A stretch of DNA of 64,000 nucleotides. Source: Mobula hypostoma (taxonomy: Eukaryota). A model generated the notes under the pieces. That model was not told the origin of the DNA. It worked only from the letters and a program-made list of their open reading frames with translations, and did not search any database. Both the position numbers and the translations under genes were made by a program. Where the stretch lies: assembly GCF_963921235.1 (NCBI RefSeq), contig NC_086107.1, positions 101,062,001-101,126,000 of the forward strand, written 5' to 3'. Shown one piece after another: positions 1-64,000 of the stretch. Numbering within the stretch: the stretch's first letter is position 1; each line of letters begins with the position of its first letter.

Positions 1-284
1 ATAGTTTCCTTTCTCCTGTATTTCTCCCTTCAGTTCATCCTCCATTTCCTTGTCCCCCATTACTACTTCTCCAGCATCGTTTTCCAATGGTCCGATATCA
101 CTCTCGTCTCTTTTTTACACTTTATGTATCTGAAGAAACTTTTGGTATCCTCTTTAATATTATTGGTTAGTTTACTTTCGTGTTCCATCTTTACCTTAAG
201 TACTTTTTAGTTGCCTTCTGTTGGTTTTTAAAAGCTTCTCAATTCTTTAACTTCCCACTAAATTTTGCTCTATTATATGCCCCT

Positions 285-380
285 CAGGCCTGATGAAGGG
301 TCCCAGCCTGAAACGTCGACTGTTTACTCTTCTCCATAGATGCTGCCAGGCCTGCTGAGTTCCCCCAGAATTTTGTGTCT
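285..380 (+). mobile_element. Penelope-derived terminal fragment with a degenerate hammerhead motif
   Basis: CTGATGAAGGGTCCCAGCCTGAAACGTCGACTG...GATGCTGCC, the same family as 34920-35355. Confidence 0.7.
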
Positions 381-560
381 CTTGCTTTGGCTTTTATGTT
401 GGCTTTGACTTCTTTTGTTAGCCAGGGTTGTGTCATCTTTCCTTTAGAATACTTCTTCCTCTTTGGGATGTATATATCCTGTGCCTTCTGAATTGCTTTC
501 AGAAATTCCAGCCATTGCTGCTCTGCCATCATCCCTGCCAGTGTTCTTTTCCAGTCAATT

Positions 561-1016
561 GACTGGATTGGGGAGCATGCCTTATGAGAATAGGTTGAGT
601 GAACACGGCCTTTTCTCCTTGGAGTGACGGAGGATGAGAGGTGCCCTGATAGACAGGTACAAGGTGATGAGAGGCATCGATCGTGTGGATAGTCAGAGGC
701 TTTTTCCCAGGGCTGAAATGGCTAGCACGAGAGGGCACAGTTTTAAGGTGCTTGGAAGTAGGTACAGAGGAGATGTCAGGGGTAGGCTTTTTACGCAGAG
801 AGTGGTGAGTGCGTGGAATGGGCTGCCGGCGCTGGTGGTGGAGGAGACGGATACGATAGGGTCTTTTAAGAGACTCCTGGATAGGTACATGGAGCTCAGA
901 AAAATAGAGGGCTATGGGTAACCCTAAGTAATTTCTAAGGTAAGGACATATTTGGCACAGCTTTGTGGGCCCAAGGGCCTGTATTGTGCTGCAGGTTTTC
1001 TATGTTTCTATGTTCT
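561..1016 (+). mobile_element. CR1 LINE 3' fragment with 4-bp TSD AATT
   Basis: Peptide RGxLIxxYKVMRGIDRVD...TRGHSFKV...FTQRVVSAWNGLP and a TTCTATG tail. AATT occurs at 557-560 and 1017-1020. Confidence 0.9.
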
Positions 1017-1879
1017 AATTCGGGCCAACTCCTCTCTCATGTCTGCGTAATTCCCTTTACTCCACTGTAATACTGATACATCTGACTTTGGCTTCTCCTT
1101 CTCAAATTCCAGGGTGAATTTGATCATATTATGATCAGTTGCCCCCAAGAGTTCCTTTATCTTGAGTTGTCTAATCTATTCTGGTTCGTCATCCATCATT
1201 TAGGAACCCCATCACCCAGGAGAAGCCTTCTCCTCATTGCTGCCAGCAGGAACCTGAAGACACACTCTCAAAATTTTAGGAACAGCTTCTTCCACTCCTC
1301 CATCAGATTTCTGTATGCATAATAAACACTACCTCACCTTTTGCTCTCTTCCTGCACTATGTTTTTAATATTTGTAGTTGTAACATAACAATAAGGGTCT
1401 CGGCCCGAAACATCAACTGTACCTCTTCCTAGAGATGCTGCCTGGCCTGCTGCGTTCACCAGCAACGTTGATATGTGTTGTCCATGGAGGGGAAGTTGGT
1501 TTCTGTGTTGGACCAGACTGTGTTCATATCTCACTGCAATTTCTTGTGGTCTGAGGCATAGCAGTCGCCTTACCAAGCTGTGATGCATCCGGACACGATG
1601 CTTTCTATAAAACGATCTTAAGAACTCTTCTCTGCCTCTCATTCCTTAACAGGCTGAGAGAGGTTTACCTAATAGGTACATCTCCAACTCGCTGAACAGA
1701 GATGTCCGTCAGCAGGGGACCGAAAAGGACAAGAAGGTAAAGCGGGTTTTAGAGTGTGAGTTGATGACGGCACTCCCCTCTGAAGGTGCTGCTCCTGTGC
1801 CCCAGGGGCAGGGTTTTCTGGGGGAATCCTGGGAGGTTGATATGAATGTCTATGGGTGCACATGTTGGGATGGTTGGTA

Positions 1880-2592
1880 GATAGGTAGATACTTTATTGA
1901 TCCCAAAGGAAATTACAGTGACACAGTAGCATTACAAGTGCACAGGTATAAATATTGGAAGAGAAGTAGGAAGAATAAAAAATAAGTTACCACAAACAGT
2001 GTAACAGGAAGGGGTTATCACTTACCTGGTGATATGTTGACTCATTATAGAGCCTAGTGGCCGATAGTAAGAATGATCTCATATAGCACTCTTTGGAGCA
2101 ACACAGTTGTCTTAGTCTATTACTAAAAGTACTCCTCTGTTTGGCCAAGGTGGCCTGCAGAGGGTGAGAAACATTGTTCAGAATTGCCAGGATTTTTCAT
2201 AGGGCCCTTTGTTCTACCACAGCCTCCAGTGTGTCCAGTTTGACTCCTATAACAGAGCCAGCCTTTCTAGTCAGTTTGCTGAGCTTGTTGGTATCACCCA
2301 TGTTGATGCCATTGCCCCAGCACACCACCACATAGATGATTGTATTGGCGACAACAGACTGGTAGAACGTGTGATGGAGAGGCCTGCATACTCCAAAGGA
2401 CCTCAGCCTCCTCAGGAAGTAGAGGCGACTTTGGCCCTTCTAGTACACAGCCTCTGTGTTGGTGCTGCGTTCAAGTCTGTCATCCAGGTTCACCCCCAGG
2501 TACTTGTAGGTCTTCACCACATCCGTATCCTCACTATCAATAGTAACAGTGAGCAATGCAGGCTTAGTCATCCTAAAGTTCATCACCATCTC
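1880..2592 (-). mobile_element. Rex1/Babar LINE 3' fragment
   Basis: Minus-strand peptide DVVKTYKYLGVNLDDRLE...NTEAVY. Its 3' UTR is shared with 7540-7992. Confidence 0.8.
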
Positions 2593-2974
2593 TGTGGGAC
2601 TTCTGGAAAATGGCAAAGGTACTGGTGCTCCTGTTGATTGTGGTTCCATGTGAGGAAGTGCAGCCGGCTGCAGTATCCCTGGAGAGACTCCACGAGCCAC
2701 CAACAGTGCAGGTTGAATCGAGCATCCTTCGGTTATCCCTCTGGATTGCAGATTCACTCCTTATCTCCTGCTCTGAGCTGCTGCCAGGACCTTTTCCAGC
2801 AGTTGTGATCGCAGCTTTGACCTCAGAGTCACCGATGAAAATTTAAACTCTCTTACCCTCAGTACCCGCTCCAGAACTCGATCCTGGCATGCGCCCGCTA
2901 CTCTCTGTCAGTCCCTCCATCCAAACCTGCCCCCATTCTGTGGTCCAGCGCTGGTTCCTGTACGATCTACATAT

Positions 2975-3300
2975 TCCAATACTAAGGCCTCCACAATTTC
3001 TTTAACCACCTCCTTCAGAACCCTGGAGTGTAGACCATCTGGTCCAGGTGACTTATCTACCTTCAGACCTTTCAGTTTCCCCATACACCTCCTCCCTAGT
3101 AATGGCAACTTTGCTCACTTCTGCCCCCTGATGTTCTTGAACTTCTGGCATAGTACTAGCTTCTTCCACAGTGAAGAATCTTGCAAAATACTGTTCCGTT
3201 TGTCCACCATTTCCGCCTCTCCAGCATCATTTTCCAGCGATATAATATCTACTGTAGCCTCTCTTTTAGACTTCATATATCTGAAAAAACTTCTGGTAGG
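2975..3300 (-). mobile_element. CR1 RT fragment
   Basis: Peptide [32 protein letters not shown]. Confidence 0.85.
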
Positions 3301-4694
3301 TTTTTTTTACACAGAGTGGTGGGTGCATGGAATGCCATGATGGGGTGGTGATAGAGGGCAGCTACGTTTAAGAAACTCCTTAGATAGGCACTTGGATGAT
3401 AGAAAAATAGAGGATTATGTGGGAGGAAAGGGTTAGATTGATCTTAGTGTAAATTAAAATATTGGCACAACATTATGGACTGAATGGGCTGTACTATGCA
3501 TTGTAATCTGCAAAAAAAATCAGACTTTGGTTACATAAAGGCTTTGGAGAATGGATAAGGCAAGTATAGAGACACTCCCTGGCTTACAACCACTGATTCA
3601 TAGAGAGTTTGTAGACACAAAGTAGTGTTTGGGAAACTGGTGGGATGAAGGGGGATGGATTTGCCTGCTGCAAGCATCTACCAAATGGAAATGGAGTATT
3701 TGCACTTGTGTTTTCTCCCTTGCCCAACCAAGCTACAACAATGGTGCTGGGTGGAGCCCAGCAGGGCTGGGAACGCTGAGCGGACTTGCTCGCTCGCTCA
3801 CTCACGGAGTCAGTGAGCCTGGCTGCCGGCCGCTGTTTCTGCATCTGCTTGCAATCCCATGACCGATGTTCCTCTGATCCTCTCCGACACGTCTGACTTA
3901 CGACCAGTTTTCAGGAATGGGACCTTGTGGTAATCCGGACACTGCCTATACAGAGTTCGGACTCAGACAGCCACAACCTCATTGAATGGTGGAGTGTAGT
4001 CAGACCAGGGTCTAGTATAACAGTAGTATAACTTCCTTTTTCCTCCCAACCTACAGTTTAAAAACCAGAACTTTACGTAGAACACTACATAAGCAGTGTA
4101 ACACAGTTCAGCCCTTTCCCCCATGATGTTGTGCCACCTTTTAGCCTGTTTCCGTGCTGTAATTGTTATATGGTTATATGGTTACTCTAAGATCAGTCTA
4201 ACCTTTCCCCTCCACCATTGCCCTCTATTTTTCTATCATCCATGTACGTATCTAAGAGTTTCTTAAACCTTGCTGCCTCTATCACCACCCCAACAGGGTA
4301 TTCCGTGCACCCACCACTCTCTGTGTAAAGCCCCACCTCTAATGTCCCCCCTATACTTTCCTCCAAATCACTTTTAAATTATACTCCCTTGTATTAACCA
4401 TTTCTGCCCTGTGGGAAAGTCTCTGGCTACCTGCTCAATCTGTGCTTCTTTATTATCCTGTACACCTTTAGTTTCCATACCCAACTAAGCTATGCCGTGT
4501 AACCTTTGGTAACACCAGCCTTTCACCACACACAATGACTTTATTTTGAATGCTCTTGTATCTGCCTACACTGAATCTCATTTACCACAGCAGCCACTCA
4601 CTTACTCTGCTAGTAGCTCTCATTTTGCACCTTCAGTGGATTGCCTCCGACCTGACACCGAACTTGGCCCTGTGACAATGGAAGTAGCACTTTG

Positions 4695-5132
4695 ATCCTG
4701 GGAATGAAAGGGTTAATGTATGAGGAGTATTTCATGGCTCCGGAGTTTAGAAGAATGAGGAGGATCTCATTGAAACTTATCGAATGTCGAAAGGCCTGGA
4801 TAGAGTGGAAGTGGAGAGGATGTTTCCAATCGTGGGAGAGTTTGCGACTAGAGAACACAGCCTCAGAATAGAAGGAAGTCCCTTTAGAACTGAGATGTGG
4901 GGGAATTTCATGGTGAATCTGTGGAATTAATTGCCGCAGACAGCTGTAGAGGCCAAATCATTGGGTTTATTTAAGGTGGGAGGATGATATGTTCTTGATT
5001 AGTAAGGGTGGCAAAGGTTACAGGGAGAACGTAGAAGAATGGGGTTGAGAGGGATAATAAATCAGCCATGATTGAATGGCAGAGTAGACTTGATGGGCTG
5101 AATGGCCTAATTCTGCTCTTATGGCCTTATGG
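4695..5132 (+). mobile_element. CR1 3' fragment
   Basis: Matches the CR1 3' end at 52455-52915 (GGAATGAAAGGGTTAA...GAATGGCCTAATTCTGCTC). Confidence 0.8.
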
Positions 5133-5199
5133 AGTCATTGATATTACATATTACCTCCAGTAGCCATGACCTGTTGAATATTTCCAGTGTTTTATATTT

Positions 5200-5500
5200 G
5201 ATGCAACACTCACAAAATGCTGGAGGAACTCAGCAGGCCAGGCAGCATCTGTGGAAAAGCGTAAACAGTCAAGACCCTTCTTCAGGACTGAAAAGGAAGG
5301 GGGAAGATGCCAGAATGAAAAGGTGGAGGGAGGGGAAGGAGGCGGGCTGGAAGGTGATAGGTGAAGTCAGGTGAGTGGGAAAGGTCAAGGGCTGATAGGA
5401 GAGGAGACTGGACAATAGGAGGAGGGGCACCGGGGGATGGGGGGAAGTAATAGACAGGTGAGAAGAAGTGAAAGATTAGAGTAGGAAGGGGGAGTGGAAA
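5200..5500 (-). mobile_element. Penelope-derived fragment
   Basis: CAACAC...AAAATGCTGGAGGAACTCAGCAGGCCAGGCAGCATCT, then CCCTTCTTCAGGACTG and a purine-rich body like that of 34920-35355. Confidence 0.65.
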
Positions 5501-6558
5501 TTAGTTATCTGATTTTTCAGCTTCACCATCCGCAGTGAGTTATTGTAGTCACCAAGACGCATCATCACACACCCCACCCCCATCACAATCTCCCAGAATT
5601 TACCTCTTGCCCATTATATGCGCCCTCAGAACACTTCCAGATCAACAGCTTGTCCTCAATGTGCCACCGGTTTCAACCTTTGATATCTCTCCAAGTTGAA
5701 ACTTTGACACCTTCGGGAGCCCATCTAATCAGCAACTCTAAGTATTTCCCAGCGTTTTAGGCCATGAGCAGTCAGATGTTACTGAGGAGCTGAACACAGT
5801 CAACAGTCAGGGGGAAAAAAAGTCCCTACTTCTCGTCACACCAGCAAACACAGAAGGTTAAAATTGACCGTGTGATGTACTGTACGTACAAACATTTAAA
5901 TTAGAATGAGGAAAAGACCTCTCAAGCCTGCTCCACAGTTCTGTAAGGTCATAGCTAATTTATTTTCTGCATTCCAGCTGACCTTCCACCCTCTTGCTTA
6001 TTAAGAATCGGTCTATATTTGGCTTAAAAATAATTTGATTCTGCCTTACCGTCTTTGAGGAAGAGAATTCCAAAAAAATTCTAACGTCTCCACATCATGG
6101 GTGATCTCTTAGTCTTCAACAGTGACCTCTAGGTTCTCCCATAAGAGGACATTTTCTCTGTGTGCAGCCTGCCAAGGTTCCTCAAAACCTCGTATATTTC
6201 CGTTAAGTCCTTGCCCCCTCCTCAGGACCAGGGAATACAAGTCTGGCCTCTCCACCCTTCCTCATGAGCAAGCACACTCGCTCCAAGTATTAGTCTTGTA
6301 AACCTCTCTGAATTCTAACGAGACATTATTACCCTTTCTTAAATAAAACCAATACAGTTCTCCAGATAAGGTTCCACTGATAATAGAGCACAACTTCTGT
6401 ATTAAATTCTTCTCACAATAAGCAACAAAATTCTGTTAGTTATCTGCACCTCAAACTAATCCTTTGCCAGTGATGCACCATGACACCAGATCCCTCAGCA
6501 TCTCAGAGCTCTTCAATCTGCTGCAAGTATTGAGATCACATAACTAGGAACTGCTCAT

Positions 6559-6768
6559 TTATTAATAGCCATTCGTAGCTCCAAATATAAATACAATTGG
6601 GTGTTGACAGAAGCTGAAAATAAACAGGCTTTCCTTCAAACCCTAAACGCACGTGTTGGCTTCCATTTCCCCCGACAGACTGACAGAGGATTCTCAAACA
6701 GGGCCACTTCAAGCTCGCTGAACAGAGACGGCCATTTGCAAACAGCCAGCAAGCACAGTAAGGTAAGG
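6559..6768 (+). promoter_or_regulatory. Candidate TATA promoter with a non-coding first exon
   Basis: A MEF2-like site at 6559-6568, TATAAATA at 6586-6593, about 150 nt without ATG, then the donor AAG|GTAAGG at 6763. Confidence 0.3.
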
Positions 6769-7539
6769 TGGCTCTTGTATCCCGTTCTTGGGTCACAGGT
6801 GACACTGGCGAGGTGGTCCCGCCTGGACAGAGAGTGGGGGGGATGGTGAGTTTCCTTACCAAACTGTAAGGCTGGGCCCAGATGGTGGGAGTGAGTGTTT
6901 CCTACATGTAACGATGAAGGAATGTTGTGATAACGAATGAATGATTGGAAAGTTTGGCTATTTGCAAGATCTCAAGGACAGAGGTTGCAGCTAGTGTTGC
7001 ATATTGAACTTAACTGCAGCCCATCCAATATAGAACGGTGCTGAAAATGAACATTATATAAGGAAGCAGAAAATAGAAATGCAAGAAGTTATGTTAAATC
7101 TTTATAGAGCATTGGTTAGGAACTGGGGGGCAGGTTTGTGTCCAGTTTGGGGTCTCACACTAAATAACGATGCGGGGAATAAAATCCGTTCAGGAGAGGG
7201 AGCGGTGGGGATTGATTCATGTGGTACCAGGGATGTGGAACGTTGGCTGTGTGGGGAGAGGGAGAGAACGGATTCAGGGCCATGGGTCACAGATCCTTGT
7301 GGGTTCTTACAGTGAAACTGTGCCCAGTGTCTGTTACCTGATGATACCGTTATAAGTTAATTTGTAAAGACTCAGAGAAGAGTTAAGGATTCTTTTAATG
7401 CAGTGTGTATCCTATCTGTTTATACTTATGACAATGCAGATGATGGACGTTCAGAGTCAAAAGCAGGCTTGTTACCAATGATACACGCGTGTTGTGAAAT
7501 TGGTTGTTTTACAGCAGCAGCGCAGTGCGGGACAGTCTT

Positions 7540-7992
7540 TTGTCGCCAGTTCTATGCGGTGGTGTGCTGGCTGGGGCAATGGCATCAACACGGGTGAAGT
7601 CAACAGGCTCAATAAACTGATTAGAAAGGCTGGCTCTGTTATAGGAATCAAACTGGAGCCTGTGGTAGAACAAAGGATCCTACGGAAAATCCTGGCAATG
7701 TTTCTCACAGTCTGCATGCCACTTTGGCTGAACAGAGGAGCACTTTTAGTAATAGACCAAGACAACTACACTGCTCCAAAGAGCGCTATATGAGGTCATT
7801 CTTACCCTTGGCCATTAGGCTCTATAATGAGTCAACTATAGCCAGGGAAGTGATGACCCTTCCTCCTGTTAGACTGAGGTGGCTTATTTTTTATTCTTTC
7901 TTACTCCTCTTCTAATATTTGTAGATCTGTGCACTTGTAATGCTACTGTGACACTATAATTTCCTTTGGGATCAGCAAAGTATCTATATATC
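7540..7992 (+). mobile_element. Rex1/Babar LINE 3' fragment
   Basis: Peptides NRLNKLIRKAGSVIG and CSKERYMRSFLPLAIRLYN. Confidence 0.8.
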
Positions 7993-8175
7993 TGAATATT
8001 ATAGGTTACAACAAAAAATATACAAATAAATAATTAGTGTAAGTAGAGAGCATGTTAATGAGGTATTGGTTATGGCAAGGGTTCCCAGCCTGAGGCCCAC
8101 GGACACCTTGGTTAATGGTAGGGGTCCATGGCCCTAAAATACTCTATGGGTCCCTGATGATAGTAATGGGAAGAG

Positions 8176-8450
8176 TGGCACGGTGGTGTAGTGGTTAGCA
8201 CAGCGCTTTACAGTACCAGCAACCCGGGTTCAATTCCCGCCGCGGCCTGTGAAGAATTTGTACCTTCTCCCCGCAACCCCGTGGGTTTCCTCCGGGTGCT
8301 CCAGTTTCCTCCCACAGTCCAAAAACATACAAGTTGGTAAGTTAATTGGTCATTGTAAATTGTCCCGTGATTAGACTAGGGTTAAATCAGATTTTGCTGG
8401 GCAGTGCAGCTCAAGGGGATGGAAGGGCCAATTCTGCGGTGAATCTCACT
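8176..8450 (+). mobile_element. tRNA-derived V-SINE (HE1-like)
   Basis: A box TGGTGTAGTGG, B box GGTTCAATTCC and the V-domain GGGTTTCCTCCGGGTGCTCCAGTTTCCTCCCACA. Further copies at about 15320-15520(+), 18404-18635(-), 37640-37850(-), 40290-40460(-), 46790-47050(-), 56530-56820(+), 57770-58005(-) and 63860-64000(+). Confidence 0.85.
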
Positions 8451-9071
8451 AACAAAAAGTTCATATCAGCTTCCAGATAAGCAATCCCATTAGTTTCAAT
8501 CCCCCTGTGTGTATTTTCCCCGTATTTATTTATTTATTCATTCATTCATTCTCAATCCCTCTCTCTCTCTCTCTCCCCCCCTCACCCCCCCAACTCTCCT
8601 CCCCCTCTCCCCCTCTCCCCCCTCCCCCCCCAACTCTCCTTTGATTCTTCTGCTGCTCGCCAACACCAAAGAGTCAATGACAGTGGCAGGAATCTGGGGC
8701 ATGTCGGGGGGGGGGGACCCACACACAGTCAGAAGGACCGTGCACCTCATACCCGGGGTCAGGATTGAACCACCCATGGGGAGTGGAAGCAGGTGGAATA
8801 CAGTCAGTATGCAGTGGTCTGAGGCCAGGTCTGCATTCCAGCGACTGACACAGAGAGGAACGGTGTAGACTGTCAGCGGTTTCTGAGCCGTCTGTTTGCC
8901 CAGCTTGCCTCTAGTGTTTGGAATCACTGGGCCCCTCAAAATCCGGTTTATAATCACTGATTTATGTCATGAAATTTGTTGTTTTGTGTCAGTGACACAG
9001 TGTGATGCATAAACAATGCTATAATTTACAAGGGTGCATAAATAGCGTAAAAGGAATAGTGAGGTAGTGTT

Positions 9072-9280
9072 TTTAAAAATGTAAACACAAGGAATTCTGC
9101 AGATGCTGGAAATTCAAACAACACACATCAAAGTTGCTGGTGAATGCAGCAGGCCAGGCAGCATCTCTAGGAAGAGGTACAGTCGACGTTTCAGGCCGAG
9201 ACCCTTCGTCCTGACGAAACGTCGACTGTACCTCTTCCTAGAGATGCTGCCCAGCCTGCTGCGTTCACCAGCAACTTTGA
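9072..9280. mobile_element. Penelope-derived hairpin element with a 14-bp TSD, inserted in a LINE 3' fragment (about 8945-9520, minus)
   Basis: Inverted arms at 9128-9192 and 9216-9280. AGTGAGGTAGTGTT is duplicated at 9058-9071 and 9281-9294. Confidence 0.85.
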
Positions 9281-10216
9281 AGTGAGGTAGTGTTCATGGG
9301 TTTATGGACCATTCAGAAATCTGATGGCGGAGGGGAAGAAGCTGTTCCTAAAACATTGAGTGTTGGTTTTCAGGCTCCTGTACCTCCTCCCTGATGGTAG
9401 TAATGAGAAGAGGACATGCCCTCGATGGGTCCTTAGCGATGGATTTTTGAGACACTGGCCTTTGGAGACGTAGTTTATGGTGGGGAGGGTTGTGCCCATG
9501 TCGGATCTGGCTGGGCCTGACAAAACTGGGGAGCTATGGTCCTGTGGAAGGTACAGACCCAGCCATTAACTGTGCAGCATGGTCCATGGGCTGTGGGACA
9601 GAGGCAACGCCGCAGGGCAGTGACTCGCCTCTATCCTGTAGCGTTAACTGTCTGAGCAGTGACACAATAAAGGAGCTGTGAGGTTTCAGCACTCTGTACT
9701 GCTGCTGGGGGTGGGGGTGGGGGGAGGGGGGAGGTTTCCCCTTGCTGGCCGTCTAAGCCGTTCACAGACCAAGCCACCGCCCCTCCCACTGTGAGTAAGC
9801 CCAGGGACACGCTGGGTGAAACAGCGTGCTCCAAAGATCCTGTAACCCGGGCACTGGAAATCCAAGAAAGAAGGACCAGAGACAGAGGGATCTGAGGCTG
9901 GGCTGAGGAAGGTTCAGGATGAGAAGGAGCAGACATTTCCATCTGCAGGTCAGAACTGTGGTCTGTAACAAGTAAATGCATTGTGAAATTCTTTAATGGA
10001 ATATAGTTGGAATATTGATCAGGCAACAGAGGAGCGATGTACCAACATTGGGCAAGCTTCAAAGGAATAGGGTGACGGATTGCTGGTGGGTTTAGATAGG
10101 TGGGGGTTCACATGAAGCATAAACATTAGCACTATTGTATCAACCCAATGCCCTCTACTCTTAATTCTATAATAACAAATACAACACCAATTAACAGAAT
10201 TGTTGGTATTTAACAA

Positions 10217-10222
10217 TTTATT
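10217..10222 (-). terminator. Polyadenylation signal AATAAA for PFN3
   Basis: TTTATT on + (AATAAA on -) lies about 47 nt downstream of the PFN3 stop codon. Confidence 0.7.
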
Positions 10223-10268
10223 ACTAATCTGGGTTTGTAAAAATGTTTTCAAAGTCCCTTCCCTAACT

Positions 10269-10682
10269 TTAAAAGCCCTTCTCCTTCAGATAGTTATCCA
10301 TTTCATGGACCTGCTTGTTGAGGAGTCCCCCGTGGACCCCTCTTTTGCCCATGATAAACACCATGATCTTGTTGGTTTTGCCGATGCAGATGCTCTTGCC
10401 TTGTCCGCCTTTCATCCTTACATCCATCACCTCGTCGTTGTTGACCAGGAGGTTGTCCCTGATGACGGAGCATTTCTTCCCTCCGATGGTGATGCCCGTT
10501 TGTAGGAAAGTCTTGCGGTCCTTCCCTATTAGCGTGCTGACCTCATGCGGGGAGATGGCAGCCAATATACCGCCGGGTTTGGAAGCCCAGACGGCCTTGT
10601 TGTTGGCGTGGCCCACAATGGCAGCGTCTTCCACGTTCTTGTCCTTCAGTATAGTGTTGATGTAGTTCTTCCAGTCTGACAT
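10269..10682 (-). CDS. PFN3: Profilin-3, intronless, 137 aa
   Basis: The ORF MSDWKNYINTILKDKNVEDAAIVGHANNKAVWASKPGGILAAISPHEV...MGKRGVHGGLLNKQVHEM follows mammalian PFN3 as I recall it (MGDWK...AIVGHADN...VWASRPGGLLAAISPQEV...MGRRGVHGGILNK) and has the same length. It is a single exon with A at -3 of the ATG. Confidence 0.93.
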   Translation of the reverse strand: MSDWKNYINTILKDKNVEDAAIVGHANNKAVWASKPGGILAAISPHEVSTLIGKDRKTFLQTGITIGGKKCSVIRDNLLVNNDEVMDVRMKGGQGKSICIGKTNKIMVFIMGKRGVHGGLLNKQVHEMDNYLKEKGF

Positions 10683-10749
10683 CTTCTCCTCGATTGAAGA
10701 TTAGTTTCGAGAACAAAGTGGTCTTGGCACTGTCTCACTCGATAATGTG

Positions 10750-10815
10750 AGGGGAGTTAACGGGCATCAGTCCAACATCACCATGTCATTGTGAGGTCAG
10801 AGTGACCTCACTCCA
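10750..10815 (-). promoter_or_regulatory. PFN3 proximal promoter with an ERE/CRE-like palindrome and a MYB-like site
   Basis: GTGAGGTCA-gag-TGACCTCAC at 10791-10811 and TAACGG (YAACKG) at 10758-10763, 75-130 bp upstream of the ATG. Confidence 0.6.
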
Positions 10816-13800
10816 TTATGATTATTTATGTCATGAGTTGTTCTGGTGACTTGCTGTACCTCATATAATTGATTGCAGTTGAAACAGCTGGAGTTTTATT
10901 TCAGTGATTGGGTGCCTTCTTTACAAATGGGATCCCCCTTCCCACTTGCCGCCCATCCTTGAAGCCGTTGAATCCCATTGGGTATGAGTCCTTCGATTTT
11001 CAAATCACTTGCACCAAAAAAAAAGCCCACCCTTTTAGGCTCGTCACCAGCATCAGGTGATCTTGTAATGGAAATGCTCCCACCATTCTTTCCAACATCA
11101 TTAAGTTGTGGTTATAACTGATGATCAGGCTCTTCTTCTGAAGCTTTCCTCACCAGGAGGGGGAGAAGATCATCCGATCAGAGGGGCTTGCATCACACAA
11201 GGAGGTCACTTTGCCTGTGTTCATTCTGCCCAGACATGGACAATTTAGATGACTCCAATTCCTCAACCTACTGTCCTTTGGGTTACTGAAGGTGATCACA
11301 CAGGGGAGACTTCTGCCTCCACACCTGTTCATGAAATGAGCTTCACACTCCCACCGCTCTTGGGGTGGGCCCTTGTCCCCTATTCCCTTCAAATCCTTAT
11401 AAATCTGTGTTCCGCATTACTGGCCTCTTTACAGAAGGAAATCGATCCTTCTTAAAGATTAAAGATCTTTAAGGATAGATTTATTTGTCACCCATACATC
11501 AAAACATAAAGTGTGCAATTTACCAAGACCACCTCTCATAATCTAAAGCATCTGTGTTAAGTCTCTTTCTGCCAGCCGGTCACTTTTGTTGACAAGAACA
11601 ATCCCAGCATAGGCTGTGATTCCCTGTCTCCTGACACCTGAAATTCTCCTCTTTGCCCTCTATACAGAACCGCTGTCTTGGTAATGATTTGTGCAGTCCT
11701 GGCACGAGCCTCCCGCCCTTGGGCTCCATGCTAGGCCAATTAAGGCAAGTTTCCTGTGTGTCATCTTATCCACTCGCGCTGCTGTCTTCAGAGATCGGAG
11801 ACACCAGGGACTGCAGATGATGGAATCTGGAGTACACACAAAGTGCTGGAGGAACTCAGCAGGTCAGACTGCATCTGTGGAAGGAAATGGATAATCAACA
11901 TTTCAGGTCAAGACCCTCCATCTGAAATAATGGAATAACAACTGTCCTGTCCCCTCCACAGATGCTGCCTGACCTGCTGAGTTCCTCCAACACTTTGTGT
12001 GTGTGTGTGTGTATATGTGTCTTCAGAGACCTGTGAAAATACACACCAAGCACCCTCAGGTCCTCAACTAATGCTGGTGTCCTCCCATTATTCTCTGGAC
12101 TTATCTTACCCTTTACAAATGTGTATTACTTCCCATATCCCCACACGGAATCCCAGTTGCCACATCTGTGCCAGGGACTGCAGATGCTGGAATCCGGAGC
12201 AATGACCGATTTGCTGGAGGAACTCAATGGGTTGAGTGGCAAGGAGGGAGGAAACGAGCTGCTGATGCTGCAGGATGCAACTCTGCATCAGGAGCGAGTC
12301 AGAGTCAAAGGAATCTTTCTGCAGCCTGCAGACACAAGGGCAGACATTAACCTTCTGTCTCTAAGTAATGTTTATATAAAAGGAATAGAACGGGAAGGAG
12401 CTACACCGTATTTCAACTATCAAGGCACTCCTTTCCTCAACAGCACCTTAATTTCGGGGGAGGGGGTGGAATTTCAACTTGAGCATTCTGCATTCAGAAT
12501 TCAAGATTCAAATTTACTTCCTCGCGTGCACATCGAAGCACACAGTGAAATGTGCCCTTTGCGTTAACGGCCAACATGCGGGGTTGGAGGCGAGAGGTGG
12601 GCTGGTTCGCCTTGCTGGGGGTTTGCTAGTCCCTGTGCTGACTGAGGCTGTGGCCTGCCACTAGTGGACTTCTGGACCGGCTGCGGTGATGCCTGGCGTT
12701 GTGAACTTCAGTTCTGAATGCTCCTTGCTCACTTTTATTGATTTTGCACGATTTGTTTTCTTTTTCCCTCTCTGCACACTGGGTGTTTCAACGGTCTTCT
12801 GTTAATGGGTTCTATTGGGTTTCTTTGTCTTGTGGCTGCCTGTAAGGAAACAAATCTCAAGGTTGTATAAAGCACACATACTTTGATAATAATTGAACTT
12901 TGAACTTTTGAACTTTGAACCAGAGGGTGTGCTGGGGGCAGCCCGCAAGTGCTGCCACACTTCCCAGCACTAACATAGCACGCAAAGCAACACAAAACAC
13001 AACAAAACAGCAGCAGCAAAACAGGCCACTCTCCTCCCCTCCTTCCCACCCACGTACATAGTCCTCCAACCCCAGCACCAACAGTCTCCAGCCTCCAGTG
13101 GACTTGGACTCGCAGACCTCGGGCCTGCAACCTCCTCAGCAGACTCACAGAGGTTCGCAGCTCAGGCCCTGGCCAATGGGCCTCAGCTTCCAGACTTCCG
13201 ATTTGACCCTCGGCCCTCGATCCTTCGCATTGACCCCGGGAACCTCACCAGGGGGTCATCTTCATTCCAGTCCGGGTGTCACTCTGGGCCAGCAAGTGCA
13301 GTGTGAAGCTGAACAGGTCTTAGTCAAGTTAAAGTGATCTCCGGCTTACAGAAGGGGGCAGAGTTTTCAGCAAACACCATTGCTCTGTTACCCTAAGTCT
13401 GAACATTTTTGTAGGGCATCCTCTCTGTTCAGTAAACACAAAATAATCTGCAGATGCTGGGGTCAAAGCAACACTCACAACACGCTGGAGGGCTGCCCAG
13501 CTGTTGAGTTCCTCTCTGTTCAGTGTTTTGTGGAGATTTTTGGGAAAACTTTTTAATTGGTCAGTTGCAGCGTAGTTGTTTCATTGCTGCCTGACTTCCT
13601 GAGCCCCTCCAGCATTTTGCGCGCATTGCAGTGGCGTTCGTACTCTGTTTTGGTTTTGCCATGGTCAAGTGGGTGCTGGTGGTCTGCCCCACCTCTTCAT
13701 ACACAACAGCGAAGGCACCAGAATGGAGGACATTTGCACTAAGAGTGAGGGCAGCGCTGGGTTCTGGTGACAACGTCCTGGCTGCCAGTCCCTCCTCTCT

Positions 13801-14064
13801 CGATGATGCGGTGGTGCTGCCTGAGCTCCTGTGCTCTGACACAACTCCTGTCGGTCTGCCTGATCCCGTGGTGCTCAGTTCTGTGTCCTGTCACCTGCCT
13901 GGGCAAAGTCTGAAGTTTCAGCGCCAGCCCAGTTTTTTTATGGAAATCCCCTTCGCAGTCAGAGAGCACCAGCGGAGAACAGAACTCACAGCCGACTTAT
14001 CAGACAACACTACAAACCAGCTCGATGTGTTCCATCTCTTGGTCGGCTGGGATTCAACGTTTTC

Positions 14065-14870
14065 TGTGACGCGAGTTGATAGGATGGTTAAGAAGGTGTC
14101 TGCTGTGTGGCCAGCATTAGTCAGGAGGGTTTGAGCTTAAGTAATGTTGCAGCTCTATAAAAATCCTGCTTAGCACCACAGTTGGTGTACTGTGTTCAGT
14201 TCTGGTCACCTTATTATCGGAAGGGTGTGGAAGCTTTAGAGAAGTTGCAGAGGAGATTTAGATTGATTCCAGAGATGAGGGGTGCTAGACTATGAGGAGA
14301 GATTGAGTCACCTGGGACTGTAATCACTGGAATTCAGAAGGATGAGAGATCTTATAGACACATAAAATTATGAAAGGGATAGATAAGAGAGAGGCAAGAA
14401 AATTGTTTCCACTGATGGGTGAGGCTAGAACTAGGGGACATAGCCTCAAGATTTGGGGGAGTAGATTTAGGATGAAGATGAGGAGGAACTGCTTTTCCCA
14501 GAGGGTGCTGAATCTGTAGAATTCTCTGCCCAATGAAGCAGTGGAGGCTACCTCAGTAAATATATTTAAGACAAGGTTGGATAGATTTTTGCATAGTAGG
14601 GAAACTAAGGGTTATAGGGGAAAGGCAGGTAGGTGGAGATGAGTCCGTGGCCAGATCAGCCATGATCTTACTGAATGGTGGAGCAGGCTCGATTGGCCAG
14701 ATGTCCCATTCCTGCTCCTATTTCTTAAATTCTTATGTTCTTATCACATGGATGAAAGAAAAATGCAGGACCCTCTGGCGTTGAAGGGTTAAATTGATCT
14801 TGGAGTAGGTTTGAGGGTTGGCACAATATAGTGTGCCAAATGGCCTATATTGTTCTATGTTCTATGTCAG
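14065..14870 (+). mobile_element. Two nested CR1 3' fragments
   Basis: CR1 sequence of the YCVQFWSP type at about 14190, then a second subfamily (about 14260-14745) ending TTCTTATGTTCTTA, then the remainder ending TTCTATGTTCTATG. Confidence 0.75.
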
Positions 14871-15089
14871 TGAGACCATATCACTGATCAAGGAATGCCA
14901 CTAATTGTCTTGGCAGCTGAATAAAGGACGTCTGTTGGATTAAAAGCCTTGTAAAGCACTTGTGATTTGCATTTGGGGGGGGTGCAGGAACATAATATTG
15001 TAACACATTGCATCAATGGCAAATGAAGGAATGCAGTTTCATGACGTAATGTGAGCTCGTTTAGGATGGCGCAGAAGAAGTAAAAGAAG

Positions 15090-15300
15090 AAGAAGAAAAC
15101 CCTGAACTCTGAGTGGAGTCATCGGGACGCTGTCATGACAGCGTTTTTTTTAGCAGGCTTTCTTATTTTTACAAGGCTGAGTTGCTAGCTCGACCGCTCA
15201 ACCCAGCACGGATGGAAAGCGTGCAAGGGAGCTGGCTGGATTCGAACTCGGGAGCCTTCGCTCCGAAGTCCGGCACTGATGCCACTACACCACCAACCAG
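15090..15300 (-). mobile_element. tRNA-headed SINE (second family)
   Basis: Minus strand GGTGGTGTAGTGGCATCAGTGCCGGACTTCGGAGCGAAGGCTCCCGAGTTCGAATCCAGCC carries A and B boxes. A second copy lies at about 46075-46225(+). Confidence 0.75.
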
Positions 15301-15799
15301 CTATTAGGATGGTGCAGGGCCACAGTAATTCACACACTGCTCCCAGGTGCTGGGTTCAGTTCTGACCCTGGACACTGTCTGTGTGGAACCTGCATGTCCC
15401 CCCTCTGGGACCTCTTAGTTTTTCTTCTGGGTGCTCTGGTCTCCTTCCACATCCCAAAACACATGCAACTTGGTGAGTTATTTGGCCACTGTAAAATGCC
15501 CCTGAGTGTAGTTAGGTAGCAAAGGAATGAGAAGGGGTATTTGGAAATGAATAAATTACAAGCGTACAGAGAAATAAGGAGGGGAAGTGAGACGAATGGG
15601 AACTAATATGGACCAAGAGAATGGAATGGTCTCGTGTTGAGGTACGTTAGCTTCCAGTTTAAAAAATCCATTCCCTTTTAAGTTCAGGTGTTTGGTACGA
15701 TTCACTTGAAAGGTTTCATAGATTTGTGCTCAAAATCACATCACAGAAAATACATCCAGGTTTGGGGCATTCACCTTGTTCACGTACTTGTTCTTTGTT

Positions 15800-16082
15800 G
15801 TCTTCAGCCCATCACCACTGCTGGGGCATAGGCCGCTGACAGCGGCTCGCCAGGGGCTTCTGTCTTGGGCCGATAGAAGGCTGATCGGCCCTATGGTTCC
15901 CACTTTCACCACCTGACTTCAGACTTCTTCTAGGTGAAGATCCTTCCTCTCCCAGGGATGAGGACTTTGGAGCTTCTGTTGGCGTTTCTGTAGCTCTGGG
16001 TTTTTTTACGGGATGGGGTTACTAGGCCCCAAGCCCAACCCTCCTTTTGCATCTAGGCTTGGGACTATCCATGATGGAGTTG
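15800..16082 (-). mobile_element. Internally deleted, non-autonomous RTE-like element
   Basis: An RTE-type 5'UTR motif (GGAGGGTTGGGCTTGGGGCCTAGTAACCCCATCCCGTAAAAA) lies close to an RTE-like C-terminus (WRAAVSGLCPS). Confidence 0.55.
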
Positions 16083-16129
16083 CTCGTACATATGCCAATA
16101 AACTCGACTATATGTCCACGGAGGTTGCG

Positions 16130-16420
16130 TGGGACTACAACCAGCGGTCATGGGTTAAGGGTGAAAAGTGATAAGGTTAAGAGAAACATGAGGGTAAACT
16201 TCTTCACTCAGAGGACTGTGAGAGTGTGGAACGAGCTGCCAGCACAAGTAGTGCATGCAAACTCAATTTCAACATTTAAGAGAAATGTTTGGATAGGTAC
16301 ATGGATGGTGGGGGTATGGAGGGCTATGGTCAATGAGAGTAGGCAGTTTAAATGATTTGACATGGACTAGTTGGGCCGAATGGCTGCTTTCTGTGCTGTG
16401 TGTTTCTATGACTCTATGAC
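16130..16420 (+). mobile_element. CR1 3' fragment
   Basis: Peptide GHGLRVK...FFTQRTVRVWNELP and a TTCTATGACTCTATGA tail. Confidence 0.85.
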
Positions 16421-17524
16421 TGTCTCTTCCTTTAAATGCATAATACTGACAGGAACTACATCTCCCAACACCCTTTGCAGCTGCTGTGCAAAGGATGCTG
16501 GATGGTGCAGTCCTTAACTACCCTGAAAGCAATGGAAGCAAGAGGTAGTGGATCTGCCCTTCCCATCTGCGTTTGTAGGACACTGGAAGTTGTAGTCCCA
16601 TATTTCAGCCTGCAAGTAAAGATTGCTGAAAGTTACAATCAGAATCAGAATAAGGTTTATTATCACTGGCATATGTCATGAAACTTGTTGTTTTGTGGTA
16701 CAGTACAGTGCAAGATGTAAAAATTACTATACATTACTATAAATGAATAATTAAATAATTGCTATCGCCTGCTCTAGCTGCAGTGATATCTGGCTTTGTA
16801 TCTTTTGTAAAGCTTCAGTTCTGAATGCTATTTGCTTACTTTTATTGTTTGCGCGGTTTATTTTCTCTGCTTCGGTGTTTGACAGTTTTTTTTTAATGGA
16901 TTCTTTTGAGTTTCTTTGTTTTGGGCCTGCCTGTGAGGAGGTGAATTTCAAGGTTGTATAAAGTATACATACTTTTGGTAATAAATGTACTTTCAACTTT
17001 GAAATAAATCGAGGAAAAGAGGACCTGGCTGCATTGAAAATCTTTGGGAATAGATTTGTTTCAAATTTGCCAATCTTTGAGAAAGGCTGGGAATGCCTGT
17101 TAGTGACATTTACGATCATCTTTGGCTGATTATCACTCTAGACCAGCATAGCTGCCTTTTAGTGTTGGAAACAGAACTTGTAATGTAATTGAGTCTAAGA
17201 AATCTTCCTGGTTCATCTACCTGCAGTATATTTCCTCGTTCAGTTTCCGTTCCTTGTATCCAGGTGCTCTGGTGTTCTCCCACGTCCCACACACGCTTGG
17301 GCTGTTAGGTTGGAAATAAAGAGAAAACTGCACATGCTGGAAATGTGGCGTAAAAACAAAACATCAGAGAAACTTATTTCTGTCCACCTTGTCTCTGTCC
17401 TTTCTCCCCTGGTCCTTTGACGTATCTGATGCCCTTAACACTTCAATTGCAATTTGCTTTCACGTCCTAAAGATGTGCTGGGTCCTATAAATTGTCCTTT
17501 AATGTGAGATAATAGTTATAATTA

Positions 17525-18095
17525 TTAAGGTTGTTATAGCTGGGTGTGGTAATGGGGATAATCTCCCACTACCTATTAAATGCTCCCAATAGCCTCTGAC
17601 AACTAAGTCCAGCTCCTGGCCTTCACGTGTGGCTTAGCTACTAAGCCCAGCGGAACTGTTTCTACTGACAGGAGAAGGGGCAGAGTTGGATTACTGGCAC
17701 CTTAAAACCAGTCACTTTGGGCAGATGGGGCTCATCAACTGTAGTTGGCAGCTCATCTAGGAGAAGGAAAACTCTGATCTCAAACCCCCGCTGCCTTGCG
17801 TCAACACCCGCTCATGGGGAAGGCTTCGGGAGTAAATCCCGAGGGAAAAATCCGGAGCTGGAGTCCCTAAGGCAGTCCTATGTTGAGTTCAACACAGATT
17901 GACAACTCCTGCAATGCTACTGGTGCCAGACTGTATCGGTCTCTGCCATTCCTCATTCCTTTGGGTTCATCAGCTGCGTGGAGATGGGGAGCTTACTACA
18001 TGGGCAACACTGTGCTCTCCATATTGTACTGCCCTGACTTGAAGCAATAGACGGCTAGAAGAAATATCCATGGTCAACTCTGACCGACAGAGGCC
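17525..18095 (+). mobile_element. Non-autonomous RTE-related element (copy 1)
   Basis: Near-colinear with the reverse complement of 38850-39432. Its 3' part is shared with the tail of the SINE at 58149-58463. Confidence 0.65.
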
Positions 18096-20099
18096 TCAAT
18101 AGTAGAAAGAATTAAAGGGAAGTTGATGGATGTGTGGGGTAGAGAATATATTGTGGACGTACAAGAGAATAAGGACGAGGGTGGATGGGACTAACAGGAT
18201 TGATTGCTCACAGAGAGCTGGCATGGACCTGATGGGCCCAATAGCCTCCTGCGTTGTTGGAAGTCGAAGATCTGGAGCAAGGACAATAGTCTTGAGCTTT
18301 TCTCTAAGGGGGTTGTCAACAATGGGCCGAACGTCCTCCTTCATGCACATTGATCTGTCTGGTATCTGTACAATCAATATTATGGCAGATGAATTTTAAA
18401 ATTTTATTGAGATACAGTGTAGAATAAGCCCTTCTGGCTCTCCGAGCGGCGCCACCCAGAAATCCCCTGATCACAGGGCAATTTACAATGACCAATTAAT
18501 CTACCAGCCAGTACATCTTTGCACTGTGAGAGGAAACCAGAGCACCCGGAGGAAACCCACGCAGTCATGGAGAGAATGTACAAACTCCCTAAAGGCAGCG
18601 GCAGGAGTTGAACCCGGTATGCCTGCACTGTAAATCTTACTGGTTCTGAATGAACATTAATGTTGTTAAAAGAAAATATTGAGATGTAATAGATAATTAG
18701 TCTGAATTTCCCCAGTTTTTCTCTCAGCTAGTGTGTGGTCCCTTTCTGTCAGTCATTTCTTGACCACAATCACTCAGGAGATCTGTAATCTTATCAGTGC
18801 CTGCAGTTCCACCTAGGCAATTCTTGCCTCTCAGCAGTGCCGGTTTTTACTGAAGGCCCCAGGACTGCGGGCTATCAGAGGGCACTTTTAACACCTCCTA
18901 TCTGTTTCATTTCTGACTGCTCTAAGCTGCCCCCTCCCAAGTCTGACTGTCTTCAGGTCAGCCAGGGGGTCTGAGAATGCAACACAGCTCCTGATTTCCA
19001 TTCCAGGTGCTGCGGTGACCTGGAAAGTGATGCCAGAAATGTCAGTGGAAGCAGATACAACAGTAACTTCCTCAAAGGCACAAGAGATCGCAAATACTGG
19101 TATCTGGAGCAACACACAAATAGCAGGAGGAACTCAGCAGATCTATGGAGGAAAATTAACAGTTGATGTTTCAGGCCGAGACCCTACATCAGGATTCAAG
19201 ATGAAAGGTCTCAACCCAAAATGTCGACTGTCTGTTTCCCTTCATAGATGCTGTCTAACCTGCTGAGTAGGTAAAAACTTTTAAATGTCTGTACACTGTC
19301 ATGAAAAAGAAGGGGAAGTGGAACTACGCAGGCGTTATATTGAGCCAGCATAGACCTAGTTTGTCAAATGTCAGTCCAAGTTCCATTTCCATTATAACAA
19401 GCAAGATCAATGACAACGTCAACCTCCCAAGCTTTCAATAATACACATCACAATTTTAATTAGATTGTGTATTAATTTCTCAGTCATTTAAAATCAATAA
19501 GAATTTAAGCAATTCAACAATCATAATTTCTTTTTTTTCAAGCTCAGTTCAAACCTGTAAATTTGAGAGCCCAATATAACACAAATAGCCAAAATTTCAC
19601 TGTGGCATGAATAGAAGTTCGTTCTTCATAGCAATTAGTTGCGTATTTCCCAAAACCACTTTTTAATTTAGACCGTTATGTCAAACAAAAATACAGTGCA
19701 GTAGAGGGATAATTATTATAATCAACATGTAAACCATATGTTTCTATTTCTTTTTGATCGTTCTTTCAATGTCTTTCCAAACAATTAAATAACTATCAAG
19801 TCAAGTATTAGCATTCCTGCTAAAGGAAAAAGCACATGAGGATTTAGAGGAGGATTGGAGTGCTCACATGGGCAGAGTGTGCTGACTTTCTGCAGCCTGT
19901 GTCAATAGCAAGGGATTGCAGTTTCATCTTTCTCGTATTTCTGTCAGTCAGAGATGTATTTGTTCTCCTTTTGTTCCCTTTCCAAGTCTGTGTCTTCTCT
20001 GCTTCCTCACTATAGCGGTGAAGCACGCTGAATCCTACCCTTCCTGGCACAGCTTCGGATCCAGCCCCTATTTCCTCCTGAAATGCAGTCTGTCTGTTT

Positions 20100-20540
20100 A
20101 CCTCTTAGTTTTTCTGTCTCTTCCTCTGTCCCCTCTCTCTTTTTCTGCCCTTCCTTTCCTCCCTTCTCCAGTCTCTCTTTTCCTTTCTCTGCTTTCTCTC
20201 CACTCTCACCCCTCCTCTCTCTCTTCTCTCTCTCCGCTCCTCCCTCTCTTCGCTTCTCCCTCTCTCTGCTCCTCCCTCTCTCCGTTCCTCCCTCTCTCCA
20301 CTCTTCCCTCTTCTCTCTCCTCTTTCTCTTGCTCTCTTCTCTCTTCCCACGCTCGCTCTCTCTTTCCCTATTCTCTTGCTCGCTACTTTGTCTATCCACT
20401 CATTTTCTCTCTCTCTCTCTCCATTCTCACTCTTTCCTCTCTCTCTACTCCACCCTCTCTCTCTCTTTCTCTCTCCCCCCTTTCTCTCTCTTTCCTCCCC
20501 CCACTCTCTCACCTTCTCTGTCTCTCCCTCTTCCCACACT
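20100..20540. repeat. CT-rich low-complexity tract
   Basis: Almost purely pyrimidine, degenerate (CT)n. Confidence 0.95.
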
Positions 20541-21077
20541 GAGGAAGCTGTTTACATTACTGTCTCCCCTACCCCTCTACTCTGATTTTCATTCAAAGTA
20601 CTCTGTCTCATTACGAAAAATTCCGCACACTAATCATTTGTAAAAAGAGATGACTTTTGTGTTGCTGACTATTAATAATTTCCCTCATTAAGTCTGTTCC
20701 ATTTCTCTGCTGGACTGTTACACAGGCCTTCCATGGCCAAAGTTTTGTAAATTCAGCTGTGCTCACTGCCTATGCAATCTTCTGTAAAATAATTCAGATG
20801 TAGTGTTCTAATAGTTTCACTGCAATTTGTATGAAAATTGAAGTTGATATTTTGTAAAGGAAATGTGATTTCTGAATCCAATAACATCACTCCAGAGCTT
20901 CAACTGGGGACTTTGGTTGTGGGTGAGTCCACATGGTTCTGGGCATGCATCCCACTGGGGACACGCACAACACCAGAGCTTCAATAACACCGGGAACCTG
21001 ACTCAGAAAGATGGTTTATGTCTTTGGTCCAACCCCTATACTGAACTCCAACACCTTCTCATGCATACACTCACACT

Positions 21078-21080
21078 CTC

Positions 21081-21138
<58 letters not shown>

Positions 21139-21295
21139 TCTCCCTCTCCCCCTCTCCCCCCTCTCCCCCTCTCCCCCTCTCTCCCTCTCCCCCTCTCTCC
21201 CTCTCCCCCTCTCCCCCCCTCTCTCTCTCCTCCCCTCTCCCCCTCTCTCCTCCTCTCTCCCTCTCTCCCCCTCTCCCTCTCCCTCTCTCTCCCTC
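21078..21295. repeat. (CT)n microsatellite followed by a CTCCCC-type tract
   Basis: Directly visible in the sequence. Confidence 0.95.
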
Positions 21296-21324
21296 TATAT
21301 GTGGGATATGAATATCCTGGACCA

Positions 21325-21580
21325 GGGACTGCTACATTGGAAAGTACATTGAGCATGTTTCCATGGTGAAACTGTACACTGCCAGGGCAAGCCAGAAACC
21401 ATAGCTGACTACAGAAGTCCGTGTATTTCTTAGACATTGGGAACAGGACGACTCCACGGTCAGCTACAGCCGTGCTCTCCCATGCCATCAGAAAGGCAAA
21501 GTGTGAGCACGCACAGAAAAACCGCAGCCACCTTTGGGACTCCAGGGACACGTGGCAGATGTGGTAAAGATATACGAATC
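21325..21580 (+). mobile_element. Rex1/Babar LINE internal fragment
   Basis: Peptide AVLSHAIRKAKCEHAQKNRSHLWDSRDTWQMW resembles the Rex/Babar ORF2 linker. Confidence 0.6.
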
Positions 21581-21589
21581 ATAACCACG

Positions 21590-21774
21590 CAACGTTCCCT
21601 TTTTTTTTTAACGGCTGTGCAGACCAACCATTGCTCTGAGCAGCAAATTTTTAAACAGCCTGTAAAACATTATACAAAAGAAAATCCCAGCTGCGTGGCA
21701 ACAAAGGCTACGTGCGTGTGAGCATTGTAGTAACTGCGCGGCCTCGCACCTGTGCAGCTCAGAGGGGACAGCAG
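21590..21774. mobile_element. Possible degenerate hAT MITE
   Basis: The ends CAACGTTCCCT... and ...AGAGGGGACA look like imperfect TIRs. Confidence 0.3.
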
Positions 21775-23329
21775 GCCCACGCCTTGTGTTTAAGTGACAA
21801 GTTCACAGTTGAAGTGACTGTTGGTGTATTGCACAAGGGCCATTTAATGCACTAAATTGGGAATACTGTGCTCCGTGCAGACTGATAATTTGTGCGCCTT
21901 CTTGCTGCGTTTTATGGAACTTGAGGATTAGTAGCTGAAGAGAACAGGGAAGGGTTTGTCCAGAAATGAAACAAGGGTGCTCCGAAACATGTTGTGTGTG
22001 GGACTAGAACCAAGTCCGTCAGCATCTGTGAGGCTATTTTCATACCCATATAGTTGGATTCCCACACGGATCCTGAAACTCAAGCAAGGGTCATCTCTTA
22101 AGGGCGCACTCCCTATGGCAACAGTCTGCCACAGAATGAGGCGGAGACAGCTCCTTTGCTCATTCAGAAGGACGTGTCAGGAGGGAGAGCCTGTGTGCCA
22201 AGGAGGAAGAGTCTGGAGGAAGGTGGCTACAGTCACCTCCTCCAGGATTAACAGTCCCGTACAGGAGGGATACGTGCCCTTGAGCTAGTCAGAGCATTCC
22301 ACACCCATTCCCGGCTGCTGTGATGGGATTTCTCACAGGAAATAACTATAAGATGACATCCTGGTCATTCCAACATGATGCCATCATGAGGAAGTTGAGA
22401 GATGTTGAGGCATGCCACGAAGTTACTACAGCCAGGATGCATTCGTTCACAGAATCAGTGCTGCAGGATGGGAGAGGGATTTGTGAATCATCTGGATTCC
22501 CCATCTGATTATTGATGAGCCATGTTTGTGTTTCAACTGAGCCTGCAGAGGTACTCGATTTGCATTGGGAATTATGATTTTGCCATCTTAAACCTCTCTC
22601 GAAGAAAGAGACCCTCGCACTTGGTCCTCTGCTTAGCTGGATGCCGGCCAGGGATATTCCCTCAGTAGCTGTCCTCCTCCTGCTCCTCTCTGAGTCTCCT
22701 CACTGCTCTTCGTCTGGCACGGGTGCAGTGATTGTTGCTGGGACTTGCAGGAAATCGCCAGCCCTCACTGGTCCCAGGTTACTATAGAGGTCCCTAACCG
22801 TCCTGCAGCCCAGTTCTGACCAGAACGGTGCTTGCAGTAATGGAGAGCCGAAGGCAGTGTCTTTACTGAGGAGCAAGTATTTCAGTAGCTAACTGCAGGA
22901 GATGGCACTTCTTCTCAGTTTAATCACTGTGGTTGGTTCTTCTGCACTTCTGAAGAAGCCCGTTTAGGTTTACATCTGTCACCAGAAGGGTTCTTTAAAC
23001 TCTCTAGAGATGCTTTAATGGTGACCATCTTCGGGAAGATAAGGCAAATCTGATGTCAGTAACTACTGACATTTTTTTTTAAACTGCTGGTGGAACTCAG
23101 CAGGTCAGGCAAGATCCGAGCATTGACAATCCCTCCAGGGATGCTACTTGACCCACTGTGTTCCTCCAGCAGATTGTTGCTTGCTCCAGATTTCCAGCAT
23201 CTGCAGTCCCTTGTGCCTTGAGGAACTAACGTTGCTGCCACAGAGAAGGACCTTCTCATTGGCCTCCTCCTAGCAGCTGAAGAGCAGCTCTTGAATTGTA
23301 GTGACATTTTATTCGCTGTCTGATGACTC

Positions 23330-23675
23330 CAAGCGGGGTGGAGATACCGAAGGAGGGGCAGGGCGCCTCTTCCCTCCGCTAGCCTACAGCTCACTCTTGG
23401 GCAAGGTGTTCCCCCCCCCGATCAGGAACACGTGAAGCACGAGAGCAGATGGCTGTATGAGCAGCTGCTGCACATCGCAGTCCTGGTTTTTTGACCACTG
23501 ACGCCAGGCAGACAACCTCTGAAGAGTATTGATAATGGCTGGGGCCGCCCGCCCTGTAAAGACACTGCCCAGAAGAAGGCAATGGCAAACCACTTCTGTA
23601 AAAACATTTGCCAAGAACAATCTTGGTCATGATCGCCCACGTCAGACGAGGTGGCACATAATCAACGAATGAACA
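23330..23675 (+). mobile_element. SINE-like element with an RTE/BovB-type tail
   Basis: GAAGGCAATGGCAAACCACTTCTGTA...TTGCCAAGA resembles the RTE/BovB 3' motif. Confidence 0.55.
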
Positions 23676-24124
23676 GTGATTTCAAGAGAAGTACAGGGAG
23701 CAGCACACACCATCAGAGCCCTTTCTTATCTTACTAAAGCCTCTGACCCTGTCAACTGAGATCAATTGTGGAATACCCTCCTCAAGTTTACCTCCTGTAG
23801 AAACTCATCCCTGTTCTACATCAGCTTGACAAGGGTATGCAGGCAAAGGTTTCAATGGAAAAGGTCCATCATAGACCTAGTCTCAGTGCACAGCGATGTC
23901 AAGTCAGCTGTGTCATTGTCCCAGTACTTCCCTCAATCTTACACAACACTGCACCTCGGCTCCAACAAATTTCCCCCTAGGATGGAGCTTAGCTACATGT
24001 CTAGTGAGAAACTCATTCACGGAAGCCTAGGAGAGGATGGGCTTTACATTTAACATCTGTACCATCTACCATCGTGCCCTCCAACAATAAAGTTACATAA
24101 GAAGACCTTGGAAAATATAGACTA

Positions 24125-27120
24125 CCTGAATTGAATTGACTTTGTTTCTTACATCCTTCACATACATGAGTAGTAAAAGTCTTCAAGTTTTCCATATATT
24201 GATTGGGTCTCCCATACTGTTAGGGGTCGAGATGGTTTAGAGTTTGTAAAATGTGTTCAGGGAAGTTTTCTAAATCAATATATAGAGGGACCAACTAGAG
24301 GGGATGCAATATTGGATCTCCTGTTAGGAAATGAGTTAGGACAAGTGACAGAAGTCTGTGTAGGGGAGCACTTTGGTTCCAGTGATCATAACACCATTAG
24401 TTTCAACTTGATCATGGACAAGGATAGATCTGGTCCCAAGGTTGAGGTTCTTAACTGGAAGAAGGCCAAATTTGAAGAAATGAGAAAGGATCTAAAAAGC
24501 GTGGATTGGGACAGATTGTTCTCTGGCATGGATGTGATCGGTAGGTGGGAAGCCTTCAAAGGAGAAATTTTGAGTGCAGAATTTGTATGTTCCTGTCAGG
24601 ATTAAAGGCAAGGTGAGTAGGAATAAGGAACCTTGGTTCTTAAGGGATATTGCAACTCTGATAAAGAAGAAGAGGGAGTTGTATGACGTGTATAGGAAGC
24701 AGGGAGTAATAAGGTGCTTGAGGAGTATAAGAAGTGCAAGAAAATACTTAAGAAAGAAATCAGGAGGGCTAAAAGAAGACATGAGGTTGCCTTGGCAGTC
24801 AAAGTGAAGGATAATCCAAAGAGCTTTTACAGATATATTAAGAGCAAAAGGATTGTAAGGGATAAAATTGGCCCTCTTGAAGATCAGAGTGGTCGGCTAT
24901 GTGCGGAACCAAAGGAAATGGGGGAGATCTTAAATAGGTTTTTTGCGTCTGTGTTTACTAAGGAAACTGGCATGAAGTCTATGGAATTAAGGGAAACAAG
25001 TAGTGAGATCATGGAAACTGTACAGATCGAAAAGGAGGAGGTCCTTGCTGTCTTGAGGAAAATTAAAGTGGATAAATCCCCGGGACCTGACAGGGTGTTC
25101 CCTCGGACCTTGAAGGAGACTAGTGTTGAAATTGCAGTGGCCCTGGCTGAACTATTTAAAATGTCGCTGTCTACAGGTGAGGTGCCGGAGGATTGGAGAG
25201 TGGTTCATGTTGTTCCGTTGTTTAAAAAAGGATCGAAAAGTAATCCGGGAAATTATAGGCCAGTAAGTTTAACGTCAGTAGTAGGTAAGTTATTGGAGGG
25301 AGTACTAAGAGACAGAATCTACAAGCATTTGGATAGACTGGGACTTATTAGGGAGAGTCAACATGGCTTTGTGCGTGGTAGGTCATGTTTGACCAATCTA
25401 TTGGAGTTTTTCGAGGAGGTTACCAGGAAAGTGGATGAAGGGAAGGCAGTGGATATTGTCTACATGGACTTCAGTAAGGCCTTTGACAAGGTCCCGCATG
25501 GGAGGTTAGTTAGGAAAATGCAGTCGCTAGGTATACATGGAGAGGTGGTAAATTGGATTAGACATTGGCTCAATGGAAGAAGCCAGAGAGTGGTGGTAGA
25601 GAATTGCTTCTCTGAGTGGAGGCCTGTGACTAGTGGTGTGCCACAGGGATCAGTGCTGGGTCCATTGTTATTTGTCATTTATATCAATGATCTGGATGAT
25701 AATGTGGTAAATTGGATCAGCAAGTTTGCTGATGATACAAAGATTGGAGGTGTAGTAGACAGTGAGGAAGGTTTTCAGAGCCTGCAGAGGGACTTGGACA
25801 GCTGGAAAAATGGGCTAAAAAATGGCAGATGGAGTTTAATACTGACAAGTGTGAGGTATTGCATGTTGGAAGGACAAACCAATGTAGGACATACAGGGTT
25901 AATGATAAGGCACTGAGGAGTGCAGTGGGACAGAGGGATCTGGGAATACAGATACAAAATTCCCTAAAAGTGGCGTCACGGGTAGATAGGGTCGTAAAGA
26001 GAGCTTTTGGTACATTGGCCTTTATTAATCGAAGTATTGAGTATAAGAGCTGGAATGTAATGATGAGGTTGTATAAGGCATTGGTGAGGCTGAATCTGGA
26101 GTATTGTGTTCAGTTTTGGTCACCAAATTACAGGAAGGATATAAATAAGGTTGAAAGAGTGCAGAGAAGGTTTACAAGGATGTTGCCGGGACTTGAGAAA
26201 CTCAGTTACAGAGAAAGGTTGAATAGGTTGGGACTTTATTCCCTGGAGCGTAGAAGAATGAGGGGAGATTTAATAGAGGTATATAAAATTATGATGGGTA
26301 TAGATAGAGTGAATGCAAGCAGGCTTTTTCCACTGAGGCAAGGGGAGAAAAAAACCAGAGGACATGGGTTTAGGGTGAGGGGGGAAAAGTTTAAAGGGAA
26401 TATTAGAGGGGGCTTCTTCACACAGAGAGTGGTGGGAGTATGGAATGAGCTGCCAGACGAGGTGGTAAATGCGGGTTCTTTTTTAACATTTAAGAATAAA
26501 TTGGACAGATACATGGATGGGAGGTGTATGGAGGGATATGGTCCGTGTGCAGGTCAGTGGGACTAGACAGAAAATGGTTCGGCACAGCCAAGAAGGGCCA
26601 AAAGGCCTGTTTCTGTGCTGTGGTTTCTATGGTAAGTTACGTCTCCGTCTGAATGTGCTATGTGCAAATTACAATAATTTGTAATAAATAGTATGTTCAG
26701 TAAGATGTACAACAGAATGGTCAATATGTTGTAGGAATACAATTGTGTCCGCATGAATAAATCAGTCTGATGGTCTGGTGGAAGAAACTGTCCCGGAGCC
26801 TGTTGGCCTTGGCTTTTATGCTGCAGTATCGTTTCCCGGATGGTAGCAGCTGGAACAGTTTGTGGTTGGGGTGACTTGGGTCCTCTTCGGGCCTTTTTAC
26901 GCACCTGTCACTGTAAGTGTCCTGAATAGTGGGAAGTTCACATCCACAGATGCGCTGGGCTGTCCGCACCACTCTCTGCAGAGTCCTGTGATTGAGAGAA
27001 GTTCAGTTCCCAAACCAGGCAGTGATACAGCCAGTCAGGATGCTCTCAGTTGTGATCCTGCAGAAAGTCCTTAGGATTTGGGGACTCATGCCGAACTTCC
27101 TCAACCATCTGAGGTGAATT
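24125..27120 (-). mobile_element. Rex/Babar-like LINE 3' fragment hosting the CR1 (host parts 24125-24189 and 26634-27120)
   Basis: Peptide VRTAQRICGCELP...SHPNHKLFQLLPSGKRYCSIKA...RLRDSFF. The joined flanks match the uninterrupted copy at 48100-48435. Confidence 0.8.
24190..26633 (+). mobile_element. Young 5'-truncated CR1 LINE: end of endonuclease, RT and C-terminus, with three frameshifts
   Basis: Peptides LDLLLGNE...[63 protein letters not shown] and WNELP run across ORFs 24312/24574/24714/25829. There is a TTCTATGGT tail and a TSD AAGTT at 24185-24189 and 26634-26638. Confidence 0.97.
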
Positions 27121-28989
27121 TTGGGATTCAGTGATGACAAACATTGATGTTGAAGCTCGCTGTGTTTGGACTTTTGAAGGTGTTTGATTAGCCTGCAGGT
27201 AGTTCTGAAGCTGGTGGTCAGACCTAATGTCAGCAGGGTGTCTCTATGGTTGAGAACATTTCAAACGTACTTCATTAGTTTGAAAGTGCAATAGAAGGTC
27301 ATGAAAATCAAAATAAAAGTACATGTCCTTCTCTTTCTTGAACTCAGTTGCTTATTTTAATTGGAATGACTTTCTCCTAATTGAAATTGAGCTGACTGGT
27401 CTGTGGTTTTATGCATATTCTTTTCAGTTGCAGTTTCTCAATTCCAAGGCACAGAATTCGAGCCCTGGGAAGATATGACTAACATATCTGGAATTACTCC
27501 ACCTATTTCTTTCATGGAAAAGAGGCAATAATATCCTTGAAGGTTAACTATTTTTGCTCTTGCTGTCCTCTATTACCAGTCCTTTACTGATATTTCTCAA
27601 AAAAACTGTATATTTTCATAAAGTTTGCACATATATATAGTACAGTGTCCTCATGTTGCCATTCACATTACGAATCATATCTTTGCATTTGCATACAGAA
27701 TTTACATTATATCTGCAAGGGTGTGGATGTGTTTGTGTCCATCTGGAGGCATGTGTGTGTCCATGTGTCTGTCTGTACACCAAGAGTGTCCTGTGTTTGT
27801 GCATGGGTTAAACTTAATTTTGGACTGTTTGCCATTTGACCAGGATCTTGCCCAGACGAGGTCAGAAAATTCACACACATTCATGTGGGAATGTATCCAC
27901 TATCCGGAACTAGGGTGGAAGAGTGTCATCCTGAGGGACTGTCAGAAAAAGTTTATATCCATTACTAGTTTTCTTAATGCTTAGTACATCCTTTACATCC
28001 CTTTGATTTATTCATCCAGTCAAGTGGGTCTCTGCTTTTCTTCACATTAGTGTAAACTCGTTCTTTTGGCAATCAGTGTAAAATGCAGTGGGATGTTTGA
28101 GAACTGTGAATGGTACTAAATGACTCTAAGTTTGTTCCTTTGCAATTTATTTCAAGATTCAAGATGGTTTAATGTCATTTCCAGTGTACAAGTGTAAAGG
28201 AGAACAAAATAATTGTGACTCTGGAATAGAGCACAATAACACAATGAGATAAAGAACACAATAATAAAAAACACAATAAATATGAATACACAAGGTAACA
28301 AAGGTAACACACACACACACATAGATGACGGATTATATGTTCATAAAGCGACACTAGGTACAGGAATCTGTACTTAAGGTGAATCTAACAGGAAGTGATA
28401 GAAGTGGTGGTGGTGGAGTGGGCTAGTGGGTGGATCAGCTTTATTGCTTGTGGAATATAGCAGGGGAATTATATGGAATGTACATAACTGCATGTGATTG
28501 TGTAGTGATGGACATACTTGTGGATTGACTGAACATCCCCTGTGCCTAGGATTTCTGACCTACCCCTATTTGTAGTCTTGATCCATTGTTGTGAAGTGAA
28601 CGGGGGGTGGGGGGAGGGTCTTTGCGCACACCCATTCGGGATGCCTTGGGTCTTTGTGTGCCGAGGAGTTCTACAGCCTAGGGGTGGGTGGTATGTGTGC
28701 ATTGTCTCCATTCATAATGTTCTTGGCATGGAGCAGTATTGTGACTCTGACCCCTGTCCTCAACAGCACCTCATTTTCTGGCCTAACATTTCATCCTGAA
28801 TATTTTGTCAAACTCGGGTAAAGTTTGATTGAAGTTAACCATCTGACATTTTCGAGAAAATAACCCTTTATGTAATCCGTCATCATGTTTGACCCCAAGA
28901 GTGCAGCAATTATTCCTATTTGCATGCCCTCTGGGGATAATGTATTCTCACTGACGTGGATGTTCAGAATTACAAAGGCTCCCTGTAAG

Positions 28990-29900
28990 ACCATAGAAAT
29001 AAGAGTAGAATGAGGCCATTTGGCCCATTAAGCCTGCTCCACCATGGCTGATTTATTATCCTTCAACCCCATTTTCTTGCCTTCGCCCCATAATCTTTGA
29101 CCCCCCCCTTACTAATCAAGAACCTATCAACCTCTGCTTTAAGTATACCCAATGACTGGCCACCATAGCCATCTGTGGCAATGAATGCCACCGATTCATC
29201 CCCCCCACCCCCTTTGGCTAAAGAAATTCCTCCTCATCTCTGTTCTAGTATTCTGAGGCTGTGCCCTCTGGTCCTAGACTCCCCTCACTATATGAAAACC
29301 ATCTTCTCCACGTCCACTCTATCCAGCCCTTCCAATATTTGAGAATATATGTTGGGTCTTTCATTCCCGTGATCATTCTTGTGAACCTCCTCTGGACCGT
29401 CTCCTTTTAGATAAGGGACTTAAGGCAGCCCACAATACCCTACGTGCAGTCTGATCAATGCCTTGTAAAGCCTGTAACTTAGATTAGCTTTGATTCAACT
29501 TTATTGTTGTTGTGCCGCATACAGATATGAAGCCAGTGAAATGCAGTTAGCATCTGACCAGAACTTCTTGCACAATATCTTATCTCCTTGGACCCCAGTC
29601 CACCAAATTTAAAAGCTAACATTCTGTTTATATTTTGATTATTTGCTGTGCCTGCTATCATTTTTCTAGCAGTCCATAACTCAGAGAAGCCCAGGTCTCT
29701 CTGGGTCACCAGGTTTTTCACCTTTAAGTAATGGTTCAATCCTTTTGGCAAGATGTTTCGTGTCAAAATCCAATTGCCATACATTGGCTTATTGTCCAAA
29801 TCCGTCAGTCTCTCTATAATGTTCTCACAGTGCAGCCTGTCCTTCTGTCACTTGTAGCCCTGCTGTCCCATCATCTGTGTTCTTAATAAATATGGAGAAA
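28990..29900 (-). mobile_element. Degraded CR1 3' portion
   Basis: Begins ACCATAGAAATAAGAGTAGAATGAGGCCATTTGGCCCA (reverse complement of a CR1 tail), followed by CR1-like body sequence. Confidence 0.7.
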
Positions 29901-30021
29901 TGGTCATTGGTTTATTGTTATCACCACCTGTACCAAGATGTTGTGGAAAACTTTTGTTTGCATGCCACCCAGGCAGATCATTCCATACGTACAGTGAGAT
30001 GGTACAAAAGGAATATAGTAC

Positions 30022-30839
30022 GCTTGGGTTCTTCGAGGCCAAGACATGATGAGGCTTGGGTTCTTCGAGGTGAGGACATGACGAGGCTTGGGTTCTTCGA
30101 GCCAGAGACTGGGCAAGGACCCAGAACCTGGGTGTTGACTCGGGCTCGGACTCCGGAACTAGGCGAAGACATGACATGGTCTTGGGAGACAGGAACCTTG
30201 GAGCCTTGGACGAGGACTGGACGCTCGGAGCCTTGGTCTAGAGCAAGGGAACACAGAGCCTAGGACTTGAGAGACAGGAACGCAGAACACAGAGCCTTGG
30301 CCTTGAGAGACAGGAACGCAGAACACAGAGCCTGGACCCCTCCTAGGGAGCAGGACATAGGGCCGGGACTCATACACAGAACGCGAAGAGACCGATCTCC
30401 ACTCAAGGTAGTGGCAAATGGCTGGACCTACCCAGCAAAGGCGTGGACACAGAGATGGTTCCCAACACAAGGTAGCGGCAAACGGCCAGACCTACCTAGC
30501 GAAGGCATGGACACAAAGAGACGGTTCCTTTTGTAGACACAGCAAGGCCCCGATCTTGCCCTGGTGGATGAACCTGACAGCATTACAGGGAAGGACGTAG
30601 GCAAAGGTAGCAGGCGAGGCTTCAGAAGGAAGGGGGGGCATTCAGACAGGCAGTTTTGACAGGAACAATCCAGCAGCCAAGCCCTGGTCTCCAGAGGTAT
30701 TTATGTGTCTGCCCAAGTGAGAATCATGTGCCTCAATTAGAGCACCCAACAGAACAGTGAAAAACTGGAAAACCTGGAATACGGATTGATGGACCGGACC
30801 ATGAACCGGAATGCGGACTTCACGGACTGGACCATGACA
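30022..30839 (-). mobile_element. LTR-like element with internal tandem repeats (32, 36 and 64 bp units)
   Basis: The minus strand begins TGTCATGGTCC and has a TATA-like CATAAATA, followed by minisatellite blocks at 30022-30101, 30250-30333 and 30404-30530. The other end is not evident. Confidence 0.55.
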
Positions 30840-31629
30840 GTTAGAGGCTTTTAAGAAATAGGCACACAGATGTAAGGAAGATGGAGGGGTTAGTGTTTGG
30901 GTGTTTTTGATTTGCTTTTTGGCTGGTTTGGCGCCACATTTTAGGCCGAATGGCCTGTTCCTGTGCTGTACCATTCTATGTTGTAGGTACAGAGAAAGCG
31001 CAGTGCAGGCAGACAAGTGCAAGAGCCACGATGAGGTAGAGTGAGAGATCAAGAGTTCATACTTATGTGGTACAAGAGGTCAGTTCAAGAATTTTATAAT
31101 GGCAGGATAGAAGCTGTCCTTGAGCCCGTGCTATGTACTTTCTGGCTTTTGTGCCTTCTGTCCGATGGAAGGGAGGAGAAGAGGGAATGACTGGGGGGAG
31201 ACTGGTCCTTGATCACAAACATGAGGACATCTGCAGATGATGGAAATCCAAGGCAAAATACACAAAGTGCTGTAGCAACGCTGCAGGTCAGGCACCATCT
31301 ATGGAAATGAATGAACAGACAACGTTTCAGGCCGAGACCCTTCATCAGGAATGGAAGAAAGGATGAGAAGTCCTTGATCATGTTGGCTGCTTTCTGGAGG
31401 TGTCGGGAAGCGTAGGCAGAGTTAATTGAAATGGAGGCTGGTTTTTATGACGAACGAATGCGTTTGCAATCTTCTGTGATCTCTTGCAGCCTTGGGCAGA
31501 GCTGCTGCCACACTAAGCTGCTCTGGGATGGAATACTTTCTACGATGCAGCTGCAAAAGTTGGTGAGGGTCATCGGGGTCATGCCAAATCATCCTTGCTG
31601 GAATAAAAATACCAGTGCATTAAGTGTGG

Positions 31630-32100
31630 ATTTGGTCACACTATTGTAGGAAAGACATTGTCAAGTTAGAGAGAGTTGAGAAGTGACTTATGAGGATGCT
31701 GCCTTGACTAGAGAGCTTGAGTTAGAGGGAGAAGATGGTGATGCTGGTGAATGAGGGGTGACCCCATAGAAATTTATAAAATCATGAGGGGTATGCATAA
31801 GATGGATAGTCTGAGTCATTTCCCCAGGGTTGGGGAGTCCAAAACTAAAGGGTACAGATACAAGACAGGAAGGAAGAGAGCTGAGAGATAACTTCTTTAC
31901 ATAGAGGGCAGTGAGTACCTGTTATGATGTGCCAGAGGAAGTGGCCGAGGCGAGTACAGTTGCAACACTTAAGAGGCATTTGGTTAAATGGGTAAATAGA
32001 GGAGAGGGGCTTGGAAGGTGATGGCCTGAATGCTGGGACCTGGGATTACTGCTGGCCAATTGGGACGAAGGTTCTGTTTCTGTGCTGCATTGCTCTCTGA
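31630..32100 (+). mobile_element. Old CR1 3' fragment
   Basis: Degenerate TTTTGGTCACC-type start, TATAAAATCATGAGGGG and the tail CTGTTTCTGTGCTG. Confidence 0.65.
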
Positions 32101-33259
32101 CTCGTTCAGTGCTGAGAACACGCAGCAGGTCAGGCAGCTTCTGTGGAGGAGGGAAACAAGCGTTAACGTTTGCAGAGCTCAAAAGCTCGAACTGTCCTGG
32201 TCACCAGTTTCACCTTATCTCCGCACTCCCACCAACTAGCTCGGTAAGGAACTGAAAGGGCTGGTTCTACCTCTCCAGCACACAGGGCACACGCAGTTGG
32301 GTATACACATTTTGTAAACAGAAATGTGCAGTTGCCATTCATCCTGTCAAGAGTTAGAAATTTGCCCAGGGGGCAGGTGTGGGTCCGAGAACTGAATGGG
32401 CCCTGTGATGATATCTGCTCAGCACAGAGGGGCTGGAGTTCGTAAACAGCGTCCCCCCCCCCCCGCCTTTTTCTCATACTTGTTCTGACGATTAAGTGCA
32501 GATTGCAGGGAACGGAGGGAGATGGATCGTGTCCAGGCAGAAGAGGTTTAGCTTCTTCATTCGGCATCGTTTTTGGCACCGACTTTATGGCCAAAGGACC
32601 CGTGCTGTACTGTATTGTTGCACAGTATGTTATGTGTTCTGACGAAAGTGTTCTCACTAGTCGGTTGTGCAAGGGCCTGGGCGTGCGGGTTCAGAGCAAT
32701 AGATCAATATACTCACGGTGTCGGGGGGCTGTTGTGACCTGGAGTTCATGCCACCAGAGGCGACCAAGGATGGAGAAGAGGGGTGGATTAACGGTAGCGG
32801 GTAATTTGTGGAGCTACAGGAAACGAGATGGGCAGTCGGACGCATGGATTGCTTTACAGGGAGCTAGGATGAACTCAACAGGCCGATGGGCCTCCTCTGC
32901 TGTTGTAGCACGGCAGGTCTTATTAATTTAGTTCTCCCTTCACCCAAAGCAGCTGCATCCCTGTTTCCAGCCAGCACGCCCCCTTTCCCTTTCTGTAACA
33001 TTCATGTAGTGAGTGGTTCCAGTCCAGCCGTTTAGTAGAGAGCCCGTGAATGGCTGGAACGGAGCCCATTTCGGGGATGGCCTTCCCAACTGTCTCGTTC
33101 TCTTGTTCTTTGATCTTACAAAATGTTTCTGAATGCCAGTGCTCCGTATTTGGATTCTTTGAGCCCCTGTACGCTGGCTGTGCTTGGACTCTACTATCTG
33201 GGCTCCCAGGGCCAGGGGCCAGGGGCTGCACTGAACGCACATCTGGAGCTGCACAGCCG

Positions 33260-33745
33260 GCTCCCTGAACCCGGGTGTCGCAACATCTGGAGCCGGCCAG
33301 CATGCCAGCGTCAGGCAACGCGGCCCTCTGATTGGAGGAGCGCGGGGTGGGCGGGTTCCGGAAGTGCGGGCTGTTGCTGAGTTCTCCAGTGAAAACAAAA
33401 CTTCTCCGAGAAGTGAAGTGAAGTGAAGGGAAGGGCGGGCGGCGGGACCCGAGGCGGCCGCAGCATGACGGTAACCTTCAACCCGGCTGAGGGGCTTCGC
33501 TCCCGGGGGCGCGAGGAGTTGGGGGGTCGTCTCGATGCGCGCGCCCGGCCGTGCGGACGTAGGGGAAGCGCGCGGCCTGCGCGTCTGCGAGCGGCGGTTG
33601 GGTGGGCGCGCGTTCTCCAGTGTCAACGTGGGCGCGTTTTCCCGATGTTTAGTGTGGGGCGCGAGCGCTGGTGCGAGGGGGCCCGCGGGCGCGCGCCCGC
33701 CCACAAGCCCCTCGGGTGCACGCACACGGACACCTGCGCGCAGGT
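33260..33745. promoter_or_regulatory. CpG-island promoter (NF-Y, Sp1, ETS/GABP motifs)
   Basis: The only densely CpG/GC-rich non-repeat stretch in the window. It contains ATTGG at 33331-33335, GGGCGG at 33349-33354 and CCGGAAGTG at 33358-33366. Confidence 0.85.
33465..33470 (+). CDS. Candidate first coding exon end (Met-Thr, phase 0) of an unidentified gene
   Basis: gccgcagcATGACG|GTAACC: a Kozak-like ATG (A at -3) about 100 bp downstream of the ETS site, followed at once by a plausible splice donor. Confidence 0.4.
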
Positions 33746-34044
33746 GATGTTGCTTTGGGACCTTCTAGTATTGAAGAGTATAAGTACAGTATAAACAGGG
33801 CGGTGAGTTACTCATGGCAGTGGTATCAGCTTCACTTGTAAGTCTTAAGTAATGATACCCATATGTGAGTGTGTCTTTTGATTCTCTTACTTTATATTCT
33901 ACCTCACTTTCTGTGCACGTTCTCCTTCTCTCGCATTCCTTTTTACTGCTTCACCTTTCATTTTTCTTTTTTGGTTTCTGCCAATCCTTCTCTCTTAATT
34001 TTGCTTCCACTCTTTGTTTTACAGTATGGCTCTCTCTGTCCTGT

Positions 34045-34048
34045 CTGT

Positions 34049-34132
<84 letters not shown>

Positions 34133-34140
34133 TTCCCTCT

Positions 34141-34172
<32 letters not shown>

Positions 34173-34200
34173 GTTTCTCTTTCTGTTTCTGTTTCTGTCT
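34045..34200. repeat. (CT)n microsatellite
   Basis: Directly visible in the sequence. Confidence 0.95.
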
Positions 34201-34919
34201 ACTTGGCTGTGGACTGTGACGGTGTAACACTCCAAATCAAAGGAGCCAAGCAGTTAATTTAAGAGCCTGTGTGCATTCCCATCAGGGGAAGTGTAAGCAG
34301 CAGCAGGAATTGTCCCCAGAGGGAGTTCTCGCTTGCCTTTCGATGACCATCTGACATAGAACGTACATCACGGGCTGATGAGCCTGGCTGGTTCAGGTTG
34401 GATTACACGCCAAATGAGGCTCTTCTCGCTCCTCTGTCAGCTTCACCTTGCATTTCTACCTTCCTCTTATCTGGCTTCTCCTTAAATGCACCTTTGCTGT
34501 TTCTGTCAGTGGTGACTCCTGCAACCCCACTGCTCGTTCTGGACAGATTCAGCTTCCCGGAATACCGAGGCAAAAGTACAGGACATCCAGAGGAAATCCT
34601 CAAAACCTCAGCACAAGGGTTGAGTATTTTATCATCATGCACACAAGTTCAGTGATGTATCATTTCGGTTAAAAGCTAGCAGCAGCATCACAGGCTCTTT
34701 GTTCACTGTACGGTCGCATCTGTAGGTCAGGAAGCGTCTGTGGAGAGAGAAAGTCCTGGTTTCAGGTTCATGACTCTTCTTCAGAACTGGGGAAATTTGG
34801 AGAAAAGCTGGTTTTGAGATGCAGTGGGTGGTAGTGAGGGAACAATAGAGTCAAGGTAGGAGAATTTAAATGATGAAGAGGTGATATTGGAAAGAGAACT
34901 CACAGAACTACCAAAGCCA

Positions 34920-35355
34920 AAGCAACACACATCAAAGTTGCTGGTGAATGCAGCAGGCCAGGCCGTATCTATAGGAAAAGGTACAGTCGACGTTTCGGGC
35001 CGAGACCCTTCGTCAGGATTAACTGAAAGAAGAGATAGTAAGAGATTTGAGAGGGGAATGGGGAGATCCGAAATGATAGGAGAAGACAGGAGGGGGAGGG
35101 ATGGAGCTAAGAGCTGGAAAGTTGATTGGCAAAAGGGATATGAGAGGATCATCGGACAGGAGGCCTAGGGAGAAAGAAAAGGGGGAGGGGGAAGCCCAGA
35201 GGATGGGCAAGGGCTATAGTGAGAGGGAGAAAAAGGAGAGAGAGAAAAAAATTAATAATAATAATAAATACATAAATAATGGATGGGGTATGAAGGGGAG
35301 GAGGGGCATTAACAGAAGTTAGAGAAGTCAATGTTCATGTCATCAGGTTGGAGGC
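34920..35355 (-). mobile_element. Penelope-like element 3' end: ORF C-terminus, 3' terminal repeat and hammerhead motif
   Basis: Minus strand 35353-35309 reads LQPDDMNIDFSNFC*, resembling the Penelope GIY-YIG C-terminal LxPxGxN motif. Downstream is CTGACGAAGGGTCTCGGCCCGAAACGTCGACT (35016-34985). Confidence 0.8.
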
Positions 35356-36082
35356 CAAAGTAATGCCAGATTGGAGCTGTGTGAAGGGGTTACACCCTCT
35401 GCCGTCGCCCAGCTTCTTGCACTGTTCGGAACAGCACCTCACCTTCTGCCTGGGCATGTTTACAGCCTGCCTGACTCAACCGTGACTTCAGCTCTTTCAG
35501 CTAATCTGTGCCTCCAACCCTGAGTTCTATTTATTTGGTATTTCTCGGCAACGGGGGGAGGAGGGGTCCGGTGGTGTGTGTTGATTCTGGCCCTTGCCTC
35601 AGCAACACAGAAACCTACAGGATTCTGCACAGGCAGGACCGGGTGGATGCAGGGTCAGCGGCTGAAGTGCCCACATGTGTCGTGTTTCAAAATGCAGGGG
35701 CAGAGACAAAATACTTGCAGACGCTTGAAATTTAAAATAAAAACTGAAAATCCTGCAAATGCGCAGCAGGGTCAGGTGAGAGAAACACGGGTAACTTTTG
35801 TGATGCGAGGTCACTTATTTCTCTTCGCACTGTTTCCAGGTGCCTCCAAAGATTATTTTCAAAAACAGCATGGCGATTCAAAAATAAAGTGATAAATTCA
35901 TGTAAAAGAATAGGGATGTACATTGAAGTAAAGAAAAATGAGTAAATGACTTTGCTTCCCAGCGAAGGGGGCAGGCTTGGATCTGGTTCCACATCTTGTC
36001 CACCCATTCACAACCCGGGCAAGGCGAGTGGTGAAGCGACTGAGTCACGTAGTGCGGAAACAGGCCACTCAGCTCTAGAGCT

Positions 36083-36177
36083 GCCGTCTGTGCATCTGGA
36101 GCCCCCGTCTAGCTGTCTGTGTATCTGGAGCTCCCGTCTAGCCGTCTGTGCGTCTGGAGCCCCCGTCTAGCCGTCTG
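36083..36177. repeat. 29-bp minisatellite, about 3.3 copies
   Basis: GCCGTCTGTGCATCTGGAGCCCCCGTCTA units start at 36083, 36112, 36141 and 36170. Confidence 0.9.
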
Positions 36178-37372
36178 GTCGACCGATTTTACTTCCCCTA
36201 TTCACTCATCCTCTGCACTGACCTATTTGTCCTACCAGCACCTGGCGCAAAGCATCCTTTGGTCATTCAGTCTGCCTTGCCCTTCTGTTTGCTCTCTCCC
36301 CACCTCCTTGCAATCTGTTCATCGTCAGTTTTTCCCAGGCTCTGATCAAAGGTCATCCGTTTAAACTCTTGCTTTCTTCCTGTCTGTCTATACCCCCTCT
36401 CTGTCTGACCACCGGCTGCTACCCCCCATATGTAGCCCCTCTCTGTCCCCCTATCTTTGTCTCTCCCCCCCCACTGTCTGTCCCCCTATCTTTGTCTCCC
36501 CCCACCCCACTGTCTGTCCACCTACTCCCTCCATTTGTTGCACTTTCTATCTTTGGTGTATCGTCTGCCCCTGAGAGCTGTCCAGAGTAGGTGCTCCATG
36601 CCATTGACTGGCTTTCCATGGAGATGGCTCCCTAACGAGGCCTGGTTGGAGCTTGCGTGGCACTGGGACTGGTGAGCTTTCTTCTTCAGCCCAGCTCCTG
36701 GGAGATACTATCCAATGTGTGTGGTTCTAAACAGATAACGTTGGAATCACTCAACAGGTCAGGCAGCATCTGTGGAAAGAGAAACAGTTAATGCTTTAGT
36801 TCTGACTGTGAGTCTTTGAGTTGAAGCTAGTCTGACTTCAGTCCTGACTCAGAGGTCACTGAATCCTGGTTCTCTCTCCCCAGCTGTTGCCTGATCTGCC
36901 ATCTTTCTCCAGTGTTGCCAGTTTTGATTTCAGATTTCCAGTGTGTGCAGTGTGAATCTTCAGATAATGTGCTCCTGTGCCTTCCCGAGCAAACATTACC
37001 TGCACCAACTCTGTATCCTACAGGTGATGCACACGGCAGGGAAAGTCAACAGAGGCACAGTTGTCCCTTACTGTCTTTTACAGTTCGGCAGTCAGGATGA
37101 GGGACAGGACATGGGCAGCCATGTTGATAGTCTTAAATTCAACGTGCATTTCCTGTTTGAGAGATATTTTTGTGCTAAACCTTTAAACAAGAGAACAAAA
37201 AATGCTGGGTGCAAATTACAGGTTTCAAACAGTTAACGTATGGAATAACTGATAACTGCTGTGATTTGGAACGCAGAGACGAGGAAATCTGCAGATGCTG
37301 GAAATTCAAGCAACACATGTAAAAAATGCTGGTGAAAACAGCAGGCCAGGCAGCATCTCTAGGAAGAGGTAC

Positions 37373-37408
37373 AGTCGACGTTTCGGGCCGAGACCCTTCG
37401 TCAGGACT
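37373..37408 (-). ncRNA. Minimal type I hammerhead ribozyme motif (dimer-type stem III)
   Basis: The minus strand reads AGUC-CUGACGA-A-GGGU(CUCG)GCCC-GAA-ACGU-C-GACU. It has stem I AGUC/GACU, the core CUGANGA and GAAA, stem II, palindromic ACGU and a GUC cleavage triplet. Confidence 0.7.
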
Positions 37409-37487
37409 AACTGAAAGAAGAGATAGTAAGAGATTTGAAAGTGGGAGGGGGAGGGCTTCAAATCTCTTACTATCTCTTCTTTCAGTT

Positions 37488-37523
37488 AGTCCTGATGAAG
37501 GGTCTCAGCCCGAAATGTCGACT
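37488..37523 (+). ncRNA. Minimal hammerhead motif, mirror copy (ACGU changed to AUGU)
   Basis: Reads AGUC-CUGAUGA-A-GGGUCUCAGCCC-GAA-AUGU-C-GACU. Confidence 0.55.
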
Positions 37524-38464
37524 GTACCTCTTCCTATAGATGCTGCCTGGCCTACTGCGTTCACCAGCATTTTTTGTATGTGTTAGCAATTTAGAGCATT
37601 TGTATAAGATGGCTGGGAGTAGTTACAAATTTTTATTTAGAGATCCAGCACCTTCCTGCCTAGGGAGCCCACACTGCCCTATTACATCCATGTGACCAAT
37701 TAGCCTACTAAGCTGTGGGTCTTTGGAATGTGGGAGGAAACAGAGCACCCGGAGGAAACCCTTGCAGTCACAGGGAGAACATACAAACTCCTTACATACA
37801 GCGATTGAATTGAACCCAGGTCCCTGATGCTGCAATAGTGTTATGCTGTGTGAAATACAAGAGCATGCAGCAATATCAGAAAACCGTGCAGATATTTTAC
37901 TTCATTCGACGATACATTTCAGGAGTAATAACTGATTCTGTGATAAGGTACAATTCTCTGCTCTCGACAATAAGTCAGTCCTTGCGGCTGCTGGTTCCTC
38001 AGAAAGAAGTGGCTCCAGGTAGAAAACTTTTCCATGCAATCCGCTTGAACGCGTGATACTTCCCTCATCAATCTTTTCTGAATGGAGCTGCACACTGTGG
38101 ATGGGTGCAGACTGAAGGGCTCTTGAGCGTAGCCAGGAAGCTGAGCTGTGGGCACACGGCCACGTGCCCATCCACACCGTGCTTGGCTGAAAGCTGCACA
38201 GCCAGGCTGGTCATGCTGGGAGTCCGAAAGGGCTTTGCGTACTGCCACAACCTGATGTCAAAGTTGAGAGAGGCAGCTTGGAGATCCTAGGAACCCCAAG
38301 TCCAAGTCTGCAATCCAAGTCCTTGCAACGATGGAGGAAGCAACAAATCAAAGGACGATAACGACATGGAGTATTTCAAAGGGATAAATTTTTGATTGGA
38401 GTTGTATCGGAGCCATGTGCACTGTGAGGAGGAGTGTCAGTACAACTAAAAACTTATTGTTAGA

Positions 38465-38805
38465 GTCAGAGAATCACAGTTCACTACCGCACACAAATAG
38501 GCCCTTTGGCTCATCTAGTCCATAACAGACTATTGTTCTGCTTAGTCCCATCGACCTGCACCCAGACCGTAGAACTCCATAACCCTCCCATCCATGTACT
38601 TAATCAAAATCTCTCTTAAATGTTGAAACCAAACCCATATCCGCCACCTCTGCCGGCAGCTCGTTCCACACACTCACCATCCTCTGAGTGAAGAAGTTCC
38701 CCTAACGTTCACCTTCAGTCTTAACCCATGAACTCACCCAATCTCAGCAGAGAAAAGCCTGCTTGCATATACCCTATCTATACCCCTCGTAATCTTGTAC
38801 ATCTA
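38465..38805 (-). mobile_element. CR1 3' fragment
   Basis: Reverse complement of the CR1 segment FFTQRMVSVWNELP and the CR1 tail. Confidence 0.75.
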
Positions 38806-38849
38806 TTGTAATTCATTTGGATTACTTAAATATTTATATAAAATAGCCA

Positions 38850-39432
38850 ATGGAGGCCATGGATGTTGCGTCCTAGCGGTCTAGATGCACAAGCCAGGGC
38901 AGTACAATATGGAGAGCAAACTGTTGCCTATGTAGCAAGTTTCCCTTCTCCATGCATCTAAAGAACCCAAAGGAACAGCGGAGACCAAGTTTCGCACTAG
39001 CAGTGTCGCAGGAGTTACCATTCGGCATTGAACTCAACGTAGGGCTGGCTTAGGGACTCCAGCTCCGGATTTTCCCCTTGGGGTTCACTCCCAAAGCCTT
39101 CCCCGTGAGGGGGAGTAGCCACAAGGCAGTGCAGGTTTGACGTCCGAGTTTTCCTTCTAGATGAGCTGCCGACCACGGCTGGCGAGCCCCATCTGCCCGA
39201 AGCGACTGGTTCTAAGGCACCAGTAACCCGCCTTTGCCCCTTCTTGTGTGGCTTGGCTACTTGGCCTGTCAGTAGAAACGGTTCCACCAGGTTTAGTAGC
39301 CAAGCCACACGGGGAGGCCAGGAGCTGGACTTGGTTGTCAGAGGCCATTTGAGTCTCACATCATTGGGAGCATTTAATAGGTAGTGGGAGCTTGTCCCCA
39401 TTACCAACCCCAGCTATAACAACCTTAAGGAA
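38850..39432 (-). mobile_element. Non-autonomous RTE-related element (copy 2)
   Basis: Reverse-complement match to 17525-18095 (CTTAAGGTTGTTATAGCTGGG...GTCCAGCTCCTGGCC...GAGTTCAA). Confidence 0.65.
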
Positions 39433-39776
39433 CCAAAATAATGAACAAACCCAATAACATCTCATCATATATAAAATACTAACCAAGGAAATGCCAGAAT
39501 TTAAGTGCTACCAGACCATTGTACGTTAAGCACTGACAGACCCAGTTCTGATACCCAGCACGTAGTATTGACACAGCCTGTAACTGTAAACTGTATATGG
39601 GATAATGACAGATTATAGTGACGATGGGCTTTAAGTAAAATGCTGATAGACACAGTAACTGGATACATGCAAGGGATCCAGTATCAGCAGGCTGCGCATA
39701 AAAAAAAGGCAAACAGATTTTGAAGAACAAAATAGGTTCTTCAGCCCACTGAATCCAGACTGACCAATAACTCATT

Positions 39777-40214
39777 AGAAACCATAGAAAAACTACAGCA
39801 CAGAAAACAGGCCTTTTGGCCCTTTTTGGCTGTGCCGAACCATTTTCTGCCTAGTCCCACTGACCTGCACACGGACCACATCCCTCCATACACCTCCCAT
39901 CCATGTATCTGTCCAATTTATTCTTAAATGTTAAAAAAGAACCTGCATTTACCACCTCGTCTGGCAGCTCATTCCACACTCCCACCACTCTGTGTGAAGA
40001 AGCCCCCCCCCATGTTCCCTTTAAACTTTTCCCCCCTCACCCTTAACCCCTGTCCTCCGGTTTTTTTTCTCCCCTTGCCTCAGTGGAAAAAGCCTGCTTG
40101 CATTCACTCTATCTATACCCACTATAATTTTATATACCTCTATCAAATCTCCCCTCATTCTTCTATGCTCCAGGGAATAAAGTCCTAACCTATTCAACCT
40201 TTCTCTGTAACTGA
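39777..40214 (-). mobile_element. CR1 3' fragment, same young subfamily as 24190-26633
   Basis: Nearly identical to the reverse complement of 26203-26633 (SYRERLNRLGLYSLE...RLFPLRQGEKK). Confidence 0.92.
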
Positions 40215-40914
40215 TTATCACTGATCCTACACTTAATTCCATTTTATATTCTCACACGTTCTTATTAACCTCCCCCAAATTTGGCCCCTCAGGTGTTTTA
40301 CAGCAGCTAGTTAACCCGCTTACTTGCACATCTTTGGGATGTGAGATGAAACTGGAGCATTCCAGGGAAGACCCCTGTGATCCCAGAGAAAACGTGCAGA
40401 CACCACGCAGACAGCACCAGAGGTCAGCCTTACCCAGGTCTCTGGCGCTGTAAGGCAGTGGGTCTGTCGGCTCGCCTCTCTGAAAGCACACTCCGTAAAA
40501 TAACTGCACTTGCGTACCTAAATGGCAGCAGATCAGAAGTCGTTGATCAGCACTTGTGAATCTGCCGAAGTTGTAGGCGGTGCTTGATGGTTGTCATGGT
40601 TACAGATTTGGGGGCTGACAGGCCTTTCTCCATGTTGTACCTGTCTGTGGGTCTCTATGACTATGGGTGCCCACTGGGTACACAGCTGGCAAGTTTAGCC
40701 TGCCCCTGGCAGCGTGCAGACCACCAGTTGGTACGCAACCTGCTCCGGTTTGGTAGTTTGGGGTCCACATCACTGTGTCAAGTGTAGGTTAGCTGGTGAG
40801 TATGGAGATAGTTTAGGACTTGGCACCCCCCCCCCGCCCCCCCGCCAGTTGCGGGTGGGGCCATTTCATTCTCTACCACCCCTCCCCCCTCAAAACTCCT
40901 GTCTGAAGATGCCC

Positions 40915-41310
40915 GTGAATCAGAATTGGGTGTTTTATCACTGACATATCATGAGATTTGTTGTTTAGACAGACGTACCATGCAAGACGTAGAAATTACT
41001 GTAAATTACAAATAAATAGATAGACAGAGAGTGCACCAGAGGACTAGTAAGGTTGTGTTCATGGACCATTCAGAAATCTAATGGCAGAGGGGAAGCGGAT
41101 GTTCCTAAAACGATGAGTGTAGGCCTTCGGGCTGGCTGATGGTAGTAGTGAGAAGAGGACATGCCCAGGTGGTTAGGGTCTGACGAGTGTAGGCCTTCAG
41201 ACTGGCTGATGGTAGTAGTGAGAAGAGGACATGCCCAGGTGGTCAGGGTCTTCTCTGATGGATGTGGCTGCCTTGAGGACGTCCTTGATAGTGGGGATGG
41301 GACTGGCTCT
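40915..41310 (-). mobile_element. Rex/Babar-like LINE 3' fragment with an internal 70-bp tandem duplication (41115-41250)
   Basis: Shares CATGGACCATTCAGAAATCT...GGTAGT...GAGAAGAGGACATGCC with copies at about 9300, 48550 and 58550. Confidence 0.7.
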
Positions 41311-42629
41311 GCAGCCTCTTTCCATCCCGCCCAAGTGTTGGACCACCTGGGAGGAGACAGGAGATGGGATGGTCGCAGTGGGAGTGCTGGTGACCTGTGT
41401 GGTGAGGAAGCTCCTGGTAGCTCTAAGCAGTGTTGGAACCATGTCTGATGTCCGCCATCCATTGCCCCCTGGCTGGCACTGCTCTCCGGGGGGGGGGTGT
41501 CTAATGGGGGTCTGTCAGCAAGTGGAGATGACAGTCACTGCTCTGGGGCGGCCTGTATCAACTCTCCAGCTGCCCCTGCACCCACCCAAAATGGTGTCAG
41601 TATCTGGGGTCAGAGGTGCCACCACGTGAGCTTGCAGAATTCCCAATGCCCTTGTTTAAGCCGCTGGCCTCACCTCTCAGCGTCTCAGTGTGCTTCCTGT
41701 AAGAGAGTGCGTGGCCCAGGTCATGAGATGTGCTAGGTACATGCAGTGAGTGAGACATGGTTTAATTCCTATCCACATTGGAGAGGGCTGGGCTGTGGTC
41801 CGGTGGCACAGAGAGACACCTGGGCAGCTGCAGCTGTTACCAGGTACTCGATCCGGACACCAGGTCATCATGTGAGTAAAGCTAGGGTTGGATTGGTTTT
41901 CTGTGTGGGCGGGGAAGCCATATTCTTCATTGGGGTAGGATCCTGCCTTGCAGGCACCAGCAGCAGGGTATAAACTCCACAGTCTGGATGTGGGGACACT
42001 GTAGACCCGGTAATTGCTCCTTGTCAGGACTCGCGCCTTCCGTAGCATCAGTGGAGAACTGTCAAAACCACCAGTCCACAAACCATCTCGAATTTTCAGC
42101 ACTAATAACACATCCAATGAAAGCAACTGGTTGGTGGTAACTTACAAGAGCACAGGACAATACCACCACTGGAAATGGAGAGTTGGTTATAACCTGTGGC
42201 CCTGGCTCATGTCCCCAGGTTCTCGGGCATATTTAATAGTGGACACTGTATAACCTTGTTGTCAGTAACAAGGACTTTACACTTCAAGGTGGAACAGAAT
42301 CTAAACCCATAGTTTTTAAAGCCTGACTCTAGAAAATACTACCAACCTGCTAAAGTTACATCGCGTATAAAATACCATCATCTGCTATTGCTTCACTGGG
42401 TGTACAGTCTGATATTTTACACTATAAAATACTGCCTATATTCCCTAAAACAGTAAGATATTAGATAATGTTGTGCTATACATTCAGTAGCCACTTTAAT
42501 ATTAGATACCTTTTAAAGTGACCATGGAGTGTATGTTCATAGTCTTCCTCTGCTATAGTGTATCCACTTCAAGTTTCAATGCATTGAGTGTTCAGCGATG
42601 TTCTGCACACCACCATTGTAACGTGGTTT

Positions 42630-43155
42630 TTTATACTTTAAACTTTACTGTCGCCAAACAATTGGTACTAGAACGTACAATCATCACAGCAATATTTGAT
42701 TCTGCGCTTCACACTCCCTGGATTACAAATATTAAATATTAAAAATATTAAAAATAGTTAAAATCAGTAAATATTAAAAATTTAAATTATAAATCATAAA
42801 TAGAAAATAGAAAAATGGGAAGTAAGGTAGTGCAAAAAAACCGAGAGGCAGGTCCAGATATTTGGAGGGTACGGCCCAGATCCGGGTCAGGATCCGTTCA
42901 GCAGTCTTATCACAGTTGGAAAGAAGCTGTTCCCAAATCTGGCCATATGAGTCTTCAAGCTCCTGAACCTTCTCCTGGAGGGAAGAGGGACAAAAAAGTG
43001 TGTTGGCTGGGTGGGTCGTGTCCTTGATTATCCTGGCAGCACTGCTCCGACAGCGTGTGGTGTAAAGCGAGTCCACGGACGGAAGGTTGGTTTGTGTGAT
43101 GTGCTGGGCTGTGTTCACGATCTTCTGCAGCTTCTTTCGGTCTTGGACAGGGCAA
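42630..43155 (-). mobile_element. Rex/Babar LINE 3' fragment inside the Tc1 element
   Basis: Peptide NTAQHITQTNLPSVDSLYTTRCRSSAARIIKDTTHPA. A close copy lies at 47525-47878(+). Confidence 0.85.
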
Positions 43156-43299
43156 CTGCTTGAGTTACTGTTGCCTCCCTGTCAGCATGAACAAGTCTGG
43201 CAGTTCTTCTCTGACCTCCCTCATTAACAAGGCATTTTAGCTCACAGAACTGCCACCCACTGGATTTTTTTTGGCATCATTCTCTGTAAAACTTTAGGG

Positions 43300-43364
43300 C
43301 AGGGTTTCCCAACCTGGGGTCCATGGAGCTCTCGGTTAATGGTAAGGGTCCACGGGAACTCCTG
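43300..43364. mobile_element. hAT (Charlie-like) MITE inside the Tc1 element
   Basis: TIRs CAGGGTTTCCC and GGGAACTCCTG, with 8-bp flanks CTTTAGGG and CTGTAGAG. Relatives lie at about 8076-8156 and 56338-56414. Confidence 0.7.
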
Positions 43365-44335
43365 CTGTAGAGATTGTTGCGCATCCCAAGAGATCAGCAG
43401 TTTCTGAGACACTCAAATCACCCCATCTGGCACCAACAATCATTCCACGGTCAAAGTCACTTAGATCACATTTCTTCCCCGTTCTGATGTTTGGTCTGAA
43501 CAACAACTGAACCTCTTGACCACGTCGGCCTGCTTTTATGTATTGAGTTGCTGCCACATGATTGGCTGATTAGATATTTACATTAACGAGCAGGCATTCT
43601 GGCATGTGGTCACTGAGTGTATGACTCCCCCACCTCCACTCACCCCTAACTGTTGTCCAACACTCTCTTCTTCTCTAATGGCCCCTATATTGCATTAATG
43701 AGTAGGTGTACCTAATAAATTGGCCATTGAGTGTATATAAAACAATTTCAGTCCCAGGAGTGTCACAGATGTAGAATATATTTGTCTTATGAGTAAAGGT
43801 TGAGCGAGCTAGGGCTTTTCACTTTGGAGTGAAGGAGGCTGAGGGGGCAATCTGATAGAGGTGTACAAGATTATGCGAGGCATAGATAGAGCGGACAGAC
43901 AGCTCCTTTATCCCAGAACGGCAGCAACAAAACCACAGGATGTCCACTTACGGTGGAGGAAAATTTAGGGGAGGTGTCCGAGATAGTTTCTTTTTATGCA
44001 GACAGCATGGTAGCTGACTGGAATGCTTGGTAAAGACATTTCAGGGACTCAGGGACATGGAGGGTTATGGCTGTGTAGGAGGGAATAGATTGATCATGGA
44101 GTAGGTTAACTATGGGTCAGCACAACATTGTGGGCTGAAGGGCCTGTGTAATAATGCTGGATACCAAATACAAACCTAGCAATGCCGCTCTGTTTAAGAA
44201 AATTAACCAATCCCATTAACTCCTGACTGAAAAGACTAATGGACCCAATTAGGGATGGCATGGCTGCCTAGCAATTAACCTAAACCCAGTGACCTGGGTT
44301 CAATTCCTGCCACTCTCTGTAAGGAATTTGTATGT

Positions 44336-44447
44336 TAGAAACATAGAAAACCTAAAGCACAATACAGGTCCTTCGGCCCACAAAGTTGTGCCGAACACGT
44401 CCCTACCTTAGAAATTACTAGGCTTACCCATAGCCCTCTATTTTTCT
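44336..44447 (-). mobile_element. Short CR1 3' end inserted in a V-SINE
   Basis: Reverse-complement match to 898-1016. The SINE head (GGGTTCAATTCCTGCC) is upstream and a SINE body remnant is downstream. Confidence 0.75.
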
Positions 44448-45551
44448 CCCTATGACCTATTGTGTTTCCTCCCACCTCCCATGTAGTGGTTGGTAGGTTG
44501 TGGGCATGTTGTGTGGCTGCTGGAAGCTTGGTGACACTGATGGGCTGTCCCCAGCACATCCTCGGACCATGTTGGTCATCGACACAAATGATGCCTTTCA
44601 CAGCATGTTTCAAATAAAGCTAATCTTTAATCTTCTTCAGTGCCACACGCTGTAGGAACTACTTACAGGCCCTGTTAGCGTCATGTTGCATATAAAGTCC
44701 GAACTGCTTCAGTGAAATCACGCGGTGTACAAACAACCTCCGTAACAGTGCGCTGTGTGTCTGTGTCAAATCGTAACAAAGCCCCATAATATCTGCTAAC
44801 TGAACTGAAACCCCCACATAGAGTAAAAATCCAAACAAGTGCAGTGACACGTGACTGAATGCAAAAACGTTCCCAATTATGTGGCAGTGCACATGACTTC
44901 TCGCCACACGTCAGTCTGCCGGCTCCCACGCTTGGCTCACTGCCGTGAGCTGATCAAATCTTGAACCGGGAGATGTGACCTCAGACAGCTGCCTCCCACT
45001 TCGAAGGCTGTGTCCTGGAACGTGGGGCCCACCCGTGTTTTCATTTCACGGGGAGTGGGGGGGGGGTCTGTCCAAATGATTTGTGCATAGTGACCTTTCC
45101 GCCAGGATTAATTGCCAGCACACAGCTTTCTGTTCACCACGTTGGCCTACTAAATGCCTCAGAGAGTTGCCCCTTTAAGGTTGGAATGTTAAACATCCCA
45201 ACGTGTTGCTGGAGATTCCAGAGAGCCCAGGAATGATGATTCACAAAGAATTTATTTTCCTGTGATACATGTTGGGCTGCACAGCCCACTGGACCAGGAG
45301 TGTCAAGGAATGTAAACAAAACAATGATTTGTGGGACTGGGGCAAATGGCATAGACCTGGCATCTGCCTTCGAGAATCATCAAGCAGGACTGTAGCCTAG
45401 GAGCTGAATCGCTTGTCTTTATTTTAGGCACAATGCAATCCAAGATCAATTCTGATCTGGAGTAATTTGCGCTAGTGATCAGTGTGAGGAGAAGTTGTAA
45501 AATGGGACCGAGAAATTCCTGGTATTGGTATCTGTGTGTTGTCACATATAC

Positions 45552-45850
45552 TGTTATGATACGCTCCTGGCCACGCCAGCCTCTGGACTTTAGACACTCT
45601 AACTCTCCAGAACATTGGTAGCTGCTGTGGCCCCTTCAAAGATTCAAGGTCACCCCGCTAATTGACGGCCATGTTTTGGCGCCAGGATTTTAATATATAA
45701 AGAGCATCTGAACTGAGATTCCGTGCTCGGTCATGAGCTCAACTTTTCTCGTCCAGCATCTTTGTTTTAGTCTTGTATCATGTCTCGATTCTAATCTCAG
45801 ATACTCCAGCAATTAGGTCCTTACCGTCCTCACCTAGGCCTCTCGTCACA
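45552..45850 (+). mobile_element. Possible solo LTR (about 300 bp)
   Basis: TGTTATGA...TCGTCACA ends and an internal TATATAAA. It interrupts a LINE fragment, but no TSD match is visible. Confidence 0.45.
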
Positions 45851-47524
45851 GTTAATGGAGGTACTGTGAAAAGTCTTTGCTTTGTGTGCCACTCAGACAA
45901 GTCATTCTGTGAGATAGTTAAAAACACAATTCAGAATGCAGTTACAAGGTGCAATGCAGGTAGACAAGTGAGCCATGGTGAGGTAAGTTGGGAGATCAAG
46001 AGTTCATCTTTTAGTGTTTGAAAGGACAGTTCAGGAGTCTGATACTAGTGGGACAGAAGCTATCCTTAAGAAGGACGCTGGTGGTGTGGCATCAGCACCG
46101 GACTTCGAGGCGAATGGTCCAGGGTTTGAATCCAGCCGGTTCCTAGCACGCTTTCCATCTTGTGCTGAGTTGAACGTCAAGCTGGCAACTCGACCTTGTA
46201 AAATAAAACTGACAAAATGCTGCCTGGTGCACACAAGGAATAACAGGAAGCTGTCCTTGAGTCTTGGTAGTACCTATCTCAGACCTCTACCTTCTGTGCG
46301 ATGGGTGAGGGGAAAAGAGAGACTGAGCAGGTTAGAAGTGTTGACCAGGAGAGGTGAGCTGAGTTCACAACTCTGCAACTCCTCCTAGTCTTGGGGAAAG
46401 CAGCTCCTGTACCGAGCTGTGAAGCATCCCAATAGTGGTAAGGGACGTCGAGTCCATGGTGGATTTTCTTAGCTTTCTGAGGAAGTAGAGGTGGTGGGGG
46501 TTCATACTAATTTGCTCCTGGGGGAGCCATTTTTGCAGAACTTCTGCTTCAGCGCACACTGCAGACTCCCGCCAGCGTGGAATAGTCTCACTCCAACCAG
46601 AAGCACAGTCAGTTTGCTGGTTTGCAGAAATGCTCTGCTAATGTTGGAAGGACAGCTTCGGAACTGACTGCAGGCTGTTGGTGCACTTTGCAAGGTTGTA
46701 CATGGTGCACCAGGGATCCTTTGCTCCAGCATTCAGTTATGTGGCTGCTACAGTGCTGATAGTATCTATCTATCTGTCTGTCTATCTACATTCAGTGTGG
46801 GACAGGCCCTTCCTGGCCTTCTAGCCACGCCACCCAGCAATCCCCCAATTTAATCCGACCCTAATCACAGGACAACTCACAGTGACTAATTAACCTACTG
46901 ACCGGTGCGTCGTTGGACTGTGGGCGAGAACCAGAGCACCCGGAGGAAACACGCGTGGTCACAATTTCCCTACAGGCAGTGGCGGGAATTGAATCGGTGT
47001 CACCTGTGCTGTAAAGCTTCGTGCTAACCACAACGCTACTGTGCCGCCCAAGGTGTATCTCACAGGTAGACGCACGCTACGGGTATTGTTGTAGCTATGA
47101 CCTACCACTCAGGGTCTTGTGGGGAATTCAGTGCTGGTGACAAAGACCTGCCTATCAGCAAGAGCACCTTTAGCAAGACTGAGTCCTGCCTGTGCCTTCC
47201 TGACGAACAGTATATTTGCAACTGTAGATTTTCCAAGGTGAATAGCGTTCTGCAGGGAGACTTTCGGAATGCTCCCACTCCTGGAGTGTTCTCTGCTTCA
47301 AGGTCAAGGTTGTACTGACTCCCACCTTCCTCGCTGTACGGTTATTGTGGGCAGATGCCTTCTTTTACGATTTTAGGAACCCATCCTGCCTTCAGGGAGG
47401 ACCAGCTGGAAATTATTTCAGGATAATCCGTAACCCGTCTTGTTATGGCCGGCGTGGAGACCCAGGACCCTGAGAGCAGCAGGAGGAAGAAGGCAGTTGA
47501 TGGGTTGACCCCATTAGCACCGAT

Positions 47525-47878
47525 TGCCCTTGCACCCTTCCCTCCAGGAGAAGGCTCAGGAGCTTGAAGACTCGTACGGCCAGATTTGGGAACAGCTTCT
47601 TTCCAACTGTGATAAGACTGCTGAACGGATCCTGACCCGGATCTGGGCCGTACCCTCCAAATATCTGGACCTGCCTCTTGGTTGTTTTGCACTACCTTAC
47701 TTTCCATTTTTCTGTTTTCTAATTATGATTTATAATTTAATTTTTAATATTTACTAATTTTTACTATTTTTAGTATTTAATATTTGTAATCCAGGGAGCG
47801 GAAGGCGCAGGATCAAATATCGCTGTGATGATTGTACGTTATAGTATCAATTGTTTGGCGACAATAAAGTATAAAGTA
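47525..47878 (+). mobile_element. Rex/Babar LINE 3' end
   Basis: Close reverse-complement match to 42630-42985, ending AATAAAGTATAAAGT. Confidence 0.85.
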
Positions 47879-48099
47879 AACTCCCTTTTAAGAATCCAAA
47901 CCTATTACTCAGCATGAAAGGCAGTTGTGGATTGGCAGAAGGCTTCTCTCCTTGTTTGTGGCTCCATCCTGAGGGAGTCCACTCTGGATATTTCCAGTGG
48001 CCAGCTCAGCCTGGAAGGTTTCCCTTCGCCTCCATCCCCTTGGTGTCTCTCACCACCTTAAGTAACATCAGGATTAGGTTTCTTGTCCCTGTTTTATAT

Positions 48100-48800
48100 G
48101 AACTGAATTAAATTGACTTTATTACTTACATCCTTCTCATACCTGAGGAGTAAAAGTCTTTACGTTACATCTCCATCTAAATGTGCAATTCATAGTAATT
48201 TCTAATAAATAGCACGTACAACAGGACAGTCAATATAACAGAAATACAATTTTATCAGTGTGAATTAATCAGTCTGATGGCCTGGTGGAAGAAGCTGTCC
48301 CGGAGCCTGTTGGTCCTGGCTTTTTTGCTGCGGTACCATTTCCCGGATGGTAGCGGCTGGAACAGTTTGTGGTTGGGGTGACTCAGGTCCCCAATGATTC
48401 TTCGGACCCTTTTTTACACACCTGTCTCTGTAAACGTGAAGTTTGTTGTTTTGCAGCAGTGGTATGGTCTAAAGACACAAAATTACCGTAAATTACAAAA
48501 CAAATAGTAGTGTGAAACAAAAGGAATAAGGAAACAGTGTTTGTGGGCTTGTGAACCGTTCAGAAATCTGATGGCAGAGGGGAAAATGTTTCTGAGTTGT
48601 TGAGTGTGGGTCTTGAGACTCCTGTGCCCCCTCCCCAGTGGTAGTAACAAGAAGAGGACATGTCTGGTGAGGTCCTCAGTGATGGATCCTGCCTTCTTGA
48701 GGCACTGATATTTGAAGGTGTCCTCAATGATGGGAAGGGTTGTGCCCTATAATCCTCTGCAGCCTCTCGCAATCCTGTGCATTGCAGCCTCCTTACCAGA
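48100..48800 (-). mobile_element. Two adjacent LINE 3' fragments (Rex/Babar-like)
   Basis: 48100-48435 matches the host of the 24 kb CR1, and 48436-48800 matches the 9300/41060 family. Confidence 0.7.
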
Positions 48801-49329
48801 CGATGCTGCAACCATGCATCACATCTGCAGTGAAGATCACCACAGGTTTCCAGAATGAGAGACAGTATTGCCTGCACCAGTGCAGTGACGTGTTACATTG
48901 CTTGCCAAGCAGATGTGATACCTGCTGTTTCTTACACAACCTCGCTGATCATAGGCTGTGGTGAACGTGCAGGGGCGGAGACGACATGGAGACCCAGAGG
49001 CTGGAGAGTATCAGGAGAAGAGGATGGTGTCTCTGATTAGCAGTCCCGTCTCCCTAATAAGCAAAAAAGGCAGGGAATATAAGGAATTCCTCAAATGCAA
49101 AACTATTTTCACAAGAATCCTGAAAAAAATGTGAAGCATGTAACACTCTCCAAAGTACGATCCTTAACACCCACTCAGGGCACAAAGTACACCGGCTGGG
49201 AGAGACTAGGAATCACTTCAGATCTCTTCATATATTTATCGGGGGCAGCAATCAGTGTTGGTGACACAGCACAAGGTTTAAAAAGAGCTCGAGTGCTTTT
49301 CAGCTTTTTTCTCACTAGGCAGCAGTCAG

Positions 49330-52300
49330 CATGGGGCCAATAAAGTGAAAGGGAGGTGTAAGCAGAGCAGCCAGTGTTGGAGTGGGACAGTGTTAGAATG
49401 TGCCTCAGCAGGATTCAGTAAGAACGGGCTTGAGCAATCGCAGGTGGAGGATCTCAGGAAGTAAGTAAGAAAGTTTCCAGTAAGTTTTTTTTCTGTTAAG
49501 TGCATAGGATGGATCCGGAGGTAGTGGTAGGTTCCTTGAGTTTTATGTGGGGAATTTGGGAGACATCTACGTGAAGTGCATTGAGCTGCAGCTCCTCAGA
49601 GACCACGTTAAGGAAGTGGAGTTGCAGCTCGGTGACCTTCAGCTCATACGTGAGAATGAGGGGGTGATAGATAGGAGCTACAGGGAGGTAGTCACCCCTA
49701 AGTTGCAGACTGTCAGGAGACGGAAAGGTACCCCTGTGGCCGTTCCCTTCCATAATAGGTGTACCACTTTGGGTACTGTTGGTGGGGGGAGGGGGACTTA
49801 CCAGGGGTAAGCTGCAGCAACCAGCTCTCTGGCACTGAGTGTGGTTCTGTGACTCAGAAAGGAAGTGGGGTGAAGAGAACTGCAGTAGTGAGAGGGGATT
49901 CCATAATTAGAGGAGCGGAAAGCAGATTCTGTGGACATGAAAAAGACACCTTAATGGTATGTTGCTTCCCAGGTGCAAGGGTCAGGGATGTGTCGGGTTG
50001 GATCCACAACATTCTAAAGGGGGAGGGTCTCTATTTCCTGAGGAGACTGAGGTCCTTTAACATCTGCCGGACGATGCTGAGGATGTTCTACACGTCTGTG
50101 GTGGCCAGTGCGATCATGTTTGCTGTTGTGTGCTGGGGTAGCAGGCACCAACAGAATCAACAAACTCATTCGTAAGGCCAGTGATGTTGTGGGGATGGAA
50201 CTGGACTCTCTGATGGTGGTGTCTGAAAAGAGGATGCTGTCTAAGTTGCATGTCATCTTGGACAATGTCTCCCATCCACTACATAATGTACTGGTTGGGC
50301 ACAGGAGTACATTCAGCCAGAGACTCATTCCACCGAGATGCAACACAGAGCGTCATAGGAAGTCATTCCTGCCTGTGGCCATCAAACTTTACAACTCCTC
50401 CCTTGGAGGGTCAGACACCCTGAGCCAATAGGCTGGTCCTGGACTTATTTCCTGGCATAATTTACATATTACTATTTAATTATTTATGGTTTTATTACTA
50501 TTTAATTATTTATGGTGCAACTGTAACGAAAACCAATTTCCCCCAGGATCAATAAAGTACGACTATGATTACTATACTATGAACAGGCAGAGATTGTGGT
50601 ACATATTTGTACCAACAACATGGGTGGGAAGAGGGAGAATATAGAGACAGAAAGCTGAAAAGCAGGACTTCCAAGGTAATCATCTCTAGATTGCAGCCTG
50701 TTGCCACGGGCCAGTGAGGGTAAGAAAAGGACGATTTGGCAGATGAATGTGTGGCTGAAGAATTGGTGCAGGGGACGGGGTTTCAGATTTCTGGATCATT
50801 GGGATCTCTTCTGGGGGAGGTCTGACCTGCACAAAAGGGACGGGTTGCACCCGAATCTAAGGGGGACCAAGATCCTTGTGGGCAGGTTTGCTTGAGCTGT
50901 TGTGGAGGGCTTAAACTAATCTGGCAGTGGGATGGGAACAGGACTGACAGGGCTGAGGATGGGACAGCATAAAAGCAAAAGGCAGGACGTATAATATCGC
51001 AAAATTAGTTGGAAGTTAGAGAATTGGGAAGCTTTTAAAAACCAATTGAAGGCAACTAAAAAGATATAAAGAGAGAAAAGATGAAATAAGAATGTAAGCT
51101 AGCTATAGTATAAAACAGAATTTTTTTCACATATGTAAGGAATAAAAGAGAGATGAGAATGGATATCAGACTGCTGGAAAATTATGCTGGAGAGGTAGCA
51201 ATGGGGGACAAAGAAATGGTGGAGGAATTTACTAAGTATTTTGTGTCATTATAGTCTGTGGAAGACTCTAGCAATATGCCAGAAATGCGGGAGTGTCGGG
51301 GGCAGAAGCAAGTGTCACTGCTATTATTAAGGAGAAGGTGCTCATGAAACTGAATAATGTGAAGGTAGATAAGTCATCTAGATCAGATGGACTACACCCC
51401 AGGCTTCTGAAAGAGGTAGCTGAAGAGATTGTGGAGGTATTAATAATGACCTTTCAAGAATCACTTGTCCTGGAATGGTTCCTGAGGGCTGGAAAATTGC
51501 AAATGTCACTCCACTCTTTAAGAAGGGAGGAAGGCAGAAGAAAGGAAATTATGGGCCAGCTAGCCGGTCTTCAGTGGTTGGAAAGATGTTGGAGTCTATT
51601 ATTAAGGATAAGGTTCGGGGTAGCTGGAGGCACATGATAAAATAGGCCAAAGTTAGCATGGTTGTCTGAAGGGGAAATCTTGCGTGACAAAACTGGTGGA
51701 ATTCTTTGAGGAACACACAGGCAGGAGAGACGAAAGAGTGTTAGTGGATGTTGTTTACTTGGATTTTCAGAAGGCCTTTGACAAGGTGCCACACATGAGG
51801 CTGCTTAACAAGAGCCCATGGTATTATAGGAAAGATACGAGCATGGATAGAAGATTGGCTAACTGGCAGGAGGCAAAGAGTGGGAATAAAGTGAGCCGTG
51901 TCTGGTTAGCTACCGGTGACTAGTGGTGTGCTGCAGGGGTTGGTGTTGGAACCACTTTTTTTACATTGTATTGTCAATGATTTGATGGCTTTGTGGCCAG
52001 GTTTGCAGACGATACGAAGATAGGTGGAAGGGCAGGCAGTGTTGAGGAAGCAGAGAGGCTACAGGAGGTCTTAGGCAGATTGGAGGAATGGGCAAAGAAG
52101 CGGCAGGTGGAATCTAATGTAGGAAAATGCATGGCCATGCTCTTTTGTAGAAGGAATAAAGGCATGAACTATTTTATAATTGGGGAGAAAATTTTAAAAA
52201 ATCAGAGACTTGAGAATTCTCATGCAGGATTCCCTAAGGGTTAACTTGCAGATTTTAGCCAGTGGTAAGGAAGGCAAATGCAATGTTAGCATTCATTCTG

Positions 52301-52915
52301 AGAGGACTAGAATAAAAAGCAGGAGTGTGATGCTGAGGCTTTGTAAGGCATTTGTCAGTCAGCACTTGGAGTATTGTGAGCAGTTTGGGTCCCTTATCTA
52401 AGAATGGATGTGCTGGCATTCAGGAGAGTCCAGATGGTGTTCTCACGAATGATCCAGGAATGAAAGGGTTAACATATGAGGAGCATTTGATGGCTCTGTG
52501 CCTGTACTCACTGGAGTTTAGAAGGATGAGGGAGGATCTCATTGAAAATCAATTGAATATTGAAAGGTGTGGATTGAGTGGATGTGGAGAGGATGTTTTC
52601 TATAGCTGAGGAGTTTAGGACCAGAATGCACAGCCTCAGAATTGAGGGACGTTCATTTAGAACAGAAATTAGGAAAAATTTCTTTAGCCAAAGGGTGGGG
52701 AATCTATGGAATTTTTTGCTAGAGACAGCTGTTCAGGCCAAGTCATTGTGTATATTTAAGGCGGAGGTTGATAGGTTGTTGATTAATCAGTGTCATAGGT
52801 TACAGGGAGAAGGCAGGAGAATGAGTTTGAGAGGGATAATAAATCAGCTACAATGGAATGGTGGAGCAGACTCGATCGGCTGAATGGCCTAATTCTGCTC
52901 CTGGGTCTTGTGGTC
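49330..52915 (+). mobile_element. Decayed near-full-length CR1: ORF1 (zf/LZ plus esterase), internal deletion, RT and 3' end
   Basis: ORF1 remnants YVKCIELQLLRDHVKEVELQL, AVVRGDSIIRG...MVCCFPGARVRDV and WDLFWGRSDLHKRDGLHPN. ORF2 remnants [42 protein letters not shown] and FFSQRVGNLWN. Confidence 0.92.
50029..50580 (+). mobile_element. Young Rex1/Babar 3' fragment inserted into CR1 ORF1
   Basis: Peptides LYFLRRLRSFNICRTMLRMFY...RINKLIRKASDVVG...HPLH...TERHRKSFLPVAIKLYN and an ACTAT-type tail. The host reads KGEG before the insert and EQAEIVVH after it. Confidence 0.92.
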
Positions 52916-53799
52916 TTTTATTGCTGAGCTCATCCACACTTGCTGAATACCACACAGAAAGGAATAATTACCTGAGTCTATACCCTGAATAGCCTTAAAC
53001 TCAAACTATATTTCCCAAAGACTGGTCCCTTGCCTGAGCAGCTATGACCTCTGCATAAAACAAACTTTCTTTAAGAGGGCTCCCAGTCATAACCGGGACC
53101 ATTTCACAAACAGGGAGAGCATTCCACTCCCTGGATGTTCAGGTTGTTGTGGATTATGCGGAGTTTCCTGATCCTGACTGCTGAGTTTCCGGGAAGCTCA
53201 CGTGACTCGCTCTGAGGGAGTCGGATAAGTGCAGGTCCTGAACCCTTTGCGCACAGCTGCTCGGCACAGTGGCTGTCAGCAACGCAGCCACAGCAGCTGA
53301 GATTAATGCACTTTGCAATATATTGACTGGTTTGGCATTCATTAGGGTGGGGTGGGGTGGGAGGGGGGTTGCGACGAAGAGCTAAAGTTTCAAGCTAAAT
53401 AACATCCAAAGAGAATTCCCCCAGGAGATTCCAGCTGAGGCTCATTGTAACCCATCGCAGAAAAGGTCGTTGACAGATTTCACAATGGAACAGTACCATC
53501 AGTAGAAGCACTGATGGCAGGAGTTGGATCCAAGCAGTATAACATCAGGCCTTGCTGCATGTTCTTGCTTCTCACCAAATCACTTTCCCCTACACAAAGG
53601 AGGCTCCTTGAGAAGGGCAACATGGGGCAAATGTTTCATCTTACCACAGTAACTTCCCATATTTCAAAGTCTCTTGCAATGGCCCCTGCGAAACGCCTGT
53701 GACAAGTATTTGTAGGAGCAGAACCAGCAGGAGAATGGGAATTGCAAGATGGCGATTGCCCTTGGATTGCTAGCATTCATAGTCAGTGCCGCAGTAACT

Positions 53800-54830
53800 C
53801 TCTGGAATTCAGAAGAATGAGAGGGGATCTGATAGAAACATACAAAATTTTGAAAGGGGTAGATAAGATAGAAGCAGGGAAGTTGTTTCCATTGGTAGAT
53901 GAGACTAGAACTAGGGGATATTGCCTCAAGATTCAGGGGAGAACATTTAGGATGGAGATGAGGAGAAACTGTTTTTCCCAGAGAGTGGTGAATCTGTGGA
54001 ATTCTCTGCCCAGGGAAACAGTTGAAGCTTCTTCACTAAATATATTTAAGAAACAGTTAGATAGGTTTTTACATAAAAATGGAGGAAATGGCAGCGCGAC
54101 ACAGCGCGTGCAGCTCTCCGGTGAAATGATATCGTATTTGTACGTAGGATGCCGTGCACAGTTCTGATTTGATGGAGACAGATGTGAGAAGGCACAGAGG
54201 AACATCTGGAGAAACTCCTGAAATGCCCGGTTCGCTGCCGCTGCTACTGTGCGATCGAGAATCTCCAGAGGGAAGGCCCCAAAATCCTCGGCTTTGCCTG
54301 CTGCTGGCGACCGAGGCTGGGGTCAAAGCGTTCGGCAGAGATGGTGCTTGGTACTTGGTGTCTGGTCAGAGCTCGAAGTTTTTGGATGACTCAGAGTCGG
54401 ACTGTGGTCGGGCATGGCCGGGAGGGTTTTCTTTCTTCTCCCATCTGCGTGAGATGTGGGACTTTCGAGAGACTTTGAACTTTTTTACTGTGCTCATGGC
54501 CTGTTCTTCATCAAGTTATAGTATTGTTGCACTGTTGTAACTATAATTATGTGGTTTTTGTTAGTTTTTCAGTCTTGGTCTGTCCTGTGTTTCTGTGATA
54601 TCACACCAGAGGAATATTGTATCATTTCTTAATGCATGCATTACTAAATGACAGTAAAAGAGGACTGCGTGTCCTCATAATCTAATACATAGTAAGGGAA
54701 TTAAGGGTTATGGGGAAAAGGCAGGTAGAAGAAGCTGAGTTTATGGACAGATCAGCCATGATCTTATTGAATGGCAGGGCAGGCTCGCTGGGCCGGATGG
54801 CCTACTCCTGCTCCTATTTCTTATGTTCTA
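53800..54830 (+). mobile_element. CR1 3' fragment interrupted by a 610-bp element
   Basis: Peptide SLEFRRMRGDLIETYKILKG...WNSLP...LDRFLH. The element resumes at 54686 and matches the uninterrupted copy at about 14580-14745. Confidence 0.9.
54076..54685 (+). mobile_element. Non-autonomous non-LTR element with 6-bp TSD TACATA
   Basis: TACATA occurs at 54070-54075 and 54686-54691. The 5' half is CpG-rich and the 3' half is AT-rich and LINE-like, ending ATAATCTAA. Confidence 0.75.
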
Positions 54831-57800
54831 ACACTGCCGTTTGACCTTTTCACAATCACAATAATGAGGCTGGCAATTTTAAGGGAGAGCGTCAATGATG
54901 TAAAGCCACAACCAAGGTTTTGCTCACACATGTCCACCAAACATGCACACTTGCAAGTTTTCTACATAAAGATGTTAAGATATGTAGCAATACCAGCTGC
55001 TGCAACACACCAGTGTGACTTATCTGTGCAGAAGGGAAGTATATTATCTGAACTCAGTGAGGACACATTTAAATATTGATTCTGCTCTTCAATAGCAAAG
55101 CGAAATGAATTAATACATAAATGGAATATCGTGACATTTGTCCATAATGTTAGGCATCCATGTTGCTTTACCACTTGGCAACCTAGTTGGTGGGTTTTGA
55201 TATCCTAACACTGTACTACAGAGTCCCTACTGGGCTGCATTCTAACTGATGGGGACTGCTCTTTTTCAGCCTTGATGGTCTGGTTTAGATTCCACTCCAA
55301 GGGTGGTGGTAGACGCAAGTACACTAGGGACATTTAAGAGACTTGTAGGCACGTGGATGAAAGAAAAATGTGAGAGGGAAAGGTTAGATTGATCTTGGAA
55401 TAGGTTAAAGGGTTTGGCACAACATCATGGGCTAAAGGGCCTGTACTGTACTGCTTTCTATGTTCCACGAGACCAATTGAGGGGACTCTTGGGCATGGGT
55501 GCATGTTCTGCTGAGAGAATGTGGTGGAACTAATGGACCCTCGTAAGGCCTGAAGTTTCACACCAGGTGACCTGTCAGGGGGCTGGGTTGTCTGTGGTGT
55601 GCTGGTGGCCATCCCATGCCACACCACTGTATCCACCTTCTGAATGTGACTCACCTATCACTCCACCTAGCATTGCTGTCTGCACAGTCTGAGCAGGACC
55701 ACATTGAGTAGGGTACGGGGAGCCTGTCTCGGCTGCTTCAGAAGCGAGATTGTCATAGTGCGATACCACACAGAATCAGGCCTTTTTGTCTTGCCAACCA
55801 TCAACAATACACACCCATCGTACATTCACAAACAAGAGAAAATCTGCAGGTGCTGGAAATCAGAGCGACACACACAAAAACTGGAAGAACTCAGCAGGCC
55901 AGGCAGCATCTATGGGGAAAAAAGCGCAGCCGATGTTTTGGGCTGAAACCCTTTGGCAGGACCCCCCTCCATCTTAGGTTCATCTCATTTTTGAAATTCA
56001 CTGCGTTTTCATCACCTGCCCCCAGATTTTACCACGTGCCCATAACTTGCTGTGCCTGATTAACCTACCAGGCAACACATTGGGATGTGGGATGAAAGTG
56101 GAGCACCTGGAAGAACCCATGGTCATGGAAGGCGTGCAAGTTCCAGAGATAGCTCCCCCCTGCCCGGGTCAGGATTGAAGCTGGGTCTCCAGCACTGCGA
56201 GGCAGCAGCTCGAAAGCAGCCCTCCGTGTTGTGTGCAGATTCCCAACTCCTGCAGGAGAACCGTCTGCTCGCAGTTGGTAGGGAGCCCAATTTACGATGT
56301 GCAGCACCCGTCCCCCTGACGCCATACAGGCTAGATGGAGTGTTCTCAACCGGGGTCTGTGGACCCCTCGGTTAATGGTAGCGGTCCATGGCAGAAACAA
56401 GGTGGGAACCCCTGGGCTCTTGTTGGCCATCGCACGAAGGGGCATCAGTCAGAGCTGAGCCAAATTCTGTCCTCTTCCGACATCGCCCACTTGGACACAG
56501 TAACCCAATCCTCTCCTGCAATCAGAGCGGTACAGGCTAGAGGAGCTGTTGCCTCATGGTTCCAGAGACCCAGGTTCGATTCTGGCCTTCGGTGCTGTCT
56601 GTGTGGCTTCCTCCCACATGCCCCGGTTTCCTCGTGCGTCCCAAAGGAACGCGGTTAACTTGTTTGTTACCTGCTGTGAATTACCCCCAGTGTGTTGAAT
56701 GAGCAGTGGAATCAAGGGAGTGGATAGGAACGTGAGGAGAATAAAATGGGTTAGGGTTGAAATAAATCGGTGTTTCATGGCTAGTACAGACTTGATAGGC
56801 CAAAGGGCCTATTTCCAATCTGAATTTCTCCTTGACTGTATCATGTAGTAGAGGTGAGGGATGCTCCTCTCTGGCCAAGATCACTTGTCGGCACTGCTTA
56901 GATCTTGGATCCATTTGAGGCGGGGGGGGGTTTAAATTGTTTGGACTTACTGGAGGGATTACAGGTCATAGCTTAAATCCAGAGTATGGATCTGGCTTCT
57001 TCACACCTGTAACTGGCTCACTGTCTGAATCACTGGGTGCTGGAGGAGGCCAGCAGGGCAGGATGGGAATAAACAGTTGACGTTTCGGGGTCTCGGCTCT
57101 AAGCTGGTTGCTGGGTCTGCTCTACGTTTCCAGCATCTGCAGTACCTCTTGTGTCACTGACAGAATCGTCACTCTTTCAAATAAAGATTGTTTGCAGTGG
57201 CCCGAACAGTACAGGACCATGCTCAGTCCCTGTGGAACACACTTATCTGCTCCTAGACACCTGGATTGAAAGCACTAAACACTCTTCTGCTATTGTTTCA
57301 GTGCTTCCTTTTCTCTGGTGTCAGGAGGGCGAGAAACAAGGGCCCCTCCTGCTGTTTGTTCAGAGGCTCGATGGTCCGCTAAGGTCGGACGTTCCTGCAC
57401 CATTGTTTCTCCTTTTCCGGCTCCCGCAAACTCCACCTCTTTGACTTGCATTGCGGCACGTATCTGATCAGGAAGAAGGTCTCACGTTAGCATAGAGACT
57501 TGCATTCCCTTGGGACACCCGAAATACCGGCAACATGGCACAGCAGGTATTGATGCTGCCTCGTAGCTTCAGTGATCTGTTTCACTTATGACTTACAAGT
57601 CTCTGAGCTGTTCAGTCTGTTTCTCACTCCACAGATACTGCCTGACCTGCGGAGTATTTCTGTTTATATTTCAGAATTCCAGCGCCTGCAGTTTTTTTGG
57701 ATTGAACTTACTGTGGCAAATAGGGCCTCAGTTCATTGTCTGAGACACTGCTGGAGGATGAGTTTTATTTTTTTAGTTAGAGATACAGCCTGGTAACAAG

Positions 57801-58148
57801 CCCGTCTGTCCCAGCGAGCCCACACTGCCCTATACACCCATGCGACCAATCCCAGTACGCCTTTGGAACGAGCAGCCGGCAGAAACCCGCGCAGTTACAG
57901 AGAGAGTGGTTAAACCCTCATTGTCGTACAGACAGCAACGGGAATTAATCGCTGGTCGCAGGGTCTGCAATATTGTTACGCTAATCACATACGACGGTGC
58001 TGCCCCCCATGATTTCTGGTGTCCTGACCAATATTATCAGAAACGGATTTAATATCATCGGCATATGTTGAGAAATTGTTTGTGGCAGCAGTACGATGCA
58101 ATACATAATAACAGAGTGAAAAATGTGAATTACAGCCTATATATTAAA

Positions 58149-58463
58149 TAAAGTAAAGGCATCCGTTAGTCTTGCAAGACCATGGATCTGCGCCTGGAAA
58201 GTCTTCACTCTCCAGGGCGCAGGCCTGGGCAAGGTTGTATGGAAGACCAGCAGTTGCCCATGCTGCAAGTCTCCCCTCTCCACGACACTAATGTTGTCCA
58301 AGGGAAGGGCATTAGGACCCATACAGTTTGGCACCAGTGTCATCGCAGAGCAATGTGTGGTTAAGTGCCTTGCTCAAGGACACAACACGTTCCCTGGGCT
58401 GGAGCTCGAACTCACGACCTTCAGATCACTAGTCGAATGCCTTAACCACTTGGCCACTTGCCG
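58149..58463 (-). mobile_element. tRNA/CORE-like/RTE-tail SINE with a 10-bp TSD
   Basis: A box TGGCCAAGTGG, B-box-like GTTCGAGCTC and CORE-like GTGTCCTTGAGCAAGGCACTTAACC. ATATATTAAA occurs at 58139-58148 and 58464-58473. Confidence 0.85.
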
Positions 58464-59289
58464 ATATATTAAACAGTTAAATTAAATAAGTAGTGCAAAA
58501 ACAAAATAGAAACAAAAAAAGTGGGTAGTGTTCAGGTGTTCAGTGTTCATTTAGATGGCAGAGGGGAAGAAGTTGTTCCTGAATCGTTGAGTGTGTGCCT
58601 TCAGACTTGTGTACCTCCTTCCTGATGGTAACAATGAGAAGAGGGCGTGTCCTGGGTGATGGAGGGTCCTTAATGATGGATGCCACCTTTTTGAGGCATC
58701 TAAAGACATTATTTTAGTAAGTGTTGGTGGGAGTTTGGAATGTGCAGATTGGGTCCCCTTTCCTTGGAATGGGACAGCGAGCACCCTTCAAACACCTTCA
58801 GTAGTTCAAACTTCGTATTTCATGCAGCACAGCGGGAGATGTGAAATACTTCCCCTCAGGGTGGGACCTGTTGGCTTGGGTTGTGACCCGTAGCTCTCCC
58901 TGATCCTTGGCTGAACGTGGCATCTTCTGCAGCAGCACTGGAACTGGGGACAGCCAGGACCATCTCCAGCAGAGCACCGGTCCAGTTACAAAGTTAGCCT
59001 GTTGCTATTTCGACCCCCCCCACCCCATTGTACAGAGAACACCGAAAACTGGCTGTGGAATTGTGGCAGGCACTGTAGCAGCAAGGCCACAAGACCAGTG
59101 TGGACAGCCTTCTCTGCACTCGCTGTAAACACCAAACAACACCCTGTGGTTCCCCTTGCTTCATTTGCCTGAGCTGTAAAGAGAATATTTGTATTTCCTC
59201 TCTGCGGCTTCTACAACAGGCGGCTGGGGGAAGGGCCTTATGTCTGGGGAGTGAGGGAGGCTGTTGTGTAGAGCAGTGGCAAAGGATAA

Positions 59290-59460
59290 GCGAGGGGGGA
59301 ACAGGGAGAGGGTGAGGGAAGTAGGAGTGTGACAGAGAGAGGGGAGAGGGTGAATGAAGTAGGAGAGGGGGAGGGGAGAGGGAGGATGAGGCTGGGGTGG
59401 GAGAGTGAAGAAGGCAAGGGGGTGAGGGCAAGGTGAGAGGGGGACGATAAGGGAGAGGTG
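59290..59460. repeat. GA-rich purine tract
   Basis: Directly visible in the sequence. Confidence 0.85.
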
Positions 59461-59659
59461 TAACCAGCTGCGAGGAGGGTACTGTGAGGATGTGCAGGTT
59501 GGAGGTTGGAGGTTTGAGGGAAGAGAGAGTCACACAGTAGGTGGGCAGGAAGAGGCTGTTCTGGGCAAAAGGATTGTCAGCTGGAGGGGTTTCACTGAGA
59601 GCAGGGAGGGGGAGCAAACACAGAAAAAGCAGATGTTGCTCGAGGATGGGGAGCGTGCC

Positions 59660-61290
59660 TGTGCCTCCTTCCGTTCCCCACCCCGTCTTCCACTTCCTCT
59701 CTCTATCTCTCTCTGGCCTACCTCCCTCTCCACTGTCCCATTCTCCCCACTTCCATCTCCCTCACTTTCTCTCCTCCACTTTTCCCTCTCTCCCCTCATT
59801 TCCCCTCTCACTCTCTCTTTTCTACCCTTCCCCTCCCATCTCTCTTCCTATCCTCCTTCTCTCTCCCCACTTTCCTATGTCTCCCCCTCAACCCCTCCCC
59901 CACCCCTCCCACTCCACCTCTCTCCCTCCCCCTCACCCCCTCTCCCTCCCCACCTTTCCGATTCCCCCTCCCTCTCCCCTCCACCTATCTCCCTCCCCAC
60001 TCTCCCCTCCCCTTCCCACCTCGCTCCCTCCCCCACTCTCCCCTCCCCTTCCCACCTCTCCCCTCTCCTTCCCACCTCTCCCCCTCCCCATCACCCCTCT
60101 CCCCTCACCCTCTCTCCCCTCCCCACCTCTCCTATTCCCCCTCCCTCTCCCCTTTCCTATTCCCCCTCCCTCTCCCCTCTCCCATTCCCCCTCCTCCTCC
60201 CCTCTCCCTCCCTCCCCCTCACCCTCCTCTCTCTCCTCTCTCCCCCATTTCTCCCCCTCCACTGTCTCTCCCCCACCCTCCTCCCGCTCTCTCTCCCCCT
60301 CTCCCCTCCTCCCACTCTCTCTCCTCCCTCTCCCCTCCTCCCCTCTCTCTCTCCCCCTTCCCCCCTCTCTCCCCTACCCTCCTCCCCCCTCTCTTTCCCC
60401 CACCCTTCTCCTGCTCTCTCTTCCCCCTCCTCTCCCCTCTCTCTCCTCCTCCCTCTCTTTTCCCTCCTCCCCTCTCCCAGCCTCCTCCCCTTCTCCCTCT
60501 CCCTCCCCCTCACCCCCTCCCTCCCCTGTCCTCCCCCACCCATCTCCTCCCTCTCCCCTTCTCCCCTCTCTCCCTCTCCCTCCCCCATCCTCCCCTCTCC
60601 CACTCCTCTCCCTCCCCTGTTCTCCCCCTCCCCTTTCCTCCCCTCTCTTCCCTCCCCTTTCCTCCCCCTCTCTCTCCCTCTTTCTTCCCCCTCCCCTCCC
60701 CTTTCCTCCCCCTCACCCCTCTCTCCTCCTGTCCTCCCTCTCTCTCTCCCCGTCCTCCCCCTCTCTCCCCTCCCCCTCCCAATCTTTACCCCTCTCTTCA
60801 CCCTTCCTCTCTCCCCCTCACCCCCTCTCACTCCCCTGTCCTCCACCTCCCCCGATCTTTCCCCTCTCTTCTCCCCTCCCCTCATCTCTCCCCTTCCTCT
60901 CTCTCTCCTCCCTGTCTCTCCCCTCCTCTCTCTCCCCTCTCTCTCTCTCCTCTCCCCCTCTCCCATTTCTCCCCCTCCTCCCATTTCTCCCCCTCCCGTT
61001 TCTCCCCTCCTCTCTCCCTCATCTCTCCCCATCTCTCTCTCCCCCCTCCCCCATTTCTCCCCTCCTCTCTCTCGTCCCTCCTCTCTCTCCCCCCTCTCTC
61101 CACCCGTCTCCCCCTTTCTCTCCTCTCCCCCTCTCTCACCCGTGTCTCCCCATTCTTCCCGCTCACCCTACTCTCCTCTCTCCCCTTCTCTCCCTCATTT
61201 TCCCACACACTCTCTTCCCTATTCCCTCCCTCACCTCTCCCACTTCTCTGTGCCTACCTCTTTCCGTCTCTTCCCCCCTCTCTCTCAATG
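59660..61290. repeat. Polypyrimidine low-complexity tract of about 1.6 kb (CTCCC/CTCT)
   Basis: Almost free of G on the + strand. Confidence 0.97.
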
Positions 61291-61561
61291 CATTTTCTTT
61301 TGCCAAACACTTACAATACTACAGCAGCAGATCCTGGAGCTGAAATCTACCCTTGCCAGAGATAAGTGTGAACTCTGAACTCTCCCACTGTAAAGGGGTG
61401 TGGCTGCCTGCACACTGAGGCTGATGTCTTGCTGTTTTTGCAATCTGGTATGAGGAGCATTGGCTGTGAACTGAAGGAAGCTGTTCCTGGGGCTGGTAGC
61501 AGGGCCTAGTCAGGAGGAAATATGTAATCGTGTGCTGGTGGCAGGAATCTGCACTCAGTAC

Positions 61562-61579
61562 ATGCCTGGCTCCACCATG
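61562..61579 (+). CDS. Candidate first coding exon end (MPGSTM, or M only) of an unidentified gene
   Basis: tccaccATG|GTGAGT: the strong Kozak context CCACCATGG overlaps a consensus donor, and there is an in-frame upstream ATG at 61562. The sequence is non-repeat. Confidence 0.5.
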
Positions 61580-61814
61580 GTGAGTCTGTCCAAAGTTTAA
61601 AAAGTTGTTTTGAATGGGAGAGAGTGTGGTGTCGTTCTGTTTTGGGAGCATCGGACCCTGCAGCTGTTATGGCAGCTCCGTGCAGGAGAAGGTTTTCCCT
61701 GTAGCCGTGTTTGAGAGAGATTACTCAACGCTCAGGAAACAAATTGGAAGATCGTGGTTTACTTTTCTGGTTTGTGTGGTGGGTGTTCACGTATACTATC
61801 ACTCCAGATCTCAC

Positions 61815-62248
61815 TTCCCCGTCCTTCACTCTATCTTCACCCTCTCTCTCTCACACACACACACAGTTTTCTTACTTTTTTACTTCACTTTTGCTCTCTC
61901 TCTCTCTCACCTTTGCTCACTTCCTGTGTTCTTTTTTGTACACACACACTCCTCCTTCACTCTTCCTCTTCCTCACTCTCTCTCTCCCTCCGTACCCTCT
62001 TCCATTATCTCTCTCATTTGCAGTGTCTCTCTCCCCTTGCTCTTTCATTCCCCATTCTCTCTCATTTCCTCTCCCTTTCTGTCTCATTCTCGCTCTCTCA
62101 CTTGCTGTCTCTCTCTCTTTCTCGCTATCTGCCTGTCAGTACTCTCTTCCATTACCTCCCACTCTTCTCATTTCAGTGTCTCTCTCCCCTTGCTCTCTCA
62201 TTTTCTTTTCCTTTTCTGTCTCTCTCTCTCTCTCTCTCTGTGTCTCTC
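61815..62248. repeat. CT/CA-rich low-complexity tract
   Basis: Directly visible in the sequence. Confidence 0.9.
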
Positions 62249-62523
62249 AGTCATAGTCATACTTTACTGATCCTGGGGGAAATTGGTTTTCGTTACAGTT
62301 GCACCATAAATAATTAAATAGTAATAAAACCATAAATAACTAAATAGTAATATGTAAATTATGCCAGGAAATAAGTCCAGGACCAGCCTATTGGCTCAGG
62401 GTGTCTAACCCTCCAAGGGAGGAGATGTAAAGTTTGATGGCCACAGGCAGGAATGACTTCCTATGACGCTCTGTGTTGCATCTCGGTGGAATGAGTCTCT
62501 GGCTGAATGTACTCCTGTGCCCA
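62249..62523 (-). mobile_element. Young Rex1/Babar 3' end
   Basis: Near-identical to the reverse complement of about 50296-50570. Confidence 0.9.
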
Positions 62524-64000
62524 CTCTCTCTCTCTCACACACACTCACACTTCCTTTCTCCTCTCTCCTGCATCATTGACACGGATCAGTTTTGCAGTGT
62601 TCCTGAGCTCCGTACCTGAGACTGTAGGTGGGAGGTGTGTGGGTTTGGGGTGAGGGAAGGCCGGGCCAGCTCCGCTTAACACTTTGTTTAAGAGTGCGAC
62701 CCACTCGAAGGGTCATACAGCACATAAACAGGCCCTTTGGCCCATCTATGCTAACCCTACTTGCTCAGCTTCTGTTCCTGGTCTATTTAATCATCTGTAT
62801 GATCCCACCACCTCCACTGGCCAGGCTCTCCCCATTAAAGCAAAAATCAACCTACCCTTAGCATGGCAGTTCGACTTGGGCTGCCAACTCAACTGTGCCT
62901 TGTCCCATCCACAACTAACCCTTCCTCAGCCGTTATGGTCATGTCACTGAGCAATGCAGTACCAAATGTCTCCCCAGTACTCCAGGGTGACAAACTTCCA
63001 GGGCTGCTCATTGACAGAGCCGCTGCCTGGCAGCGTCAGAAACCCGGGTTGGATCCTGACCTCCTGAGGACGAATTTCACCCATGGTATTTAGTCCCTGA
63101 CTCACCCACTCGTGCTGTTGTGGGAGTGGGAGCCGATGCATTAACCTTGGAGGTGCTTTAAGAGAGGAATTTGTTCCTTTGGTCTTCCTGTGTCAGTGAA
63201 GGCAGGAATGGCTGTGCTGGAGCCAAGAGATCACTCAGTGCTCCAAGCTTGAAGTCAGTTCAGTCGGATCATGGGTTGCCTCTATCTCTATCTCAGTGCC
63301 AGCCCAGTGCTCCCATTCTCCTTGCCTATCAGAAGTCTACCAGTTAGCATGATGGGTTTCTGCTAAGACTTTGACGAAGACGTTGCTAAATTTCTGATGA
63401 CTCGAAGGTAGGTAGGAAAATGAGTTCGGAAAAGGACGTCATGGGACAATTACTCTCCCAAAGTAGTAAGGCTGATCAACACCTCCACTGACTAACCCAC
63501 CCCACCAGACCCCGCACCAAAACTACTTTATCATTTCCTGTCAGTGTCAGCTTATGATGAGTCGCCTTAACTCTGATACCTAGCGTCACTTTATGGACAT
63601 ACAATCTATGTACATAAGCTATCTTATGTATTTATATTTATTGTGTTCTTTATCTTACTGTGGTTTTTTTGTGCTGCATCAGATCCGGAGTGACAATTAT
63701 TTCGTCCTTCCTTCAGACTTGTGCACAGGAAATGACATTAAATAATCTTGACTCTAAAGTGAATGAGCAAACAGAGAATAACATGGGAAAATGTGAAATC
63801 ATTTTGATAGGAAGAGTACCAGAAGTTATTTAAGTGGTGACAGCTTTGAGGTACAGTTACGTAGCCTCATGCTATTACAGTGCCAGTGACCCAGGTTCAA
63901 TTCCGCTGTCTCTCCTCTTTCTCTCTCCCTGCGACTGCGTAGGTTTCCTCCGGGTGCTCAGGTTTCTGCCAACATTTCCAGGTCGTGTGGGTTAGTAGGT

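What the first reader, a model, noticed from the sequence alone, without database searches (positions are those of the whole stretch)
37275..37585. Penelope-derived hairpin with a minimal hammerhead ribozyme motif on each strand
Seen: an inverted repeat with arms of about 117 bp. The minus strand at 37408-37373 reads AGUC CUGACGA A GGGU-CUCG-GCCC GAA ACGU C GACU. That is a complete type I hammerhead (stem I, CUGANGA, stem II, GAAA, GUC cleavage site) whose stem III is only the palindrome ACGU. The + strand mirror at 37488-37523 carries AUGU instead. Known: Penelope-like elements carry minimal hammerheads with palindromic stem III that cleave as dimers. Inference: any transcript crossing this site in either direction contains one ribozyme motif plus its own antisense copy, so folding would compete between long dsRNA and ribozyme. 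The site is about 4 kb downstream of the CpG-island promoter and probably intronic. Caveat: there is an extra A between CUGANGA and stem II.
Basis: partly seen in the sequence, partly recalled or inferred. Interest (0 to 1): 0.72.

Follow-up and report, generated by a model that had tools for sequence, protein, structure and literature searches.

The report
Head-to-head Penelope retroelement tails with hammerheads
The hairpin is two shortened tail ends of a very abundant Penelope-like jumping gene that landed head to head, each carrying that family's small hammerhead ribozyme motif; this is a pattern already described for these elements, so the finding is correct but ordinary.

Summary
Arms 37312-37439 and 37457-37584 form a 128-nt inverted repeat, 93% complementary. 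Each arm carries a complete minimal type I hammerhead motif on its own sense strand. These are the only two descriptor hits in the window, against 0.005 expected per simulated window.

Both arms are 5'-truncated 3' ends of a Penelope-like element (PLE). Longer copies in the same genome show pseudo-LTRs, an RT-like ORF, a GIY-YIG domain and the motif in both pLTRs. The motif occurs about 61,000 times in the genome. Head-to-head pairs at similar spacing occur at 507 loci.

As in 19 of 19 comparable pairs, one arm carries the roughly 30-50-nt PLE "tail" and the other does not. This points to one integration event primed on both DNA strands, as published for PLEs.

The "extra A" is a hallmark of PLE minimal hammerheads, not a defect. 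AUGU in the right arm is CpG decay of ACGU.

Any transcript would fold into a hairpin of about -240 kcal/mol that buries the ribozyme. I could not test cleavage, expression or an intronic position. The kind is known, and interest is low.

The parts
37261..37310 (-). The 'tail' of the left arm: it matches the first 50 nt of the next element unit, read through from a tandem or pLTR template.
   Evidence: positions 1-50 of unit L040:1959-5420 align to 37310-37261 at 84%. Single copies end raggedly within this stretch.
37311..37455 (-). Left arm: a 5'-truncated 3' end of the PLE (unit positions 3318-3462), sense on the minus strand.
   Evidence: 88% to L040. (92-95% to 40 scored genomic copies).
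37373..37408 (-). Intact minimal type I hammerhead motif. It has helix I of 4 bp, CUGACGA, an unpaired A, helix II GGGU/GCCC with loop CUCG, GAAA and a palindromic ACGU, with C17 at 37377.
   Evidence: It is the commonest form among the 88 family copies sampled, found in 16 of them.
37440..37456 (.). Hairpin loop. It is simply the extra 16-17 nt of the left arm's 5' end (the C-rich tract of the element). Nothing non-templated is present.
   Evidence: The left arm starts at reference position 1043 and the right arm at 1059.
37457..37584 (+). Right arm: a 5'-truncated 3' end of the same PLE family (unit positions 3334-3460), without the tail.
   Evidence: Similarity to the family stops at about 37581-37584, with a weak, gapped resemblance up to 37602.
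37488..37523 (+). Hammerhead motif with three CpG-decay changes: N7 C>U, loop 2 G>A, and 15.2 C>U. The last turns the ACGU palindrome into AUGU.
9064..9283 (.). A second head-to-head pair of the same family in this window. The minus arm (9218-9119) carries the tail (9117-9064). The plus arm (9216-9283) does not, and the junction lies inside the hammerhead.

Best explanation
The locus is a dead by-product of one integration event of a canonical, endonuclease-bearing Penelope-like retrotransposon.

Inferred mechanism: the element's enzyme cut both DNA strands and primed reverse transcription on each. Both cDNAs stopped early, about 145 and 127 nt from the element's 3' end. The two cDNA ends were then joined, leaving two tail-end copies head to head. 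One copy started at the distal RT start site and so carries the roughly 50-nt 'tail'. The other started at the proximal site and has none.

Shown: each copy brought along the family's minimal type I hammerhead, which lies about 90 nt before the 3' end in the pLTR. Since insertion the copies have decayed, mostly at CpGs, of which the motif is full.

Inferred consequence: at this locus the ribozyme is most likely inert. It is a dimer-dependent minimal form with no second sense copy nearby. In any read-through transcript it is locked into a roughly 130-bp RNA duplex with its antisense copy. That duplex could at most serve as a dsRNA substrate for editing or dicing.
For: Family identity:
- In L040 the stretch 772-1958 repeats 4220-5420 at 97.7%. 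This is a pLTR and gives a unit of 3448 bp.
- In L040, 1-770 is an inverted 5'-truncated copy (99.6%), and the motif sits in both pLTRs.
- A 173-aa ORF passes Pfam GIY-YIG (24.6 bits against a cut-off of 22.6).
- The 886-aa ORF gives RVT_1 at E 2e-05. Atlas neighbours are DUF8422/HTH_animal/RVT_1 clusters.

Abundance:
- The 31-nt motif pattern matches 30,527 + 30,514 times, against 0 for the reversed control.
- Of the first 100 places listed, 14 form 7 opposite-strand pairs less than 1 kb apart. All 7 are divergent and none is convergent (my count).
- There are 507 head-to-head loci at a 61-90-nt gap. The direct orientation gives 110 matches, most of them inside a few tandem arrays.

Single event:
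- 19 of 19 pairs with both arms complete have exactly one tailed arm.
- Within-pair identity is 0.936 against 0.905 between pairs.
- 13 of 38 arms have their own partner as nearest relative, where about 1 would be expected.

Literature:
- Inverted 5'-truncated copies, and a 30-40-bp tail often at one end only (Craig 2021, PMC8557442, passages).
- A PLE protein cleaves and extends both strands and starts RT at two adjacent internal sites (Frangieh 2024, PMC11167929, passages).

Folding: MFE is -242.3 and -236.5 kcal/mol for the two strands, z -27 and -29, with the motif fully paired. The hammerhead secondary structure alone is -7.9 kcal/mol.
Against: - No target-site duplication was recognised at the outer ends, so the single-event reading rests on statistics from other pairs, not on this locus itself.
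- The 22 pairs were picked by similarity to this one. That does not bias tail status, because the query excluded both tails, but it does bias junction position.
- RVT_1 is below Pfam's cut-off (24.8 bits against 29.6).
- In the two long copies I examined, the RT and GIY-YIG parts lie in different frames.
[quoted passage not shown] The strict one-tail rule is therefore not explained by that work alone.
- Nothing here measures transcription, cleavage or dsRNA.
Confidence: 0.9

Rival explanations
1. Two independent insertions of the same abundant family happened to land next to, or into, each other in opposite orientation.
For: The family is extremely dense, at about one motif per 57 kb. PLEs are said to insert into or beside earlier copies (PMC6765202, passage). 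The arms differ at 9 of 128 positions.
Against: - All 7 close opposite-strand pairs among the first 100 motif places are divergent, and none is convergent.
- 19 of 19 pairs have one tailed and one untailed arm. Independent choice could give at most 50% mixed pairs.
- Partner arms are each other's nearest relative 13 times in 38, against about 1 expected.
- There is no intervening sequence at the junction.
Confidence: 0.04
2. The hairpin is a functional RNA locus of the host: a hairpin-RNA, endo-siRNA or miRNA precursor, or a ribozyme switch acting on the surrounding transcript.
For: The fold is very stable (z -27 and -29). There are sub-threshold matches to several miRNA precursor models. Penelope inverted repeats give siRNAs in transformed Drosophila melanogaster (PMC3681739, passages).
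Against: - Every miRNA match is far below its gathering score (for example 45 bits against 96) and occurs on both strands alike, as any long hairpin would.
- The locus is one of at least 507 like it, and it decays at CpGs like the other copies.
- There is no sign of conservation beyond family identity.
Confidence: 0.05
3. It is a fold-back DNA transposon or MITE that merely contains hammerhead-like words.
For: It has the shape of a short palindromic insert.
Against: - Both arms are collinear with the 3' UTR of a retroelement whose ORF ends about 430 nt upstream.
- The outer ends are unequal: one has the tail and the other does not.
- Junction positions vary from pair to pair.
- Single, non-palindromic copies dominate.
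Confidence: 0.01

Closest known systems
Minimal hammerheads (min-HHR) in the pLTRs of metazoan Penelope-like elements (Cervera & de la Pena 2014, PMC4209133)
   Same: [quoted passage not shown] It has a G10.1-C11.1 pair in this locus, no real helix III but a palindromic 15.1-16.1 tetranucleotide, and it lies in the pLTR. That paper also mentions pairs of min-HHRs 100-700 bp apart on opposite strands.
   Different: Helix II here is 4 bp with a tetraloop, not the 7-8 bp described for Schistosoma. In this genome 82 of the first 100 listed motif copies (my count) carry U at 11.1, which makes a G-U wobble where G-C is called highly conserved. No activity data exist for this family.
Insertion units of canonical EN+ PLEs: partial tandem (pLTR), an adjacent inverted 5'-truncated copy, and a one-sided 30-40-bp tail (Craig et al. 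2021, PMC8557442; Frangieh et al. 2024, PMC11167929)
   Same: It shows heavy 5' truncation, a head-to-head inverted copy, and a tail on one arm only. The tail equals the sequence between two alternative 3' ends.
   Different: Both copies are extremely short (about 195 and 128 nt), so no ORF or pLTR remains at this locus. The tail region here is up to about 50 nt by alignment.
Animal non-LTR retrozymes and tandem hammerhead satellites (Cervera & de la Pena 2020, PMC7229834, seen as a search listing only; Li et al. 2026 preprint, abstract only)
   Same: They have the same class of type I dimer-dependent hammerhead and a proposed origin in PLE pLTRs.
   Different: Retrozymes are direct tandem repeats that can give circular RNA. 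This locus is an inverted pair with one sense motif per transcript, so no unit can be excised.
Rearranged Penelope copies with long inverted repeats that yield siRNAs in transformed Drosophila melanogaster (Evgen'ev 2013 review, PMC3681739, passages)
   Same: PLE inverted repeats are a source of dsRNA.
   Different: That was shown in flies with small-RNA data. Here it is only an inference from folding in a vertebrate-type genome.

Membership tests
Hammerhead ribozyme, PLE minimal type I form | Conserved core: C3 U4 G5 A6 N7 G8 A9 ... G12 A13 A14 ... U16.1 H17 | tested here: met
   Both arms. The majority of the family carries it, and 48 of 79 sampled copies are intact by descriptor.
Hammerhead ribozyme, PLE minimal type I form | Open helix I of 4-5 bp flanking the core (type I topology) | tested here: met
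   AGUC pairs with GACU in both arms, and a fifth G-U pair is possible.
Hammerhead ribozyme, PLE minimal type I form | Helix II closed by a loop, starting with G10.1-C11.1, and preceded by one unpaired nucleotide after A9 | tested here: met
   A + GGGU/GCCC in both arms. Across the genome most copies have U11.1.
Hammerhead ribozyme, PLE minimal type I form | Palindromic 15.1-16.1 segment that can form helix III between two molecules | tested here: met
   The left arm has ACGU. The right arm has decayed to AUGU, which allows only wobble pairing.
Hammerhead ribozyme, PLE minimal type I form | Self-cleavage after H17, dependent on Mg2+ and on dimer formation | not testable with these tools
   No experiment was possible. 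Contig-only runs cannot show RNA ends.
Rfam hammerhead families | Score at or above the family's gathering threshold | tested here: not met
   No hammerhead match at gathering or at E<=10. I think this is because a helix III is missing, but I did not test that reason.
Penelope-like element, canonical EN+ type | Reverse transcriptase domain | tested here: inconclusive
   RVT_1 at 23.5-24.8 bits, below the cut-off of 29.6 (E 2e-05 to 5e-05). Atlas neighbours carry RVT_1. No PDB relative was found by sequence.
Penelope-like element, canonical EN+ type | C-terminal GIY-YIG endonuclease | tested here: met
   PF01541 at 24.6 bits against a cut-off of 22.6 on L040:4494-5012. In that copy it lies in a different frame from the RT ORF.
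Penelope-like element, canonical EN+ type | pLTRs from partial tandem insertion, an inverted 5'-truncated neighbour, and a one-sided tail | tested here: met
   (L040). (tails). (this locus).
Neptune-type PLE clade | CX2-5CxxC motif in the linker before GIY-YIG, as named in Craig 2021 | tested here: inconclusive
   A C-x4-C-x2-C string is visible in the translation of L040:4494-5015. No phylogeny was made.
Animal non-LTR retrozyme | Direct tandem repeats, each with a sense hammerhead | tested here: not met
   This locus is an inverted pair with no direct repeat.

The most novel reading that the evidence does not exclude
Two linked ideas. First, the strict rule 'one tailed arm, one untailed arm' in head-to-head pairs (19 of 19) would mean that the two reverse-transcription starts of a PLE integration are coupled. 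One protomer of a dimeric RNP would use the distal start site and the other the proximal site, something not seen in the published in vitro assay. Second, the hundreds to thousands of such perfect hairpins would make this family the main source of long intramolecular dsRNA in genes of this lineage, a counterpart of inverted Alu pairs in primates.
Probability: 0.15. Interest if true: 0.45.

Novelty: new member of a known kind. Interest (0 to 1): 0.15.

Why it matters
For this single locus it matters little: it is a decayed retroelement scar. It matters for annotation, because such hairpins give sub-threshold matches to miRNA precursor models and should be masked as PLE fragments. As a class they offer clean natural records of how PLE integration ends. 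They are also candidate dsRNA sources wherever they lie in transcribed DNA.

Tried and rejected
- Rfam: three scans found no hammerhead family. The miRNA-model matches are generic hairpin matches well below threshold.
- RNA evidence: no RNA holder was listed. The four runs laid are contigs of uncertain kind. They show low even depth on unique DNA and very high depth on repeats, so they say nothing about expression, ends or editing here.
- Gene context: 45 of the 310 open frames of at least 70 aa were sent to Pfam. These were the longest ones plus those around 32-40 kb. Nothing at the CpG island got a name, and the 274-aa frame there looks non-coding. 'Intronic' remains open.
- Target-site duplication: I looked at the flanks by eye and recognised none.
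- Junction hot spot: many pairs chosen by similarity start at reference positions 1057-1059. However, the unbiased pattern listing shows widely varying junctions, so I dropped the idea.
- Decayed tail on the right arm: positions 37585-37602 resemble the family tail only weakly and with gaps. This is left undecided.
- Selection on the motif: non-CpG motif sites vary less than the flanks (1.7% against 4.8%). The sample is small and chosen by similarity, so I draw no conclusion.
- PDB sequence search with the RT ORF: no hit.
- Lunse et al. 2016/17 on dimer cleavage could not be read. I saw it only as a reference entry.
- Earlier notes of this scan: look-ups by place and by sequence gave nothing. 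The look-up by words gave the notes listed under earlier findings.

Full report
**1. Observation**

The sequence is as described. The repeat finder reports one strong inverted repeat, with arms 37312-37439 and 37457-37584, 128 nt, 93% complementary and 17 nt apart.

On the minus strand, 37408-37373 reads helix I (AGUC), CUGACGA, one unpaired A, helix II (GGGU / loop CUCG / GCCC), GAAA, CG, UC, and helix I (GACU). That places C17 at 37377.

The plus-strand mirror at 37488-37523 differs at three places: CUGAUGA, loop CUCA and GAAAUGUC.

A descriptor I wrote in the spirit of the published min-HHR descriptor finds these two sites and no others in the window. 200 Markov simulations of the window gave a mean of 0.005 hits.

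Rfam has no hammerhead match at any threshold tried. The only matches are sub-threshold, strand-symmetric hits to miRNA precursor models, which any long hairpin would give.

**2. What the arms are**

The 273-bp hairpin and each arm alone match thousands of places in the window's own 3.48-Gb assembly. First-look candidates numbered 2510, 1725 and 7390, of which 40 were scored each time.

Single copies are 92-95% identical to the left arm. In the hammerhead's sense they continue upstream of the window's junction into conserved sequence.

Following longer copies upstream leads, after about 430 nt of 3' UTR, to the end of an ORF.

One longer copy, L040, shows the whole architecture:
- A direct repeat, 772-1958 = 4220-5420 (97.7%), gives a unit of 3448 bp.
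- The motif lies in both repeats.
- An inverted 5'-truncated copy abuts the upstream repeat (1-770 against 3948-3179, 99.6%).
- The 886-aa ORF gives RVT_1 below Pfam's cut-off (24.8 bits against 29.6).
- A 173-aa ORF in another frame passes GIY-YIG (24.6 bits against 22.6).
- Feature-based neighbours in the ESM Atlas are DUF8422/HTH_animal/RVT_1 clusters from animals.

An RT-like domain, a C-terminal GIY-YIG, pLTRs, an inverted truncated neighbour and a hammerhead in the pLTR together make up the published description of canonical Penelope-like elements (PMC8557442, passages; PMC4209133).

Against the L040 unit:
- The left arm of the window is unit positions 3318-3462 (37455-37311), followed by positions 1-50 of the next unit (37310-37261).
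- The right arm is positions 3334-3460 (37457-37581).
- The 17-nt 'loop' is only the extra 5' sequence of the longer arm.

**3. How common the pattern is**

A 31-nt degenerate pattern of the motif matches 30,527 + 30,514 times in the genome, and its reversed control never matches.

Among the first 100 places listed, 14 belong to 7 opposite-strand pairs less than 1 kb apart. All 7 are in divergent (head-to-head) order and none is convergent (my count).

A palindromic pattern for head-to-head motifs 61-90 nt apart matches 507 loci, with varied junctions. The same spacing in direct orientation gives 110 matches, most of them inside a few tandem arrays.

The window itself holds a second such pair at 9064-9283, plus four further fragments of the family or its relatives.

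**4. One event or two**

I fetched 22 loci that match the whole hairpin. L002 and L003 among them are mirror copies on two small contigs. The query excluded both tails, so tail status was not selected for.
- In 20 of 22, one arm ends at reference positions 1178-1206 and the other at 1216-1237. In the other 2, the shorter arm breaks off earlier.
- After dropping L003 and the loci without two complete arms, 19 of 19 pairs have exactly one tailed arm.
- In those pairs the arms are 0.936 identical within a pair against 0.905 between pairs.
- 13 of 38 arms have their own partner as nearest relative among 37 choices.

This argues for co-insertion from one or two sister templates.

It fits two published points. 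A purified PLE protein cleaves and extends both target strands and initiates at two adjacent internal sites whose spacing equals the tail (PMC11167929, passages). [quoted passage not shown]

How the two cDNA ends are joined is my inference. I suppose one cDNA end switches template onto the other cDNA.

**5. State of the ribozyme here**

The right motif has lost the palindrome. The arms differ at 9 of 128 positions. The three differences inside the motif are all CpG to TpG or CpA in the right arm.

In 79 sampled copies, all five CpGs of the 101-nt stretch lie in the motif. These positions differ from the majority in 13.7% of copies, against 1.7% for the other motif sites. 48 of 79 copies are still intact by descriptor and 41 keep ACGU.

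**6. Likely behaviour of a transcript**

Either strand folds into one long hairpin (-242.3 and -236.5 kcal/mol; z -27 and -29) in which the motif is fully paired.

The hammerhead secondary structure alone is worth -7.9 kcal/mol. It is not even the best fold of the isolated 36-mer.

Because the arms diverge from the centre, the sense motif is always in the downstream arm. It is therefore made after its complement already exists.

Published work found low activity of min-HHRs even as dimers. It also found no effect of catalytic mutants on insertion in vitro, and no RNA-seq ends at the cleavage site.

I therefore rate ribozyme action at this locus as unlikely. A dsRNA fate is possible if the site is transcribed. 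Penelope inverted repeats have been linked to siRNAs in flies (PMC3681739).

**7. What stays open**

Transcription, cleavage, editing and the intronic position were not testable. No target-site duplication was seen. Clade placement rests on a linker motif only.

Earlier notes of this scan on two other pieces of the same genome reached the same reading. They are not independent evidence.

**8. Verdict**

It is a routine product of a known integration mechanism in a genome saturated with this family.

Noticed in passing
G000 genome-wide (listing, contig C1 0.07-4.66 Mb): 82 of the first 100 listed motif copies have U instead of C at position 11.1. So the most prolific subfamily carries a G-U wobble at the pair called highly conserved in hammerheads. 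The two long copies examined (L039, L040) also have U. This hints that full ribozyme fitness is not needed for spread.
   Followed up: partly
G000:C67:45319292-45321233 and G000:C64:2291275-2294507: Tandem arrays built from the motif itself. One is an array with a period of about 45 bp whose monomer holds the core and helix II. The other is a satellite of about 14 bp made of the CUGAUGA-plus-helix-II half. Several short direct tandems with periods of about 78-104 bp also occur, for example C45:85800304-85800482 and C50:49534499-49534689. These are reminiscent of retrozyme-like repeats.
   Followed up: no
L040:4494-4692 and L033:8889-8898: In 2 of 2 long copies examined, the RT-like ORF and the GIY-YIG ORF lie in different reading frames. 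In L040 they overlap by about 200 nt. I did not examine whether this is a shared defect of a subfamily or a recoding signal.
   Followed up: no
window 10272-10700 (-): An uninterrupted 143-aa frame matching Profilin over its full length (PF00235, 107 bits). It is either an intronless gene or a processed copy.
   Followed up: no
window 24696-25913 (+): A 406-aa frame with a strong RVT_1 match (105 bits). This is a different, LINE-like retroelement.
   Followed up: no
window 9190-9230: In the second head-to-head pair, the junction falls inside the hammerhead. One arm starts just before helix II and the other at GAAA. This shows that truncation points are not tied to the motif.
   Followed up: partly
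window 37585-37602: Just beyond the untailed arm, the flank resembles the family's tail (about 12 of 15 positions in one block, with gaps around it). It could be chance, a decayed partial tail, or a tail-like target site.
   Followed up: partly
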